DNA of 64,000 bases from Myxococcota bacterium (GTDB lineage: Bacteria > Myxococcota_A > SURF-8), in NCBI GenBank assembly GCA_963674735.2, contig CAXXQS010000001.1:2432001-2496000 (forward strand), written 5' to 3'. Positions 1-64,000 of the stretch are shown piece by piece. The notes below the pieces were generated by a model. It had not been told where the DNA came from. It made no database searches and saw only the letters and a list, made by a program, of their open reading frames with translations. Numbering within the stretch: the stretch's first letter is position 1; each line of letters begins with the position of its first letter. The position numbers and the translations under genes were made by a program.

Positions 1-1
1 G

Positions 2-463
2 ATGGCTCATCTATTATTAGAAAGTGGTGCAAATCCAAATGCTATAATAAATGAGCAAAAAGAATCGCCACTAATGTTAGTATTTTCTTACGGAGGAATT
101 CAAGGGTGCACCCGATTATTAATTGAACATGGAGCTGATATTAATAAGAAAGACAAAAATGGCAGGACAATGTTGCATTCGGCGTTTTACAATGGGTACG
201 ATTTTAGTCGATACTTTTTAGAGAATGGAGCCAATCCAAACATTGAAGACGATATCGGGGAAACCCCATTTATAAAGCTAATAAAGTATGGCAATAACTT
301 CGACCTTGTAGACTTGTTTATTAAACACGGTGCGGAGATTAATAAAAAATATAAAGATGCATATCCGTTGGACTTAGCTATAGGTCGTGGAAAACAATAC
401 AAAGAATTTGTAAATCTGCTGATAAAAGCTGGTGCGGTTAATAGTTTTAATATGGAGCGATAA
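2..463 (+). CDS. Ankyrin-repeat protein (probably 5'-truncated by window edge), AT-rich
   Basis: Repeated ankyrin motifs LLLESGANPN, LLIEHGADIN-KDKNGRTMLH, FLENGANPN-EDDIGETPF, FIKHGAEIN; base composition visibly AT-rich versus rest of window. Confidence 0.85.
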   Translation: MAHLLLESGANPNAIINEQKESPLMLVFSYGGIQGCTRLLIEHGADINKKDKNGRTMLHSAFYNGYDFSRYFLENGANPNIEDDIGETPFIKLIKYGNNFDLVDLFIKHGAEINKKYKDAYPLDLAIGRGKQYKEFVNLLIKAGAVNSFNMER

Positions 464-750
464 TGAAATTTATAAGGTCAATATTCTTTCAAATGTATTC
501 TGAGCCCATAACGTTTTTACCGGTTTGGATGTATTTAATATTTTTATTGGTTTTCATCTCTGATTGGATTGTATCAGGCTTGATTGCTTATAATGCATTT
601 GGTGTTGTTGACTGGGCCAGCTATTACGAGGTTATAATATTGGACAAACTAAAAATTCCGAGAATATTTTCCGGACTAGACTTTGCAATAATCACCTCCG
701 CATTATTCATGTATCTAGGATTAATAAATCGAGGTCGGACTAACTTATAG
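463..750 (+). CDS. Small hypothetical membrane protein (95 aa, 2 hydrophobic segments), AT-rich
   Basis: TAATG stop/start overlap with ankyrin gene, GGAG upstream, hydrophobic stretches. Confidence 0.65.
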   Translation: MKFIRSIFFQMYSEPITFLPVWMYLIFLLVFISDWIVSGLIAYNAFGVVDWASYYEVIILDKLKIPRIFSGLDFAIITSALFMYLGLINRGRTNL

Positions 751-760
751 CTTCTTAATT

Positions 761-820
761 TAAGGCCGGGCACGGCGTGCCCGACAATTCATGTGTCGGC
801 TAAAATGCGAGTCAACCTAC
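761..820. repeat. REP/REPIN-like palindromic element at boundary of AT-rich islet
   Basis: Hairpin CGGGCAC-ggc-GTGCCCG (767-783), second stem CCGACA..TGTCGG (781-799), ends in CAACCTAC (GTAGGTTG on minus strand, GTAG-type REP foot). Confidence 0.4.
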
Positions 821-947
821 CCCGAATCTCTCACACCCATTAAAAGTCCGTTCATGATGAGTGCTTGGCGCAGCCGTTCAGCCTTCGCTTGACCGAGCCG
901 TTAAAAACCGGCAGGATGAAGCGTCGATATCAGCAATAGGAGCCACC

Positions 948-1514
948 ATGGGATACACCCTCGTCACCTGCGCCAGTTGCGGACAGCCCAATTCCCCCGG
1001 CATCGCTCTCTGCATGAATTGCGGCGAGACCCTGGACGCTGCGGCCCGCGACGCCGCGTTTCGCGAGTCCGACAACGGGGAAGCGGACGGCATCCCTCCG
1101 GCGCGTCCGCTGGCCGAAGACCAACTGCGCGACATCGCCGCCACCCTCGGTTACACCTGCAAAAGCACCGCCTCGGGGCTGGCCATCAACGCCAAGTTGG
1201 AAGACGGCCGTCGTCAGACCGTCCATGTGTTCATGAACGGACGCGATACTGCCGGACGCGATTTGATCGGTTTCGTCTCCCTCTGCGGCAGCGCCGAAGA
1301 AACCCAAGCCCTGCGGTTGCTGAAACTGAACGCCCGCCTGCCCTTCGGTTCCATCGTCTGGCGCGATATCGCGGGACAGCCGCACATCGTCATGCAGGCC
1401 AACCAGCTCGCCGAGACGGCCGACCGCGCGGAGTTGCAGACTCTGTTGGTCGAAATCGCCCGACAGGCCGACTGGCTGGAGCGGCAGTTGGGCAAGGGCG
1501 ACGACCGTTATTAG
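948..1514 (+). CDS. Zinc-ribbon protein with C-terminal YbjN/type III secretion chaperone-like domain
   Basis: AGGAG RBS before ATG 948; CASC-x10-CMNC zinc ribbon; C-terminal GRRQTVHV...LLKLNARLPFG...IARQADWLE resembles YbjN/CesT-like fold. Confidence 0.6.
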   Translation: MGYTLVTCASCGQPNSPGIALCMNCGETLDAAARDAAFRESDNGEADGIPPARPLAEDQLRDIAATLGYTCKSTASGLAINAKLEDGRRQTVHVFMNGRDTAGRDLIGFVSLCGSAEETQALRLLKLNARLPFGSIVWRDIAGQPHIVMQANQLAETADRAELQTLLVEIARQADWLERQLGKGDDRY

Positions 1515-1642
1515 ATTTCGTCCCCACCGCATTCCGTTGGAATGATCCGGGCCCCGATTCTCTCCTATGAGAAGTTCGGATACAAAATCGATTCGCCATC
1601 CATGACACTCAGCGGATGGCATTGTTTGAAAAGGAGAACGCC

Positions 1643-2227
1643 ATGTCCAAAACACCATCCACCATGTTGCCCATCGGCACGCAGGCCCCCGATTTCACGC
1701 TCCCGAACGTCGACGGCGAAACCGTTTCCCTGTCGACCTTCAAGGGCGCCCCGGCCTTTTTGGCGGTCTTCATGTGCAATCACTGCCCCTTCGTCAAACA
1801 CATCAACCGCGAGCTGGCCGCCCTGATCACGGAGTACCAAGCGAAAGGACTGGCGGCGGTCGGCATCAACAGCAACGACGCGCACAACTATCCCGACGAC
1901 GCACCCGACAAAATGAAGGAAGAAGCCGCGGCGCTGGGCTACACGTTCCCTTATCTCTACGACGAAACGCAACGTGTGGCCAAGGCCTATCGCGCCGCCT
2001 GCACCCCCGATTTCTTCCTCTTCGACCGCGAACGCAAGCTGGTCTACCGGGGTCAATTCGACGCCAGCCGCCCCGGCAACGACCAGCCGGTCACCGGTCA
2101 GGATCTGCGCGCCGCCCTCGACGCCGTGTTGAGCGGCACCGCCGCGCCCGCCGAACAGGCACCCAGCATCGGTTGCAACATCAAATGGAAGCCCGGCAAC
2201 GCACCCGACTACTTCAGCGCAGGCTGA
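1643..2227 (+). CDS. Thioredoxin-family protein (AhpC/TSA, peroxiredoxin-like)
   Basis: AAGGAG RBS; APDFTLP, FMCNHCPFV, YLYDETQRVAKAYRAACTPDFFLFD, SIGCNIKWK motifs. Confidence 0.9.
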   Translation: MSKTPSTMLPIGTQAPDFTLPNVDGETVSLSTFKGAPAFLAVFMCNHCPFVKHINRELAALITEYQAKGLAAVGINSNDAHNYPDDAPDKMKEEAAALGYTFPYLYDETQRVAKAYRAACTPDFFLFDRERKLVYRGQFDASRPGNDQPVTGQDLRAALDAVLSGTAAPAEQAPSIGCNIKWKPGNAPDYFSAG

Positions 2228-2266
2228 AACGTCCACCATTGTGAAACAGGCATATCTTGAAAGATG

Positions 2267-2294
2267 ATTCGGGCTTGCGGGCCCGAATTTTTTT
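2267..2294 (+). terminator. Rho-independent terminator
   Basis: ATTCGGGC-ttgcgg-GCCCGAAT followed by T-run. Confidence 0.7.
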
Positions 2295-2434
2295 CATCTT
2301 ACCCGCCACCGGACGTCTTCTGAATCGCACCCACTCCATCGCCGCTGAAAGAGTTGCGATTTTCGTCATATCCTCCTATACTTGCCGCATCAGCCATCAC
2401 AAAGACCAACCGGCTATCAGGTTAGGAGAGACGT

Positions 2435-3793
2435 ATGCAGGCCAAAATCGACCGATTGTCGCCCAAACTCGCGCTGGGCTTGATGCTCGCTATCCTGATT
2501 CTGACCGCCTGCCGCGGCGCTTCCTCGCCCTCCCCGCTCGCGGCCATGAACGACGATCAACGCAGCCGGATCGAAGCTACACTCGACACCTATGAACATC
2601 CCGAGCTGCCCGCCTTGCTGGGCGATGCCTCGCCGCTGGCGCAGCGCCTGTTGAAACACATTCCCGCCAATCTGCACATGCGCATCCGACACGATCCCGC
2701 GCTGGATCTGGTCAGCCATCGCTTCGCCTATCTGGGCGCATCCGAAAGCCGCCTGCCGCCCGACGGCTATGCCCAGTGGGGCCTCTGGCGTTATGGTCGT
2801 AGCGGTCAATATTACTGCGTCAGCTACCGAAGCTCGAAAGGCCGCAGCTTGTCCACCCGGCTGGACCAACACCTGGCGCTACGCGCGGAAAAACTTACCG
2901 ACCTTCTGCAAAAACACCCCGACGGCCACTTCAGCTTCGGTGTCGCCCGCGTCAATTACCAGCTATCGCGCTATGCCCAGGCGGTGCTCGTGGTACAGAA
3001 TAAGCTGCAACTCGATCCGCTAGCCAAATACCCGCAACCGGGTCAACCTTTCACCGTCTCGGGACGCTTCCTGGTCCGCTCCGATCGCTACAACGCCTAT
3101 TTCGAAGGTGACGACGGCGCGATTAACAAGCAACGAATCCATCCCGATCAAGACGGACGTTTTTCCATCACCCTGACCGCCCCCACAAAGCCGGGCCACT
3201 ACCCAGTCGGAATCTGGTATCGCGAACCTGTCACCGGCGCGGAAGAAACACCCGTGTCCGACGCCCGAAACTGGACCCGGCCAGCGCTTTGGCTTCCGAT
3301 TTTCATTGGGATCAGAGAACTGCAAAAACCGACCGTCGCCATCCTGCGCCCACGTGCCAATCCCGCTGATCCGCAGGAATGGATTCAGCGGCTGCTCGAC
3401 AGCACCAATGCGGTCCGACAAGCGAAAGGGCTCAAACCGCTCACCTACGACGCCGAAGCCGCTCAGCTCGCTCAGCAGCAAGTGGAGCATCCCACCTGCG
3501 AGGTCCCATTTGATCCCGATCTGAAAACCAAGTTGGGCTGTAAAGCCTACCAGAGTACCCGCAGCTTCGATCGTTTAGACGAGATGCTGTGGATGAATCG
3601 CAATCGCCCCGGCTACCTGTATAACCTGCTCAAACCGGAAGTCGAACGGATCGCCTTCGCGGTCAAGCCGAATGAAAATGGCGGATTCCATTCGGTGGAG
3701 TATCTGCTGGGTCCAAAAATTGTCGACGAGGACCCCGAGCCCGAACCCGCCAACACACCCGCAGCCGCTCCCGTCGCCGAGCCGCCCGAATAA
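2435..3793 (+). CDS. Putative lipoprotein with C-terminal CAP/SCP-like domain
   Basis: AGGAG RBS; lipobox LTAC; LLDSTNAVRQAKGLKPLTYDAEAAQLAQ...NLLKP resembles CAP domain. Confidence 0.6.
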   Translation: MQAKIDRLSPKLALGLMLAILILTACRGASSPSPLAAMNDDQRSRIEATLDTYEHPELPALLGDASPLAQRLLKHIPANLHMRIRHDPALDLVSHRFAYLGASESRLPPDGYAQWGLWRYGRSGQYYCVSYRSSKGRSLSTRLDQHLALRAEKLTDLLQKHPDGHFSFGVARVNYQLSRYAQAVLVVQNKLQLDPLAKYPQPGQPFTVSGRFLVRSDRYNAYFEGDDGAINKQRIHPDQDGRFSITLTAPTKPGHYPVGIWYREPVTGAEETPVSDARNWTRPALWLPIFIGIRELQKPTVAILRPRANPADPQEWIQRLLDSTNAVRQAKGLKPLTYDAEAAQLAQQQVEHPTCEVPFDPDLKTKLGCKAYQSTRSFDRLDEMLWMNRNRPGYLYNLLKPEVERIAFAVKPNENGGFHSVEYLLGPKIVDEDPEPEPANTPAAAPVAEPPE

Positions 3794-3889
3794 AGGAAAG
3801 CACCGCAAGAAATTGGAGCACCGCCCGTTTCGCGCTATACTGAAAGCCGAATCGGCCAGGTACACGGTTGAACCCCCATACGGTCGGCG

Positions 3890-4882
3890 ATGATGAATGA
3901 AACTTCCACACCGCGCATCAGCGTCCTGCTTCCCGTTTACAACGGCATGCCCTATCTGTCGCAAGCGGTGGACTCCATTCTCGGACAGACTTTTCCCGAC
4001 TTCGAACTGATCGTCATCGACGACGCCTCCAACGACGGAACGTCCGCTTATCTGGCGAGCCTCTCCGACCCGCGCCTGCGCGTAATCTCGTTCAAATCCA
4101 AACGGGGACTGGCACCCTCTCTGAATTTCGGGATTGAAACCGCCAAGGGGCTCTACATCGCCCGCATCGATGCGGACGACATCGCCCTGCCCGCACGTCT
4201 GGAAACACAGGTTCGCTATCTCGACTGCCACCCGGACGTGGGTCTGGTGGGCATGCGCTATCGCTTGATCGATCACGAAGGCCGCATCACAGATCCGTGT
4301 CCGGTTCGTGCGAACCCCTTGCCCATCAACGAGCGTCTGTTAACCGGAAACTGCCTGGCCCATCCGACGGTCTTGTTTCGTCGTTTGATCGGTCACGCGC
4401 CGGTGCAATACGATCCCAAAGCCAAACAGGCGGAAGACTACGACTTGTGGCTGCGGCTGTCTCTCCAAACGACCTTGGTCGAACTCCCGCAGATCGGCCT
4501 TCACTATCGCCTCAACCAGGATGGATTGACCTCGCAGAATGTCTCGGCCGTCGACCGCCACGCCGCCCATTACCAACAGGCCGCCCTCGATGCACTCGAC
4601 ATGGAAAACCCCGAAACTCGCGAGCGCATCGTGCGTGCCTGGTTACACCATCGTCACGATGCGCTTTCGGCCCCGCTCGTCCGACGCGCTCTCACACACC
4701 CACTGGGTCCGGCCACGTTCGTCAATCCTGAATTCTGGATGGAAAATCTGATCAAGGAATACGTGTGGACCCGCGACCCGCTCAAGCTGGCACTGCTGAA
4801 ACAAGCGGCACGCCGCCACCCGCGCTTGGCCTTTAAAAGCGCTGCTCGTTGGGGCACCAGCAAATTTTTGCGACAGCTCTGA
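3890..4882 (+). CDS. Glycosyltransferase family 2
   Basis: ISVLLPVYN, DFELIVIDDASNDGT, YIARIDADD, AEDYDLWLR motifs. Confidence 0.9.
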   Translation: MMNETSTPRISVLLPVYNGMPYLSQAVDSILGQTFPDFELIVIDDASNDGTSAYLASLSDPRLRVISFKSKRGLAPSLNFGIETAKGLYIARIDADDIALPARLETQVRYLDCHPDVGLVGMRYRLIDHEGRITDPCPVRANPLPINERLLTGNCLAHPTVLFRRLIGHAPVQYDPKAKQAEDYDLWLRLSLQTTLVELPQIGLHYRLNQDGLTSQNVSAVDRHAAHYQQAALDALDMENPETRERIVRAWLHHRHDALSAPLVRRALTHPLGPATFVNPEFWMENLIKEYVWTRDPLKLALLKQAARRHPRLAFKSAARWGTSKFLRQL

Positions 4883-4921
4883 AAGTCAGGCGCGTCTTGG
4901 CGTATGCATCCATAAACACAG

Positions 4922-4950
4922 GAACGGCGGAGCCGAAGGCCCCGCCGTTC
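4922..4950. terminator. Stem-loop between convergent GT2 and MCP genes
   Basis: GAACGGCGG-AGCCGAAGGCC-CCGCCGTTC inverted repeat. Confidence 0.55.
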
Positions 4951-4970
4951 GCGTCGACAACCCTTTAATT

Positions 4971-7613
4971 TTAGAAGTCGGAGAAGACCGGGTCGTCGTC
5001 AAGCGGAATCACTTCTTCAGGATCCAGGTGAATCCCGCTGTTTCCACCTTTGGTGAGTTCTTGCGGACTGGAAAAGCGCGTCACTCCCTTCGAACGGATG
5101 CTCACGCCTTTCGATTTCGAACCCTGGCGGTTCAAGGCGAACTGTCCGACCAGGTTCTGGAGTTCGGCGGCCTGGCTGGAGAGCTCCTGCGCGGCGCTGG
5201 AGGATTCTTCGGAGTTCGCGGCGTTCTGCTGCGTCACCTGGTCCATCTGCGCCACCGCCGAATTCACCTGCTCGATGCCGCGGCTCTGTTCCTGGCTGGC
5301 CGTCGCGATCTCGCCCACGATCTCCGTCACCTTGCCCACCGACGCCACGATCTCGGCCAGTTTGGCATCCACTTCGTGCGAAATCCCCTCGCCGCTACCC
5401 GCCAGACTCACGCTCTGGTTGATCAGCGCCTCGGTCTTCGCCGCCGCCTCTTTCGAGCGCAGCGCCAGGTTACGCACTTCCTCGGCTACCACCGCGAACC
5501 CGCGGCCCGCCTCACCGGCGCGCGCCGCTTCCACCGCCGCATTGAGCGCCAGAAGATTCGTCTGGAACGCGATCTCGTTGATGTCGCGGATAATCGCCGC
5601 CGTCCCTTCCGCCGCACTCTTGATCTGGCCCATCGCCTCGATCATCTGCTTCATCGACACGCCGCCCTCTTCGGCCGCCTTATGGGTCGTCTGCACCATA
5701 CTGTTGGCCTGCAGCGCGTTATCGGCATTCTGCTTGGTCATGGAAGCCATTTCCTCCAACGAACTGGAGGTTTCTTCCAGCGAACTGGCCTGCTCGGACG
5801 CACCCGAGGCCACCGACTGACTCGACGATGCGATCTGATGGCCCGCGCTCGACACCTGCTCGGTGCCCTCAGCCACCTGGCACAGAGCGTCGTGCAGCAC
5901 TTCCGCCGTCCGATTGATGGCGCTCTTGAGCTTGTCCAGATCGCCCTGGTAGCTGCCCTTCACGCGCGCCCGCAGGTCGTTGTTGGACAGCACTTCCAAC
6001 ACTTCGTTCGCTTCGTTGAGCGGCTCCACCACCGCCTGCAACAGGTCGTTGGTGCCTTGCAGGATTTCCTTGTAAGCGCCCTTGAACTGCCCCGCGTCTC
6101 CGCGTTTGGACAATTGACCCGCCACCGCCGCGTTAATCAGGGCCTTGAGTTCCTCAACCAGACTCAACAGGTTCTTGCGAATCAGGTTCAGCCCGTTGGT
6201 CAAGACGATCTGCTTGCCCGGCAACTTGCGCATTTCCTTGCTCAGATCGCCGTCGGCATATTCGCCCAGAATCTCGATCGATTCCATCACCGGATTGGCA
6301 ATCGCGTCCAACGCATCGTTCATACCCTGCGCCAGATCCGCATACGCACCCTGGAACTGACCGGCATTGCTGCGCGCGTCGAGCTCGCCCGCCTTCTGCT
6401 GATCGATCGTCTTCTGCAACTCGGACTTCAACGACTGGATCGACTCCACCATCTCTTTCAGAGACAAGGCTAAGGTATCTTTCGGGGAACGCGGCCGTAG
6501 GGAAACACTCAAGTCACCCTGTCCCACGGCCTTCGCGGCATGCGCCATCTCTTTTTCCGCCTCGATCATGCGGCTCAGCGCCTCTCCGAGATCACCCACT
6601 TCGTCATTACTGTGGAAGTTGAGAGAGACATCGAGATTACCTTCACTCAATTCCCCGACGACCTCGACCATCGCGCCGATGGGTTTGGCCACTATCTTGC
6701 GTGCCGCCGCAATCAACATGATAATCAGGAAGATGACGGCGACGACACCGATAGCTAAAAGAGTATTCGCCATGGAAGCTACCGGTTGCAGGATCTCGGA
6801 TTGCAGCGTGCTGGTCGCCACGACCCAGCCGGTGCGTTCGAAGGTCTGGAAATGGGCCACTCGGTCTTCGCCCTTGAAATTATAGACGGTGCTGCCATTC
6901 TTTTCATCGATCAGCACTTGTCCGAATCCCAGTTGGACCAAGTTGGTCTTCAGAATGTTTTCCTTCTTGGGATGGGCGATGATCGTGGTATCGGACTTGG
7001 TAATGTAAATGTAACCCGACTGGCCGATTTTCGTCTCGGCGACCAGGGCATCCGACAGGTAATTGATTTCAAGCGGCATCCCCAACATGCCGACGATTCG
7101 ACCCTGATCGTATAACGGCCCCGTCAGCAAGGCAACCGGCCGACCGGTCGCGGGCGAGACGAAAACATCTCCCAAATGAATTTTACCTTTGCGTGACTCC
7201 ACGGCATTTTCGGCGTACTCATCCATACGACTGATATCGATGCCTTGTGCTTTTCCATCGATGGAATCCGCAACGATCAACCCCGCCGGAGTGGCAACGA
7301 AAATCGCCTCGTAATACGGAAATTCCTTATGCACGGCCGCCAACTCCGCACGCGCGAGATCCTGATCTTGCCCCATGGCCGCTTGCGCATAAACGGGATT
7401 GTTACTGAGAACTTTCAGTTGGGCGATGCGATCGTCCAACCAATTGTCGATCGTATCGACTGTGTTTTTCACCAGTAGATGCGTTCGGGCCGCCTCGATA
7501 TCGAGGATGCTGGTTTTCGAGTTAAGATAAGCGATATAGGTCATCACCCCAATGGCGACGATAATCACCGGGACCAATACGGCTAGCAGTTTTTTCTGAA
7601 TCGTCCATTTCAT
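4971..7613 (-). CDS. Methyl-accepting chemotaxis protein (dCache sensor, multiple HAMP, signalling domain, C-terminal pentapeptide VFSDF)
   Basis: Two TM segments flanking Cache-like region; [37 protein letters not shown] signature. Confidence 0.95.
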
Positions 7614-7664
7614 AGCTCCACCCTCCGGTCTTGACGAGTTCCTGGTCTTCTCATAAGGTTATCG

Positions 7665-8195
7665 TTATTCCGACTGATTCGTGACTTGGGCAATCTCTGC
7701 CGCCGATAAGACTTTGTTGATATCCAGTAAAAAAATCACGCGCTTATCTGACTTGCCCACCCCCAAAATGAAATCCGTATCCACCTGAGTCCCCCCGAAA
7801 CTCGGCGGAGGCTCGATCTGGGACGGTTCGATATCCAACACTTCCAACACCTCATCCACCACAATGCCCATCGTCAGCTCGGTGTCCCCCGCGATCAGCT
7901 GCACCACGATGATCACCGTCTGGTCGGTGGCCTCGGCTTCCTCCATCCCAAACTTCAGCCGCAAATCCACAACCGGAATGACCTTCCCCCGCAGATTGAT
8001 CACTCCCCGCATGAATTCCGGCGTCCGCGGAACACGAGTTATGTCCATTAATCCAATAATTTCACGGACTTTAAGAATCTCAAGCCCGTACTCCTCCGCC
8101 GCCAGCTTGAAAGTCATATACTTCCCGGCCAGCGACGCCCCAACCTGGGGTATCTCTTGTTTCTGCGTAACCGATTCGTTGGTCTGTAGCGACAT
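7665..8195 (-). CDS. cheW: Chemotaxis coupling protein CheW
   Basis: EEYGLEILKVREII, GVINLRGKVIPVVDLRLKFG, GIVVDEVLEV; AGGAGGAG RBS. Confidence 0.95.
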   Translation of the reverse strand: MSLQTNESVTQKQEIPQVGASLAGKYMTFKLAAEEYGLEILKVREIIGLMDITRVPRTPEFMRGVINLRGKVIPVVDLRLKFGMEEAEATDQTVIIVVQLIAGDTELTMGIVVDEVLEVLDIEPSQIEPPPSFGGTQVDTDFILGVGKSDKRVIFLLDINKVLSAAEIAQVTNQSE

Positions 8196-8298
8196 GGTCT
8201 CCTCCTAGGTCCAGGATCTACTGACAAAGCCATCAATTTCTGATATTAAAGTCGGCATTCACGACCGGCCGGATGTAAATCATGTTGAGCGGCCGCAA

Positions 8299-8330
8299 TT
8301 GCCTATTTGCTGCTTTGCCAAGTTGCCATA
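8299..8330. repeat. Four tandem 8-bp units with TTGC core (candidate operator array)
   Basis: TTGCCTAT TTGCTGCT TTGCCAAG TTGCCATA; related copy at 8721-8750. Confidence 0.5.
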
Positions 8331-8341
8331 ACCTACAAGTA

Positions 8342-8368
8342 TATTCGGCATCTTCGGATCGAACTTGA
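8342..8368 (-). promoter_or_regulatory. Sigma28 (FliA)-type promoter for cheW-MCP
   Basis: Minus strand TCAAG-N14-GCCGAATA upstream of chemotaxis genes. Confidence 0.7.
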
Positions 8369-8889
8369 GTTTTTCTTTATTTTGCCTATGCAAAATCACT
8401 TAACTGCGATATTCGGGTATTTACGGAACAAAATATCTATTCCGTGATGGCGTAAAAGATTAGGTTGCCAACCCTAAAGATTAGCGAACAAACAAAGCAC
8501 GACGAAGCGGCTTGAAAGTGCAAAGTTCCGATCAATCCTTCGTTCAACCCAGATCGAAGCGAGACCACGACTCCGGCACACGTCCCAAAATGAACCGTGG
8601 AGCCTCCATGCCGCACCGCAGTTCCAAAAGTGCTTTGGAAATTCCATAGTCGGTTCCGCCCCTGATTTAATACAAAGCGGCTGACGTTGCCGTCAAAAAT
8701 GGTGAAGTAAGAAAACAGATCTGCCTTTGCTGCTTTTTTCATTTGCACATCGGACGGGCATTTGCTATGAATCTTTACATTCACCGGTATCTCAATCCAC
8801 GTGGATAGCCACCGTGTCCATACACCGGCGTTCGTGAGTTAGGCAAAACGGTAACGTATTACAAGACGACGTTTTCCAGAGAGATAAAC

Positions 8890-9480
8890 ATGGCGAAAGA
8901 ATCGTATACAAGTGGGAAAGTAGCGGATTTGCTTGGTATCCCGGCCCGAACGGCCCGCCATTACTTATCGACCGGACGGATACCGGCGGCCCAGAATCCG
9001 ATCACCGGTACCTGGACCATCGTCCGGGAAGACTTGATCGCCTTCATGCATGAACACAAGCTGGATACCTCGGTGCTCAATCATCCATCTACGGTACTGG
9101 TGGTGGACGATGAACCGGCGGTTGTGAAATTCATCACCCGTGCGCTTGAAAAATCGCCGTACCGTTTTAAAATCGATTCGACCAACAGCGGCTACGAAGC
9201 CATGATCAAAATCGGGCAGACCATCCCCGATCTGATCTGCCTGGATATCCAGATGCCCGGCATGGATGGCCCCGAAGTACTGCGCGCCATCAAGAAGACC
9301 GAAGGCACCGAAGACATCAAGGTCCTGGTCATTACGGGTTACCCGGAAGCCATCGACGAAATGAAAGAACTCGGCGCCAACGACGCCCTGACCAAACCGC
9401 TCAATCCGGTCGATCTGATTGAAAAAGTGCTTGAATTGTTGCCGAACACCGCCACGATTGAGGAAACGCCAGCCGAATAA
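8890..9480 (+). CDS. Response regulator with N-terminal excisionase/MerR-like HTH and C-terminal receiver domain
   Basis: YTSGKVADLLGIPARTARHYLSTGRIPA HTH; VLVVDDE, LDIQMPGMDG, KP receiver motifs. Confidence 0.85.
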   Translation: MAKESYTSGKVADLLGIPARTARHYLSTGRIPAAQNPITGTWTIVREDLIAFMHEHKLDTSVLNHPSTVLVVDDEPAVVKFITRALEKSPYRFKIDSTNSGYEAMIKIGQTIPDLICLDIQMPGMDGPEVLRAIKKTEGTEDIKVLVITGYPEAIDEMKELGANDALTKPLNPVDLIEKVLELLPNTATIEETPAE

Positions 9481-9655
9481 GGCCGCCATGCTGCAAACGG
9501 ACGGGTTTGGTTCCCTCAACACCCCGATTTCACCCTGTCAGCCCCTTAGGTGCCCGTCCTCAAAGGCGTTTTGGTAACGAGATCAACACCCGGTGATCGA
9601 CAGCCCCGAAAATACAATATCGAGAACCCGAACCGTCATCCAGGGAGAAATCCGA

Positions 9656-11674
9656 ATGAGCGTTGCGTTTTCCAAAGCCGATTCCCTTTGCGTCAACACC
9701 CTGCGCGCCCTTGCCATCGACGCCATCGAAAAGGCCGCCTCGGGACATCCCGGTTTGCCGTTGGGCGCGGCACCCATGGCTTATGTCCTGTGGCGTCGGC
9801 ACCTGCGCCACAACCCGGCCAATCCGACCTGGACCGATCGCGACCGCTTCATCCTGTCGGCCGGTCACGGAAGCGCGCTCGTTTACTCCCTGCTGCATCT
9901 GGCCGGTTACGACCTCGGCCTGGACGACCTCAAAGCCTTCCGTCAGTGGGGCAGCCGCACACCGGGGCATCCGGAATATCGCCTGACACCGGGAGTCGAG
10001 GCCACCACCGGCCCCCTCGGCCAGGGAACCGCCAACGCCGTGGGCATGGCCATCGCAGAACGCCTGTTGGCCCATCGTTTCAATCGCCCGGAAGCAACCC
10101 TGGTGGATCATTACACTTACGCTCTGGTGTCCGACGGCGACCTGATGGAAGGCATCGGCTATGAAGCCGCTTCCATGGCCGGACACATGAAACTGGGCAA
10201 ACTGATCTACCTCTACGACGCCAACGATGTCACCCTCGACGGACCCGCCTCACTGTGTTTCTCGACGGAAGACGTGGCGGCGCGCTTTACCGCCATGGGC
10301 TGGCAAGTGCTGCGCGTGGAGGAAGGCAACACGGATCTCGCCGCCATCGATACCGCCATCGAGAAGGCCAAAGCCGAGACCGGCCGACCCTCGCTTATTC
10401 TTGTGAAAACCACCATCGGTTACGGGTCTCCGGCCAAACAAGGCACCTGCGCCGCTCATGGTGCGCCGCTGGGCAGCGACGAAATCAAGCTGACCAAAAA
10501 AGCGCTGGGCCTGGACCCGAACGCGGAGTTCTTCGTTCCGGCCGAAGCCGCCGCGTGGACGGCCGAGGCTCGTGCGGCGGGCGCCGACTGGGAAGCGAAA
10601 TGGAACGCAAGCTTCGCGGCTTATGCGAAAGCCCATCCCGACCTCGCCAAACAATGGACCGACACCCTGGCCGGTCGCCTGCCCGAAGGTTGGGATACCG
10701 ACCTGCCCGCTTTCGCGGTCGGGGAAAAAGTGGCCACCCGCAAAAGCGCCGGTGAGATTTTAAACGCCATCGCCGCCAAAGTGCCGTTCCTCGTCGGGGG
10801 CGATGCCGATATCGGGTCGTCCACCAAAACCCAGATCAAAGGCGAAGCAGCCTTCGACGGCCAGAGCGGCGCGGGCCGCAATCTGCACTTCGGCATCCGC
10901 GAACACGCCATGGCCGCCGCCGCCAACGGAATGGCCTACCACGGCGGTATCCGCCCTTACGTCTCGACCTTCTTTTCGTTCAGCGACTACATGCGCCCGT
11001 CCATCCGCCTGGCGGCATTGGCCGAACTGCCGGTCATCTACGTGTATACCCACGACTCGCTGGCCGTGGGTGAAGACGGTCCGACCCACCAGCCGGTGGA
11101 ACAACTCATGGCACTACGCACCATTCCCGGTCTGACCGTGATCCGCCCCGGCGATGCCGGTGAAGCCGAAGCCGCCTGGCGTTTCGCCATGACCCACAAA
11201 GCGGGACCCTTGGCGCTGGTGCTGAGTCGTCAAGGCTTGACCACTCTCGATCGCAACATCGTCGCTCCGGCCGAGGGCCTGATGCGTGGAGCTTACATTC
11301 TGGCGGACGCCGAAGATAGCCAACCGACCTTTATCCTGATCGCCAGCGGATCCGAAGTCGGCCCGGCCTTCGAAGCCTATCAGACTCTCACCGCCCAGGG
11401 TGTGAAAACGCGCCTCGTCTCCATGCCCTCGTGGGAACTGTTCGAGCGCCAGGACGCCGCCTACCGCGAGCAGGTTCTGCCGCCCACGGTCAAGGCCCGC
11501 ATGGCGGTCGAAGCGGGCATCACGCTCGGCTGGTCCCAATACGTAGGCGATGAAGGTCACGTGCTGGGCGTCGATCGTTTCGGAGCTTCCGCCCCCGGCG
11601 GGATCGTTCTGGAACAATACGGCTTTTCGCCGCAGGGGATCGTTCAGACCGCGAATGAGTACCTGAACCGCTAA
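9656..11674 (+). CDS. tkt: Transketolase
   Basis: [59 protein letters not shown]; GGGAG RBS before ATG 9656. Confidence 0.97.
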
Positions 11675-11702
11675 GCGTCGTTAAGTGTTTGAGGGGTGAT
11701 TT

Positions 11703-13019
11703 ATGGCCTGCTGGATCGGTTCGATCGCGCTAATCGCTGTCATCCTGATCGCGATTCGGCTTAGCCGCCGTGTTACACCGAAAGCCGGCACTGACTTCCC
11801 GCAATGTCCGCAAGACGCCTTGGACGGACTCGAAAGTTTCGACACCATCGTTATCGGCGGCGGCCCTGCCGGGTCGAGCGCGGCACGCAGCCTGGCCCTG
11901 TCCGGGAGACGCGTTCTCCTGCTCGAAAAAGCCCCCATGCCACGCCGCAAACTCTGTGGGGGCGCGCTTTCCGAACATACGTACCGGCGACTGGGCTTCA
12001 CGCTGCCTCCCGACCTCATCGACGCGGAAGCGATGGGAGCGCGGATCACGTATCGCGGTCGCACTTTGGAGCACCGCCACGACTCGCGCATGGCGCTGCT
12101 GGTCACCCGCTCCCACTTCGATCACTTTTTGCTGAAAAAGGCCGAAGAAGCCGGTGCGACCATCCGCTACGAAAAAGCGGAGCGCATCCAACACAGCGGC
12201 AACCGTTTTCGCGTGGAAACGCCGATTGCGGCCTACAGCACCCAGACATTGGTCATCGCCGAGGGAGCGGTGGGACGCCTGCACACGCACGTACGTCCTC
12301 CCGACACCCCGGCCGAACGCGGGTTCTGCCTGGAAGCGGAGCGTCCCGTCGAAACTCCCGATCGTTTCGCGGACATCCGGCAGGTCATCGACATCCATTT
12401 CGGCGTAGCCGAATTCGGTTACGGCTGGGTCTTTCACCATGGCTCCCATTATTCCGTGGGCATCGGCGGCTTGAGTTCCGTCATGCACGACTACCCGGAA
12501 GCCATGTCCGATTTCAGCCGTTCCAGAGGTTTCAACGAACGGCATCCTTCTCAAAAAGGCCACCCGATCCCACGAGGCGGCGTTCCGCGCCGCTTGGCAA
12601 GCGACGGCTGTCTGTTGGTGGGCGATGCGGCGGGCTTTGTCGATCCCTTTACCGGCGAAGGCATTTCGTTCGCCATCCGCTCGGGTCAACTCGCCGCTCA
12701 GACGCTCGATCAGGCAATCGAAGCGGACGATGTATCGGAACGGTTTCTCAAACGTTACACCCAGGCCTGCCGGGGCGAATTCGGACGCAATCTGGAAGAC
12801 GCCCTGCGCCTGTCCAAGCTGATGTACCACATCCCCAATCTCTTTTTGCGGATTCTCACTTCCAGTCCAACCGTATTGGCGCGCTATTTCGACGTCCAAC
12901 TACAACGCATCAGCTACCGGAAGTTCGTGTTCTGGCTCCTGTTTCGTCTGCCGGTCATCTGGTTGGGCAGCCTGCGCCACCCCACCGTTTCCGCTGAGGG
13001 ACAAAGGGATACAAAATAG
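11703..13019 (+). CDS. Geranylgeranyl reductase-family FAD oxidoreductase with N-terminal hydrophobic anchor
   Basis: IVIGGGPAGS, RRKLCGGA, GYGWVF, LVGDAAGFVDPFTGEGI. Confidence 0.85.
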   Translation: MACWIGSIALIAVILIAIRLSRRVTPKAGTDFPQCPQDALDGLESFDTIVIGGGPAGSSAARSLALSGRRVLLLEKAPMPRRKLCGGALSEHTYRRLGFTLPPDLIDAEAMGARITYRGRTLEHRHDSRMALLVTRSHFDHFLLKKAEEAGATIRYEKAERIQHSGNRFRVETPIAAYSTQTLVIAEGAVGRLHTHVRPPDTPAERGFCLEAERPVETPDRFADIRQVIDIHFGVAEFGYGWVFHHGSHYSVGIGGLSSVMHDYPEAMSDFSRSRGFNERHPSQKGHPIPRGGVPRRLASDGCLLVGDAAGFVDPFTGEGISFAIRSGQLAAQTLDQAIEADDVSERFLKRYTQACRGEFGRNLEDALRLSKLMYHIPNLFLRILTSSPTVLARYFDVQLQRISYRKFVFWLLFRLPVIWLGSLRHPTVSAEGQRDTK

Positions 13020-13022
13020 AAT

Positions 13023-13052
13023 TTGACTTTCGTGTATTCGTGAACTTACACT
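13023..13052 (+). promoter_or_regulatory. Putative sigma70 promoter for dnaG-rpoD
   Basis: TTGACT-N18-TACACT. Confidence 0.4.
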
Positions 13053-13113
13053 TATAAGGTTATTGTGAAAATGGCGAACGGCCATTTGTCTGCTTGATGG
13101 AGAAGCCTCGCTC

Positions 13114-14928
13114 ATGTCCGCCTTCGCCAAATTACCGGATCACCTGCTGCAGGACATAAAAAGCCGCGTCAGCATCGTTGCGGTGGTCGGGCGTTACGTG
13201 GAACTCAAGCGCGCCGGACGCAGCCATAAAGGCCTCTGCCCGTTTCACAAAGATTCGGCCCCCAGCTTCACCGTTTCGGAGGAGCGCGGTTTCTACCACT
13301 GTTTCGGCTGCTCGGCCCACGGCGACGCCATCAAATTCATCCAGGAAATGGAAAACCTGAGTTTCATGGAAGCCGTAAAACAATTGGCCGAGGAAACCGG
13401 CGTGGAACTGCCCGAGGTGCGTGATATGAGCCCGGCCGAACGCTTGCGGCTCAGTGAAACCGACCAGCTCTACGCCGTCAACCGCCAGGCCATGGAGCTT
13501 TTCCAGCAACAACTCATCCGTCAACCCAAAGACTCGATCCCCTGGAAATACCTGGAGAAACGCGGCGTCAACAAAGAAATGATCGAACGTTTCCGCCTGG
13601 GATACGCCCCCGAAGGCTGGGACAACCTGCTCCGCGCCATGAGCTCCGACCAAACCCCGCAACGACTGGAAAAAGCCGGGCTGGTCGCTCCCGGAAAGCG
13701 CAACGGCTACTACGATCGTTTCCGCAACCGCTTGATGTTTCCCATCATCATGCAACACGACCGGGTTGTCGGTTTCGGGGGCCGCACCCTGGCCGACGAC
13801 AACGCCAAGTACATCAACAGCCCGGAATCACCCATTTTTTCCAAATCGGACTGTCTCTACGGCTACCATGTCGCACGGGGCGAAATCAATCGCAAAGACC
13901 GGGTTCTGGTGGTCGAGGGCAACCTCGATGTGGTGATGATGCACCAGTTCGGTTTCGAAGAAACGGTAGCGACGCTTGGTACGGCCTTGACCCAGCAGCA
14001 CATCCGCTTTCTCAAACGCATGACCCGTAACCTCGTTTTGCTGTTCGATGGCGACGAGGCCGGACAAAAAGCCATGTTCCGGTCCCTCGACCTCTTTCTG
14101 TCCGATTCCGTCAATGCCCGTGCCGTTATCTTGCCGGACAACCACGATCCGGACAGCTTTTTAAAGGCCGAAGGAGCCGAGGCGATGGGTGCGTTGTTAG
14201 ACAACGCCCAGTATTTATTTGACATTTGGCTCGAAGCTCAGTATTTAGATCAGGATATGGGACCGCGGGGGACATCCGACTGTTTGCAGCGGATCGTTCC
14301 GATGTTGGCAAAAATCGCCGACATCGTCGAGCGGGAACTATACGTGCAGAAGATTGCATCGCGCTTGAACCTGCGCCAGCAACTACTGATGCAGCTTCTG
14401 CGACAAAACGGGACTAAACGGAATTGGGAACGGCTGCCGGATCGGGCAGTCATCGACGCATCCAAAGGGGTTGGAAACGATCGATACGCATCGGCCGAAG
14501 AAGAGTTGGTGTCGCTGCTGTACGCGTATCCGCAAATCGTCGCCCCCCGTTTCCTTTCCGAAGACGTGCTGGACAAAATTCAGAACGAACCGTTGATGCG
14601 GGTGGCGGCAGCCATCCTTGACATGTTGGAAGATGGGGAACAACCCGACCCATCGGTGCTGCTGGATCTGGCAGATGATACGGAATGGAAGAATCGCATC
14701 GCCAATCTTATCATTAACTCGGTAGCGGACGAAGAAAGCGTGCAGCGTTCGTATGACGACTGCATAAAATTATTAAGCGTCCGAGAGATCGAACATGATA
14801 TTCGGCGGGTGAAACGCGACATGGCAGGCCAAAACGGCGCAGCATCCGATGAGAAGGCGAACCGGGCGCAAGAACTCGTCCGGCTCTATCAGAAACTGCA
14901 TGGCATGAAAACAAACACAGCCCACTAA
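13114..14928 (+). CDS. dnaG: DNA primase
   Basis: CPFH..CFGC zinc finger, YDRFRNRLMFPI, KYINSPE, VEGNLD, LLFDGDEAG, DPD toprim motifs. Confidence 0.97.
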   Translation: MSAFAKLPDHLLQDIKSRVSIVAVVGRYVELKRAGRSHKGLCPFHKDSAPSFTVSEERGFYHCFGCSAHGDAIKFIQEMENLSFMEAVKQLAEETGVELPEVRDMSPAERLRLSETDQLYAVNRQAMELFQQQLIRQPKDSIPWKYLEKRGVNKEMIERFRLGYAPEGWDNLLRAMSSDQTPQRLEKAGLVAPGKRNGYYDRFRNRLMFPIIMQHDRVVGFGGRTLADDNAKYINSPESPIFSKSDCLYGYHVARGEINRKDRVLVVEGNLDVVMMHQFGFEETVATLGTALTQQHIRFLKRMTRNLVLLFDGDEAGQKAMFRSLDLFLSDSVNARAVILPDNHDPDSFLKAEGAEAMGALLDNAQYLFDIWLEAQYLDQDMGPRGTSDCLQRIVPMLAKIADIVERELYVQKIASRLNLRQQLLMQLLRQNGTKRNWERLPDRAVIDASKGVGNDRYASAEEELVSLLYAYPQIVAPRFLSEDVLDKIQNEPLMRVAAAILDMLEDGEQPDPSVLLDLADDTEWKNRIANLIINSVADEESVQRSYDDCIKLLSVREIEHDIRRVKRDMAGQNGAASDEKANRAQELVRLYQKLHGMKTNTAH

Positions 14929-14946
14929 GCAGGCGAGGTGGTGTAT

Positions 14947-16701
<1,755 letters not shown>

Positions 16702-16718
16702 ACCCACCCTGAAGCAAC

Positions 16719-16752
16719 AACGGGCGGCCTTTCGGTCGCCCGTTTTCTATTT
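16719..16752 (+). terminator. Rho-independent terminator after rpoD
   Basis: AACGGGCGGCC-tttc-GGTCGCCCGTT then T-rich tail. Confidence 0.8.
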
Positions 16753-16855
16753 AACCGTCCGTTTTGGCCAAACACCCGACCCGCAGACAATATAATCCTT
16801 AGTAATTCCAAGTATTTTAATATTTCAGTACACAGGAATATCTGGATACATAAAC

Positions 16856-16883
16856 AAAAAAAGAGGCGCCGAAACGCCTCTTT
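16856..16883 (-). terminator. Rho-independent terminator for small lipoprotein gene
   Basis: AAAGAGGCG-ccgaaa-CGCCTCTTT with A-run on left (U-tail on minus strand). Confidence 0.7.
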
Positions 16884-16902
16884 CATTTACCGATTCGCTA
16901 GA

Positions 16903-17217
16903 TTACTCTTCGGTATCGTCACCATCGTCGCCGGTAGCCGCTTCGGTGATGCAGGTCGCGAAATCATCGCAGCTCGCCTCATCGGCACACGCCAACAGAT
17001 CGTCGTTCACGGCCACGCCGGCGCCTTCTTCACCAGCCGCTTCGCAAGCCGCGTAGCAAGCCTGAAGAACTTCCTCGGTGATCGTGCCGGTCTCGTCACA
17101 CTCTTTGGTCTTGTCACAGTAGGACTTGCAACCATCGACATTGCTGTCGTCATCACTGCAAGCAAACATGAACATCGACACCATCGCGATCAGAGCCAGA
17201 ATCAAAGCTTTTTTCAT
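16903..17217 (-). CDS. Small acidic Cys-rich lipoprotein (104 aa)
   Basis: AGGAGG RBS; MKK signal plus lipobox MFAC; CxxxC spacing (CKSYC, CYAAC); acidic tail. Confidence 0.8.
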   Translation of the reverse strand: MKKALILALIAMVSMFMFACSDDDSNVDGCKSYCDKTKECDETGTITEEVLQACYAACEAAGEEGAGVAVNDDLLACADEASCDDFATCITEAATGDDGDDTEE

Positions 17218-17323
17218 TTACCCACCTCCTATAAAGACACTGTGATTAAGCCGTAGATTGGACCGTAGCCTACCATAAACTTCCAATCTGTCAATACTTT
17301 TTTTTACTCAGGATTGCTTCAAA

Positions 17324-18925
17324 TTACATTCCGAGAGAGCGATCCCCCATATCCACAAGTTCCGGAAATTGATCCTTTACGTCCAGAATCTGTGTGAGAG
17401 CGGATCGAAACGCATCATAAACGATTGGATCGAAATGTTTGCTGTTGTCTTTTTTCAGGATGCCAAGTGCCTCATCTACGGAAAAAGCCGGTTTATAGAC
17501 ACGCTTGGTGGTCAGCGCGTCGAAAACATCGGTAATCGCCACGATACGCGCTTCGATCGGAATATCGTTTCCCTCAAGCCCATGGGGATACCCGCTGCCA
17601 TCGAACTTTTCATGGTGACACAACGCGATGCGCTCCGACATCTGCAGAACCTTCGAGCTCGAATCCCGCAGAATGCTGACCCCGATCAAGGTATGTTCCT
17701 TCATCACCTCATACTCTTCGGGGGTCAATCGTCCCCGCTTGAGCAGAATGGAATCGGGGATACCGATTTTTCCCACGTCGTGCATGGTGGACGAGAGCTG
17801 GATCAATGAACACATCTCGATATCCAACCCCAGTTCCCGAGCGACTATATAGGAATAATTGCTCATACGATGGAGATGCGCGGCCGTATCTTCGTCACGA
17901 TATTCCGCCGCCTTCGCCAAGCGGAAGATGGTTTCGGCCTGCGCCTGGCTGAGGTTCTCGTTGACGTCCTTCAGGTCACCCAACGCACGCTGCAACTCTG
18001 CCGTGCGCATATCGACTTCCCGCTCCAGCCGGGTGTTGTAGTCTTTCATCTGCATTTCGTAACCCAGCCGCTGAGACACGATCATCAGCAGGCGCACGGC
18101 TTCTTCCTGCAGGTCTTCTCCGGCGCCGAAGGCATGCACCGCCCCCAATGTCCGACCCGCCGCCGAGATCAACGGCACCCCGATGTATCCCGAATACAGG
18201 CCGTAGCGTTCCAGCATGTCCCGCTGGCTGCTCCGAATGAACAGCGTTTCGCCGTTCTCCATCACTTGACGCACGGCGTTCAGTTTATCGTGGTGTTCCT
18301 GCTGCCAGATTTCATCGGTGAGATTGTAACTGGCATCGATTTCGTATTTGTCCCCATGCCAGAACGTGACCGCTGCGCTCTCCGCTCCGATCAGGTCGGC
18401 CGCTCGGCGGCAGAACTCGGCCAAAAGCACGCTGCGGTCGGAAAAGCGTTTTTCGAATGTGCTGATCTCGAACAGGCTGGTCAGAATCCCTTTCAGGTTA
18501 AGCACCTGGTCGTTCAGTAGCTTGGTTCGAATCAGCGAGCGGGTACGCGCCAGCAGTTCGTGGCGATTGACCGGCTTGGTAAGGAAGTCATCCGCTCCCG
18601 CTTGAATCCCCTTGACTTTGTCCTCGATACGATCGAGTGCGGTAACCATAACGATCGGGATAAGGCGGGTCGACTCTTTCTGCTTGATCTGCCGACAAAC
18701 CTCGAAACCATCGATTTTGGGCATCATCACATCGAGCAGGATGAGATCGGGTGGATCGGCCCAGACTTTGGCCAGCGCTTCTTCCCCATCATAGGCCGTT
18801 TCCGTTTGGAAACCCGTGGCCGCCAGATGTGCTTCCAGCAACTTGACGTTTTTCGCCAAATCATCCACGATCAAAATTGTCGGAGTATTGGGCATACGAT
18901 TCCTCGGTTGCAGCTGTTCCATCAC
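17324..18925 (-). CDS. Response regulator with receiver, GAF-like and HD-GYP (c-di-GMP phosphodiesterase) domains
   Basis: ILIVDD, LLDVMMP; HDVGKIGIPDSIL, HHEKFDGSGYP, DVFDALTTKRVYK; start could be 18895 (MPNTP). Confidence 0.92.
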   Translation of the reverse strand: MMEQLQPRNRMPNTPTILIVDDLAKNVKLLEAHLAATGFQTETAYDGEEALAKVWADPPDLILLDVMMPKIDGFEVCRQIKQKESTRLIPIVMVTALDRIEDKVKGIQAGADDFLTKPVNRHELLARTRSLIRTKLLNDQVLNLKGILTSLFEISTFEKRFSDRSVLLAEFCRRAADLIGAESAAVTFWHGDKYEIDASYNLTDEIWQQEHHDKLNAVRQVMENGETLFIRSSQRDMLERYGLYSGYIGVPLISAAGRTLGAVHAFGAGEDLQEEAVRLLMIVSQRLGYEMQMKDYNTRLEREVDMRTAELQRALGDLKDVNENLSQAQAETIFRLAKAAEYRDEDTAAHLHRMSNYSYIVARELGLDIEMCSLIQLSSTMHDVGKIGIPDSILLKRGRLTPEEYEVMKEHTLIGVSILRDSSSKVLQMSERIALCHHEKFDGSGYPHGLEGNDIPIEARIVAITDVFDALTTKRVYKPAFSVDEALGILKKDNSKHFDPIVYDAFRSALTQILDVKDQFPELVDMGDRSLGM

Positions 18926-19020
18926 AGATCATCGAGCCGACATTAAGTCACTTATTCTATAATTATCGCGTATTTCGAAAGCCCGGTCAAGGATACCGCG
19001 CCCGGAAATCCCATCTCGCC

Positions 19021-20202
19021 TCAGAAGAAAGCCAGAATGACGTCGTCGGCGATCAACACGGCCGATTCGGCCAGACGTATCGTCAGATCCGCCCCCGTTC
19101 CCTCCGTCACCAGCAAACCGTCGACAACCAGCTTTGAAATGACATCGCCATAACGTAGCGACAAATCAAACCCGGTTCTTTCACGAAATTCCCAGGCGGT
19201 AATCCCGTAGAGACGCCGCAGACCGGTCATGATGGTTTCTCGGGCCAGGGTGTCCGGTCCCAAGGATTCGGCAAACCCGACCGGGGATTCGCCCACTCCC
19301 ACACGCTCAAGATACGCCGCCACATCCCGAATGTTTTCCGAACGCTTCCCCAAACTATCGAAACCGGGGGGACGATAAGAGTGCGCACCCGGCCCCAAGC
19401 CAAGATAGGGAGCCCCACTCCAATAAAGGCCGTTGTGACGAGCGCGCCGGTCCGGTCGGGCGTAATTGGAGATTTCGTAGTGCTCGTAGCCTTCTTGCTG
19501 CAAAATGTCCTGCACCCGTTTGAATTGCGCCACCGCCTCCGAATCCGGCCGCGTCAGAATCTCACCCGCCGCCGCCCGACGACCAAACGCCGTTTCCGTC
19601 TCGATGCCGAGTAGATAGGCCGAAACATGTTCGGGCCGATGATGCACAATCGCGGCCAGATCGTGCTCCAATTCCGCCCGCCCCAAAGGGCGCGACGCCA
19701 GGATCAGGTCGAGGCTCAGATTGTCGAAACCGGCCGCGCGTGCGGCTTCGATGGCGACATGGGCCTGCTGCGCGTCGTGCACTCGGCCCAGAAACCGTAA
19801 TACTTCATCGCTGAAGCTCTGGATACCGATGGAAAGACGATTGACGCCCAGGGAGCGGGCCGCCGACAGAAAATCCGGCAATGCACTGGAGGGATTGACT
19901 TCCACGGTGATTTCCGCCCTGGCGAGGTCGTGCTCTCTCGCCACGGCTTCCAGCAGTCGCTCCAACGTAGCCGGTTGCATCAGGGAAGGCGTTCCCCCAC
20001 CCACATACACCGACATCAACCGCGTATTCTCCAACGCCGAGCGACGTTGATCCCATTCCGCAAGCAGGGCCGCTTCCATCGCCGCATGCGGAATAGCCCC
20101 GGCTACCGAATTGAAATCGCAATAGGGGCATTTCCGCTCGCAGAACGGCCAATGGATGTACAGTCCCGCTTCGACATTTTTCGCTGTTTCGTATTCCTTC
20201 AT
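19021..20202 (-). CDS. hemW: Radical SAM heme chaperone HemW (HemN-like)
   Basis: LYIHWPFCERKCPYCDFNS, GGGTPS, HYEISNYA, HNGLYW motif; start approximate. Confidence 0.85.
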   Translation of the reverse strand: MKEYETAKNVEAGLYIHWPFCERKCPYCDFNSVAGAIPHAAMEAALLAEWDQRRSALENTRLMSVYVGGGTPSLMQPATLERLLEAVAREHDLARAEITVEVNPSSALPDFLSAARSLGVNRLSIGIQSFSDEVLRFLGRVHDAQQAHVAIEAARAAGFDNLSLDLILASRPLGRAELEHDLAAIVHHRPEHVSAYLLGIETETAFGRRAAAGEILTRPDSEAVAQFKRVQDILQQEGYEHYEISNYARPDRRARHNGLYWSGAPYLGLGPGAHSYRPPGFDSLGKRSENIRDVAAYLERVGVGESPVGFAESLGPDTLARETIMTGLRRLYGITAWEFRERTGFDLSLRYGDVISKLVVDGLLVTEGTGADLTIRLAESAVLIADDVILAFF

Positions 20203-20324
20203 CCGGCCAGCATAATCCCGCCAGCCGAAAGTGCAACGTCTTTCTTCACACTCTATCATTGACTCCATGAAAGTTATCGGGCTAGCATAGCGGTTGTCCT
20301 CTATTTGCATCAACGAGGTTTCGA

Positions 20325-22076
20325 ATGAAAGTCGCGTCGTGGATTCTCGGGTTCGGCTACTTCGTGGCGGCGGTCGTGCTATCCGCCTGCGGCGGTGGCG
20401 AAGAAATTCAGATCGATGGCTCCAACACCTATTGCCCCGAAGAACGACAAATCTGCAGTGATATGATCCTCTTGCGTTGCGAAGATGGTAAATGGGTTCC
20501 CCAGGTCGACTGCAGCGAGAAAAACGAAATCTGCCTGAACGGCGCGTGCCAGGCCAAAGCCGCCAACGTGTTTGAGGTCGCCACCTACACCATCAGCGAC
20601 GACCTCGACCCGATCGACATCGACACCGGAGAAAACGGCGCGGATGTCATCGTAATTGCGCAGGATCTCTCTACCACCAGTGAAACGGTCAGCTACAGCT
20701 TGTCCACCACCAACCAACCCCCGATGCCGCTGATGGCCAAAACGTCCATCGTCACCCCCGCCACCGACGCGCCATTCGGCTCGCGTCGTTTTCGCTATCA
20801 ACGCGACAACGCCATGCGCGAACGGGACCGCCTGATTTTCAATCGCAACCGGTACCACAACCCGAAACCGAAACCCGTTCTCAAAGAAAGCCAATGCCAG
20901 TTGAGTTGGGATTGCGACGAGGAAAGCGTATGTGAACAGGGAACCTGCCAATCTCGGATCAACCTCCATTTCTCGGCCTGGACGATCTTCACCGAGGTGA
21001 CGGCCACCGTGCTCGCCAAAGGCCACAGCTGTACCCTGCTCATCGACGAACGCAGCCCCCTTCCCGGCGACTGGACCTGGGAGCTTTTACAAAGCTGTGA
21101 GCATCTGGTCGAACGTGGACGCGATTTCTTTTCTCAGCCGAGCGATATCGACTCCGCCAATCCCCACCCCAGCGACCGCAATCGCGACGGGCAACTGCAA
21201 GTGCTCATCAGCTCGTATGTCAACGACGAAGGCGTGTGGGGCTTTTTCTCGTCGGCCGACTTCTGGCCGGACGACGATCCGCAGTACCCCTCGAACGAGC
21301 GCGACATGATCTACGTCTCGATCCCGACTACCGAAGCCGAACTTCCGAGTATCAAAGCCACCTTGATCCATGAATACCAACACCTGCTGCACTTCACCGG
21401 CCACACCTGGACACGTTGGGAAAACGGCGATGAAGATGCCGCCTACGCCCCGGTCTGGCTGGATGAAGCCATGGCGCATCTGGCAGAGGAAGTCAGCGGA
21501 TACGGAGTGGACAATCCCGAACTGGTTAGCGACTTCCTGGCGGTTTTCGACCGAATCAGCCTCGCTTTCGACGCCGACACCCTGAACCAACGCGCCATGG
21601 GCATGTTGCTGATGATGTATCTGTTCGAACAGCAGGGCGGCATGCATTTCGAACGTTCCGAGATGATCGACGACGGTGGGGCGGCTTTCTTACGGAATAT
21701 CGTGTTTTCCGAATTGAACGGTTTCGATGCCGTAGAAGAAGCGGCCGGAGAAAGCTTCGACACCTTTTTCGCCGATTGGCTGGTCACCGTGATGATAGAC
21801 GGCACGAACACCACCGGCGAACCGCGATACAATTACAATGAATTGATGGTGGACCCCTACTCCGACTTCGAAATCGGGGTGGTAACGAATGGCACGCGCA
21901 GCCTGCCCGGGGGACGCAGAATCACGTTGAACGGCCCTGCTTTCACCACCGAACTCAGTGGCGCGATCCCCACCTTCGGGGCCGCCTATCACCATCTGGG
22001 CTACCTGTTCGGCCACACACCGCTCTATGTGGATGCTCCCAGCGAAAACTTTACCATCACCGTCCTGCTCAAATGA
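20325..22076 (+). CDS. Secreted lipoprotein zinc metallopeptidase (M30/hyicolysin-like) with Cys-rich modules
   Basis: Lipobox LSAC; ATLIHEYQHLLH zinc motif followed by WLDEAMAHLAEE; SNERDMIY. Confidence 0.7.
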   Translation: MKVASWILGFGYFVAAVVLSACGGGEEIQIDGSNTYCPEERQICSDMILLRCEDGKWVPQVDCSEKNEICLNGACQAKAANVFEVATYTISDDLDPIDIDTGENGADVIVIAQDLSTTSETVSYSLSTTNQPPMPLMAKTSIVTPATDAPFGSRRFRYQRDNAMRERDRLIFNRNRYHNPKPKPVLKESQCQLSWDCDEESVCEQGTCQSRINLHFSAWTIFTEVTATVLAKGHSCTLLIDERSPLPGDWTWELLQSCEHLVERGRDFFSQPSDIDSANPHPSDRNRDGQLQVLISSYVNDEGVWGFFSSADFWPDDDPQYPSNERDMIYVSIPTTEAELPSIKATLIHEYQHLLHFTGHTWTRWENGDEDAAYAPVWLDEAMAHLAEEVSGYGVDNPELVSDFLAVFDRISLAFDADTLNQRAMGMLLMMYLFEQQGGMHFERSEMIDDGGAAFLRNIVFSELNGFDAVEEAAGESFDTFFADWLVTVMIDGTNTTGEPRYNYNELMVDPYSDFEIGVVTNGTRSLPGGRRITLNGPAFTTELSGAIPTFGAAYHHLGYLFGHTPLYVDAPSENFTITVLLK

Positions 22077-22122
22077 AAACGGCGACCCGCAGGCCGCCGT
22101 CCAATACATGTGGTCGAGTCGA

Positions 22123-23427
<1,305 letters not shown>

Positions 23428-23503
23428 TCAAAAAAACGACCCCGATAGCCTTAGACGATGCGGGGGTGAAAGTCAACTGAAAGCCCTGAAAACCGGCTAT
23501 TTT

Positions 23504-24562
23504 TCACCCCTCCAAAATTCGCCGATAAAGATCGACGACCTTCGGCCCCCAAACCTGCAGGGAATACTCGCGCTCGACTTTCTGGCGAGCAATGCGACCG
23601 ATATGTACACGCCGCTCCAAGTTATCGGCCAAACCGCGCAAAATGCGGAACCAGTCATCGGGCCCCTTGGCCAAGCAGCCGTTGGAACCGTGGTTGATGA
23701 TATCGGCATTGACGCCCACCGGCGACGCCACCGCCGTCCGCCCGGCCGCCATGTATTGCAACAGTTTGGCGGCGCATTTTCCGCGCGCCCATTCCGTATC
23801 CGGCAACGGCATCACCCCGATATCCAGGTCGGCGATGGCCTCGGCTTCCGCCTCTTCACTCCAGCGCACGTAACGGACCGGAACACCGGGCAAAATAGCC
23901 GAACGCGAGCTGATGATCCGGAATTCGATATTGGTACGCGCCGCCAGCCGAACCAGCGGTTCTCGAATTTCTTTCAAATATTTCATGGTGCTGGGGAGTC
24001 CCACCCACCCGATTCGAAGCGGACCGTCATGCCGGACGACGGGATGTATCGGATAGCGCGCTACATCGATCACCGTCGGTACAATGGAGACTTCCGGGTT
24101 GGCCAACCGAGCGAAATCGGCCAGAAAACGATTCCCGACAATGACATGTTCGGCTTTTGCCAGAACACGTAGGATTTTCTCCCGATGCAGCGGGGTCAGA
24201 TAAATGGCGTCGTCGAACTCCACCACCACTTTGCGCTTAAAGGTGAACAGCAACTCTTCCAGAAGCCCCTGCTCGTAAGGAAAGAGTTGATTTTCCACCA
24301 CAATCAAATCCGCTTCACGCGCTTCGGGCAACTGAACCAAGCGCCGAGCCAGACTGGTCGCACTGATCAAAGCTTTGGCGGTCTGCCGGATCGGCGAGCG
24401 CGCCCGCCCCCAACGATAGTACGATTCGGGAAACAACGGCCGCACCGTAACTTCAAAGCCCGCCTCTTCGAAATAGGGCAGGTATTGCAGGAAGCGATAA
24501 CGGCTGGCCGGATTGACCGCGACACCCTTGGTAAAAAACAGAATGCGGCCTGCTGCGCTCAT
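23504..24562 (-). CDS. Glycosyltransferase family 4
   Basis: ASRYRFLQY, EFDDAIY, IGWVG, DIGVMPL..WARGKCAAKLLQYMAAG..VASPVGVN; ATGA overlap with upstream gene. Confidence 0.88.
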   Translation of the reverse strand: MSAAGRILFFTKGVAVNPASRYRFLQYLPYFEEAGFEVTVRPLFPESYYRWGRARSPIRQTAKALISATSLARRLVQLPEAREADLIVVENQLFPYEQGLLEELLFTFKRKVVVEFDDAIYLTPLHREKILRVLAKAEHVIVGNRFLADFARLANPEVSIVPTVIDVARYPIHPVVRHDGPLRIGWVGLPSTMKYLKEIREPLVRLAARTNIEFRIISSRSAILPGVPVRYVRWSEEAEAEAIADLDIGVMPLPDTEWARGKCAAKLLQYMAAGRTAVASPVGVNADIINHGSNGCLAKGPDDWFRILRGLADNLERRVHIGRIARQKVEREYSLQVWGPKVVDLYRRILEG

Positions 24563-25761
24563 AATTCTTCGGCTTCTTCCGGTAGCTTGGCTCGTTTGGG
24601 GAAAAATTCCAGGTACGAATTGACCAAACGGCGGGAGAGCTTCTCGGCGTCGTACTGTTGGCGCAGGCGGCGCGCTTCCGACGAGGCGTGCTCGACGTTC
24701 ATCGATAACGACTGGGTCAGCGCCGCCTTTAATTCGGCCGAGCCGGATTGGTTGAACAGCACCGCACAGGCCGAATTGACCACCTCGGGAATCGAACCTA
24801 CCGCCGGGGCGACGATCGGCTTGCCGAAACTGAGCGCCAGCATCAGCGAACCGGAATTGAGGACATCCTTGTAAGGCATGACCGCGATGTCTGCCGCCTG
24901 CATGTAATATTGAACATCGTCGCTCGGCACATAGCGTAAATAGGCGTGCACGTTGTCGTATCGCTGGCACAAGCCTTCGATCGTCGCCGCATAATGCTTG
25001 TTGGAAGGACTGCCGGCCACAATCAAGGTGTGCTCGCGCAAGGGATGCTTGCCGAACAGGGGAATCAGATCGGTCAGGCCTTTATAGGGGTGAATCCCGC
25101 CGAAGCAAATGAATACACGCCCTTTGGGTTTGATGCCCAGATAGTCCAGCGCCTGGCGACGCGAAACCTGCTTGGGGTAGTAGTCGCCGAAATCGTGATG
25201 CGGAATGTGCAGCACCTTGCGATCGGGCATTTCGGGATAGCGTTTTTTCAACAATTCCCGTGTGGCCATGGACGGACAGATGATGCGGTCGGCCTGATGG
25301 AACATCCAGCGGCGCCCCACCCGTTCGAGCCACTCGGAGGTATAAGCTCCCTTCGGCTCGTTGTAGAGCGTCCAGAAAATCCGCATTCGCAGACGTTTGG
25401 CCAACCATAGCTTCGACATACGGCGGCTGAAATGCTGGAGTTGACGAAGAAGCTGAGGCGAGTTAAACGGGCTCTGATATTCGCGAATGTTGAAGACATG
25501 CAGAATGTCGTGAGAAAGCGCCTGGGTGAGCACTTCTTTCGATTCCAGTTCGTGCAGCATCGTAACACGACCGCCCAAACGTTCGATCAACTGCCGCGTC
25601 ACGACCAGATACGGATTCTGCTCGGCAGCCGGATACATCAGAACGCGAATGGTCGGACGCTCACGGCGCAACACCGCCAAACGTTCTCGAACCATACCGC
25701 CGAGCACCCGCTCGGCGAAGCCCTTTGAATTATCGGGCGTGCCGTTCGCACCTTCGGGCAT
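24559..25761 (-). CDS. Glycosyltransferase family 4
   Basis: FGGIHPYKG, AADIAVMPY..LNSGSLMLALSFGKPIVAPAVGSIPE. Confidence 0.88.
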   Translation of the reverse strand: MPEGANGTPDNSKGFAERVLGGMVRERLAVLRRERPTIRVLMYPAAEQNPYLVVTRQLIERLGGRVTMLHELESKEVLTQALSHDILHVFNIREYQSPFNSPQLLRQLQHFSRRMSKLWLAKRLRMRIFWTLYNEPKGAYTSEWLERVGRRWMFHQADRIICPSMATRELLKKRYPEMPDRKVLHIPHHDFGDYYPKQVSRRQALDYLGIKPKGRVFICFGGIHPYKGLTDLIPLFGKHPLREHTLIVAGSPSNKHYAATIEGLCQRYDNVHAYLRYVPSDDVQYYMQAADIAVMPYKDVLNSGSLMLALSFGKPIVAPAVGSIPEVVNSACAVLFNQSGSAELKAALTQSLSMNVEHASSEARRLRQQYDAEKLSRRLVNSYLEFFPKRAKLPEEAEEL

Positions 25762-25795
25762 GATGTCCCCTCCCCTGTTCGATCAAAACCGCCGT

Positions 25796-27790
25796 CTACA
25801 GATCACGCAGCGCCAGATAACCTTTTCGGATCGCGGTGGCCGCATCTTTGACCTCGGTCACATCGCCGACCTTCACCGTCTCCGAAACCAGATCGGAAAC
25901 CGGCCCCAGGTTGTCGTCCGGCTGCATCCCGGCGGCCAGCAGGACCGAATCGGCCGGAATCACCTGAACCCGACCATCTTGCGACTGCACGTGCACGCCC
26001 TCATCGTCGATTTTGACGGCCTTCGACTGGGGCAGCAAAGCAACGCCGCTTTCGTTAAGCTCTTTGAGCGCCACCCACTTGGTGCTCTTCCCGATGCCAC
26101 CGCCGATTTTGGGCAGCAACTCGACAATGGTAACCGTTTTATTGCCATGCCACAAGAGGTCGCGAATTACTTCCGGCTTTTCGGCGTCGTGCCGCAGCAG
26201 GAAGGCCGCCGCCTCGGGGGCCAACGTCCCGATATGAGCGCAATACAAAGCGGATTCTACGCCGATGGGCCCGCCGCCGATGACGACCACTCGCTCACCG
26301 ACTTCCGCTTGGCCGACCAAAACCTTCATCGCATCGACCACCTTGGGATGATCGATCCCCTCGATGGGAGGCGCGAGGGGCTTGCCGCCGGTCGCGACCA
26401 CTACCAGATCGGGCTTGCGCCGCGCGATCTCGTCCGCATCGCCCGTCACGTCGCATTCGATGGAAGCCCCGGCCATACGCGCCCGTTTTTCCAACATCGG
26501 AATAAGCTGTTTCCATTCTTCTTTGCCGGGAGCAGCGGCGGCGGCGGGGATCTGCCCTCCGAGTTGCGCCTGTCGCTCGATAAGGGTCACGGCATGTCCC
26601 CGACGGGCGGCCGTAGCGGCGGCGGACAAACCCGCCGGTCCTCCTCCGATCACCAGAACGGACTTCTTCTGCTCGGCAAGTGTAAGCGGTTGTTCTTCCT
26701 CACCCGCTTCCGGATTCACCAGACAACTGACCGGCTTGAGTTGGAAAACATTATCCAGGCACTCCTGATTGCAGGAGATGCAATGCAAGATTTCATCCGC
26801 CCGGCCTTCGCGCGCCTTGTTCGGCCATTCGGGATCGGCAATCAGGCCGCGCCCGACGCTGATCATGTCGCACCAGCCTTCTTGAAGCAGTTTCTCGGCC
26901 AGATCCGGTGTCGTGATGCGATTGGAGGCGGCCACGGGAACATCGACGAGTTTTTTGACGTTGCGGCCCAAGTAGGCATATCCCGCGCGCGGCAGGTTGG
27001 CGGTGATTTGCGGAATCCGCGACTCATGCCAGCCGCCGGTGACGTTGAACATCCCCACACCCGATTCCTCGGCCACGACCTTGGCGAACTGGGCATTTTC
27101 CACGTTGGTGTTCGACCCCGGTACGAAGTCGTTCCCCGACAAACGGGCCGAAACCGGATAATCCGCTCCCACGGCGGCACGCACGGCTTTGAAGGTTTCG
27201 CGTCCGAAACGCATGCGGTTTTCCAGCGACCCGCCATAGTCGTCGCTGCGCTGGTTGGTTACCGGCGACAAAAACTGGTTAATGAGATAGCCGGCGGAGG
27301 AAATCACTTCCACCACGTCGAAACCGGCCTGTTTTACGCGTAGGGCGGCCGCCGCGAATTCTTCGATGGTTTCATCGATTTCCGCTTTGCTCATCTCGCG
27401 CGACATTTCGTGCGTCAACGGAGAGAGGGTCGCCGAAGCCGACGGGGCTTCTTTACCGCCCAGGAAGAAACTGTAGGTGTAGCGCCCGGCATGATAAAGC
27501 TGGCAGCCGCACAATCCACCCTCTTCGTGAATCATATCGGAAAACTCTTTGAGTCCGGGAATGAATTTATCGTGATTGATCCCGATCATGAACTCGGAGC
27601 CCGCTTCCGCCTCGGTCGGACATCCCCCGATTTGAATCAGCCCGCAGCCACCCCGCGCGCGCAACCGGTAAAACTCGATGAAGCGTTTGTTCATGAATCC
27701 ATCGGGCGTATAATTCATATGCATGGCGGGCATGACAAGACGATTGGGAACGGTGAGTGAACCGATTTTAACAGGCGTAAAAAGCAGCAT
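25796..27790 (-). CDS. fadH: NADPH-dependent 2,4-dienoyl-CoA reductase-like flavoprotein (Old Yellow Enzyme barrel + 4Fe-4S + FAD domain)
   Basis: NRLVMPAMH, GYLINQFLSP.TNQRSDDYGGSLENRMRF, GGWHESRIP, CISCNQECLD..CLVNP cluster motif, GGGPAG; AGGAGG RBS before ATG 27790. Confidence 0.8.
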   Translation of the reverse strand: MLLFTPVKIGSLTVPNRLVMPAMHMNYTPDGFMNKRFIEFYRLRARGGCGLIQIGGCPTEAEAGSEFMIGINHDKFIPGLKEFSDMIHEEGGLCGCQLYHAGRYTYSFFLGGKEAPSASATLSPLTHEMSREMSKAEIDETIEEFAAAALRVKQAGFDVVEVISSAGYLINQFLSPVTNQRSDDYGGSLENRMRFGRETFKAVRAAVGADYPVSARLSGNDFVPGSNTNVENAQFAKVVAEESGVGMFNVTGGWHESRIPQITANLPRAGYAYLGRNVKKLVDVPVAASNRITTPDLAEKLLQEGWCDMISVGRGLIADPEWPNKAREGRADEILHCISCNQECLDNVFQLKPVSCLVNPEAGEEEQPLTLAEQKKSVLVIGGGPAGLSAAATAARRGHAVTLIERQAQLGGQIPAAAAAPGKEEWKQLIPMLEKRARMAGASIECDVTGDADEIARRKPDLVVVATGGKPLAPPIEGIDHPKVVDAMKVLVGQAEVGERVVVIGGGPIGVESALYCAHIGTLAPEAAAFLLRHDAEKPEVIRDLLWHGNKTVTIVELLPKIGGGIGKSTKWVALKELNESGVALLPQSKAVKIDDEGVHVQSQDGRVQVIPADSVLLAAGMQPDDNLGPVSDLVSETVKVGDVTEVKDAATAIRKGYLALRDL

Positions 27791-27833
27791 GGATTGATAT
27801 CCTCCTGAAACCATAAGTGACGACTAGGAAAGC

Positions 27834-27862
27834 AGATTAGCACAGCGGCGAAGGGAAGTAAA
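27834..27862 (-). promoter_or_regulatory. Putative sigma70 promoter of fadH
   Basis: Minus strand TTTACT-N17-TAATCT with TG extension. Confidence 0.5.
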
Positions 27863-27980
27863 GCACGTGACACGGGTCGAAAGCCGGTTGACAAACCCTG
27901 CCTGATTTTGTTAGAAATTAGAAGGTTTCATTTCGAAGAAACAATAATAACAGGCACTTAGCTAACCCAAAGGGATTTTC

Positions 27981-29693
27981 ATGCGTTGCATTGCTCATCC
28001 GCTCATTCTCATGCTGTCACTGTTCGCGCTTTTCACCTGTCTTTTCATCGGTTGCGGTGGAGAGGAAAACACGGATTCATTGGACACCGATGGTGACCAG
28101 GAAGAAAGCAGGCCCGACGGCGATAGCGATGACATCGACAGTGATGGCGATAGTGACGACGACGGCGAAGCCGTTGAAATCGAAGAAAGCAAACCGGACG
28201 GGTTACCCGAAGAATTGCCCATCAGCTTTACACGCGAGAATCCCGGCGCTGATATTCCCGCTGAAGAAGTGACCGCTTTCACCAAAAAGCTTCTGGGTTT
28301 CATGGCCAAGGTAGGATACCACGATTACCTGCTTCGCTCTACCCATGGCGTCCACGAAAGCACGGGTCTGCCGCCTTGGCGGCTGTGGTGGACAAGCAAC
28401 CATATCGAAAAAAGCGGCGACACGGTGTCATTCGTCTGCGACGAAACGACCGGTCCCGACTTTGCCGATGGCGGCCACAACCTGATGACCCGTTCGGCCA
28501 AGGTTCTGGCAAGCGCCATTTCGGGCTATCTGTACACGGGCGACGAACGCATGCGCCAGCTTACCGAGGGACTTTGCCGGGGAGTTACCGCCACCATGCG
28601 TGGCATGGTCTACGATGAAAACGACTCCATCGACCACCTCATGGCTCGTAACATCATTCCGCTGGATCACGATTACACCACCCACGACGGGCGGAAAAAG
28701 CAGGTTGATTACAGCAACTGGCGACGAGATGGCGATAATTGGAACTGCAAACGCTTCAACTACCCGAACAATCCCACTTGGGGTGATGTATGGATCACCA
28801 GCACGCGCAGCAAAGACGACGTCTCACGCGTGATGCGGGCCAATGTGTACATCCGATACGCCGCCGCTTACGCCGAAGACGCGAACGTGCGGGAAGCCTG
28901 TACCGAAACGGCCGACTATCTGCAACGTTTTGCGCAAGACATCGTCGACTCCGAGTATCATATCCGAACCAAAGACGCAGAAGGCACCGCCTACATCCCT
29001 CAGGGCGATCTGGCCAATTACATCACGTGGGAAGCGATGTGGCCGAACGCCGAGTGCAACGCGAAAAGCGCGGCCGCCCTCGTAGCCTATGGCAATCAGC
29101 AGGGCAACGACTGCGGAAAAGGCGGCGTGAACGACTTTGAGGTCGCCGCGATGAACAACAAGTACTTCAACTGCATGATTATCCGAAACTATCACCTCAG
29201 CCATCTGGCCCAAAGTCTCGCCGCCTGGGAGCTGGACGAGGCGATGCTTCTCTTGCAGGGACTGGTGGAACGCTACGAGCGCGCGCTGGATCTGCCCGAT
29301 GACGACCTGCCTACCGACCGCGATAGCTGGGAACGCGATATCGCCACCAGCATGCTGCAGGCTGCCGCGCTGGGATATCCGCTGACCGAAAGGGAAGCGC
29401 GCCACATAATGACCTATCTCGAACGCAGCATCGACATGGATCTACAGTGGCCGAACTGGGATTTCTGGGACGCCTCCGTCGCCGACGGCACCTACAACCC
29501 ACGCACTCCCGACCAGGGATCGGACGATGAAGGACAATACCTGCACTGGTTCCGCCCCGAAGACCTGGGTGAATTCCTCGATTACTGCTGGTCGCCGCTG
29601 AAAAACCCGGAGGGCATCGGTTTCATCGATTGCAGCCTAGTCAAAGATCCCAATGGCTGGGATCCGGCATGGGTCGAGGAAACCGAGCGGTAA
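27981..29693 (+). CDS. Hypothetical lipoprotein (570 aa) with acidic DGD linker and large uncharacterised domain
   Basis: Lipobox FIGC; DGDQEE/DGDSDD repeats; long ORF with genome-typical codon usage. Confidence 0.75.
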   Translation: MRCIAHPLILMLSLFALFTCLFIGCGGEENTDSLDTDGDQEESRPDGDSDDIDSDGDSDDDGEAVEIEESKPDGLPEELPISFTRENPGADIPAEEVTAFTKKLLGFMAKVGYHDYLLRSTHGVHESTGLPPWRLWWTSNHIEKSGDTVSFVCDETTGPDFADGGHNLMTRSAKVLASAISGYLYTGDERMRQLTEGLCRGVTATMRGMVYDENDSIDHLMARNIIPLDHDYTTHDGRKKQVDYSNWRRDGDNWNCKRFNYPNNPTWGDVWITSTRSKDDVSRVMRANVYIRYAAAYAEDANVREACTETADYLQRFAQDIVDSEYHIRTKDAEGTAYIPQGDLANYITWEAMWPNAECNAKSAAALVAYGNQQGNDCGKGGVNDFEVAAMNNKYFNCMIIRNYHLSHLAQSLAAWELDEAMLLLQGLVERYERALDLPDDDLPTDRDSWERDIATSMLQAAALGYPLTEREARHIMTYLERSIDMDLQWPNWDFWDASVADGTYNPRTPDQGSDDEGQYLHWFRPEDLGEFLDYCWSPLKNPEGIGFIDCSLVKDPNGWDPAWVEETER

Positions 29694-29782
29694 ACCCCGC
29701 CGTTACATTCGAAAACAACTCTTCGGCCAGCTCCCGCTCGACGCCAAATGCGTGGATGTCGCCGTTTTACGGACAGGCGTGA

Positions 29783-29903
29783 TTAGGTGATAACGGTCAA
29801 CGGACCGATGATGACAGGCGAAAAAAACAGCATCGTCAGGTAACCTCCTGATAATCGATCCAATGATTGATTTCGCAGATTAACACCCCCAAACGAAGTA
29901 AAG
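29783..29903 (-). pseudogene. Decayed duplicate of fadH promoter, RBS and first ~14 codons
   Basis: Translates MLFFSPVIIGPLTVIT* vs FadH MLLFTPVKIGSLTVPN (10/14 identical); same TCAGGAGG-N10-ATG; same TTTACT and TAATCT boxes but 14-nt spacer. Confidence 0.7.
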
Positions 29904-30042
29904 TAGGCTGCAATATTCTTCTGCTCACGGTTGGACGTCAGAACTCACGCGCCCTTTTACCCTATCCAAATACGTTGACGTTTCGATGAAACATGGAATG
30001 ATTACACATGACAAGCCTCTCTTTGTACCACGGAGGTGACAG

Positions 30043-31125
30043 ATGGCGGCTTATCCTTTTCTCACCATTTATCTGGTTCCCGTCGCGGTTTTGATCGGTT
30101 ACCGGTTTGGCGGCGCTTTTCATTACCTGGTACCGGGAATCGTCTTCGGTCTCGTGCCTCTAATCGACTGGATAACGGGTCCGAACCATCGTAATCCCAG
30201 TCCCGAAATGGAAGCATCCCTCTTGGAAACCAAATCATTTCGATTTATTACGTGGATGGCGGTGCCTGTTCAGCTTACCCTGATGTTATGGGGCGCAGCC
30301 GTGGTCGCATCGGGTCGCCTCACTATAGCCGAGGCCGTCGGCCTGACGCTGTCCATCGGAATCAGCGGCGGCGTTATCGGGATCAATGTCAGCCATGAAC
30401 TCATTCATCGAAAAGGACGCTGGGAACCGTTTTTGGGTCGAGCGCTGCTGCTGGGAGTGATGTATTTGCATTGGTCGCTGGAACATGTCTTCGGACACCA
30501 CCGCTGGGTCGGGACTCCTCGCGATCCAGCCACCGCCCGTTACGGTGAATCGCTCTACCGCTTTTTGCCGCGCAGCATTTTCGGCGGATTCGCCAGCGCC
30601 TGGGTCATCGAAGCCGGACGGCTCGAACGACGCCGGGAGGCGCTTTGGGGATCGCACAACCGCCTGTTGCGCTATTTGGCGGCAACCACCATGTTTCTTG
30701 CCTCTATGGGGTTGCTTTGGGGTCCGATCGGCGTCCTCTACTTTGTGTCGCAGAGCGCTACGGCTATTATTTTGCTGGAGATCGTCAATTACATAGAGCA
30801 CTACGGCATCCGACGGCGTAAAATTTCACCCAACCGTTACGAACCCGTGCAAGCGGTTCACTCCTGGAATTCCGCCGAGCGCCTCACAAACTGGCTGTTA
30901 TTCAATCTGCAGCGCCATTCCGATCACCACGCCCGACCACAACGCCGCTACCAAGTGCTGCTCCATCTGGATGAAGCTCCGCAGCTTCCCACCGGTTATG
31001 CCGGCATGCTACTTCTGGCTCTGATACCCCCTCTATGGTTCAAAGTCATGGATGCGCGTCTTCCAGCCGAAATGATCCGGCTATCCGAAAACGAAAAACT
31101 CAATTCCTCGTCACTGGCAGCCTGA
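30043..31125 (+). CDS. alkB: Alkane 1-monooxygenase (non-heme diiron membrane hydroxylase)
   Basis: His boxes HELIH, EHVFGHH, NYIEHYG (HYG motif), LQRHSDHHA; PQLPTGY; GGAGG RBS. Confidence 0.92.
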   Translation: MAAYPFLTIYLVPVAVLIGYRFGGAFHYLVPGIVFGLVPLIDWITGPNHRNPSPEMEASLLETKSFRFITWMAVPVQLTLMLWGAAVVASGRLTIAEAVGLTLSIGISGGVIGINVSHELIHRKGRWEPFLGRALLLGVMYLHWSLEHVFGHHRWVGTPRDPATARYGESLYRFLPRSIFGGFASAWVIEAGRLERRREALWGSHNRLLRYLAATTMFLASMGLLWGPIGVLYFVSQSATAIILLEIVNYIEHYGIRRRKISPNRYEPVQAVHSWNSAERLTNWLLFNLQRHSDHHARPQRRYQVLLHLDEAPQLPTGYAGMLLLALIPPLWFKVMDARLPAEMIRLSENEKLNSSSLAA

Positions 31126-31289
31126 GTCCGTAATGGGCGCGGGTGCCTCGTTGAAACCCGGCAACTCGACAAATTTTTTACTTGCATTCGTAAACATAAT
31201 GACTAGAATTATTCACCTGCATTCGCTGAAGAAACAGTTTCATCTATCGTCCAAAGGGTGACCAACGGCGTATTCGAGGAGATCATTGC

Positions 31290-31664
31290 ATGGCTTTCAA
31301 AAAGAAAGAACTCCAGCATTACCGGGAACTGCTCCTCAAAAAGCGTGAAGAAATGCTTAGCAGCATCAAAGAACGCAAGCACCGCTCCTTCAAGAACCAG
31401 GAGCAGTTCGTGGAAGAAATCGACCAGGCGGCGCAAGCCTCCGATCAAGCTCTGCATTTGCGTTTATTGGACAAAGACCTGAAACTCCTGCGCGAAATCG
31501 ACCTCGCCTTGGTCCGTTTGGACGAAGGGGAATACGGAATCTGTGCCGGAACAGGCGAAGAAATCGAACGCAAACGCCTGGAACTGCGACCCTGGACCCG
31601 CTACTCGCTGGAGCACAAGGAAGAAATGGAACGCCGCAAAAAACAGCAGAAAATGCTGGGTTAG
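31290..31664 (+). CDS. dksA: DksA/TraR-family transcription factor, zinc-free type
   Basis: EEIDQA coiled-coil tip; LREIDLALVRLDEGEYGICAGTGEEIERKRLELRPWTRYS; GAGGAG RBS. Confidence 0.8.
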   Translation: MAFKKKELQHYRELLLKKREEMLSSIKERKHRSFKNQEQFVEEIDQAAQASDQALHLRLLDKDLKLLREIDLALVRLDEGEYGICAGTGEEIERKRLELRPWTRYSLEHKEEMERRKKQQKMLG

Positions 31665-31912
31665 CTCCACGCGGCACTCGATTCGGTTTTTCCGCCGGAA
31701 GCGGACAGGCCATAGATTCAATTCAAATTTCGTAAGGTGGGGGTTTGCGATTATCACGCCGGAAAAGCGTGGCTCGTGCTTTTTCTTTACATTCCCACCC
31801 AATGGTGTTTGAATACGCACGGGATGCTGATTAATGGAATAATTCCAGTGGGGTATTCGTCGTACAAAAGGATTTCACACTATCCTCACCGACACTGATT
31901 AAGGAGAGAACC

Positions 31913-33373
31913 ATGAAATTTGCCCAATTGACCGATTTTCCGATTGTCTTGAAAGGTATTGTCGATATTTCCCCCGCCGGTGCCAAGGTGCTCGACGCTA
32001 ACGCGCTGCGCAACGAGATCATCGACGAACTCGTGCTGGCGGCGGTCTTCGCTCAGGATGAGGAAGTGCGCGATACCGCCCGCTGGCTGATATGGGAGAC
32101 TGGCCATCAACTCGGCGCCACCATTGCCTCCATCCACGATCTTTACATGGCTCGTGGCCAGGAAAAATACAAAGATCTGTGCGTCCCGGCCGTCAACCTG
32201 CGCGCCATGACTTACGACAAGGCCCGCGCCATGTTCCGCGCCGCCAACGGGATCAACTCGGGAGCCTTTATCTTTGAAATCGCCAAAAGCGAAATCGGCT
32301 ATACCATGCAGCGTCCGGCCGAATATACCGCCGCCGTTTTGGCCGCCGCCATCAAGGAAGGCTACGAAGGCCCGGTGTTCATTCAGGGCGATCACTTCCA
32401 GGTCAACGCCAAGAATTACAAACAAGATCCGGCCAAGGAACTCAATGCCGTCAAAGAATTGATCGAAGAAGCCGTCCCGGCCGGTTTCTACAACATCGAC
32501 ATCGACACCTCCACCCTGGTGGATCTCGACGAACCGACCGTCCCCGAACAGCAACGGCTGAACTATGAACTGGCCGCCGAATTGACGGCCTATATCCGCA
32601 ATCTGGAACCGAAAGGCATCACCGTCTCGGTCGGTGGCGAAATCGGCGAGGTGGGCGGCAAGAACTCCAACATCGAAGAGATGGAAGCCTACATGGATGG
32701 CTACACCCAATCTCTGGCTAAGCAAGCCCCCGGCAAGCCGGGCCTGAGCAAAATCTCGGTGCAAACCGGGACCAGCCACGGCGGCGTGGTCCTGCCCGAC
32801 GGCAGCATCGCCAAAGTGGCCCTCGATTTCAGTGTGCTCGACAGCCTCGGCAAAGTGGCCCGTGCCAAATACGGCATGTCGGGTTGCGTGCAGCACGGCG
32901 CGTCCACTCTGCCCGACGAAGCCTTCCACAACTTCACCAGTTCGCAGGCTTCCGAAGTTCACCTGGCCACCGGTTTCCAGAACCTGCTTTACGATCACGC
33001 ATCCTTCCCGGCCGATCTGCGCGAACGCGTTTACGGCTGGCTGGCCATCAATTGCGCCAAGGAGCGCAAGCCCGGTAAAACCGACGAGCAGTTCTTCTAC
33101 AGCACCCGGAAGAAGGGCTTCGGTCCCTACAAATGGGAAACCTGGACGCTGCCGGAGTCGATCAAAGCCCCGATTCTGAAAGATCTGGAAGCGAAATTCA
33201 GCTTCCTGTTCAATCAACTGGGTCTCAAGGATCGCCGAGACGTGACGCGCGAATTCGTCAAAGCCCCCTTCATCGCCAAGGCTATGCCCAAGGCTCTGAA
33301 CACGCTTTTGACCGATCCGAACCGCTATGGTGCGGCACGCGGACCGGAAGAAGACGCCCCCGGCGCCGACTAA
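31913..33373 (+). CDS. Class II fructose-bisphosphate aldolase family protein (long form)
   Basis: VFIQGDH, NIDIDTS, GGEIGEVGG, TGTSHGG, VQHGAS; AAGGAG RBS. Confidence 0.85.
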   Translation: MKFAQLTDFPIVLKGIVDISPAGAKVLDANALRNEIIDELVLAAVFAQDEEVRDTARWLIWETGHQLGATIASIHDLYMARGQEKYKDLCVPAVNLRAMTYDKARAMFRAANGINSGAFIFEIAKSEIGYTMQRPAEYTAAVLAAAIKEGYEGPVFIQGDHFQVNAKNYKQDPAKELNAVKELIEEAVPAGFYNIDIDTSTLVDLDEPTVPEQQRLNYELAAELTAYIRNLEPKGITVSVGGEIGEVGGKNSNIEEMEAYMDGYTQSLAKQAPGKPGLSKISVQTGTSHGGVVLPDGSIAKVALDFSVLDSLGKVARAKYGMSGCVQHGASTLPDEAFHNFTSSQASEVHLATGFQNLLYDHASFPADLRERVYGWLAINCAKERKPGKTDEQFFYSTRKKGFGPYKWETWTLPESIKAPILKDLEAKFSFLFNQLGLKDRRDVTREFVKAPFIAKAMPKALNTLLTDPNRYGAARGPEEDAPGAD

Positions 33374-33400
33374 GCCGCAAGGCGACAATCCTGACAGACG

Positions 33401-33434
33401 AACGGTCCTCCTTTTGGGGGGGCCGTTTTTATTT
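33401..33434 (+). terminator. Rho-independent terminator (may be bidirectional)
   Basis: AACGGTCCTCC-tttt-GGGGGGGCCGTT plus T-run. Confidence 0.7.
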
Positions 33435-33451
33435 TCAATACTTTTTTACGC

Positions 33452-33799
33452 TTAACGCGGATGACAAATCTGGCAGGAGCGCGGATCGGGAAAACCCGTG
33501 TCCCCATGAGGAGCATCGTGGCAGTCGGAACAAGGCGTTTCACCGTCATGTCCCGCAGGTGCACCGTTGTTTCCGTGACAGTCGACACAAGTGTAAGATG
33601 GATTGACACTCGGCGTATAGCCGCGCGCAGGGTGGACGTCCTCTTCCGTGTGACAATCCCAGCAATCCGCCTGTTGCCACCCGTCATGATTTGCAGACAA
33701 CTCCACCGACCCGCCGTCGGTCTCGTCGCTGCTACCGCAAGCTACCAAGGTCGAAATAAGAAACACGACCAGTATTAACGCTTTCGCCCCGTGCTTCAT
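33452..33799 (-). CDS. Small tetraheme c-type cytochrome lipoprotein (115 aa)
   Basis: Lipobox LVAC; four CxxCH motifs (CWDCH, CVDCH, CSDCH, CQICH) plus four additional His; GGAG RBS. Confidence 0.85.
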   Translation of the reverse strand: MKHGAKALILVVFLISTLVACGSSDETDGGSVELSANHDGWQQADCWDCHTEEDVHPARGYTPSVNPSYTCVDCHGNNGAPAGHDGETPCSDCHDAPHGDTGFPDPRSCQICHPR

Positions 33800-33863
33800 G
33801 TCAATTCTCCGTCTTCCAATGATGAAAAAGACCCAGGGGTACTCATGCAAAACGGCAGATCGG

Positions 33864-34595
33864 TTAATCGTCCAAAATGTCAGCGGCCTCATCGTTATCC
33901 GCGGCCTCGGGATCCGGTTTGGGCTGTTTCGCTTCCAAATCCCTAACCAGAGCTTGAATTTTCTGGTGAGCCTCGGCATCCAGCTTAATGAACCGCAACC
34001 CGACACCCGTGCTCAGATCCAGTTTTTCGGCAATCAACGGCTGAATCAAGTGCACGACCTTGGCATCAACGCTGATCGGCTCGCCGGCATCCGGTAGTGT
34101 CAACCGCAACGAAACACGTTCATCCCTGTAAGGCGGCGGCGGCCCTTCGATTTTCAGAAACAGCCCACCCTCCGAGAGATTGTCGGTGTGCAAGTCGCCC
34201 AGTTCCGGCAGGTTGGCCACCTGCACCGGCAAATCGATGGGATAGCGGCGCGAACCGTTGCGGCGCGGTCCATCGTACTTCACCATCTCGACCAACCGAG
34301 CGTGCTCGGGATCGACAGCCAAGTGTTTCAAACCGAAACGGAAAATACCCAGGCTCATCTTTCGACCGTGTACCGGACGCCACCAGCGAACTTCGGAAAG
34401 ATAATGGAATTTCTCTCCTTCAAAGGTGATGACCCGCATCGAAACTTCATCGTTCATGTTGAGGCGGTACCGGGTACGCACCTCCATGCCTTCGTTCGAC
34501 AGGTTGGTCATGTATCCGATCTTCTGTTCACCGTTACAGCGAAGCAAAACCTCGAAACGTTTCTGCCAGCGTGGCGAATCACTGCGCCCGTCCAT
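33864..34595 (-). CDS. Tandem PilZ-domain protein
   Basis: RSDSPR..NLSNEGM and RRNGSRR..DNLSEGGLF (RxxxR, D/NxSxxG), GVGLRF. Confidence 0.8.
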   Translation of the reverse strand: MDGRSDSPRWQKRFEVLLRCNGEQKIGYMTNLSNEGMEVRTRYRLNMNDEVSMRVITFEGEKFHYLSEVRWWRPVHGRKMSLGIFRFGLKHLAVDPEHARLVEMVKYDGPRRNGSRRYPIDLPVQVANLPELGDLHTDNLSEGGLFLKIEGPPPPYRDERVSLRLTLPDAGEPISVDAKVVHLIQPLIAEKLDLSTGVGLRFIKLDAEAHQKIQALVRDLEAKQPKPDPEAADNDEAADILDD

Positions 34596-34754
34596 ATTTT
34601 GGCCTCCATCATTGTGACTTCTTTAGTTTTATCCGATTACGGCGAGGGGCGCAAGTCGCTTCAATGGAAAAATGTCAACCATTTCATCGACCTCCAACAT
34701 ATATAACCACATATTTAAAGCAAACACCCATTCGGGACAGTTGCGCAAACATAA

Positions 34755-36434
34755 TTGACCCAGCCGTTCAATCGCATTACACTCGCCGAGATGTGGACAC
34801 AACACTTCTCAAACACCGCTCACCGGCCAGCTTGGATCGGGCTGGCGGTCATCGTAATCCTGCTAAATGGCTGGATATTCGGAATCTGGACAGCCACCGT
34901 AAGCGCCGCCACCGCCGCCGCAACCGACTCGCCCGCAGAAGCGGAGGCGCAAAAGCTGGTCACGGCCTGGCCCACCGACCAACCGCCCTTCGTCGATTGG
35001 ACTGTCCCGCTTTCATCTCACGTTGCAGGGGAAATCCGACTGGCGATCACCCATCGAACGACCGGCGAACAACTGCAATTGGTACTGCGAGTCCGGGATG
35101 ACAGCCAGCCCGCCTTCGCACGCTCGCAACTCTACAATATTTTTTACTTCTCCACCGCAAAGTCCGCTCACACCTCCCCCGAAGCGGATCGCCTTTTGCC
35201 GCAGGTGAGTATCTGGCTGAAGAAAGTCGAAACCAACCGCACCGCTCTCTTGCCTTACGATGAAGCTCAACGGCGGGCTCAAGAACAGCGAGAAAAAGAG
35301 GAAGCCCGCCAAAAAGTTGAAGCCGAGCGACAACAACGCCGCGACCGCATCGGCATTCAGCGTCTGGTGGCACCGGGAATAGCAAATCGCTTATCTCCTC
35401 AACGCCTGCGCCCCTTCACCGGTCTGCTCGTGCTTGTGCTTTTCCTCTTCTGCCTGCCGCGCGTTCATCGAGCCTTTAAAGTCGTGCGGGGGCTCGAATT
35501 CACGTACATCACCCGCATCGGCGATCCGGCAGGACCGATTCTCGCCCTGCTCTTCGCCATCCGCTACGGCATTTCCTGGACCGGAGCGACCCCGTCCATC
35601 GGCTTATCCGATCCGGTCGGAGCCTGGCTCACCAGCACCAGCTTATTAGCCGCTCCCCATACTTTTTGGGTCGCCGCCATCATTGCAGGAATCTTGACGG
35701 TCCTCGGCGCTTACATGATCGGGATGACGGCCTACGTCGTGTTCGACGATGACCGGATGGCCGGTTTGTCGGCCCTTCTCTATCTGGCTTGGCGCTTGGT
35801 CCAACCAATCGAGTCCGATCAGATTTCCGCCCTGGTCGCCGACGCCGCATTGAGCGCAGGATGGTTGGCGCTGCAACTTCAGATTTTGAGCCATAAAAAC
35901 ACCCCACGCATGTTGCTTGCGGCTCCCCTCTTCGCTCTGGCCGCCTGGGCCGAACCCGCCTACTGGTCCACCTCGATTTTGGGCTTTGCCGCCCTTCTGA
36001 TAGACCCACGCTTTCGTTCTTCGACGGTTTCGTTTCCCATTGCCTGGCTGTTTCCGATCATTACCCTGCTCATGATCGTTCCAGCGGTCTTGAGAGCAAT
36101 TTTGCCTTTGGGTCTGACAGCTCCGGATATGCTGTTTGGCGGCTGGACCTCTCCCATCTGGCCGATCCTGCACAACCATCCGGAAACGATACTATTCGCC
36201 GCTCTGGCCATTTTCTTCGGAGGGACGGCGATCTATAAAGCCATTCACGCCGAACGGGCCACGGCCGTTCTTTTCGTGCTTTTTTATGGAATCTGTTTGA
36301 TCGGAGCCACCGGCTTGGAGGGCTGGCGTACCGACCATCTCCTGGCCGGTCGCAGCATCGTTTTTCCCTGTTGGCTGATCGCGGCGGGACTGATTTCCAT
36401 CATTCACCGCGAGCCCCAATCCGCCACGACCTGA
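34755..36434 (+). CDS. Hypothetical multi-pass membrane protein (N-terminal extracytoplasmic domain + ~10 TM segments)
   Basis: Long ORF with many hydrophobic segments; start uncertain (TTG 34755 or ATG 34791). Confidence 0.6.
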   Translation: MTQPFNRITLAEMWTQHFSNTAHRPAWIGLAVIVILLNGWIFGIWTATVSAATAAATDSPAEAEAQKLVTAWPTDQPPFVDWTVPLSSHVAGEIRLAITHRTTGEQLQLVLRVRDDSQPAFARSQLYNIFYFSTAKSAHTSPEADRLLPQVSIWLKKVETNRTALLPYDEAQRRAQEQREKEEARQKVEAERQQRRDRIGIQRLVAPGIANRLSPQRLRPFTGLLVLVLFLFCLPRVHRAFKVVRGLEFTYITRIGDPAGPILALLFAIRYGISWTGATPSIGLSDPVGAWLTSTSLLAAPHTFWVAAIIAGILTVLGAYMIGMTAYVVFDDDRMAGLSALLYLAWRLVQPIESDQISALVADAALSAGWLALQLQILSHKNTPRMLLAAPLFALAAWAEPAYWSTSILGFAALLIDPRFRSSTVSFPIAWLFPIITLLMIVPAVLRAILPLGLTAPDMLFGGWTSPIWPILHNHPETILFAALAIFFGGTAIYKAIHAERATAVLFVLFYGICLIGATGLEGWRTDHLLAGRSIVFPCWLIAAGLISIIHREPQSATT

Positions 36435-36549
36435 TTAGCAATCAATGTGGCAATTCGGCAACACCGCGACGTCAAGACGGCGACGCTTCCGCTGATTCGC
36501 TATCCATCCGGATCTACAAGGATTTCTTCTTAGAAAGCCCCCAACTATC

Positions 36550-36582
36550 CGCAAGCTTTTCTCGCTTGCGACAAATTTGTCG
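36550..36582. promoter_or_regulatory. Two adjacent palindromes, candidate enhancer (UAS) sites for a sigma54 activator
   Basis: CGCAAGC-N7-GCTTGCG (36550-36570) and perfect CGACAAATTTGTCG (36569-36582), ~70-100 bp upstream of the sigma54-like box. Confidence 0.45.
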
Positions 36583-36648
36583 GTTTACCCCACCCCCCTT
36601 GTTTTCTCGCAAATACCCCAAGCTGCCGTGAAAACTGAAGAACATGAA

Positions 36649-36665
36649 TTGGCATGATTATTGAA
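36649..36665 (+). promoter_or_regulatory. Sigma54-type promoter for small ORF
   Basis: TTGGCATGATTATTGAA = TGGCA-N6-TTGA, -24/-12 spacing. Confidence 0.55.
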
Positions 36666-36720
36666 GAATAAATACGGTATGAATCGGGATTAACGACTTA
36701 TGTTCCCGATGGAGGTAAGC

Positions 36721-36903
36721 ATGACTCTCACAACCGAACTTGAACGCATGCAACGACGTATCGGCCTAACCGGCGATGTCAAGTGGATGAACTTCTACAG
36801 CCGACATTTTCCTTTACACTACGACAAATATGTCCGAACCTTCACCCATCCTCGCGCCGTCAAACGCGTGTGGTTTTACGGAAATCGCTTAAGTATCAAA
36901 TAG
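36721..36903 (+). CDS. Small basic/aromatic hypothetical protein (60 aa)
   Basis: Strong GGAGG RBS 5 nt before ATG; MTLTTELERMQRRIGLTGDVKWMNFYSRHFPLHYDKYVRTFTHPRAVKRVWFYGNRLSIK. Confidence 0.65.
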   Translation: MTLTTELERMQRRIGLTGDVKWMNFYSRHFPLHYDKYVRTFTHPRAVKRVWFYGNRLSIK

Positions 36904-36912
36904 TTGTGCTTA

Positions 36913-36928
36913 TGGCACGCTTCTTTCA
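36913..36928 (+). promoter_or_regulatory. Second sigma54-type promoter, no downstream CDS
   Basis: TGGCACGCTTCTTTCA = TGGCAC-N5-TTTCA. Confidence 0.5.
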
Positions 36929-36938
36929 ATAGCTTATT

Positions 36939-37060
36939 ACCATCTGCAGGGCCCGTGGCGAGTCCTATTTGGTAAGAAAAAGTTTCGATGGTCTTTCCCT
37001 GCAGTATACCCCGATCTGAAAGGCGCGGGGGGGTCCGAGCCTTTCAGACGGGGTATCTTT
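36939..37060 (+). ncRNA. Candidate structured small RNA (unassigned family)
   Basis: CTGCAGGG/CCCTGCAG stem (36944-37004) then 18-bp stem ATACCCCG-a-TCTGAAAGGC / GCCTTTCAGA-CGGGGTAT (37006-37056) with CTTT tail, directly after sigma54-like box. Confidence 0.45.
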
Positions 37061-37190
37061 GTGTCTAACCAATCGCTCTCATGTTGAATCATTCCATTTT
37101 AGAATACCAAAGCGAGATAGCCTTCGCAAAACCTTCCTCTTTTTGCCTGAACGGTATGGCAGAAAGATCGGATGCGACAGGTGTGAGGAC

Positions 37191-38714
37191 TTATTCCGGG
37201 TAGGCTTTCTGACGGAAATACAGAAAGAGGGTCTGGAAGATGGAGAAGACCGGCACCGCCAACAACGCCCCGAAGAGCCCATAGCCGTATTCCCCGGCCA
37301 CCAAGGCGAACACCACCAGAACCGGATGGATATGAGCCGAGGAACCCATGATTTTGGGATTGAGGATATTCGCTTCGATCAGGTGAATGATGACGATCCA
37401 CACGAGGGCCAAAAAGCCGATCATGAACGATTGCGTCAAGCCGATGGCCACCGCCGGAATCGTCGACAAAATCGTGCCGAAGATGGGAATCAGGGAAAAT
37501 ACTGCCGCAATCACAGCCAAAACGACGGCGTATTTGACACCGATGATCGTCAAACCGATTCCGGTCAGCGTGCCGTTAACTAAGCAGATCATCAACTGCC
37601 CACGAATCACTCCACCCAACCCCCGGTCGATGCCGCGTACAACGTCATCGTATTCCTCGCGGTATTTGGGAGGCGTCAACGAGCGGAAAAACTCTTTGAT
37701 TCTCGGCGTATCGATTAAAATGAACGCCGCAAGCATGAACGTCAAGACCAGCGTCATCAGCGAACCGACGACCATACCGACCACATTGCGCCCGAGAACG
37801 AAGGCATCGGCGACCAGCCTTTCACCGGAACTCAACAGATTGTCCAGCTTCTGCTGAACGCGGGACTGCAAATCGAGCGCCCGTTCGCCGCCGGGATTGG
37901 GTATGGTATCAAGCGGCACCAGTTGCAGCTTATAGCTTCCCTCTCCTTTTTGCTCGACCTCGATCGAATAGTTTTCCAGTTTAGCCGCCAACTGGTCCAA
38001 TAGCGGACCCGCCAACGGATCGTCGGGCACGTCCCCCTCCGGAGCAAACTCCGAACCGGGCTGCAAATCCACCTGCATTTCCTCCACTCCGATGTCCTCC
38101 GGTCCCAAAACGATCGGTCGCTTGGTCGGCAACGGCGAAGGAACTTTCTTGTTAACGGAATCGTCCGGATCTTGATCCGATTCCTCTTCCAAAGGACGCT
38201 TGAGATCCTGGAGAAACGACTGCAAACGGTCATTTAGGTCCGGCACCCAGACCTGCGAAGCCTTTCGGAAAATCGTCGGAACATCGTTGGCCATTTTGGA
38301 GAATTCCGAAGCGAAACGCGGCAGCACCAGAAGTGAGAAAACATAAACCCCGATGAGCAAAATGATGTAGATCAGAATGACCGAAATCCAACGCGGCAGA
38401 CGCATCTTTTTTATCCGCCACGCCGACATCCGATCCACCAGCGGAGACACAACGTAGGCGACGACCACCGCCAGAATGAACGGCAGCAGAATGCCGCGAA
38501 CCGCATAGAGCACAATGAGGAAGAAGAGGATGCTCCCCATCCACAAAAAACGCCGTCCCCACTTCCGCACCGCGCTGACCATCCCCAGTGGGTCGGGTTG
38601 CGCGTCGCTCGTTTCGAGTGGAGCTCGCACCTCCGCCGTTTGTACGTCGGGTTCATCGACGGACGGCGTAGACGAGGGCGCTTTCGACGGATTTTCGGGG
38701 TTATCTGTACTCAT
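37191..38714 (-). CDS. AI-2E family transporter with large soluble insertion
   Basis: PFILAVVVAYVVSPLVD, GVIRGQLMICLVNG, SLIPIFG, EANILNPKIMG, IHPVLVVFAL, GALLAVP; start overlaps carB stop. Confidence 0.88.
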   Translation of the reverse strand: MSTDNPENPSKAPSSTPSVDEPDVQTAEVRAPLETSDAQPDPLGMVSAVRKWGRRFLWMGSILFFLIVLYAVRGILLPFILAVVVAYVVSPLVDRMSAWRIKKMRLPRWISVILIYIILLIGVYVFSLLVLPRFASEFSKMANDVPTIFRKASQVWVPDLNDRLQSFLQDLKRPLEEESDQDPDDSVNKKVPSPLPTKRPIVLGPEDIGVEEMQVDLQPGSEFAPEGDVPDDPLAGPLLDQLAAKLENYSIEVEQKGEGSYKLQLVPLDTIPNPGGERALDLQSRVQQKLDNLLSSGERLVADAFVLGRNVVGMVVGSLMTLVLTFMLAAFILIDTPRIKEFFRSLTPPKYREEYDDVVRGIDRGLGGVIRGQLMICLVNGTLTGIGLTIIGVKYAVVLAVIAAVFSLIPIFGTILSTIPAVAIGLTQSFMIGFLALVWIVIIHLIEANILNPKIMGSSAHIHPVLVVFALVAGEYGYGLFGALLAVPVFSIFQTLFLYFRQKAYPE

Positions 38715-41700
38715 CCCAGGCAAGAACCTCCAGCTCCGTGCCTTGCGTGCGCACCAATGAAAGTACCACCAGCTCGGCCAGCTGCAAATTGGTAAACAAC
38801 GGAATGCCCATATCCACCGCCGTGCGACGGATCGCATAACCGTCCTGGTTTTCCTCGGCGCTGTATTCCTTGGGGATATTGATCACCAGGTCGATCTTGC
38901 CGTTGGTCAAATACTCCGTGCAGCTGGGCGATTTTTGATCCCGTTCTTTGTACAACATCTCCACCGGGATGTCACGCTCTTTCAAAAACGCGTAGGTGCC
39001 CGCCGTCGCATAAAGCGGAAGTCCGAGTTTGAGCAGAAGATTCAACCCATCAACGAAGTCCAGCTTGTCGCGTTCACGTCCGATCGACACCAACACACCG
39101 GTTTTCGGATAGCGGAAGCCGGTTGACAACAGCGACTTGAGCAGGGCCTCTTCCGTATCGCGGCCGAAACACGCCACTTCACCAGTGCTGGCCATTTCAA
39201 CTCCCAAAGTCGGATCAGCCCCGGTAAGGCGCGAGAACGAAAACTGCGAAGCCTTCACACCGAGATAGTCCAAATCGATGGAATCCACTTTTACCGGCCG
39301 TTTCTTGCCCAGCATGCGCTCGGTCGCGACCCGAATGAAGTTTTCTTTCGTCACTTTGGACACGAAGGGGAAGCTGCGCGAAGCGCGCAGATTGCACTCG
39401 ATCACCTTGACCATATTGTTGCGGGCCAGGAATTGAATATTGAAGGGTCCTGTAATTTCAAGCTCTTTCGCGATCTTAGCGGCGATTTGCTTGATCTTGC
39501 GGAAGGTGCGCAGATAGATTTTCTGAGGTGGCAACATCAGCGTGGCATCACCGGAATGCACCCCGGCCTTTTCGACGTGCTCACTGACGGCGTAGGCCAC
39601 CAGTTCCCCGGCATCCGCCACCGCGTCGATTTCGATCTCCTTGCTGTCCACCTCGTATTTGCTCATCACCACCGGATATTCAGGACTGACGCTGGTGGCT
39701 TTTTTGAGGTAATTGTCCAACTGGCTTTCATCGTAAGCGACACACATGGCCGCCCCCGACAGCACATAGGATGGCCGCACCAACACCGGGAAACCGATGC
39801 GTTTGGCGACATCCTGCAGATTGTCGATGTCGGTCATTTCCGCCCAGAGCGGCTGATCGACCCCGAGGTCATCGCATAACTGTGAAAATTTGTGCCGATC
39901 CTCCGCCCGGTCGATATTGGCGGCGCTGGTGCCCATGATGGTGACGCCATTTTGCGCCAATTTCATGGCCATGTTGTTGGGAACCTGCCCTCCCACCGAG
40001 ACGATCAAGCCTTGGGGGCTTTCTTTTTCCCACAAGTCGAGGACGGTTTCGAGGCTGATCTCGTCGAAATACAGTCGGTCGCAGACATCGTAATCGGTTG
40101 AAACGGTTTCGGGATTGTGGTTGAGCAGAATCGTTTCGTAACCCAGTTCACGACAGGTGTTGACGGCGTTGACGCAGCACCAGTCGAACTCGACCGATGA
40201 TCCGATTCGATAGGCTCCCGATCCCAATACCACCATCTTCTGCCGCACCGTCGCAGTGACATCGTCGTCGATACCATGATAGGTGAAATACAAATAGTTG
40301 GTTTCAGCCGGGTATTCGGCGGCCAAGGTATCGATCTGCTTGACTCGGGGAACAATGCCCTGCTCTTTGCGATAAGCCCGCACCGTCATGTCGTCCGTTT
40401 TGGCCGACCGGGCGATCTGGCGATCGGAAAAACCACCCTGTTTCGCCTTATTCAGCAACGATTTATCGTAAGGCCATTGAGCGGCCTGCATAGCTTTTTC
40501 AATCAGGGCCAGATTTTGAACTTTCTGCAAAAACCAGGGAGTAATGAAACTCAGTTCAGCAATTTCCTCAACGGAAAAGCCCCGGCGAAAGCCTTCCATG
40601 ACGGCAAAGACGCGCTTGGGCGATGGAACGGCGATCTTGTCGCGCAGGGTTTTGTCATCCAAACGACCGTATTCCATCGGCTCGAAGGCCAGTCCTTCGA
40701 CGCCGATCTGCAGCATACGCAACGCTTTTTGCAGAACTTCCTCGAAGCTGCGCCCGATGGCCATCACCTCGCCGACCGATTTCATCTCCGAGCTGAGTTG
40801 CTGGCGCACCCGCTGGAATTTTTCGAGATCCCAACGCGGAATTTTGAGGACGAGATAATCGAGCGCGGGTTCGAAAAAGGCCGCCGTGCGTCGCGTGATG
40901 ACGTTGGCCAAGTCCACCAGGGTATAACCCAACGCCAGCTTCGCCGCGATGTAGGCCAGCGGATAGCCGGTGGCTTTGGACGCCAGCGCCGAAGAACGCG
41001 ACAACCGGGCGTTGACTTCGATAACCCGGTAATCGCCCGTTTGGGGACAAAGCGCAAACTGGATGTTGCACTCACCGATGATGCCGATCCGGCGAATGGC
41101 TTTGATCGATAACTCGCGCAGGAAATGGTAGTCGCGATTATCGAGCGTCTGACTGGGGGCCACCACGATGGACTCGCCGGTATGCACGCCCAGCGGATCC
41201 ATGTTTTCCATGTTGCAGACGGTCACGCAGTTGTCGCGGACGTCGCGCACGACCTCGTATTCGATCTCTTTCCAACCTTCGAGGTATTCCTCCACCAGCA
41301 CCTGCGGAATCCCCGCGAAGGCTTTGGGCAATACGGCTTCCAGATCTTCGTCGTCGCGCACGATAGCCGAGCCTTTGCCGCCCAAAGAGAAAGCACCCCG
41401 CAGAATCAAGGGATAGCCGAGAATCTTGACGGCTTCCCGCGCCTGTTTGGGACCGTTGCAGGCCACGGAGCGGGCGGTCTTGATGTTGATCTCGTTTAGC
41501 ACATCGATAAAGAGCGCGCGATCCTCCGTTTCGAGAATGGATTGCACCGGGGTGCCCAAAACGCGCACCTGATACTTCTCGAAAACACCGCTTTTAAACA
41601 GCGCCACGCCGCAATTGAGGGCGGTCTGACCGCCGAAACTCAACAGAATGGCGTCCACCTTCTCTTTTACGATTACCCGTTCCACCATGTCGGGGGTGAC

Positions 41701-41913
41701 CGGCAAAAAATACACCCGATCGGCCATGCCTTCGCTGGTTTGGATGGTCGCGATGTTGGGATTCACCAACACCGTGTGGATGCCTTCCTCGCGCATGGCT
41801 TTGATGGCTTGGGAGCCGGAATAATCGAACTCTCCGGCCTCGCCGATCTTGAGGGCGCCGGAGCCGAGAATTAAAACTTTACTAGGCTTGTGAGGTAGAA
41901 AATTTCCAAACAT
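38701..41913 (-). CDS. carB: Carbamoyl-phosphate synthase large subunit
   Basis: LGSGALKIGEAGEFDYSGSQA, HTGESIVVAPSQTL, EVNARLSRSSALASKATGYP, NPETVSTDYD, VRPSYVLSGAAM, MGS domain. Confidence 0.98.
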   Translation of the reverse strand: MFGNFLPHKPSKVLILGSGALKIGEAGEFDYSGSQAIKAMREEGIHTVLVNPNIATIQTSEGMADRVYFLPVTPDMVERVIVKEKVDAILLSFGGQTALNCGVALFKSGVFEKYQVRVLGTPVQSILETEDRALFIDVLNEINIKTARSVACNGPKQAREAVKILGYPLILRGAFSLGGKGSAIVRDDEDLEAVLPKAFAGIPQVLVEEYLEGWKEIEYEVVRDVRDNCVTVCNMENMDPLGVHTGESIVVAPSQTLDNRDYHFLRELSIKAIRRIGIIGECNIQFALCPQTGDYRVIEVNARLSRSSALASKATGYPLAYIAAKLALGYTLVDLANVITRRTAAFFEPALDYLVLKIPRWDLEKFQRVRQQLSSEMKSVGEVMAIGRSFEEVLQKALRMLQIGVEGLAFEPMEYGRLDDKTLRDKIAVPSPKRVFAVMEGFRRGFSVEEIAELSFITPWFLQKVQNLALIEKAMQAAQWPYDKSLLNKAKQGGFSDRQIARSAKTDDMTVRAYRKEQGIVPRVKQIDTLAAEYPAETNYLYFTYHGIDDDVTATVRQKMVVLGSGAYRIGSSVEFDWCCVNAVNTCRELGYETILLNHNPETVSTDYDVCDRLYFDEISLETVLDLWEKESPQGLIVSVGGQVPNNMAMKLAQNGVTIMGTSAANIDRAEDRHKFSQLCDDLGVDQPLWAEMTDIDNLQDVAKRIGFPVLVRPSYVLSGAAMCVAYDESQLDNYLKKATSVSPEYPVVMSKYEVDSKEIEIDAVADAGELVAYAVSEHVEKAGVHSGDATLMLPPQKIYLRTFRKIKQIAAKIAKELEITGPFNIQFLARNNMVKVIECNLRASRSFPFVSKVTKENFIRVATERMLGKKRPVKVDSIDLDYLGVKASQFSFSRLTGADPTLGVEMASTGEVACFGRDTEEALLKSLLSTGFRYPKTGVLVSIGRERDKLDFVDGLNLLLKLGLPLYATAGTYAFLKERDIPVEMLYKERDQKSPSCTEYLTNGKIDLVINIPKEYSAEENQDGYAIRRTAVDMGIPLFTNLQLAELVVLSLVRTQGTELEVLAWDEYR

Positions 41914-41916
41914 GAC

Positions 41917-43017
41917 TTACCTATACTGCGCCAGGATGCGCGCGAAATCGTCGAACAGGTATTCGGTATCCACGGGGCCCGGGGCCGCTTCGGGATGGAA
42001 CTGAACCGAGAAGAAGGGCCGCGACCGATGCCGGATGCCCTCGTTGGTGCCGTCGTTGATGTTGACAAACCAGGTGTCCCAGTCGCTCGGGATGGTTTCG
42101 TCGTTGACGGCGTAGCCGTGGTTCTGGCTGGTAATGACGCAACGGCGCGAAACCAGATCCTGACACGGCTGATTCTGCGAACGATGGCCGTATTTCAATT
42201 TGTAGGTATCGGCTCCGGCCGCCAGCGACAGCACCTGGTTACCCAGGCAAATGCCGAAAATCGGTTTATCACCGGCCAGCAAGGCCTTGACCTGATGCAC
42301 CAGCGGCTGAACGTTTTTCGGGTCGCCCGGACCGTTGGACAGCAGCACGCCGTTGTAGTCTTGCTCCACCGCCAGCAGATTGGTACTCCAGGGAACCCGG
42401 TGCACCGTGATGCCGCGTTTGAGCAGATGGCGGATGATATTGAGTTTCACGCCGCAATCGACCACCAAGACGCTCAGATCGCCCGCCGGATACGTCACGA
42501 TTTCCCGGCACGAAACCTCGGGAACCACTTGATCCTCGGGAAGCGTGGTTTTGGCGGGAACGGTTTCATCAACATCCGCCGCCACGATGGTCCCGCGCAT
42601 GGTGCCGTATTCGCGTAGTTTTCGTGTCAGGGCGCGCGTGTCGATGCCCTCTATGCCCGGAACTCCCGCCTCCGCCATCCAGTTTTGCAAACTGCTCGAT
42701 GCCGTGCAGTGACTGTAGCCGGGGGACGCCTCGGAGACTACCAACCCCAGCACCTTGAGTCCGTCCGACTCATACGGGCCATTGATGGGATCTTCGGGAT
42801 CGGGAGCCGGAACTCCGTAATTCCCGATCAGGGGGGATGTCATCACTAAAATCTGGTTCGTGTAGGAGCAATCGCTGAAAGACTCCACATAACCGGTCAT
42901 CCCGGTATTGAAGACGACCTCTCCACACACGTCCCGGTCGGCTCCAAAGCCGACGCCGTGAAAGACACTTCCGTCTTCCAGAACTAATTTCCTCGGTTTC
43001 CCAGTCAGCGGGGTCAC
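41917..43017 (-). CDS. carA: Carbamoyl-phosphate synthase small subunit
   Basis: GEVVFNTGMTGY, GIDTRALTR, LSNGPGDP, FGICLG, SQNHGYAV, QFHPE; likely GTG start at 43017 after GGGAG. Confidence 0.95.
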   Translation of the reverse strand: MTPLTGKPRKLVLEDGSVFHGVGFGADRDVCGEVVFNTGMTGYVESFSDCSYTNQILVMTSPLIGNYGVPAPDPEDPINGPYESDGLKVLGLVVSEASPGYSHCTASSSLQNWMAEAGVPGIEGIDTRALTRKLREYGTMRGTIVAADVDETVPAKTTLPEDQVVPEVSCREIVTYPAGDLSVLVVDCGVKLNIIRHLLKRGITVHRVPWSTNLLAVEQDYNGVLLSNGPGDPKNVQPLVHQVKALLAGDKPIFGICLGNQVLSLAAGADTYKLKYGHRSQNQPCQDLVSRRCVITSQNHGYAVNDETIPSDWDTWFVNINDGTNEGIRHRSRPFFSVQFHPEAAPGPVDTEYLFDDFARILAQYR

Positions 43018-43192
43018 GTCGTTGTCTCCCTCTCGTCTACTTGTCGATAGAGGTGGGCGCACCCACCATTGTGATCGGGGCCTATGGGTACCACAGCCGG
43101 AACGCTTGGGCAAGCACAAAGCACAGCCAGCTATCGTTTCTGTCAGAACGACACGACCGTGCCTGCGTGACAGCCCCCCTAATCGAGGGTTA

Positions 43193-45172
43193 TCACACGC
43201 TTTCCGATTTATCAAGCTCGGGATGCTGAAAAGGCTCGGGAGTCGGTTTTCCGATGAGACGAAGCGTAATCGCCAACACCCCCAAAGCCAAAAGATAGGA
43301 AACCGGCGGTGGCAACCAACCCGCGAGGCCATATCCCAAAGCGACGGCCACCAACCCAACCACGACGGCATAGGGAAGTTGCGTGCGGACATGGTCGATA
43401 TGATCGCAGCCCGCGGAAATCGACGACATGATGGTCGTATCCGACAGGGGCGAACAGTGGTCGCCGAAAATCGAGCCATCCAACACGGCTCCCACGCTGA
43501 TGATCATGAGGGGCAAGCCGCCGACATGGTACGCCAGCGGAACAGCCGCAGGCAAAAGCACGGCCATGGCCCCCCAACTCGATCCGGTTGCGAAACTGAT
43601 GGCGGCGCCGAGAAGAAAAATCAGCACCGGCACCCAAAACGGCGAAAGCGTGCTTCCAAGAGCGGCCACGAGGTAGGCTCCGGTCCCCAATTCGCCATTG
43701 AGATCGCCGATCGCCCAAGCCAGAATCAAGACGGAAAAAGCCAGCAATAACACACGCCAAGAGGACAGCCAGGCCAACACCAGACGTCCGAACGGTGCAC
43801 GTCCGGCTGCTACGCCTCCGATAAGCGCGACCCCCGTCCCTAAAAGAGACGCCATGGCCAACACCCAGGCCCCATCCTGACAGGCAATCAGGTAGTTGCC
43901 CTCCAGTTGCACCAACCGTCCCCAATCGAACGTGGTCCAGGCCGCCGTATTAACGTACCAAGGCCCCAGTAGACCCGCGCCGTTGGCGGCCATGCCGACC
44001 AACACCGCCCCGATCACCGTCAACACCGGCAGAAGTGCGTTGAGCGCCAAAGGCCGCCCCAGGATTTCGGGTCGTTTGGCCCCCGATAACGGTTGAGCGC
44101 CGGGACGCAGCAGTTGACCGGTTGTAGCCGCCCGTATCTGTGCGGTATACATCGGGCCGAACTCACGACGCATGATGATGGTCAACCACACAAACACCAG
44201 CGCCAGAATGCAATAAAAGCGGAAAGGCAAAGCTTGGATGAAAAGCGCATAGGCCGATTCGGTCATTTTCAGTTCCCGCATGGCATCGCCGATCAGGCTG
44301 ACTTCATAGCCGATCCAAGTGGAAATCAAAGCCAGACCGGCCACCGGAGCGGTGGTGCTGTCGACCAGATAAGCCAGTTTTTCACGCGAGATACGCGCCC
44401 GGTCGGCCAGTGGACGCATGGAACCGCCGACCACCACCGTGTTGGAATAGTCGTCGAAAAAGACGGCCAACCCCAGAAGCACCGTCGCCGCCTGGGTGGA
44501 ACGCGCCGAGCGGGCCAGCCGTCCCAAGGCGTCGGCCAAACCCTGCATCCCACCGCTGGCCACCGCCACATTGACGATACCGATCAAGGAAAAGGTGAAC
44601 AAAAAGATATATAGGCGAAAGTCGTCCACCATCACCATCGCCAGTCGCCCAATACCGCCCGCGCTTGCCCCCTTGACCACGCCCCACAAGCTTGGATCAC
44701 CGGACGCCAAAGCCGCCCCGAGCGCCACACCGGCCAAAAGCGAGACGATCAAACGCCGCGTCGCCATAGCCAAAGTCACCGCCAAAAGAGCCGGAAGCAA
44801 GGAAGTCCAGTGAATCCGTACAGTTGAAGCCGTAACGGGCTTGATTTCCGGCCCCTGGAGTTCCGCCGTCAATCGCCAGCCATCCCGGCTCAGTAAAAGG
44901 GTACAGTCCGAATGTAGTGGATCACCCGCTCCCAACGGGCCTCGCGCAGCAAAGGCCGAGGCCATCGGTAAAAAAACCCGCCCGTGTGCCTCCTGCTTGC
45001 ACAGATAACGGCCGATAGAGCCTGAAGCGGCCGCGGCTTGGCTCAATGCGTCATACAAACGGTCCGCATCGGCTTTGCCCCGACTTGTTTCATCGACCGG
45101 CAGCATCGCCAGAACGAGAATCACCCCCAATCCCACCAGCAGAGCCCACACCGCCCGAATTTTAAAGCTCAT
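43193..45172 (-). CDS. Na+/H+ antiporter NhaC-family protein with N-terminal extension
   Basis: FFDDYSN, SREKLAYLVDSTTAP, ISTWIGYE, SFATGSSWG, GDHCSPLSDTTIMSS, HIDHVRTQLPYA. Confidence 0.88.
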   Translation of the reverse strand: MSFKIRAVWALLVGLGVILVLAMLPVDETSRGKADADRLYDALSQAAAASGSIGRYLCKQEAHGRVFLPMASAFAARGPLGAGDPLHSDCTLLLSRDGWRLTAELQGPEIKPVTASTVRIHWTSLLPALLAVTLAMATRRLIVSLLAGVALGAALASGDPSLWGVVKGASAGGIGRLAMVMVDDFRLYIFLFTFSLIGIVNVAVASGGMQGLADALGRLARSARSTQAATVLLGLAVFFDDYSNTVVVGGSMRPLADRARISREKLAYLVDSTTAPVAGLALISTWIGYEVSLIGDAMRELKMTESAYALFIQALPFRFYCILALVFVWLTIIMRREFGPMYTAQIRAATTGQLLRPGAQPLSGAKRPEILGRPLALNALLPVLTVIGAVLVGMAANGAGLLGPWYVNTAAWTTFDWGRLVQLEGNYLIACQDGAWVLAMASLLGTGVALIGGVAAGRAPFGRLVLAWLSSWRVLLLAFSVLILAWAIGDLNGELGTGAYLVAALGSTLSPFWVPVLIFLLGAAISFATGSSWGAMAVLLPAAVPLAYHVGGLPLMIISVGAVLDGSIFGDHCSPLSDTTIMSSISAGCDHIDHVRTQLPYAVVVGLVAVALGYGLAGWLPPPVSYLLALGVLAITLRLIGKPTPEPFQHPELDKSESV

Positions 45173-45393
45173 CCCGTCCTCCTTACCGTCGGCGATGCCG
45201 CATCTTACCTAAGCATGGACGAAAACTCAACTTTATCCATTCGCCCTATCCGAATGAATCCGTAACATCATAGACGTCCCCACACGAAAAGAGGTTGTCA
45301 ATGTTGCGCGGATATGTTAGATTAAAGGTGGAAAGACTATCGTCCCGAGTTGCTTGAAAGCTTGAAATTTTGTTCAGAAAAAGACCTTTTTGC

Positions 45394-45422
45394 TTGACAG
45401 TCAGGTAACAGGGCTTTAACAT
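45394..45422 (+). promoter_or_regulatory. Putative sigma70 promoter for Cys-rich lipoprotein
   Basis: TTGACA-N17-TAACAT. Confidence 0.55.
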
Positions 45423-45573
45423 CCTCAGTTGAAGTTTGTTCAAATTGCCACGCCACGGCATGAATTACCAAACAGGACGCCACATTGTGTTTTATTAGGG
45501 AGTTGTAGTTACAATTTTGTTATTCTGAATTGGGTCAACCCCTACAACGAAGAAAGAGGAAAAGGAGCTGAAA

Positions 45574-46620
45574 ATGTCGAAGAAATTTCTGTTGATTCTC
45601 ATGATGCTGCTGATGTCATTCGTATTGGTAGCCAATGGCTGCACGAGCGATGAAGAAGGTAGCAGCGACGGCGACGATGCCGATGGCGACGATCCCGACG
45701 GCGACGATCCCGACGGCGACGATCCCGACGGTGACGACGTGGGTTGCGCGGGTGCCTGCAACCCGGCCAGTGACGTATCCTTCTGCGTCGTGAACGACGT
45801 GTGTGTCTGCGAAGGAAACTGGACGCCTTACACCTGCGACCAGATCTGCGCCATGACCAACCAGGTCTCGGCGGGCTGTGGTCCCAACGACCTCGGCGTG
45901 CAGTACTGCATCTGCCAGGATCCGGCTGACGGCGATGATCCCGACGGCGACGATCCCGACGGCGACGATCCCGACGGCGACGATCCTGACGGCGACGACC
46001 CCGACGGCGACGATCCTCTGCCTTGCGAAGGTGCCTGCACCTACGGCGAAGATCTGCCCTTCTGCTCCACCGACACCAACCTGTGCTGGTGCGACGAGAC
46101 CGGCAACACCTACGGCATCGTCGACTGCGACCAGACCTGCCAGACCGAATACGGCGAAGCCGGCGTTTGCGACTATGACGACAGCGTCGAATACGATCGT
46201 TGCCTTTGCGGCAGCATCGGTGACCAACAGTGCCAGAGCGATGCCGACTGCGAAGCCCTGGGCAGCGACTACTGCGTTGGCGATTACGACGATCAGGGCA
46301 ACCAGATCACGATCTGCATGGACGCCTGCGACATCGTTTCCTGCGATCCCGGCACCGACGCGATCCCCTGCATCGATTATGGCAACCCGGGCCAGCCCTT
46401 CGGCGTCTGCTTCGACGATGAAGGCCCCGATTGCCCCACCCCGAACGACTTCTGCGGCGGCGATGAAAACCACATCTGCATGGCCTTCCAGAGCGGCGAC
46501 CAGATCTGCATGGAACTGTGCGATCCGGCTCCGAACACCTGCGGCGCCGATGCCCTGTGCATCCCGCTGAGCAACAGCTCCACCGGCGAACTGGTCGGCG
46601 GCGGCTGCCTCGAACTGTAA
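45574..46620 (+). CDS. Cys-rich acidic lipoprotein with DGDDP repeats and two 10-Cys modules
   Basis: AAGGAG RBS; lipobox ANGC; DGDDP tandem repeats; repeated CxGxC...CxC modules. Confidence 0.85.
   Translation: MSKKFLLILMMLLMSFVLVANGCTSDEEGSSDGDDADGDDPDGDDPDGDDPDGDDVGCAGACNPASDVSFCVVNDVCVCEGNWTPYTCDQICAMTNQVSAGCGPNDLGVQYCICQDPADGDDPDGDDPDGDDPDGDDPDGDDPDGDDPLPCEGACTYGEDLPFCSTDTNLCWCDETGNTYGIVDCDQTCQTEYGEAGVCDYDDSVEYDRCLCGSIGDQQCQSDADCEALGSDYCVGDYDDQGNQITICMDACDIVSCDPGTDAIPCIDYGNPGQPFGVCFDDEGPDCPTPNDFCGGDENHICMAFQSGDQICMELCDPAPNTCGADALCIPLSNSSTGELVGGGCLEL
45667..45738 (+). repeat. 15-bp coding tandem repeat (GACGGCGACGATCCC), ~5 units, DGDDP
   Basis: Direct reading of sequence. Confidence 0.9.
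45928..46017 (+). repeat. 15-bp coding tandem repeat, 6 units, DGDDP
   Basis: Direct reading of sequence. Confidence 0.9.
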
Positions 46621-46636
46621 TCGCATCTCGACTGAT

Positions 46637-46664
46637 AAAAGGGAGGCTTCGGCCTCCCTTTTTT
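46637..46664 (+). terminator. Rho-independent terminator
   Basis: AAAAGGGAGGC-ttcg-GCCTCCCTTTTTT. Confidence 0.9.
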
Positions 46665-46793
46665 ACATTTATGCTGCACGCGCGATCTCTTCTTCCTTCT
46701 TTCAACGTTCGCCTCGCTTGACACCTTTTGCATTCCCCAGTACCATAAGCATGACTCGTCGGGAAATAGAGGCCATCGGAGAAGGAGTAGCAA

Positions 46794-48017
46794 ATGAGCC
46801 GGGCGTGCGTCTTTTTTTATTCCTGTGTCATGCTTTTAGCAACAATGCTCCTGGCCTGTTCATCATCCGGAGGCATCACCTTCACCTCAACCGACTGCCA
46901 AGGCGATAGCGGGTGTTCGGACGGCAAAATCTGCCTCAACGGCCGTTGCACCGTCCCCAGCACGCCCGATGGAGATGCCGAGGATGAATCCGACAGCGAA
47001 GCTCCCAGCATACCGCCCATTATCGAGAATCCTTGTGTCGGCCAATGCGACATCATAAGCGAAACCGCCTTTTGTATGAGCGACGACATCTGCCTATGCG
47101 AAGGAACCTGGAACTACTATACCTGCGACGAAATCTGCGACTATCTGGGCGGCCAGTCACTTGGCTGCGGCGCTTCATCCGATGGCCAGCCTTTTTGCAT
47201 CTGCGACGGTAGCGACGGCGACATCGATCCGCAACCCTGCATCGGAGACTGCAACCCCGGCGATTCTCCTTACTGCCTTCAGGATGACCTCTTATGCCGC
47301 TGCGACACGAATTCCGCCAGTTGGGAAACGGTATCCTGCATCGCCGAGTGCGGCGCCGCCGGTTATGCGGATGTCGGATATTGCGGTTTTAACGCTCTTG
47401 ATGGCGATCAGGCCTGCCTCTGCGAAACTTACATACCCGACTGCGACGGCCCCTGCAATGAGTTGGACATCAGTTTCTGCAGTACCGGCCGTGAGTTATG
47501 CTGGTGCGACTCCTACCTGGAATGGTGGACGCTGCTTGATTGTGAACAGATCTGCCTGGAAGCGGGCTTCGCCCCACCGGCCGAATGCGGTTACAGCAGC
47601 GACGCGGGCCACGAAGTCTGCTTCTGTTCGTCACCGGGCTTCGATCCGTGTGAAAACGCCCACTGCGACGCGAATGAAATCTGCTTTGAAGGTCGCTGTC
47701 TCACGAACTGTGATCTGATTTTCTGCGATGCGCCACAAAACCAGGAAGCTTGTGTCGGCTTCGACATCGGTTCACAACTATATGGCGGCTGCATGACCGC
47801 GGATGCTCCTCTATGCGATCAACCTTTCACCCCCTGCGGAGAGCGGAACCAGAAACTTTGCATCGGTCACTTCAGCGACAATACCAGTCGTTGCCTGGAT
47901 GGGTGCCCGCCAATCGCAAACACCTGTCCCAACGGGTTGACTTGCCTGCCCTTCGAAACCTCGGCTGGGCTTGTCGAGGGAGGCTGCGATCTGATAGCAG
48001 GCTGGGAGCTTCCATGA
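46794..48017 (+). CDS. Cys-rich lipoprotein with three 10-Cys modules, paralog of 45574-46620
   Basis: AAGGAG RBS; lipobox LLAC; same Cys spacing and similar C-terminus (NTC..LC.P....G...GGC). Confidence 0.82.
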   Translation: MSRACVFFYSCVMLLATMLLACSSSGGITFTSTDCQGDSGCSDGKICLNGRCTVPSTPDGDAEDESDSEAPSIPPIIENPCVGQCDIISETAFCMSDDICLCEGTWNYYTCDEICDYLGGQSLGCGASSDGQPFCICDGSDGDIDPQPCIGDCNPGDSPYCLQDDLLCRCDTNSASWETVSCIAECGAAGYADVGYCGFNALDGDQACLCETYIPDCDGPCNELDISFCSTGRELCWCDSYLEWWTLLDCEQICLEAGFAPPAECGYSSDAGHEVCFCSSPGFDPCENAHCDANEICFEGRCLTNCDLIFCDAPQNQEACVGFDIGSQLYGGCMTADAPLCDQPFTPCGERNQKLCIGHFSDNTSRCLDGCPPIANTCPNGLTCLPFETSAGLVEGGCDLIAGWELP

Positions 48018-48078
48018 CCTCAGCCTTCATCCGTACCCACCACGCGGACTCGATAAATCTTGTTCCGGAGTCCGGGTC

Positions 48079-48915
48079 ATGACTCCACGGGTACTGATCG
48101 GGCTGGCTTACGGACTTCTCGCCACATTACTGGCTTGCGGGCTGTTCAACTTGAGTTCCTTCCATTGGTTGCCGCTTTCCATCACGATTGTTCTCATCGC
48201 CGGCGTCTGGGCCATCGTGGGATTGGCACTTGTTCTGTATCGCATCAGCAAGCACCTGAAGCGCCATGACGAACGACTCGCTGCTGCCGTCCACGAGCTA
48301 CGCGGTCCTCTCCAACGCCTGCGTCTGGCCCAGGCCCGTTTGACGCGCAACCCGGCCACGCATGATGAAGCCCTAATCGAAATCTCGCGTGATATCGACA
48401 TTTTGGATGAAACCCTCCGGCGTTTTGCCGAGCTCGTTCAGCTTGAACGTAAAACCCTGCAGCCACGTGAAACTCCCATCGGTCCATTGCTCGACGATCT
48501 GCTGCTACGCCATCGCATCACCGCAGAAGAACAGGGTTTGACCCTCAGCTTGGCGCCGCTTCCCTCTTTGGCACAGCGTCGCACCGATCCCGACCTGTTA
48601 ACCCGCCTACTCGACCAGTTGCTCTCCAATGCCTGCGCCTACACTCCACCGGGTGGTCGGGTCGATATCCAAGCCGAGGAGCGTGGCGGACGCCTGATCT
48701 TAACGATACGTGACACCGGCCCCGGTATCCCGGAAAACGAACAGGGGCACATCTTCGATGCCTTCGTGCGTGGCCATGACGCCCGCTTGATGGAAGCATC
48801 GGGGATGGGGTTGGGCCTGGCTTTCGCGCGTCGGGCTGCCCTGGCGCTGGGTGCCCGCTTACGCCTGCGAAACCGCACCCAAGGTGGACTCGAAGCCAGC
48901 CTCAGCCTGCCTTGA
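48079..48915 (+). CDS. Sensor histidine kinase (2 TM, HisKA, HATPase), orphan
   Basis: VHELRGPL H-box, LLSNACAYTPPGG, RDTGPGI, HIFDAF, GMGLGLA. Confidence 0.85.
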   Translation: MTPRVLIGLAYGLLATLLACGLFNLSSFHWLPLSITIVLIAGVWAIVGLALVLYRISKHLKRHDERLAAAVHELRGPLQRLRLAQARLTRNPATHDEALIEISRDIDILDETLRRFAELVQLERKTLQPRETPIGPLLDDLLLRHRITAEEQGLTLSLAPLPSLAQRRTDPDLLTRLLDQLLSNACAYTPPGGRVDIQAEERGGRLILTIRDTGPGIPENEQGHIFDAFVRGHDARLMEASGMGLGLAFARRAALALGARLRLRNRTQGGLEASLSLP

Positions 48916-49028
48916 TCCATTCGGGATACTTCTAGAAAACAACGCCTTTTCGCTTAAATCGCTTGCATTTCAGCAAAAGATGCCTATCTTTGGAGGGTTG
49001 AGATTGGAGCTAACTGCAGAGGTTGAGT

Positions 49029-49424
49029 ATGCCTATTTACGAGTATCAATGTGAAAAATGCGGTGAGATCACGGAAGTTATGCAACGCATCACCGAAGAT
49101 CCCCTCACCGACTGCGCCTGTGGCGGCAAAGGAACCCTTCATCGTCTGATTTCGCTGACATCCTTCCGCCTCAAGGGAACCGGTTGGTACGAAACCGACT
49201 TCAAAGGCAAAGGAAACGGCAAAAGCGAATCCCACGCACCCAAAGCCGCCACCGCACCGGTCGAACACGACGCCTCCGGCGAATCGTCGCCATCCACTTC
49301 GGAATCGTCCACAAACGAAAGTGGCACGGGATCCGAAAAGGCAACCCCGACCGAAACGAAAAGCTCCGATAGCACGAAAGATTCCGCCAGCGGTAAAGCC
49401 AAAGCGGCTTCTCCCAACATCTGA
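49029..49424 (+). CDS. FmdB-family zinc-ribbon protein with low-complexity tail
   Basis: MPIYEYQCEKCG..DPLTDCACGG..LISLTSFRLKGTGWYETDF; GAGG RBS. Confidence 0.9.
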   Translation: MPIYEYQCEKCGEITEVMQRITEDPLTDCACGGKGTLHRLISLTSFRLKGTGWYETDFKGKGNGKSESHAPKAATAPVEHDASGESSPSTSESSTNESGTGSEKATPTETKSSDSTKDSASGKAKAASPNI

Positions 49425-49444
49425 AAATACTATCCTAAAAAGCC

Positions 49445-49478
49445 AACGCCCCCATGCTTGAATTGCCGGGGGCGTTTT
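49445..49478. terminator. Stem-loop between convergent FmdB-like gene and dnaJ
   Basis: AACGCCCCC...GGGGGCGTTTT. Confidence 0.6.
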
Positions 49479-49526
49479 CGATTATAAAGCAATCGGCCGC
49501 AGCCGTTCACAAAGCTTGAGTAAACC

Positions 49527-50684
49527 TTACTCCACGCTGAAGAATTCTTTGACTTTATCAAGAAAACTCGTGTTATCCGGCATGCTTACCTTGCCACGCT
49601 TGCAGCACGACTCATCGAATTTGCGAATCAGCTCTTTCTGATCCTTGGTAAGATTTTTGGGAACCTCTACCTGGACACGCACCAACTGATCGCCCTTCCC
49701 AATACTTCCAAGATGCTGAATTCCTTTATTTTTCATTCGAAATATATCGCCCGGCTGCGTACCGGCCGGTATTTTCAATCCGGCCTTGCCCTCCAAGGTA
49801 GGAACCTCCAACGTATCCCCAATCGCGGCGACTCCGAAACTGATCGGCATATCCAACACCACATCGTCATCGTGCCGCTTGAAGATTTTGTGTTCCTTCA
49901 CCAGTGTGACCACATACAAATCTCCCGCAGGTCCACCGCTCGAACCGCTTTCACCCTCGGCCTGTAAACGCAAGCGCTGGCCATGATCGATTCCAGCGGG
50001 CAGAGTGACGGTCAGGTTACGCGTTTTCTTGATGCGCCCCTGCCCACGACAACTGGAGCAAGGATCGGAGATAACCTGGCCACGCCCCCCACAAGCGGGG
50101 CAAGTACGGGCGATCATGAAGAACCCTTGCTGGACGCGAACCTGGCCGCTACCATGGCATTGTCCGCAGGCCGTCGGGGACGATCCGGGTTTGGCACCCG
50201 TTCCCTTGCAGGTTTCACAGCTCTCCATACGCGGAACTTCTATGACTTTTTCGCAGCCAAGCGCCGCTTCCTCGAACTCGACTTCCAGGTCATATCGCAG
50301 ATCGCGCCCACGCTGTGCATGAGTCCGCTGGCTGAAACCACCACCACCGAAAAAATCACCAAAGATGTCACCAAAAATGTCCATAAACGAGGAACTGTTT
50401 GAAAAACGGCTGAAATCGAAATCGAACCCGCCATACCCTCGGCTTTTTCCCATATCATGGCCGAACTGGTCGTAAAGCTTACGCTTTTCAGGATCAGACA
50501 GGGCTTCATAAGCCTCGGCCGCCTCCTTGAATTTTTCCTCGGCCCCGGAATCACCCTGATTTCGATCGGGATGGAATTTGACCGCCCGCTTGCGGAAGGC
50601 TTTCTTGATCTCGTCCGCTGAAGCCTCGCGTGCGACGCCCAACACTTCGTAGTAATCTCGTTTTTGCGCTGGCGACAAAACCAC
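49527..50684 (-). CDS. dnaJ: Chaperone DnaJ
   Basis: [14 protein letters not shown]-domain, G/F region, four CxxCxGxG repeats. Confidence 0.97.
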
Positions 50685-50848
50685 TCCTTTACATATTCTT
50701 TTTCATATCAGCAACTTAGCAAGGAAACAATCTGAGGTCTAACTCATGATAAACCGCCACGCTTTTGCATCGCGCAACGGGTTACTCTAATATGGGCATA
50801 TTTGGGGAAGAATCAAGTCCCCAGACGATTTTTTGTCCGATTTATCGA

Positions 50849-52711
50849 CTATTCGCCGCCGTCTTCCGGCTCTTTCTCCACTTCCTCGGCCGCTCGCGAC
50901 GCCTCGGCATACATGATGTCGGCAATTTTGTGGGAATGCGTGCTCAGTTCTGCAATTCCTTCATGAATCGTGGCGTAATCGTTGCTGGCAAGAGCCGCCT
51001 GCAGATTCTTCAAGCCTCTTTCTATTTCCGTTTGAGCGGTGGGGGAAATCTGGTCGGAATAGTCCTTCAGCGCTCGCTGGGTGGTATACATCAGCGTATC
51101 GGCTTCATTGCGCAGTTCGGCCATAGCCAATTTCTGCTTATCGTCCTCCCGAGCCGATTCCGCCATCGTAACCATGCGCTCGATCTCGCCTTCGGTCAAA
51201 CCCGAAGAAGCGGTGATGCGAATGGCCTGCTCTTTGCCGGTCCCGAGATCTTTTGCGGAAACATTCAGAATCCCGTTGGCATCGATGGTGAAGGTGACTT
51301 CGATCTGCGGCACACCGCGCGGAGCCGGTGGAATACCAACCAACTCGAAACGCGCCAGACTTTTATTGTCGGCCGCCATTTCGCGCTCACCCTGCAAGAC
51401 GTGCACCGACACCGCCGGTTGGTTGTCGGCAGCGGTGGAAAACACCTGGCTTTTGGTCGTCGGAATCGTTGTGTTCCGCTCGATCAGCCGTGTAAACACC
51501 GCCCCGAGGGTTTCAATACCCAGCGAGAGCGGTGTAACATCCAATAGCAGAACATCTTTGACGTCGCCTTTCAGAACACCACCCTGGATAGCGGCGCCGA
51601 TGGCAACCACTTCGTCGGGATTGACGCCTTTAAACGGCTGTTTTCCAAAGAACTCGGCCACACGGCCTTGCACTTTCGGCATACGCGTCATGCCGCCCAC
51701 CAAGATCACCTGGGTGATCTCATCGGTCGTCAGCCCGGCATCTTTGAGCGCCAGCCGACAAGGCTCGATGGTGTGATCGATCAAATCTTCGACCAAAGAT
51801 TCGAGTTTGGCACGCGACAGCTTCAGATGTAAGTGCTTGGGTCCGCTTTCATCGGCGGTAATGAACGGCAGGTTGACTTCCGTCTCCGTAGACGTGCTGA
51901 GCTCGTGCTTGGCCGATTCGGCGGCCTCTTTGAGCCGCTGTAAAGCCATACGGTCGCTCCGCAGGTTAATTCCGTGCTGGCGTTTGAATTCATCGGTCAT
52001 CCAGTCGATGATGCGCTGATCGAAATCTTCGCCACCGAGGAACGTGTCGCCATTGGTGGCGCGCACTTCGAAAACGCCCTCGTTGAGTTCGAGGATGGAA
52101 ATATCGAAAGTCCCGCCGCCGAGATCGTATACGGCGATACGCTCGTTCTGTTCCGTTTGTTCGTGATCCATTCCATAAGCCAGCGCGGCAGCCGTGGGCT
52201 CGTTGATGATGCGCAACACATTCAACCCCGCAATGCGGCCCGCGTCCTTGGTGGCCTGACGTTGCGAATCGTTGAAATACGCCGGAACCGTGATCACCGC
52301 GTCGGTGACTTCTTCACTGAGATAGTCTTCCGCCGTCTGTTTCATCTTCTGCAGCACCATGGCCGAAATTTCAGGTGGACTGAATTCTTTATCGGCCACT
52401 TTCACCCAGGCATCGGCATTCTTGGCGGAAACGATCTGATATGGCATGGTTTCCATCGCACGCTTGATTTCCGGAGAATCGAAGGTGCGGCCAACCAGTC
52501 GCTTAATGGCATGAACGGTATTCTCGGGATTGGTGATGGCCTGACGCTTCGCTATCTGACCAACCAGTCGCTCACCCTGCTCAGTAAAGGCAACCATGGA
52601 AGGCGTTGTACGTGCACCTTCCGAATTGGCGATAACAACGGGGTCTCCCCCTTCGATGATGGAGACACAGGAATTGGTGGTCCCCAGATCAATTCCAATC
52701 ACTTTGCTCAT
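50849..52711 (-). CDS. dnaK: Chaperone DnaK (Hsp70)
   Basis: [59 protein letters not shown]. Confidence 0.98.
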
Positions 52712-52778
52712 GGGCAGCTCCCTTTATGCGGTCGGATCTCAAACAATCGATAGTGTATTCGTTAAAACAGGTCTTGGT

Positions 52779-53930
52779 TCAGGTTTCGTCAATCGGTTCC
52801 AGTTCTTCGAGCTCCTGCGTTGGGTCGTCGGCCATATCCTCTACATTATCGAGAGGTTCGATCTCTTCCAATTCTTCGGCTTCCCTATCGGGTTTGCCGG
52901 TTTCCGCTTCAGCGCCGGATGGTGTTTGCGACACCACGACCAAAGCCGCTCGGATCAGGCGATCGTGCAGAAAGTAACCTTTCTGAAATTCTTCCACCAC
53001 CTGGTTGGACTCGACTTCCACGGTCTCCCGTACGGAAATCGCCTGGTGTTTGGTCGGATCGAATACACGCCCCAGACTTTCAACCGAACGTACCCCGGAT
53101 TTCTTCAAGATTTCACGGATCTGGCGATAGATCATCTGAACGCCTTCGAGCAGCGTATTGAAATCTTTCGACTGTTCCAGATGTGCCAAAGCTCTTTCGA
53201 AATTGTCCATCACCGGCAGAAGTTGCTTGAGCAACTCCTCGTTGACGAACCGTTGATGCTCTTCCCGTTCTCGGACCGTGCGCTTTTTGAAGTTATCGAA
53301 ATCGGCCATCACACGCAACAACCGTTCGTAATTCTCATCCGCTTGCTTCTGATCGGCTGCGACCGTCTCTCCCGTTTCCGACTTTTCCACCGGCTCGACG
53401 GGTTCCGGATCTTCTTCCTCGATCTCGATCTCGCTCTCCGTATCGAATATCTCGGCCAAACCGGTCATCGGCTGGGCGGGCGGCTCGTCGTTAATGGCCT
53501 CCATAATTGGCGGCACCACAGGCGACGTCGCGGACAGCAAAACTTCGCTATCCAGAATGTCATCCACGACCTCGAAGTCATCTTCCGAGTCGCCTTCATC
53601 CTCGACCCGACTTTGTAGATCACCGACACCGAGAGGCAATTCAGCCGGCATGTCGCCCCTTTGGAAGTCTTTGTCCTCCAATTTCCGGCCGGTCAGTTCT
53701 TCTGCGATGTCATCCCTGAGCGATTCGAAGGCATGGGCTTGATCGTCATCGGACGGTTCGTTCTCGGGTGGGGTTGGTTGAGTCTTACGAGAAATGGCTT
53801 TATCGGCATCTTCCAAGGCCATATTGATGGCCGAAGCCAACGAATCGAGATCGGAAAAATGTTCGTCCACGCTTTCGAGATTTATCGGGGAGCCTTTCGG
53901 CCTCTGTTTTTTCGATTGACTCACCTGCAC
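52779..53930 (-). CDS. grpE: Nucleotide exchange factor GrpE with long acidic N-terminal extension
   Basis: RVMADFDNFKKR, LLPVMDNFERAL, FDPTKHQA, QKGYFLHDRLIRAALVVV; GGAGGA RBS before GTG 53930. Confidence 0.92.
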   Translation of the reverse strand: MQVSQSKKQRPKGSPINLESVDEHFSDLDSLASAINMALEDADKAISRKTQPTPPENEPSDDDQAHAFESLRDDIAEELTGRKLEDKDFQRGDMPAELPLGVGDLQSRVEDEGDSEDDFEVVDDILDSEVLLSATSPVVPPIMEAINDEPPAQPMTGLAEIFDTESEIEIEEEDPEPVEPVEKSETGETVAADQKQADENYERLLRVMADFDNFKKRTVREREEHQRFVNEELLKQLLPVMDNFERALAHLEQSKDFNTLLEGVQMIYRQIREILKKSGVRSVESLGRVFDPTKHQAISVRETVEVESNQVVEEFQKGYFLHDRLIRAALVVVSQTPSGAEAETGKPDREAEELEEIEPLDNVEDMADDPTQELEELEPIDET

Positions 53931-54015
53931 TCCTCCACCCAGGCTACGGCATTTGCTGGTGTCGTGCCAGAAGGCGTCCGATTCCTTCGGCTATCACTAA
54001 TTTACACCTTGGGGC

Positions 54016-54044
54016 AGAGTACTCTCCAGCGGGTTAGCTGTCAA
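54016..54044 (-). promoter_or_regulatory. Putative sigma70 promoter for grpE-dnaK-dnaJ
   Basis: Minus strand TTGACA-N17-TACTCT. Confidence 0.55.
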
Positions 54045-54118
54045 GAAAACATAGCGTAGCCAAATCCAGGCCTGCAAGAATAAAATACCTCACAATATCA
54101 ATCATCTCAAGCATTTTC

Positions 54119-54138
54119 GATCGTTTACGTAAACGATC
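54119..54138. promoter_or_regulatory. Perfect 20-bp palindrome, candidate protein-binding site
   Basis: GATCGTTTAC|GTAAACGATC. Confidence 0.45.
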
Positions 54139-54246
54139 CCCAGGTCATGGCCGATACGACTTTTTGCTTGGCTTAGCCCCCCATGCCGTGCTATTCAAAG
54201 ATTAGGATATTGACACTAAAAATCATTGTAATCCAGCGAGGGTGGC

Positions 54247-56463
54247 ATGCGAGTGAAGTGTGATAATTGCGGAGCCACATACAACATCGACGCAAGCAAA
54301 GTTCCTGCAACCGGACTGGCCGTTAAGTGCACGAAATGCAAAAACCTTTTTATCGTCAAACCCGAAGCGGATCTTCCCCAGGAAGTCAAGCCGGTCTCCA
54401 TCGACGAACTAGCCGTGAAGACGGAACCCGAACCGTCAATGGGGTTCATCTTACGGCAACCCGACGGACAAACGTTTGCATTCAAGGAATTTGCAACCCT
54501 GCAACGCTGGATCGTCGAGAACAAGGCACTGAAGCTGGACGAAGTTTCCCAGGATAACGGGCAAAGCTGGCGGCGTCTGCGCGACATCCCGGAGCTCGAA
54601 GCCTTCTTCGCCATCGTCGAACGCGCGACAGGCCAATTCGAAGCTCAGGACATCCCCGCGACCGATCCCATCCCCGAAGCACAGCCCACTCAACCCAAAA
54701 AAACCATGCAAATGTGGGCGGTAGAAGACGAAAAGCCGCCAGCCCCTGCACCCGAACCTGAACTCGAACCTGAGCCGGAACCCGAACCTGAGCCCGAGCC
54801 CGAACCCGAGCCGGAACCCGAGCCGGAACCCGAACCGGAGCCCGAGCCGGAACCCGAGCCCGAGCAGGAGCCGAAGATAGAACCTTCGATGGAGGTAGAC
54901 CTGACTCAAGAGGCCGAAACTCCCGAGGATATGAAACCTTTACGCCCAGAAGACGAACAGCCAGACACCATAACAAAGCCGGAACCGCAAACGGAAACAA
55001 TGCAGGAATGGAGCGATGCGGCTGCGAGCTCAGATGAGAAACTGGAACTCGGCACCCCGGCATCGGTTCCAGAAGCGGGTCCATCCGCTTGGGATAACAC
55101 TCCCCAACCATCGGATGATGTGTGGAACGATTGGGACGAAGACGATTTGCCGACCAAGCGAAAAAGCGGCAAGATCGTGGCCATCGTTATCGGAATACTG
55201 GTTCTGGCGGCGGCCGCCGCAATATGGTGGGTGCCCGACCTGCATAAAGCAGTTTTAGGAGGCGGTCCTCCCGAAGAAGCCCTCAGACATTTGCAAGACG
55301 CCCGCCTGCAGTTGAACCTGCATACGCCCGACACCCTGCAAAACGCCGAACAGACGCTCGTCGAACTGGTTGGAAAATACCCGGAATTCACCCTGGCGTG
55401 GGCCATGTTGTCGGAAGTTTACGCCACACGTGCCGACCTGGTCGAGTACGACCTGCCCAAACGGGAAAAAGAACGCGAAGCGATCAATCAAGCGATCAAG
55501 GATCTCAACAAGCAATTCGAAGCCGCCGACAACCGAGCCGACAAGGAAGCCCTGGTCAAACGGATAACGGTGCTGAAAGGTCAACTTGATCCACTCAACA
55601 ACCAAGTGATCAACCTCACCGAACGCTTGAACGAGTCCGTTAAAAAAGCCACCGAATACGCCCAGCGCGCCTTCGAGTTGGATCCGACGACTCTTGAAAC
55701 CAACCGCGCCGTAGCCGACTATTATCGTCTCGGCATGCAGGCCGCTAAAGCCACCGACTACCTCGACAAGGCACTGGCCAAAGACGCCGAAGACGCCGTG
55801 ACGTTGTTTGTCAAAGGTGCTCTGTTCGCCGCCGACGAATCTTTGCTGGCCAACGCGCTAACCGCCTTGAAGATGGCTTATCTCAAAGATCCGACCCTTA
55901 TTAAAGCCAAATTCAAAGTGGCGCATCTGTACCTGCAGGACGGGAAGAAAAGCGAAGCGAAAAAAATCCTCGAAGAAATCATCGAACAGAATCCCCAACA
56001 CACCCCCTCGAAAGCTCTTTTAGCGAGCCTGGTCGCCGCCGAGCCGAAACCCGAGCCGAAGGTCGAGCCGACCACCGAAACAAAACAGACCCAAAAGACC
56101 GAAGCCAAGCCGATGTCTTACAACGAGTTGGTCGCGACCGCCAATCGTCTGCGCCGCGCCGACCGAGCCAAACAGGCGCTGTCGTATTATCAAAAGGCCG
56201 CCGCCATCAAAGCCACCGCCGCCATTCACTCTGGCATGGGCTATTGCTATTTCGATCTCGGGAATTTCCAGGGAGCCCTGGATCATTTCAAGAAAGCGAT
56301 CCAAAAGAACAGCCGCGAGCAGGGCGCTTTGATCGGTCTTGCCATGGCTTACGAAGAGTTGGGAAACAAATCCAACGCAAAGAAATACTACCAGAAGTAC
56401 CTGGACTATTATCCGGCCGGTCCCGATGCGGTCGTAGCCAAAAACGCAATCAAACGACTCTAG
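54247..56463 (+). CDS. Zinc-ribbon (MJ0042-type) / GYF-like / Pro-Glu linker / TM / TPR protein
   Basis: [22 protein letters not shown]; [24 protein letters not shown]; (PE)n; hydrophobic TM; C-terminal TPRs. Confidence 0.8.
54751..54873 (+). repeat. Coding (Pro-Glu)n low-complexity repeat, 6-bp unit CCNGAR
   Basis: [12 protein letters not shown]...EPEQEP. Confidence 0.9.
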
Positions 56464-56498
56464 CATCGGCCGAATACCGTGCGAAATTAGAGGCGTAC

Positions 56499-56804
56499 AT
56501 GCCGCTTTCACGCGATGACGCGCGACACATCGCCGACTTGGCTCGGCTTCGATTTTCGGAAGAGGAACTGGCTCAAGTTCACGGGCGACTTGGCCGCATC
56601 CTCGACTATATGGACAAGTTAAACGAGTTGTCCACCGACGGCATCGCCCCCACCGCCCATTTGCAGAATCAACCCACTCCGTTGCGCGATGACGAAGTTC
56701 GCCCGCCCCTCGATCTTGGCGAGATCCTGAAAAACGCTCCCGAAAGACAAGACGACACCATCCGCGTTCCACGAGTGGTGGGCGGCAGAAACAAATCAAG
56801 CTGA
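56499..56804 (+). CDS. gatC: Asp/Glu-tRNA amidotransferase subunit C
   Basis: [41 protein letters not shown]; precedes gatA. Confidence 0.93.
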
Positions 56805-58282
56805 TGAATACCCTCCTCACCGACCTCACCCTGCACGAAGCGGCAGAGGCGCTGAAACGGCGAGAGGTATCGGCCATCGAGCTGACTCAAGCTCACCTGG
56901 AACGTATCGCGGCGGTGGATCCCCTGCTTAACAGTTATTTGACCCTCGACGAACCCGGCGCGTTGGCACAAGCGGCGGCATCAGATAAGCGCTTGGCAGC
57001 AGGCAATGAAATACGCCCATTGGAAGGCTGCCCGATCGCGCTGAAGGACAATTTCGTCACGAGAGGTCTGCGTACTACCTGTGCATCCCGAATTCTTGAT
57101 TCTTTCATTCCGCCTTACGACAGCGGCCCGACCGAACGCCTCAAAGAAGCGGGAACGGTTCTTCTGGGCAAACTCAACATGGATGAGTTCGCTATGGGCG
57201 GTTCCAGCGAAACGTCGGCCTACGGTCCGGTTCGCAACCCCTACGACCTCGATCGCGTCCCCGGTGGATCATCGGGCGGTTCGGCGACCGCGCTGGCGGC
57301 GCGCCTGACTCTGGGAGCTCTCGGCACCGATACGGGCGGCTCGATCCGTCAACCGGCCGCCTTTTGCGGCGTGGTCGGTCTGCGCCCCACTTACGGACGC
57401 GTCAGCCGCTATGGTGTCGTGGCCTATGCTTCCTCGCTGGATCAGGCCGGACCCATGGCCCGCACGGTGCGCGACACGGCGCTTTTGTTACAAGCCATTG
57501 CCGGTCACGATCCGCGCGACAGCACCTCGTCCTTGGAGCCTGTCCCCGATTTTACCGCCGCGCTCGGCCAAGATCCGGCCGGGCTGAAAGTGGGCATCCC
57601 GCGCAACTATTTCGGCGAAGGACTAGACCCCGAAATAAGAGCGGCCATTCAGATCGCCCAGTCCGAGCTCGAAAATCTCGGGGTCGAACTCATCGACATC
57701 GATTTGCCCCACACCGACTACGCTGTCCCCTGCTATTACATCATCGCCCCCGCCGAAGCCTCTTCCAATCTGGCACGCTACGACGGCGTTCGCTACGGGC
57801 ACCGCAGCCCCAACGCCCGGAATTTACTCGACCTCTACCAGCTGTCACGCAGCGAAGGGTTCGGCGACGAGGTCAAACGTCGAATCATGCTCGGCACCTA
57901 CTGTCTCTCGGCCGGGTATTACGACGCGTACTACAAAAAAGCCATGCAGGTACGGACGCTTATCCGGCAGGATTTTATCAACGCATTCAAACAGGTGGAT
58001 GCCGTATTGGCCCCCGTCTCGCCCTTCCCCGCTTTCCGTCTGGGCGAAAAGCTCGACGATCCGTTGGCTATGTACCTGGCCGATATCTACACCGTTCCCA
58101 CCAACCTGGCAGGACTGCCGGGCCTGGCTCTGCCTTGCGGTTTCACCAAAGCCGGGCTCCCCATCGGCTTGCAACTGATCGGTCGCCCCTTCGACGAATC
58201 CGGCCTGTTGGCATTGGGTCATGCTTACGAACAGGCCACCGCCTGGCATAAGCGCCGACCGGAGGTAGGCGATGGGGTTTGA
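56804..58282 (+). CDS. gatA: Asp/Glu-tRNA amidotransferase subunit A
   Basis: [59 protein letters not shown]. Confidence 0.97.
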
Positions 58283-59726
58283 ATCGCGTTACGAAATCGT
58301 GATCGGACTCGAGGTGCACGCCCACCTCAAAACCAGCAGCAAACTCTTTTGCGCCTGTCCGGCCGCATTCGGAGCGACTCCCAACCGACAGGTTTGTCCG
58401 GTTTGCCTGGGGTTGCCGGGTGCCTTACCCGTGCTCAACCGGCAAGCGGTGGCTTTTGCTGTCCGCGCCGCCCTGGCCCTTCGATGCCGGATCAATCTCA
58501 CCTCCGTGTTCGCACGAAAAAACTATTTCTACCCGGATCTACCCAAAGGCTACCAGATCAGCCAATTCGATTTACCCGTTGCGGAACAGGGTTACCTGGA
58601 CATCGACAGCGGGGAAAACGACCGGCGTCGGATCGGCATCACGCGCATTCACCTGGAAGACGACGCAGGTAAAAGCGTTCATCTGGAAACCGAAGATGCC
58701 TCGCTGCTCGATTACAATCGCAGTGGAGTCCCGCTGATCGAGATCGTATCCGAACCCGATCTGCGTTCGCCGGTCGAAGCAGCCGCGTATATGCGCTTGC
58801 TGCGGCAGGTTCTGCGCTATCTCGACATCTGCGACGGCAACATGGAAGAAGGTTCCCTGCGTTGCGACGCCAACCTGTCATTGCGCCCCTTCGGCCAGGA
58901 AGCGTTCGGAACACGTACGGAATTGAAGAACCTCAACTCGTTCAAATTCGTCGAACGCGCCCTTAGTTACGAAGCCCGCCGGCACGCCGCGCTCCTCGAT
59001 GCCGGACAAGCAGTGCAGCAGGAAACACGTCTCTTCGACAGTCATACCGGTGAAACCCACAGCATGCGTGGAAAAGAAGAATCGCACGATTACCGCTACT
59101 TCCCCGACCCCGATTTGGCTCCCCTCACCGTGTCTGACGAGTTTGTGGAGACCCAGCGGCGCAAACAACCCGAGATGCCATGGGACGCCCGACTACGAGT
59201 TGAAACCGACTACGAACTTCCATCTCAAGACGCGCTCTTGCTGACGGCGGAACGTTCCAGCTTGCAATATTTGGATCGCTGCATCCGTGCAGGTGCACAG
59301 CCCAAACGAGCCGCGAACTGGATCATGGCGGATGTGCTGCGCGACGCCAAGGAAACCGGCGGAGACCTGGCGGATTTCCCACTTTCCCCCGAAGAACTGG
59401 CCAATCTGCTTGTACGCCTGGAAACGGGCAACGTATCCGTTCCCATTGCCAAAGCCGTCTATCACGACATGCTCAGAACCGGGCAAACGGTCGACGCGAT
59501 CATCGCCGCCAATCCAAACTACCAACTGATGTCCGACACGGACGAACTGGTCAAGCACATCGAAACCGCGATGCAGACAAACCCGCAGGCTGTGGACAGC
59601 TATCGGGCCGGAAACCGCAAAGCTTTAGGTGCCTTGATCGGACCCATCATGCGCGCCACGAAGGGACAAGCCGATCCGGTCTTGGTCAATCGCTTACTCA
59701 TCGAGCGCCTTGAAAAAGACGCCTGA
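58272..59726 (+). CDS. gatB: Asp/Glu-tRNA amidotransferase subunit B
   Basis: [56 protein letters not shown]. Confidence 0.97.
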
Positions 59727-59752
59727 CCGGCAACCCGCCCCACACACCAACG

Positions 59753-59780
59753 AAAAAAGCCGGGGAAATCCCCGGCTTTC
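59753..59780. terminator. Bidirectional terminator
   Basis: AAAAAAGCCGGGG-aaat-CCCCGGCTTT between convergent genes. Confidence 0.85.
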
Positions 59781-59797
59781 AGCGTATACAAGCAAAA

Positions 59798-60838
59798 TCA
59801 GCCGCAGGAGCCTTCCGTTTCGCAAGTTCCTTCATTGGTCTGGGTATCCACACAACAGTCGTAACCCTCCTGGCAGCGACCGGTTTGGAGGGCTCCCGTA
59901 CCACAAGGATCTCCATAGCAAGACTCACCCGGGCCGACTGTGGGGATCTTGCAGCGCTTGCCTTCGGCCGTATCTTCGCACTTGCCCGGGCATTCGCAAT
60001 CACTATCCTGTTCGCAACGACCGTTGGGGAAACAATCGGGCTGGCTACCATCTCCGTAGGAAATGCAGTCGTTGAACGAGGCGCACATGCTGATATTCCA
60101 CCCGTCTCCCGTGTCATTACAGGTAAGAATGGCCTCCGTCAACAGCTCATCCAGGTCCAGACAATCAGGATTTCCCGGATCATCGGTGCAGCACTGTAAG
60201 TATCCAGGCTGACAAGAAATCTGGTCGAGACGGCAGGTGCCTTCGTCGCAGATGTAGCCCGATCCGTACAGATCGACACAATCCTGTTGCTCGCAACATT
60301 CGGTGGGGCAGGGATCGGATTCGAGTACGCAATTGTTGAAACGGCAGATGTAATCGGCCCCGAATTCGGGATTGTTCCAGCAATCGTAGTTCTGGCAACA
60401 TTCCTCATCGCAGGGAATGATCAACACACAACTGTGGGTATTAAGATCGCAATAATTGTTGGACGCGCAGTCCGCATCGGAACAACATTCATACTCGCAG
60501 GGCAACTGTCCCTGGTCGTTGTCGCCGTCCGGAGTGTCGCCGTCGCTACCCGTCCCATCGCCGTCGCTGCCATCATCGATTTTACCACCTTCACACAGGT
60601 GATTTACGCATTCTCCGACGCATTCTTCGTCGCTATAGCAATATTCGTCGATGGTGAAGCACTCTCCCTCGACCGAACAGACGTACTTGAGCCGCCCTTC
60701 CGCTCCGCAATCGGAAGCCTGGCTGCAGGCGGTGCGCTCGGATTCATCATCCGAGGAGGAATCCTCATTGCAGGCGTACGCAGCCATCAGCAATAGACAA
60801 GCGACAACCAGTGTCATCCAGGCATAGCGTTTCATCAT
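59798..60838 (-). CDS. Cys-rich acidic lipoprotein with PCxxECC repeats and DGD linker
   Basis: Lipobox AYAC; PCEYECC, PCDEECC, PCPTECC repeats; SDGDGTGSDGDTPDGD. Confidence 0.8.
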   Translation of the reverse strand: MMKRYAWMTLVVACLLLMAAYACNEDSSSDDESERTACSQASDCGAEGRLKYVCSVEGECFTIDEYCYSDEECVGECVNHLCEGGKIDDGSDGDGTGSDGDTPDGDNDQGQLPCEYECCSDADCASNNYCDLNTHSCVLIIPCDEECCQNYDCWNNPEFGADYICRFNNCVLESDPCPTECCEQQDCVDLYGSGYICDEGTCRLDQISCQPGYLQCCTDDPGNPDCLDLDELLTEAILTCNDTGDGWNISMCASFNDCISYGDGSQPDCFPNGRCEQDSDCECPGKCEDTAEGKRCKIPTVGPGESCYGDPCGTGALQTGRCQEGYDCCVDTQTNEGTCETEGSCG

Positions 60839-60981
60839 GACCTCGTTCTCCTTGGTATCCGCCATCGAGACGGATGCTAGGGTTTATTTCGGTATCCTTA
60901 AGGTGTGGCAAATCCTAACGATGGGCCAGTATATCATCCACAACCGCTCTTGGCAATGAGACGGCGTCCAACAACAACTCG

Positions 60982-61302
60982 TCAGTTCAGTGAATCATCA
61001 CCCTTAACGGGCAATGCCGGGGATCGTTTCGAGCGAAGCTTGATTTCGCCGAAATGCTTTTCATATTGAGCGAGTTGCGTCCCCAACAACATGTAGAGCC
61101 GTTTGGCGTGCAGGGGGCTCAGGATAACCCGCGAACGCACATTGGCCTTGCGAGATGCCGGGGGCAAAAACACGAAATCAAGCGTGAATTCGGCCTCCGA
61201 CTGGTTGGCGATAATGAAGTTGGCATACACGCCGTTGGCGATGTCATCATCGGCGCGGATCTCCAGCTTGACTTCCTTTTTTGCTGCTTTCTCATCGGCC
61301 AT
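60982..61302 (-). CDS. DUF3467-domain protein
   Basis: GVYAN..I.NQSEAEFTLDF..ANVRSRVILSPLHAKRL..L..QLAQYEKHFGEI; AGGAGG RBS. Confidence 0.85.
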   Translation of the reverse strand: MADEKAAKKEVKLEIRADDDIANGVYANFIIANQSEAEFTLDFVFLPPASRKANVRSRVILSPLHAKRLYMLLGTQLAQYEKHFGEIKLRSKRSPALPVKGDDSLN

Positions 61303-61532
61303 AGCGCCCTCCTTTGACCTCAAGATAACACACCGGAAAAAAAGCGCAAGCCTGCCGTTGCCAACATCTTTCGAGCTCGTTGGCATCACCCCGAAGCCTC
61401 TCAAAAAGCGGCGATCCCACATGCTTCGCGACCGCACAAAACACTTGGCAGGCAACGCGGCGCTATGTTAGGGTGTTTTCCCGCATATGGATGAAACCGG
61501 CAGACCGGCCATAGACCGGCGAGGAGGAGCAC

Positions 61533-63011
61533 ATGGCTTCCTATATTCTGGCCATCGATCAGGGAACCACCAGTTCTCGCGCGTTGATTTTCGACGAGAA
61601 CCTTTCCGTTTTGGGAGTCGGACAACAGGAATTCGAACAGATCTACCCGAAACCGGGTTGGGTGGAGCATAATCCCGAGGCCATCTGGCATTCGGTGGAA
61701 GCCTCGATTTCCATCGCCATCGAAAAGGCCGGGATCAAGGCCAACGATATCGTCGGCATCGGCATCACCAACCAGCGTGAAACGGTTGTTTTGTGGGATC
61801 GTCAAACGGGCAAACCTTTGCACAATGCCGTGGTGTGGCAATGTCGCCGTTCAACGGGAATCTGCCACCGGCTGAAAGAGCAAGGGCTGGAACTCACCTT
61901 CTCAAGCCGCACCGGTCTGCTGCTCGATCCGTATTTCTCGGGCACCAAGCTGACCTGGCTGTTCGAAAACGTCGACGGTCTGCTGGCCAAGGCCAAGGCC
62001 GGAAAAGTGAAAGCCGGAACCATCGACAGCTTCCTGGTGGATCGTCTCACCGGCGGCGCAACCCATGTTACCGATGCCAGCAATGCCTCGCGCACCCTGT
62101 TGATGAACATACACAAGCAGGAATGGGACGAAGAACTGGCGGACGCCCTGGGCGTGCCGATCTCGATTCTACCGCGCATCCGGGGTTGCTCGGAGGTGTA
62201 CGGCAAAACACAGGGACTCTCGGTGCTCCCGGACGGCATTCCCATCGCCGGTATGGCGGGCGATCAGCAGGCGGCCCTTTTCGGTCAAGCCTGTTTCGAA
62301 CCCGGCAGCGCCAAATGTACTTATGGAACCGGGGCCTTTTTGCTGATGAACACCGGCGAAAAAGCCGTAAAAAGCCAGAATCGCTTATTGACCACCATCG
62401 CCTGGCGGATCGGAAATCAAACAACCTACGCCTTGGAGGGTAGCGTCTTCATCGCGGGAGCGGTGGTGCAGTGGCTACGAGACGGCTTGGGGCTTATCCA
62501 AAACAGCGCCGAGGTGGAGGCCCTGGCGGCACAGGTTCCCGATTCGGGCGGCGTCGTTCTGGTGCCGGCCTTCGTGGGCTTGGGAGCTCCACACTGGAAA
62601 GCCGATGCTCGCGGCATCATGACCGGTCTGACACGCGGAACCACCACGGCGCATATCGCCCGCGCCGCCCTCGATGGAATCGCGCTGCAAAATTACGAAA
62701 TTCTCAAAGCGATGGAGTCGGATGCAGGCCGTCCCTTGACCGAATTGAAAGTGGATGGCGGCGCGGCGGCCAACGATCTGCTGATGCAATTCCAGGCCGA
62801 CATCCTCAACTGCTCCATCGAGCGCCCCGAAATGCTCGAAACCACCGTTTTGGGTGCAGCGTTTTTAGCCGGACAAGCGGTGGGGGTGTGGCCAGGCTTC
62901 GACGACATCCGCCGAACGTGGAAACAGGACCGGCGCTTCGATCCCTCCATGGCTGAAGAAGAGCGCCGCGATTATATAGACCGGTGGAAAGCCGCAGTCA
63001 AACTGGCTTGA
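61533..63011 (+). CDS. glpK: Glycerol kinase
   Basis: [64 protein letters not shown]. Confidence 0.97.
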
Positions 63012-63113
63012 TCATTATTTCTCGGCCGCTTTGCGGGTGGCACGAGCTTGTGACAGTTAACGACCAACGGAACTGTATGTATCGATCCATGGAATCAGAG
63101 AAAAGGAGATAGC

Positions 63114-64000
63114 ATGCGAGACGTAGTAATCGTAGGAATGGCGCGTACCGCCATCGGAAGTTTTGGCGGCAGCCTTAAAACAATGCTGAGCAACGAACTG
63201 GGCACCATCGCCGTAAAAGAAGCACTCAAACGTTCGGGGCTCCCGGAATCGGAATACGGCCAGATTGACGACGTCCTGATCGGCAATTGCATGATGCGTA
63301 CCGATGAAATCAACGTGGCCCGCTGCATCGGCCTGAAAGCCGGTATCCCCTTCACAACTCCGGCCGCCACCATCCAACGCCAGTGCTCTTCGGGCATGCA
63401 GGCGGCGGTTTTCGGCGCACAAAAAATCTGGTTGGAAGAAGATGAAATTGTGGTGGCGGGTGGTGTCGAAGCCATGTCCAGCGTGCCTTACGTTCTAAAA
63501 GACATGCGCTGGGGTGCCCGGCAATTCGACGTAAAAGCCATCGATTCACTCTTCGAAGGCCTGACCGATCCGCTGGGCGGATTCATGATGGGTATCACCG
63601 CCGAAAACCTGGCGGCCAAATACAACATCAGCCGTGAAGAGCAGGACGAACTGGCGCTGACTTCTCAGCAGCGCGCCTGGCAGGCCATCGACGAGGGTTG
63701 GTACAAGGACGAGATCGTGCCGGTACCCGTTCCGCAACGAAAAGGCGACCCGAAAATCTTCGATACCGACGAACATCCCCGCCGTGGAACCACACTGGAG
63801 ACACTGGCCAAACTTCGTCCCGCATTCAAAAAAGACGGAACCGTAACGGCGGGCAACGCATCCGGGCTCAACGACGGTGCTGCGGCCATGGTTCTGATGA
63901 GTGCGGATAAAGCCAAAGAGTTGGGGCTCAAACCGATCGCACGTATCGTGGCGCACGCGGTGGCCGCCGTGGAACCGGAATTGATGGGTTATGGTCCGGT
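63114..64000 (+). CDS. Acetyl-CoA acetyltransferase (thiolase), runs off the window end; absent from ORF track
   Basis: AAGGAG RBS; [78 protein letters not shown]. Confidence 0.93.

Follow-up and report, generated by a model that had tools for sequence, protein, structure and literature searches.

A predicted sigma-54-controlled locus for a new small basic protein and a small RNA in an uncultured order of the Myxococcota

In an uncultured order of the Myxococcota we find a compact locus in which the gene of a basic 60-aa protein, a member of a new small family, is followed by a conserved small RNA of ~120 nt. Both are preceded by a sigma-54-type promoter (P1 and P2) and by a predicted enhancer site with the core GACA-N4-TGTC, and the site that belongs to the RNA promoter lies within the codons of the protein gene. 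The locus was analysed in a stretch of 64,000 nucleotides (hereafter the window; positions 2,432,001 to 2,496,000 of contig CAXXQS010000001.1), to whose numbering the plain coordinates below refer, and all its features are located on the + strand. As an explanation of the whole locus, we assign a probability of about 0.55 to the combination of a real protein gene of a new family, two sigma-54 promoters, a shared enhancer site and a small RNA. The features of the locus stand above chance because they are conserved across loci: P1, the Shine-Dalgarno site, the open frame, the site inside the ORF and P2 are all kept in 7/7 intact loci. The elements named in a first-pass annotation of this DNA, i.e. 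two palindromes, a -24/-12 box, a hairpin in the 5' UTR, a GGAGG motif and an ORF of 60 aa, could all be located in the sequence or by an inverted-repeat scan at the positions given below, although they fared differently in comparison with related genomes.

Results

Coding evidence and spread of the protein gene

As judged from comparative sequence analysis, the ORF at 36721..36903 (ATG at 36721) is a genuine small-protein gene. Homologues are present in 5 other genomes of the order and in 4 further metagenomic clusters, so that the family is found in 6/10 genomes of the order; its overall size amounts to 7 representative clusters among 1.84 billion proteins. Substitutions between relatives are mainly synonymous. 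The congeners G006 and G009 differ in a 34-codon core by 9 synonymous and 0 non-synonymous changes, and dN/dS is 0.17 for G001/G003, 0.25-0.31 for the window against G001 and G003, and 0 to 0.31 over the close pairs. The frame of the ORF is the only one that is free of stops in 7/7 loci, the other five being interrupted save frame r2 of G003, and the Shine-Dalgarno site (GGAGG, 36711-36715) and the start codon are likewise kept in 7/7 intact loci. The gene is single-copy and chromosomal, and its flanking genes vary among loci, except for a weakly similar upstream membrane protein shared by G000 and G003 (29% identity). Two matches elsewhere in the phylum with E-values of 0.007-0.009, one with an internal TGA (G208) and one within a 594-aa frame (G221), were judged to be due to chance, as was the match to a 328-aa repeat protein (P0010).

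Properties of the protein

The protein of the window has a pI of 10.7, a net charge of +8 and 17% aromatic residues, and these features are shared by the members of the family (n=10; pI 9.5-11.6, net charge +4 to +12, 15-22% aromatic residues). All ten are hydrophilic and devoid of a membrane helix (GRAVY -0.46 to -1.11), and there is no conserved cysteine across the members. Six residues are invariant in all members; these are aromatic or aliphatic residues and one Asp (Asp35), and none of them is basic.

Searches against known families gave no assignment. The Pfam scan returned 0 families at E up to 1, NCBIfam matched 0/10 members, PHROGs matched 1/10 at a non-significant E of 0.11, and the best E-value against PDB sequences was 1. 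Similarly, an ESM Atlas feature search gave no usable match, and the only match in a word-indexed protein search was the window's own gene call of 67 aa. Taken together with the homologues and the purifying selection, these results bear out the proposal of the first-pass annotation that a real small protein of no known family is encoded here. Structure prediction did not yield a confident fold: AlphaFold2, run on the 10-sequence alignment, reached a mean pLDDT of 52 and a pTM of 0.22, with a helix at 3-16, a hairpin at 49-58 and a core (18-41) with pLDDT below 50, and the ESM Atlas model of the homologue P0009 likewise showed no fold at a pLDDT of 0.48. The structural neighbours of the latter model formed a mixed list and were disregarded. 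Regarding established RNA-binding regulators, Hfq was not found in the window's genome, which is 94% complete, and CsrA is encoded elsewhere in this genome.

Sigma-54-type promoters

Sigma-54 promoters are characterised by GG at -24 and GC at -12 in fixed spacing (TGGCAC-N5-TTGC), and their activity needs an upstream site at a distance of ~70-150 nt together with an AAA+ enhancer-binding protein. Such promoters initiate transcription 12 nt downstream, in a reaction that requires RpoN and ATP hydrolysis by the activator. P1 (TGGCATGATTATTGA, 36650..36664) reads TGGCAT-N5-TTGA, i.e. GG-N10-GA, so that GG is found at -24 and GA instead of the consensus GC at -12; transcription is predicted to start at ~36676. 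A sigma-54-type motif is located 55-92 nt before the start codon in 7/7 loci, with GC as the -12 dinucleotide in 5/7 and GA in the window and in G003, and P1 of G006 is a perfect TGGCATAAGGTTTGCA. This conservation upholds the -24/-12 box that had been noticed upstream of the ORF. P2 (TGGCACGCTTCTTTC, 36913..36927) begins 9 nt past the stop codon of the ORF and reads TGGCAC-N5-TTTC, with TC at -12 in 6/7 loci; it is present in 7/7 intact loci and also in G004. Within the 64-kb window the pattern TGGCAYN5TTKM has 2 matches, both on the + strand at this locus (36650 and 36913), a count that is not significant alone since 1.04 matches are expected. The sigma factor is encoded in the genome (rpoN; one Sigma54_DBD match at G000:C1:1192923-1193399, 216.6 bits), and no sigma-70-like site was found in 36000-37600.

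Enhancer sites and leader

The first-pass annotation had considered two palindromes upstream of P1 as enhancers, and only the second stands up to comparison. This palindrome (CGACAAA/TTTGTCG, 36569-36582) corresponds to the predicted enhancer site UAS1 (CGACAAATTTGTCG, core GACA-N4-TGTC), 80 nt upstream of P1. Six pairs with GACA-N4-TGTC at 76-98 nt upstream of a sigma-54 motif occur in the window's own genome versus 0.53 expected, and the same site-promoter pattern has 17 matches in 5 relatives versus 0 for the reversed control. UAS1 itself is conserved in G001, G003 and L048; it is clear only in these four family-level loci, the window included, and unclear in G006, G009 and G008. For the first palindrome (CGCAAGC-N7-GCTTGCG at 36550..36570, arms 36550-36556 and 36564-36570), which was recovered by the inverted-repeat scan and is specific to the window, the alignment of the four family-level loci keeps only a short GCAA, and judging by this pattern it is probably no part of the control system.

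The hairpin of the 5' UTR (ATCGGGA/TCCCGAT at 36683..36710, arms 36683-36689 and 36704-36710, from the same scan), which directly adjoins the Shine-Dalgarno site, also fails as a shared feature. The 60-nt leader of the window folds at -12.7 kcal/mol, and the leaders of the relatives (29-67 nt) are without a hairpin conserved in place or sequence.

A second enhancer site, UAS2 (CGACAAATATGTCCG, GACA at 36823), together with an adjoining block (TTTCCTTTACA), occupies 36808..36836 inside the ORF and covers the codons F30-R39. It is found in 7/7 loci and forms one of the site-promoter pairs of the own genome (C1:2468823); by its position, 90 nt upstream of P2, it would serve the promoter of the small RNA. 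Across the loci each residue of this block is encoded by one codon only, versus 2-4 codons elsewhere in the ORF, and the block is retained in G004 despite a decayed ORF. Both the site inside the ORF and the second sigma-54 promoter for the RNA were absent from the first-pass description.

The small RNA and its coupling to the protein gene

Structure prediction, compensatory changes and a covariance model support a small RNA of ~120 nt at 36940..37063. Among sequencing runs, only 3 DNA-type entries from one study, and no RNA run, were listed for this stretch. Stem 1 is formed by pairing of 36944-36951 with 36997-37004 and encloses an invariant CCCGTGGCGAGTCC; it is followed by a terminator hairpin (37008-37054) with a G7 loop (37027-37033) and then a T-rich tail. 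Out of 22 predicted pairs, 9 show compensatory changes. A scan of the RNA against Rfam returned no family. The covariance model detects the RNA as a single copy in 7/10 genomes of the order; each of the 6 ORF-bearing genomes has it, as does L048. The link between the ORF and an RNA downstream, which had been proposed from the window alone, thus takes the form of a genetic coupling in 7/7 intact loci. In G004, UAS2, P2 and the RNA are kept, P1 and the reading frame are lost and the ORF is decayed. Because G004 keeps the RNA in this situation, the protein is not required for the RNA.

Between the stop of the ORF (36903) and the RNA there is no conserved terminator, the only strong one being that at 37008-37062. 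A simple scan picks up two weak hairpins that resemble terminators but are not conserved (36853-36870 and 36905-36919), and we therefore treat it as a prediction that transcription from P1 continues into the RNA. Pairing of the RNA with the translation start region of the ORF was not stronger than in shuffled controls in the 7 loci (z -0.84 to +1.36). Messenger RNAs with the GACTCGCCACG(G) complement near their ribosome-binding sites would be candidates for a response to the small RNA.

Candidate activator and regulon

Within the window there is no activator gene. A gene for an AAA+ protein with the domain order FHA-GAF-Sigma54_activat-HTH_8 is located at G000:C2:1089888-1091672, and a copy of GACA-N4-TGTC is found 3 nt past its stop and is followed, after another 98 nt, by a sigma-54 promoter; in G003, G004 and G008 the site or a variant of it, together with a promoter, follows the orthologous gene as well. 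From this arrangement we infer that the FHA-GAF-AAA+-HTH protein is the cognate activator of the GACA-N4-TGTC sites. About 20 paralogous activators are encoded in the window's genome. The distribution of the candidate is uninformative, because an orthologue is present in 10/10 genomes of the order, and thus also in the four that lack the ORF. A literature search on FHA-GAF enhancer-binding proteins in Myxococcus found no relevant paper with the terms tried.

Other promoters with this site lead into genes of secreted proteins or lipoproteins with acidic DGD-rich linkers. The site-plus-promoter module precedes i) VWA lipoproteins in G000 and G003, ii) beta-propeller lipoproteins in G003 and G008, and iii) Cys-rich secreted proteins and a radical SAM gene; the neighbours of the locus L048 are of the same kind as these regulon genes. 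Since the other site-bearing promoters drive secreted-protein and lipoprotein genes, the protein-RNA cassette has the appearance of a regulatory branch, acting in the cytoplasm, of a regulon for envelope or secreted proteins.

Discussion

The proposed mode of action of the locus starts with an activator that would bind GACA-N4-TGTC upstream of P1 and thereby switch on sigma-54 transcription of the ORF. The repeat of the site within the ORF would in turn allow activation of P2 and synthesis of the conserved ~120-nt small RNA. Because there is no conserved terminator between ORF and RNA, P1 would give rise to a long transcript with the ORF followed by the small RNA as its 3' end, and the short P2 transcript would consist of the small RNA alone. 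As the same site is found upstream of P1 and P2, it is likely that a single signal is converted via one activator into two products, a protein and an RNA. For the protein, nucleic-acid binding, of RNA rather than DNA, appears to be the most likely activity, and it would most likely act in the same response as the small RNA, in the manner of the peptides of dual-function sRNAs.

How the protein contributes to such a response can be envisaged in different ways. In the known dual-function sRNAs the protein and the RNA act in one response, and a well-known example is SgrS, which encodes the small protein SgrT. It is possible, though on balance improbable, that the protein described here has nothing but its regulation in common with the small RNA, in the manner of SgrT and SgrS, and acts on a protein target; it may modulate the activator itself, a transporter or an enzyme, or influence how the acidic DGD-rich regulon proteins are secreted. 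The invariant aromatic and hydrophobic residues and Asp35 would fit a packed interface better than a purely electrostatic one, G004 shows that the RNA can do without the protein, and the regulon products are extremely acidic and the protein strongly basic; however, the gene neighbourhood points to no partner, the flanks being different between the loci, and the signal peptides of the regulon proteins would limit any contact to their precursors. We regard it as still less probable that the protein serves as an RNA-binding partner or chaperone specific to this lineage, encoded on one sigma-54-driven transcript together with the small RNA it serves, in a clade in which Hfq was not found. The locus would then be a self-contained module whose coding sequence doubles as the enhancer of the RNA promoter and whose protein-to-RNA ratio is set by one activator. 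That the RNA works without the protein in G004 weakens the notion of such a dedicated partner.

Being small, basic and rich in aromatic residues, and co-induced with promoters that need an enhancer-promoter loop of 76-98 nt, the protein could also be a small DNA-binding or bending factor and exert feedback on the regulon's sigma-54 promoters, e.g. by helping to form this loop. This would be rather surprising, as there is no resemblance to known architectural proteins and the modules persist in G004, which has four of them, without the protein. It is very improbable that the ORF is non-functional and that the region is conserved merely as an enhancer carrier for the small-RNA promoter with an incidental frame. 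It is true that conservation within the ORF is highest in the DNA block around UAS2 with its frozen synonymous sites, and that this block survives in G004 without the frame, but outside of the block the changes are overwhelmingly synonymous (9 to 0; dN/dS 0.17-0.31), 7/7 loci retain the frame together with its start codon and Shine-Dalgarno site, the ORF has a promoter of its own in P1, and the loss of the frame in G004 went along with decay of P1 and of the flanking codons, as expected had these served the protein. Finally, a type I or type III toxin-antitoxin pair, suggested in the first-pass annotation by a possibly toxic small protein that adjoins a structured RNA, is the least probable reading of all, since the protein is hydrophilic and lacks a membrane helix, the RNA lies downstream on the same strand and is neither antisense, nor repetitive, nor pairs with the ribosome-binding region above the background of shuffled controls, both genes are single-copy and chromosomal, and G004 keeps the supposed antitoxin without the toxin.

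The preferred reading, a protein gene and a small RNA gene under common sigma-54 control, can be compared with several known systems. In MicL and DapZ the sRNA promoter is situated within an upstream ORF or at its end, and mRNA and sRNA share a terminator. The locus resembles them in that a protein-coding gene overlaps with promoter elements of the sRNA, and the terminator would be in common; it differs in the enhancer site embedded in codons with frozen synonymous positions and in the host ORF, which encodes a 60-aa protein under the same predicted activator. With regard to dual-function sRNAs, SR1 is described as another one that also encodes a small protein, SR1P (PMC3526287). Like SgrS/SgrT and SR1/SR1P, the locus is compact, with a small protein and a base-pairing-type RNA, the ORF located 5' of the structured RNA and a terminator that would be common to both. 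In contrast to these systems, the RNA has a predicted promoter and enhancer of its own and could be made without the ORF, control would be exerted through sigma-54 with its enhancer-binding protein, the sequence of the protein is unrelated to the known peptides, and the long transcript is a predicted one.

Within the same phylum, Pxr of Myxococcus xanthus is described as a multi-stem-loop sRNA of ~110 nt with a predicted sigma-54 promoter and enhancer-binding site, and pxr immediately follows the activator gene nla19; the intergenic region measures 262 nt and, as far as this description goes, there is no small ORF (PMC5568312). By this account, both loci have a structured sRNA of similar length behind a predicted sigma-54 promoter; here, by contrast, the enhancer lies inside a protein gene and the candidate activator is encoded elsewhere. 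The Pxr family is further marked by its place between nla19 and the NADH dehydrogenase gene and by a conserved SL1/SL2 sequence, and the gene context differs here, as the window has no activator gene. Furthermore, GlnZ (from glnA) and CJnc230 of Campylobacter are presented as sRNAs that originate from the 3' end of sigma-54-controlled mRNAs (PMC9731577, PMC11187230). The locus in Myxococcota would share this arrangement. It differs in that those sRNAs are released by processing, whereas here there is a dedicated second promoter of the sigma-54 type 9 nt past the stop and an enhancer within the coding sequence. In size class and basic surface the protein is similar to Hfq, CsrA and ProQ/FinO; unlike them it has no Pfam family, and RNA binding is a candidate function here. 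A literature search, limited to the terms tried, found no paper describing a cassette of a sigma-54-driven small protein and an sRNA.

The locus adds a new family of small proteins, and if it is true that the protein binds the small RNA, it would represent a new kind of sRNA partner in a genome in which no Hfq was found. The short components and the defined motifs mean that the whole circuit could be rebuilt in a laboratory host. In addition, the codons around UAS2 provide a clear natural case of double constraint, serving the protein and at the same time an enhancer site for the next promoter. For the uncultured Myxococcota order, the data point to a small sigma-54 regulon in which secreted acidic lipoproteins are joined by a single small protein and a single small RNA, and for which the FHA-GAF-AAA+-HTH protein is the named candidate activator.

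Results

A small gene under purifying selection

Scans of the sequence and of its inverted repeats returned every feature listed in the first-pass annotation at its coordinates: an inverted repeat CGCAAGC-N7-GCTTGCG (36550-36570), the palindrome CGACAAATTTGTCG (36569-36582; predicted enhancer site UAS1), a -24/-12 box TGGCATGATTATTGA on the forward strand (36650-36664; predicted sigma-54-type promoter P1), a hairpin ATCGGGA/TCCCGAT (36683-36710) abutting the Shine-Dalgarno sequence GGAGG (36711-36715), and a forward-strand ORF of 60 codons (ATG at 36721, stop at 36903). The 64-kb window contains two matches to the expression TGGCAYN5TTKM (36650 and 36913, each on the forward strand) with 1.04 expected, so that the count by itself is no proof, and the case for the locus is carried by conservation across other genomes, all of them metagenome-assembled.

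The homologue search proposed in the first-pass annotation, run in six frames, revealed clear relatives in five other genomes of the order (G001, G003, G006, G008 and G009), and a metagenome contig (L048) holds a seventh intact locus with P1, the ORF, a second predicted promoter P2 and a small RNA, together referred to as the cassette. In all seven loci the ORF frame is free of stops and preceded by a Shine-Dalgarno sequence, whereas one or more stops interrupt each of the five alternative frames in nearly all loci. In the window, the Shine-Dalgarno sequence lies between ATG 36700 and ATG 36721 and therefore favours the latter start over the former, which is used in the window's own gene call (67 aa), the sole match of a word-indexed protein search. 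Purifying selection on the homologues is evident: G006 and its congener G009 differ by nine synonymous and no non-synonymous changes in the conserved core of 34 codons, and dN/dS is 0.17 for G001 versus G003 and 0.25 and 0.31 for the window versus these two, synonymous sites being saturated in more distant pairs. Variable sites at the first, second and third codon positions number 9, 12 and 20 of 34 in the trio of window, G001 and G003, and 0, 0 and 9 in the congeners. The alignments thus provide strong coding evidence for this frame.

The ORF is a genuine gene, and its family is very small and unnamed. At E up to 0.01, a profile of the homologues matched eight of the 401 genomes sampled from the phylum; six matches were strong (E 4e-31 to 6e-25), all of them inside the order, in six of its ten genomes. 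The weak matches in two further genomes of the phylum, one interrupted by a TGA (G208) and one within a 594-aa frame (G221), were regarded as chance. The profile search did not find the ORF in G002, G004, G005 and G007 (86, 93, 79 and 95% complete). Among 1.84 billion representative proteins, HMMER returned eight hits at E up to 0.001, seven of which are family proteins of 59-86 aa, unnamed in every source and grouped in clusters of one to three members from one or two contigs each; the remaining 328-aa repeat protein was judged spurious, and no fused or longer form of the family was among these hits. The assignment to an unknown family was borne out, as Pfam and NCBIfam gave no match, PHROGs matched one of ten members at E 0.11 only, the best match among PDB sequences had E 1, and the ESM Atlas gave no usable match.

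Two predicted tandem promoters, each with a predicted enhancer site

The proposal of a sigma-54 promoter in front of the ORF agrees with conservation, since the motif is kept in 7/7 loci, 55-92 nt before the start codon. Its -12 element contains the consensus GC in five loci (e.g. TGGCATAAGGTTTGCA in G006) and reads TTGA in the window and in G003, giving a -12 dinucleotide of GA in the window. The genome of the window (G000) contains rpoN, and a simple scan of 36000-37600 found no sigma-70 site. Both upstream palindromes had been taken for enhancers. The second, with the core GACA-N4-TGTC (usually CGACA-N4-TGTCCG), is conserved and enriched near sigma-54 motifs, whereas the first is not a conserved element. 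In the window, G001, G003 and L048, the site precedes P1 by about 80 nt; upstream of P1 in G006, G008 and G009 none could be identified with confidence.

The ORF itself carries the predicted enhancer of the next promoter, which the first-pass annotation had missed. P2 (TGGCACGCTTCTTTC, 36913-36927, forward strand) starts 9 nt past the ORF stop, and the second enhancer site UAS2 (CGACAAATATGTCCG, GACA at 36823) spans codons Y34-R39, 90 nt upstream of P2. UAS2 and P2 are found in 7/7 intact loci, with GACATGAATGCC as the variant in G008. In the block TTT CCT TTA CA. TAC GAC AAA ... GTC, loci sharing a conserved residue all encode it by the same codon, Leu being TTA in 7/7, while residues outside the block use two to four synonymous codons; selection therefore constrains these codons at both the protein and the DNA level.

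P2 is predicted to drive a small RNA of about 120 nt (36940-37063). Compensatory changes back its stem 1, and nine of 22 predicted pairs are changed on both sides. Besides, the RNA contains an invariant unpaired CCCGTGGCG(A/G)GTC, and the terminator loop has six or seven consecutive G in every case. Rfam contains no matching family, and a covariance model found a single copy in 7/10 genomes of the order, namely the six ORF-bearing ones and G004. The G004 locus (L044 ~1560-1760, G004:C1, minus strand) keeps UAS2, P2 and the RNA and no longer has P1, a ribosome-binding site or an open frame, with ORF remnants still recognisable despite an in-frame TGA and indels. The RNA can therefore do without the protein, and it is the promoter of the RNA, not the protein, for which the UAS2 block is retained there. 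The ORF and the RNA have no conserved terminator between them, the weak hairpins from a simple scan (36853-36870 and 36905-36919) both lacking conservation; hence, we infer that transcripts from P1 should read through to the terminator of the RNA. Complements of 10-12 nt to the invariant part of the RNA (GACTCGCCACG(G)) lie at G000:C2:1638239, C2:877368, C2:576176 and C1:2276925, across or just 5' of ribosome-binding sites or start codons, and the genes at these sites are possible targets.

A putative regulon and its candidate activator

G000 contains 136 copies of GACA-N4-TGTC and 616 matches to the sigma-54-like expression. In six pairs, versus about 0.53 expected, the site precedes the promoter by 60-125 nt, and the spacing in all six is 76-98 nt. 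Apart from those at P1 and P2, these pairs precede a radical SAM gene with Cys-rich secreted repeat proteins behind it (C1:153834), a 664-aa VWA lipoprotein (C2:528788), a 284-aa Cys-rich secreted protein (C2:1903654) and a 222-aa protein together with a CarboxypepD_reg protein (C2:1091676). Many products of these four promoters have long acidic, DGD-rich linkers. In five relatives, GACA-N4-TGTC-N58-88-TGGCWYN5YTKC matched 17 times versus 0 for a reversed control. Five matches are the cassette's own sites, and seven of the remaining 12 precede products combining a signal peptide or lipobox with an acidic, DGD-rich linker, including a VWA protein in G003, orthologous in kind to that of G000, and beta-propeller proteins (G003, G008); the rest are a PMT_2 membrane protein, an S58 peptidase and three without a convincing ORF call. 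The neighbours of the cassette in L048 are DGD-linker Cys-rich lipoproteins (105-1205, 2466-3173) of the same class as the putative regulon members in G000, together with a receiver-only response regulator (2051-2449). Two G001 loci (L062 and L065, on C30 and C55) share near-identical stretches of ~90 nt with a GACAAGCATGTC site and a sigma-54-like motif; this duplication on different contigs may be a repeated element.

The C2:1091676 pair directly follows an activator gene (G000:C2:1089888-1091672; 2888-4669 in its extracted locus L028) encoding FHA, GAF, Sigma54_activat, AAA_lid and HTH_8 domains: the perfect palindrome CCGACATTAATGTCGG begins 3 nt past the stop, and the consensus sigma-54 promoter TGGCACCGTTTTTGC lies 98 nt on. 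Full-length orthologues (60-75% identity) are present in 10/10 genomes of the order. In G003, G004 and G008, the orthologue is followed by a sigma-54 motif together with the site or its GGCA-N4-TGTC variant, the promoter follows without the site in G001, and neither was seen in G002, G005, G006, G007 and G009. The 64-kb window contains no activator gene and G000 about 20 paralogous ones, among which this FHA-GAF-AAA+-HTH_8 protein is, by its position, the best candidate regulator.

Elsewhere in the window, a small protein (33452-34006, minus strand) contains four CxxCH motifs, resembles tetrahaem cytochrome c, has no Pfam match at E up to 1e-5 and adjoins a two-domain PilZ protein (33864-34595). 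GrpE (52782-53930, minus strand; 383 aa, domain residues 184-335) and the carbamoyl-phosphate synthase small chain (41920-43479, minus strand; 520 aa, domain from residue 165) are longest-frame calls with long N-terminal extensions, and their true starts may lie further inward.

Discussion

The cassette, known here from sequence alone, resembles the dual-function sRNAs SgrS/SgrT and SR1/SR1P and also sRNAs from the 3' end of sigma-54-dependent mRNAs (GlnZ and CJnc230). To our knowledge, Pxr, from the same phylum, is the only sigma-54-dependent sRNA described in myxobacteria. The pxr gene is reported to sit behind the activator gene nla19 without an intervening ORF (PMC5568312). Three features set the cassette apart from these systems: two tandem predicted sigma-54 promoters, each paired with its own predicted copy of a shared enhancer site; the location of the second copy within codons of the first gene; and a protein of no known family. 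Our literature search found no description of a sigma-54-driven cassette of small protein and sRNA.

All ten members of the protein family are basic (pI 9.5-11.6, net charge +4 to +12) and hydrophilic, with 15-22% aromatic residues and no conserved cysteine. AlphaFold2 (mean pLDDT 52) gave an N-terminal helix and a C-terminal hairpin with the core unmodelled, the Atlas model of a homologue was no better, and neither yields a nameable fold. G000 (94% complete) encodes CsrA, and Hfq was not found in it. From composition and genetic linkage, we prefer to read the protein as a nucleic-acid-binding regulator, most likely of RNA. The invariant residues Y26, L32, Y34, D35, F52 and Y53 would equally well fit a protein that works via a protein-protein interface. 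A strict partnership of protein and RNA is argued against by G004. The suggestion of a toxic protein was not borne out, as the protein is hydrophilic and a toxin-antitoxin pair fails on strand arrangement and pairing as well.

With the protein as a nucleic-acid-binding regulator, protein and small RNA would be made together in one response, which would also induce a set of secreted acidic lipoproteins.

Follow-up and report, generated by a model that had tools for sequence, protein, structure and literature searches.

A conserved, folded RNA gene with its own σ54-type promoter that looks like a new regulatory RNA of the Myxococcota

The Qrr sRNAs of Vibrio are LuxO/σ54-dependent and Hfq-dependent, occur in several copies, and combine an upstream activator site with a long invariant functional stretch and a rho-independent terminator. 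GlmY and CrcZ/CrcY also have a σ54 promoter and an activator site and work through protein binding instead of base pairing, while the promoters of MicL and DapZ sit inside an upstream coding gene or at its end, and these sRNAs share a terminator with its mRNA. To our knowledge, and in a limited literature search, Pxr is the only σ54-linked sRNA known from the Myxococcota, and myxobacteria are not known to encode Hfq. In the excerpts used here of two reports, Pxr is described as a 108 nt RNA of Myxococcus xanthus with a predicted σ54 promoter and enhancer site, and with a multi-stem-loop fold of three stem-loops, of which SL1 and SL2 are conserved and the 3' stem is needed for accumulation, in a host without hfq; the pxr gene is flanked by the activator gene nla19 on one side and an NADH dehydrogenase gene on the other, and reports of it are confined to the Cystobacterineae (PMC5568312, PMC5684412).

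Here we describe a locus in a 64,000 nt stretch of a Myxococcota genome (C1:2432001-2496000, hereafter the window) with a conserved, folded sRNA gene of ~120 bases and its own σ54-type promoter, which looks like a new regulatory RNA and which we file, by these features, under the known kind of σ54-dependent sRNAs. Like the Qrr sRNAs it is short and has a σ54-type promoter with an upstream site, a long invariant stretch and a terminator, whereas it is single copy, has no Rfam match, and belongs to a genome in which no Hfq was found. It shares a σ54-type promoter and a putative activator site with GlmY and CrcZ/CrcY, but contains no repeated protein-binding motifs and again has no Rfam match. 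As with MicL and DapZ, the preceding ORF contains regulatory DNA of the sRNA, and the sRNA would share its terminator with the mRNA. The embedded part is here an enhancer-type palindrome over the most conserved codons of a 60 aa protein, and both the sRNA and the gene upstream of it have promoters of the σ54 type. With Pxr the element has in common the phylum, a length of about 100-120 nt, a σ54-type promoter with a putative enhancer site, and a genome with no Hfq found, whereas it comes from another class, its neighbours include neither an nla19-type activator nor an NADH dehydrogenase gene, it folds as one closed domain plus a hairpin rather than as three stem-loops, and a putatively co-regulated small protein gene lies directly upstream. 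It thus lacks the neighbours and the three stem-loops of Pxr, and as far as the excerpted descriptions go it is set apart from Pxr by both. A second, unrelated sRNA family with a σ54-type promoter, in a deep uncultured class, would mean that the wiring of sRNAs to σ54 activators is broader in the phylum.

The predicted sRNA is located on the forward strand at 36939-37063 (~124 nt; covariance model match 36940-37063), with both ends putative: the start near 36939, ~11 nt 3' of the promoter box, was placed by the rule that σ54 transcription starts ~12 nt after the -12 C. An 8 bp closing stem noticed in the sequence-only reading can be read directly, with CTGCAGGG (CUGCAGGG) at 36944-36951 pairing with CCCTGCAG (CCCUGCAG) at 36997-37004; we refer to this stem as P1. 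The P1 domain contains a 17 nt segment, GGGCCCGUGGCGAGUCC (36949-36965), which is identical in 7 of 8 homologs and reads CCCGUGGCGGGUC in the genome designated G008, and which is a candidate seed or protein-binding surface. This is followed by an A-rich linker (36968-36986) of variable length and sequence, and by a semi-conserved GAUGGUCU (36987-36994) which may pair with either CCGU or GAG.CC of the invariant segment. These two GAUGG pairings exclude each other, a small CCCG-UGG-CGRG hairpin is also possible in the P1 loop, and the options are indistinguishable because the conserved columns involved never vary. The alternative pairing of ACCATC (36939-36944) with GATGGT (36987-36992), also proposed earlier, is present in the window, but its 5' partner is not conserved in the seven other homologs, and hence this pairing is probably incidental.

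Downstream of P1 lies a terminator-like hairpin (37006-37056), for which the predicted 18 bp were recovered as 18 outer-stem pairs with one bulge, topped by four apical pairs. The stem sequence varies among genomes while the structure is kept, and the apical part contains a run of seven G (37027-37033) which recurs as 6-7 G in the hairpin loop of all eight homologs, so that the concern that this might be only a terminator does not hold. GC-rich terminator stems of 11-18 bp were found in all eight homologs and clear U-runs in five: these are strong (4-9 U) in G003, G001, G004, G009 and the metagenome contig L018, and weaker in G006, G008 and the window, where the tail CUUUGUGU (37057-37064) is weak and the hairpin was not among the calls of a simple terminator scan. 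Folding of a 141 nt stretch gave -56.5 kcal/mol versus -41.7 ± 3.9 for 200 shuffled sequences (z = -3.84), none of which was as good, and all eight homologs fold as the P1 domain, a single closed multiloop, plus one hairpin. The earlier observation that no coding sequence follows the promoter box was borne out, as the only forward-strand ORF there is one of 26 aa (36988-37068) without a Shine-Dalgarno sequence. Relatives do not consistently keep the ATG of this ORF, which is absent in G009 and G006. Since the RNA contains no GGA it is unlikely to act as a CsrA sponge, though CsrA is encoded.

Homologs of the sRNA were found in 7 of the 10 genomes of one Myxococcota class and on one metagenome contig, a shallow set of eight sequences from a single class. 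The G003, G001, G004, G009 and G006 loci were matched by both BLAST and the covariance model R1 (82-128 bits), the metagenome contig L018 scored 71 bits, and G008, the most distant genome, was matched at 31.2 bits (E = 1e-6, filters off). R1 had no match in 141 other Myxococcota genomes, and a search of 401 Myxococcota genomes with a box-plus-core pattern gave nine matches outside the class versus five for the reversed control, none of the nine matching R1 at E ≤ 1. A 24 nt pattern was found in four genome-contig records, apparently from genomes already matched, and on one metagenome contig. There were no Rfam matches at the gathering score in the window, and only a chance miRNA match (E = 2) in 36400-37300. 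Both BLAST and the covariance model found the element once in its own 5.26 Mb genome, so that the hairpin is not a dispersed repeat, a doubt that the sequence-only reading had itself raised. The genomes carrying the element are all metagenome-assembled, and its practical value is for now limited accordingly.

The covariation that the same reading had suggested looking for is present. In the alignment of the eight sequences, which was fitted to the model, 7 of the 11 P1 pairs changed on both sides and 85.9% of the cells are paired, a level reached by none of 500 shuffles, with slid controls at 24-60%; an independent alignment of six sequences with MAFFT and RNAalifold agrees, giving compensatory pairs in both P1 and the terminator. 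The clearest case is G008, where P1 is formed by CUAACGGUGA and UCACCGUUAG, wholly different in sequence yet fully paired. Comparison of G009 with G006 shows a 46 nt P1 domain which is identical, whereas the adjoining ORF has eight differences in 33 codons, all of these synonymous and in the third position, which suggests constraint on the RNA beyond the neutral level. Four G-U pairs in P1 would become A-C on the opposite strand, and together with the T-runs and the promoter box this assigns the element to the forward strand.

Immediately upstream lies a small ORF (36721-36903, forward strand; GGAGG 6 nt before the ATG) for a basic orphan protein of 60 aa (pI 10.7, 10 aromatic residues), which is, judged by sequence comparison, under purifying selection. 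The RNA is paired with this small protein, as had been noted for the window, in seven of the eight loci, while G004 has the RNA and no ORF, which shows the RNA to be independent of the protein gene in cis. A 559 aa membrane protein is encoded further upstream and an AI-2E transporter downstream; the next gene 3' of the sRNA is convergent here and the downstream genes vary between genomes, which argues against the element being a cis-acting leader. The putative promoter of the sRNA, box 2 (TGGCACGCTTCTTTCA, 36913-36928, forward strand), is located behind the small ORF as reported before, albeit with a gap of 9 nt rather than 10 from the TAG stop codon (36901-36903). The σ54 consensus is TGGCACG-N4-TTGCW, with the GC of the -12 element 10 nt after the GG of the -24 element, and the sole mismatch of box 2 among the specified positions is a G to T change at -13, giving TC rather than GC in the -12 element. 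The -24 element TGGCAYG with its GG is found in 8/8 homologous loci, and the -12 element is TTTC in seven, with the C kept and the G replaced by T, so that the full box reads TGGCAYG-N4-TTTC in seven loci and TGGCACG-N4-TGGC, with GC, in G008. The box is kept in all eight loci, with 47-49 nt between its start and the end of CCCGTGGCG, and it is conserved where its flanks are not, at a fixed distance to P1. No σ70-like site was found in 36300-37400.

A second box of this type, box 1 (TGGCATGATTATTGAA, 36650-36665, forward strand), is the putative promoter of the small ORF, and has homologs 5' of the ORF in G003, G001, G009, G006, G008 and the metagenome contig, with GC in the -12 element in G009, G006, G001 and G008. 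Each box is preceded by a palindrome. Palindrome 1 (GACAAATTTGTC, 36570-36581, forward strand), the putative enhancer-binding-protein site of the small-ORF promoter, lies 80 nt before box 1; in G003, G001 and the metagenome contig, box 1 is preceded by an equivalent site at a distance of 77-81 nt. Palindrome 2 (GACAAATATGTC, 36823-36834, forward strand), the putative enhancer site of the sRNA promoter, lies 90 nt before box 2 and falls inside the small ORF, where it forms the codons of D-K-x-V in the conserved YDKxV motif. The pattern GACA-N4-TGTC is located at -89 to -91 from box 2 in 8/8 loci (with one mismatch in G008), and is kept in G004 though the ORF has been lost there. This position agrees with the ~80-150 bp from the transcription start that is usual for activator sites of σ54 promoters. 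The locus lends itself well to a comparison across genomes of a putative enhancer site lying inside coding sequence.

Searching for strict TGGCAY-N5-TTGC sites in the own genome gave 27, barely above the ~20 expected by chance, and a σ54-like box lies 76-98 nt after 4 of the 68 palindromes. Across the ten genomes of the class there were 28 palindrome-box pairs versus four with a reversed control pattern, and 14 of the 17 pairs outside the RNA and the small ORF have the canonical xTGC at -12; the same palindrome is thus also found ahead of canonical TGGCAYG-N4-TTGC promoters at other loci of these genomes. The genome encodes one rpoN (a single Sigma54_DBD gene, 216.6 bits) and enhancer-binding proteins with 21 strong Sigma54_activat matches (E ≤ 6.7e-63), none of the Sigma54_activat matches being located in the window. 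The σ54 reading of box 2 is supported by a box found in 8/8 loci at constant spacing, by the upstream palindrome it shares, and by the presence of rpoN and 21 strong activators. With the palindrome before both boxes and in common with canonical promoters, the RNA and the 60 aa protein are probably tandem σ54 units served by one shared enhancer-binding protein, and we consider it likely that the RNA is an independent gene for a structured sRNA of ~120 nt, confined to one small Myxococcota class, and the second unit of this two-promoter module.

The main alternative is that the element does no more than provide the small-protein mRNA with a 3' UTR and a terminator, with box 2 not a promoter and the structure serving mRNA stability or termination. 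The RNA is indeed behind the ORF in 7/8 loci, the -12 element is non-canonical in 7/8 copies, and no terminator separates the ORF stop from the element, since in this interval the two weak matches of the terminator scan were not above those in shuffled sequences. We nevertheless think this unlikely, as G004 retains the palindrome, box and RNA without the ORF, the box is conserved at fixed spacing to P1 amid unconserved flanks, a palindrome common to canonical σ54 promoters is found 89-91 nt upstream in 8/8 loci, and an invariant loop of 17 nt exceeds what a terminator needs.

Another reading takes the invariant core as a protein-binding site in the DNA, i.e. an operator, with the RNA structure secondary; the invariance of the core might in principle stem from such a site. 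In our search for targets, scanning the own genome for exact complements of at least 11 nt to any part of the RNA gave two 12-mers to the invariant core. The 12-mer at C2:1638240 lies 19 nt 5' of the ATG of a 166 aa gene, Mut7-C-like by eye, and the same 12-mer is found in the 5' regions of unrelated secreted protein and lipoprotein genes in G003 and G001; the one at C2:576175 was rejected as a target, since no real gene starts there. The 12-mer GACTCGCCACGG occurs six times outside the RNA gene in the ten genomes of the class, and on the other strand adjoins promoter-like sequences elsewhere; three copies are intergenic and lie 5' of unrelated genes (in G000, G003 and G001), two of these just 3' of sequences which by eye resemble -35/-10 boxes, and all three matches end at the same 12-13 bases. 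An operator is very unlikely all the same, since a DNA site leaves the compensatory changes and the G-U asymmetry of P1 unexplained, the terminator follows at a fixed distance, six extra matches in ten genomes are close to the ~0.6 per genome expected by chance, and the own genome shows no enrichment. The last result comes from the windows upstream of 3787 crude gene calls: with k = 10, complementary sites were found at 14 genes, versus 13, 4 and 5 for three controls and 10.8 ± 6.3 for 30 shuffles. The 11-mer of the G008 variant had ten matches versus four for its control, of which the nine outside the RNA gene are all in apparent coding sequence. As the upstream regions show no enrichment and the G008 motif matches only coding sequence, a base-pairing mode gains no statistical support, and we name no target.

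We give almost no weight to the element being a distant homolog of the developmental sRNA Pxr. The excerpted descriptions (PMC5568312, PMC5684412) do agree with it in phylum, similar size, a predicted σ54 promoter and a fold of several stem-loops, the last of them terminator-like, but the neighbours differ, there is no activator gene in the window, the RNA folds as a single closed domain with one hairpin, and R1 found nothing in the 141 Myxococcota genomes outside the class. The suggestion in the sequence-only reading of a toxin-antitoxin-like pair, which we took as a protein toxin with an RNA antitoxin, is improbable in the extreme. It has in its favour only that a small protein gene adjoins an RNA gene, and against it that the two are on the same strand and do not overlap in antisense (type I), that the RNA lacks tandem repeats (type III), that the protein has no hydrophobic helix and no toxin or other family match in PADLOC, Pfam or NCBIfam, that the RNA stands alone in G004, and that a shared activator-type site would have protein and RNA made together.

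Under the favoured reading of two tandem σ54 units, an enhancer-binding protein would bind GACA-N4-TGTC ~80-90 bp upstream of each -24/-12 box. Once box 1 is activated, σ54-RNA polymerase would make the mRNA of the 60 aa basic protein, which would read on into the RNA, as expected of a small-ORF mRNA without a terminator, while the transcript from box 2 would be the RNA by itself, running from near 36939 to the hairpin at 37006-37056. The RNA may then fold such that the closing stem displays the invariant 17 nt segment, followed by the terminator hairpin with its conserved G-run loop, and might regulate in trans via that segment, either by base pairing or by protein binding. The sequence comparisons show the conservation, the covarying stem, the strand, the promoter-like box with its spacing, the upstream palindrome in common with canonical σ54 promoters, and purifying selection on the small ORF, and from these we infer that the RNA is made, that its transcription depends on rpoN and an activator, the position of both ends, and what its function may be.

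The most obvious candidate partner of the RNA would be the small basic protein which is predicted to be co-regulated with it. No relatives of this protein were found in Pfam, NCBIfam, PADLOC or PDB (best PDB E = 0.16), and an Atlas search gave no usable match; relatives comprised seven proteins in a set of 5.8 billion and eight clusters (E ≤ 1e-10) in a search of 1.84 billion representatives, and none of the three weak matches of the small protein beyond the class (E = 5e-4 to 3e-3) was accompanied by the RNA. The AlphaFold2 model has no confident fold (pLDDT 46.5), so the idea of a partnership draws on adjacency, putative shared regulation and basic charge. Neither Hfq nor ProQ/FinO was found in the own genome (94% complete), and one could envisage the protein and RNA as a dedicated RNP, in which a lineage-specific RNA chaperone or adaptor serves its cognate sRNA in bacteria lacking Hfq and ProQ, both being co-activated by a single σ54 activator whose second site sits in the most conserved codons of the protein. 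We keep this as a possibility while doubting it; if true, coding and enhancer functions would constrain the same 12 bp, and the protein would be a possible new small RNA-binding protein.

The palindrome appears to define a small regulon, with 4-6 promoters per genome in the family to which the window belongs. A weak candidate for the activator of the module is an FHA-type enhancer-binding-protein gene at C2:1089888-1091672, directly followed by the palindrome and a canonical box. Its counterparts are 62-77% identical in all ten genomes, including G007, which has neither the RNA nor palindrome promoters, and in relatives the gene does not adjoin such promoters. Within the own genome, the TTTC variant of the -12 element also occurs behind the same palindrome at C2:1903730, 5' of a gene for a secreted protein.

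Judged from sequence comparison, the element at 36940-37063 (+ strand), a predicted sRNA of ~124 nt, is a real, conserved and structured RNA gene. Its folding beats 200/200 shuffles (z = -3.84), and the earlier description of its parts from the sequence-only reading was correct in sequence and fold. A second sigma54-type box (box 2, TGGCACGCTTCTTTCA, 36913-36928, + strand) is followed by an 8-bp closing stem (36944-36951 with 36997-37004) around a 45-nt loop. The tip of the long hairpin that comes two bases past the stem (37006-37056) carries seven G's, and a modest U-rich tail follows. In the earlier description the spacing from the small ORF stop to box 2 was one base off (9 nt instead of 10 nt), while the suggested alternative ACCATC/GATGGT pairing has both halves present in the window but is not common to the relatives. 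Homologs were collected and the closing stem covaries: an RNAalifold analysis of a six-sequence MAFFT alignment gave compensatory closing-stem pairs (CUACAGGG/CCCUGUAG in G004, CUGCGGGG/CCUCGCAG in G009 and G006, all genomes of the same class) and further compensatory pairs in the terminator stem. In a more divergent copy (G008) the closing stem is wholly swapped for CUAACGGUGA/UCACCGUUAG, and the copy retains CCCGUGGCG-GUC in the loop and GGGGGG in the loop of the terminal hairpin. With eight sequences, both-side changes were seen in 7/11 closing-stem pairs and 85.9% of cells were paired, values reached by 0/500 shuffles and set against 24-60% for slid partners; this alignment was fitted to the model and is biased towards structure, and the raw sequences agree. 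Read from the opposite strand, four G-U pairs of the closing stem would become A-C, and the comparison points to an RNA read from the + strand. The closed domain and a hairpin of 11-18 bp are common to all eight sequences, and a 17-base segment (the core, GGGCCCGUGGCGAGUCC) is identical in seven of them. The 46-nt domain has zero differences between G009 and G006, whereas 8/33 third codon positions differ in the neighbouring ORF, which indicates that the domain is under stronger constraint than silent sites.

The class has just 10 species genomes among those searched. In five of them besides the host (G003, G001, G004, G009 and G006; 82-128 bits) the element was found by both BLAST and R1, a six-sequence covariance model, and neither gave a match in 141 genomes from other classes of the phylum. 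A seventh carrier, G008, was found via its small protein and has an RNA copy scoring 31.2 bits (R1, filters off), and a metagenome contig (L018) bears the entire module; no match was obtained in G002 and G005 (79-86% complete) or G007 (95% complete). A search of 401 genomes for box plus core gave nine matches outside the class versus five for the reversed control, and 0/9 fit R1. A widespread repeat is at odds with the single copy in the 5.26-Mb host genome (BLAST and covariance model), and a cis-leader is ruled out since the genes downstream of the RNA differ between genomes. No conserved ORF was found within the element by ORF scan and homolog comparison. Rfam gave no match at gathering score anywhere in the window and one chance miRNA match (E = 2) in 36400-37300.

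Box 2 is retained in 8/8 loci; counted from the first base of the box, CCCGUGGCG ends after 47-49 nt, and the bases in between vary. Seven loci have TGGCAYG-N4-TTTC and G008 has TGGCACG-N4-TGGC: the -24 element is canonical, and the -12 element carries TC for GC in most loci. Strict sigma54 patterns scarcely exceed chance in the host genome, so box 2 alone would be weak evidence, and what appears decisive for reading it as a promoter is the palindrome GACA-N4-TGTC located 89-91 nt upstream in all eight loci (with a single mismatch in G008). Another copy lies 77-81 nt before box 1, the box preceding the small ORF, in four loci (here GACAAATTTGTC, 36570-36581, and TGGCATGATTATTGAA, 36650-36665, both + strand). 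Only 68 such palindromes exist in the host genome, four with a sigma54-like box 76-98 nt downstream: two at this locus, a third just past an activator gene and the fourth ahead of a gene for a secreted protein. In the ten class genomes there are 28 matches to the combined pattern versus four to the reversed control (26 of the 28 loci were examined in sequence, the two in G005 lying at contig starts), and 14 of the 17 cases outside the RNA and small ORF have canonical TTGC/CTGC at -12, where the pattern admitted 16 tetramers, two of them canonical. This argues that the palindrome marks genuine sigma54 promoters, with the RNA's box among its clients, and the suggested promoter role of box 2 thus gains from fixed spacing and from a palindrome shared with canonical boxes. 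The host genome has one rpoN copy and 21 strong activator genes, no sigma70-like promoter was seen in 36300-37400, and the predicted sigma54/activator architecture of the RNA gene is well supported. In the usual sigma54 geometry transcription begins ~12 nt past the -12 C, and the RNA should therefore start near 36939, four bases ahead of the stem.

The other two sites in the host genome were also inspected. At C2:1091676-1091790 the palindrome and a canonical box (TGGCACCGTTTTTGCT) begin 4 nt past the end of a gene for an FHA-type sigma54 activator, which comes after a Ser/Thr kinase gene, and the box precedes lipoprotein-like genes; this activator is a possible cognate activator, and the arrangement is not kept in relatives. 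At C2:1903654-1903745 the palindrome and a box (TGGCATGGTTCTTTCA) with the unusual TTTC -12 of the sRNA promoter precede the gene of a 284-aa protein whose N-terminus resembles a signal peptide. In the window, a 19-nt direct repeat (36624-36642/36650-36668, 74% identical) puts a degenerate version of box 1 (TGCCGTGAAAACTGAAGAA) 26 nt ahead of box 1 itself.

We infer two tandem sigma54 units served by one activator, the first giving the protein mRNA, which has no terminator of its own and should read on through the RNA, and the second giving the RNA alone. We favour a role for the RNA as a trans-acting regulator via the invariant segment, which the closing stem would hold out. No Hfq or ProQ was found in the host genome, and CsrA is encoded there but GGA motifs are absent from the RNA, making the co-regulated basic protein a natural candidate partner. 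The RNA might instead pair with targets: three unrelated genes, each in a different genome, have an exact 12-nt complement of the core in what looks like a 5' untranslated region (a Mut7-C-like gene in the host, C2:1638240-1638251; a secreted protein gene in G003, L047; a Cys-rich lipoprotein gene in G001, L055), their number is near chance level with no statistical enrichment in the host genome, and the G008 core variant gives no support. The G-run in the terminator loop is conserved.

Dependence of sRNAs on sigma54 is well established, with Qrr, GlmY, CrcZ and Pxr as examples. Searching a limited library of literature on Myxococcota sRNAs and sigma54 gave no description of such an RNA, here an sRNA gene paired with an orphan small protein in uncultured carriers. 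The nearest by taxonomy is Pxr, which two reports place between nla19 and a NADH dehydrogenase gene, with three stem-loops and only in Cystobacterineae (PMC5568312, PMC5684412); by that description the present RNA is set apart, having neither these gene neighbours, nor three stem-loops, nor a Cystobacterineae host. Beyond the small ORF, none of its own neighbours is kept beside it in relatives; these are genes for a two-PilZ-domain protein (33864-34595, -), a 559-aa polytopic membrane protein without family (34755-36434, +), an AI-2E family transporter (37191-38837, -) and a carbamoyl-phosphate synthase large-subunit-like protein (38701-41913, -); the annotated AI-2E transporter start is probably too far upstream, given its overlap with the next gene.

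The small ORF (60 codons, 36721-36903, + strand, GGAGG ribosome-binding site) is preceded by a Shine-Dalgarno sequence in every locus, its frame is kept at 24-60% identity and G009 and G006 differ in it by synonymous changes only, all of which argues for a real gene. Its product is basic (pI 9.5-11.5) and aromatic-rich, has no relatives in Pfam, NCBIfam, PADLOC or PDB, gave an unreliable structure model (pLDDT 46.5), and belongs to a tiny family (7 proteins among 5.8 billion; 8 clusters among 1.84 billion representatives). The proposed pairing of protein and RNA holds in the genomes searched, where every strong protein match has the RNA alongside. Within the most conserved residues, YDKxV, D-K-x-V is encoded by the bases of the palindrome upstream of box 2, and part of the protein conservation may thus be imposed by the DNA site. 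The surrounding stretch TTTCCTTTACACTACGACAAAnnTGTCCG (36806-36834; also L002-L006, L018 and L025) overlaps the palindrome and is almost unchanged at the nucleotide level, even at silent positions (93% identity over 29 nt between families), and its bases seem to share coding and DNA-site constraints. G004 is without the small ORF, yet retains palindrome, box and RNA, so the RNA unit does not depend on the ORF. In the region ~90-260 nt upstream of the RNA in G004 the ORF is missing or decayed, with remnants that align (CTCTTGACACTGCGACACGATTGTCAG), and an extra palindrome (GACAAATCTGTC) is located 186 nt before the box.
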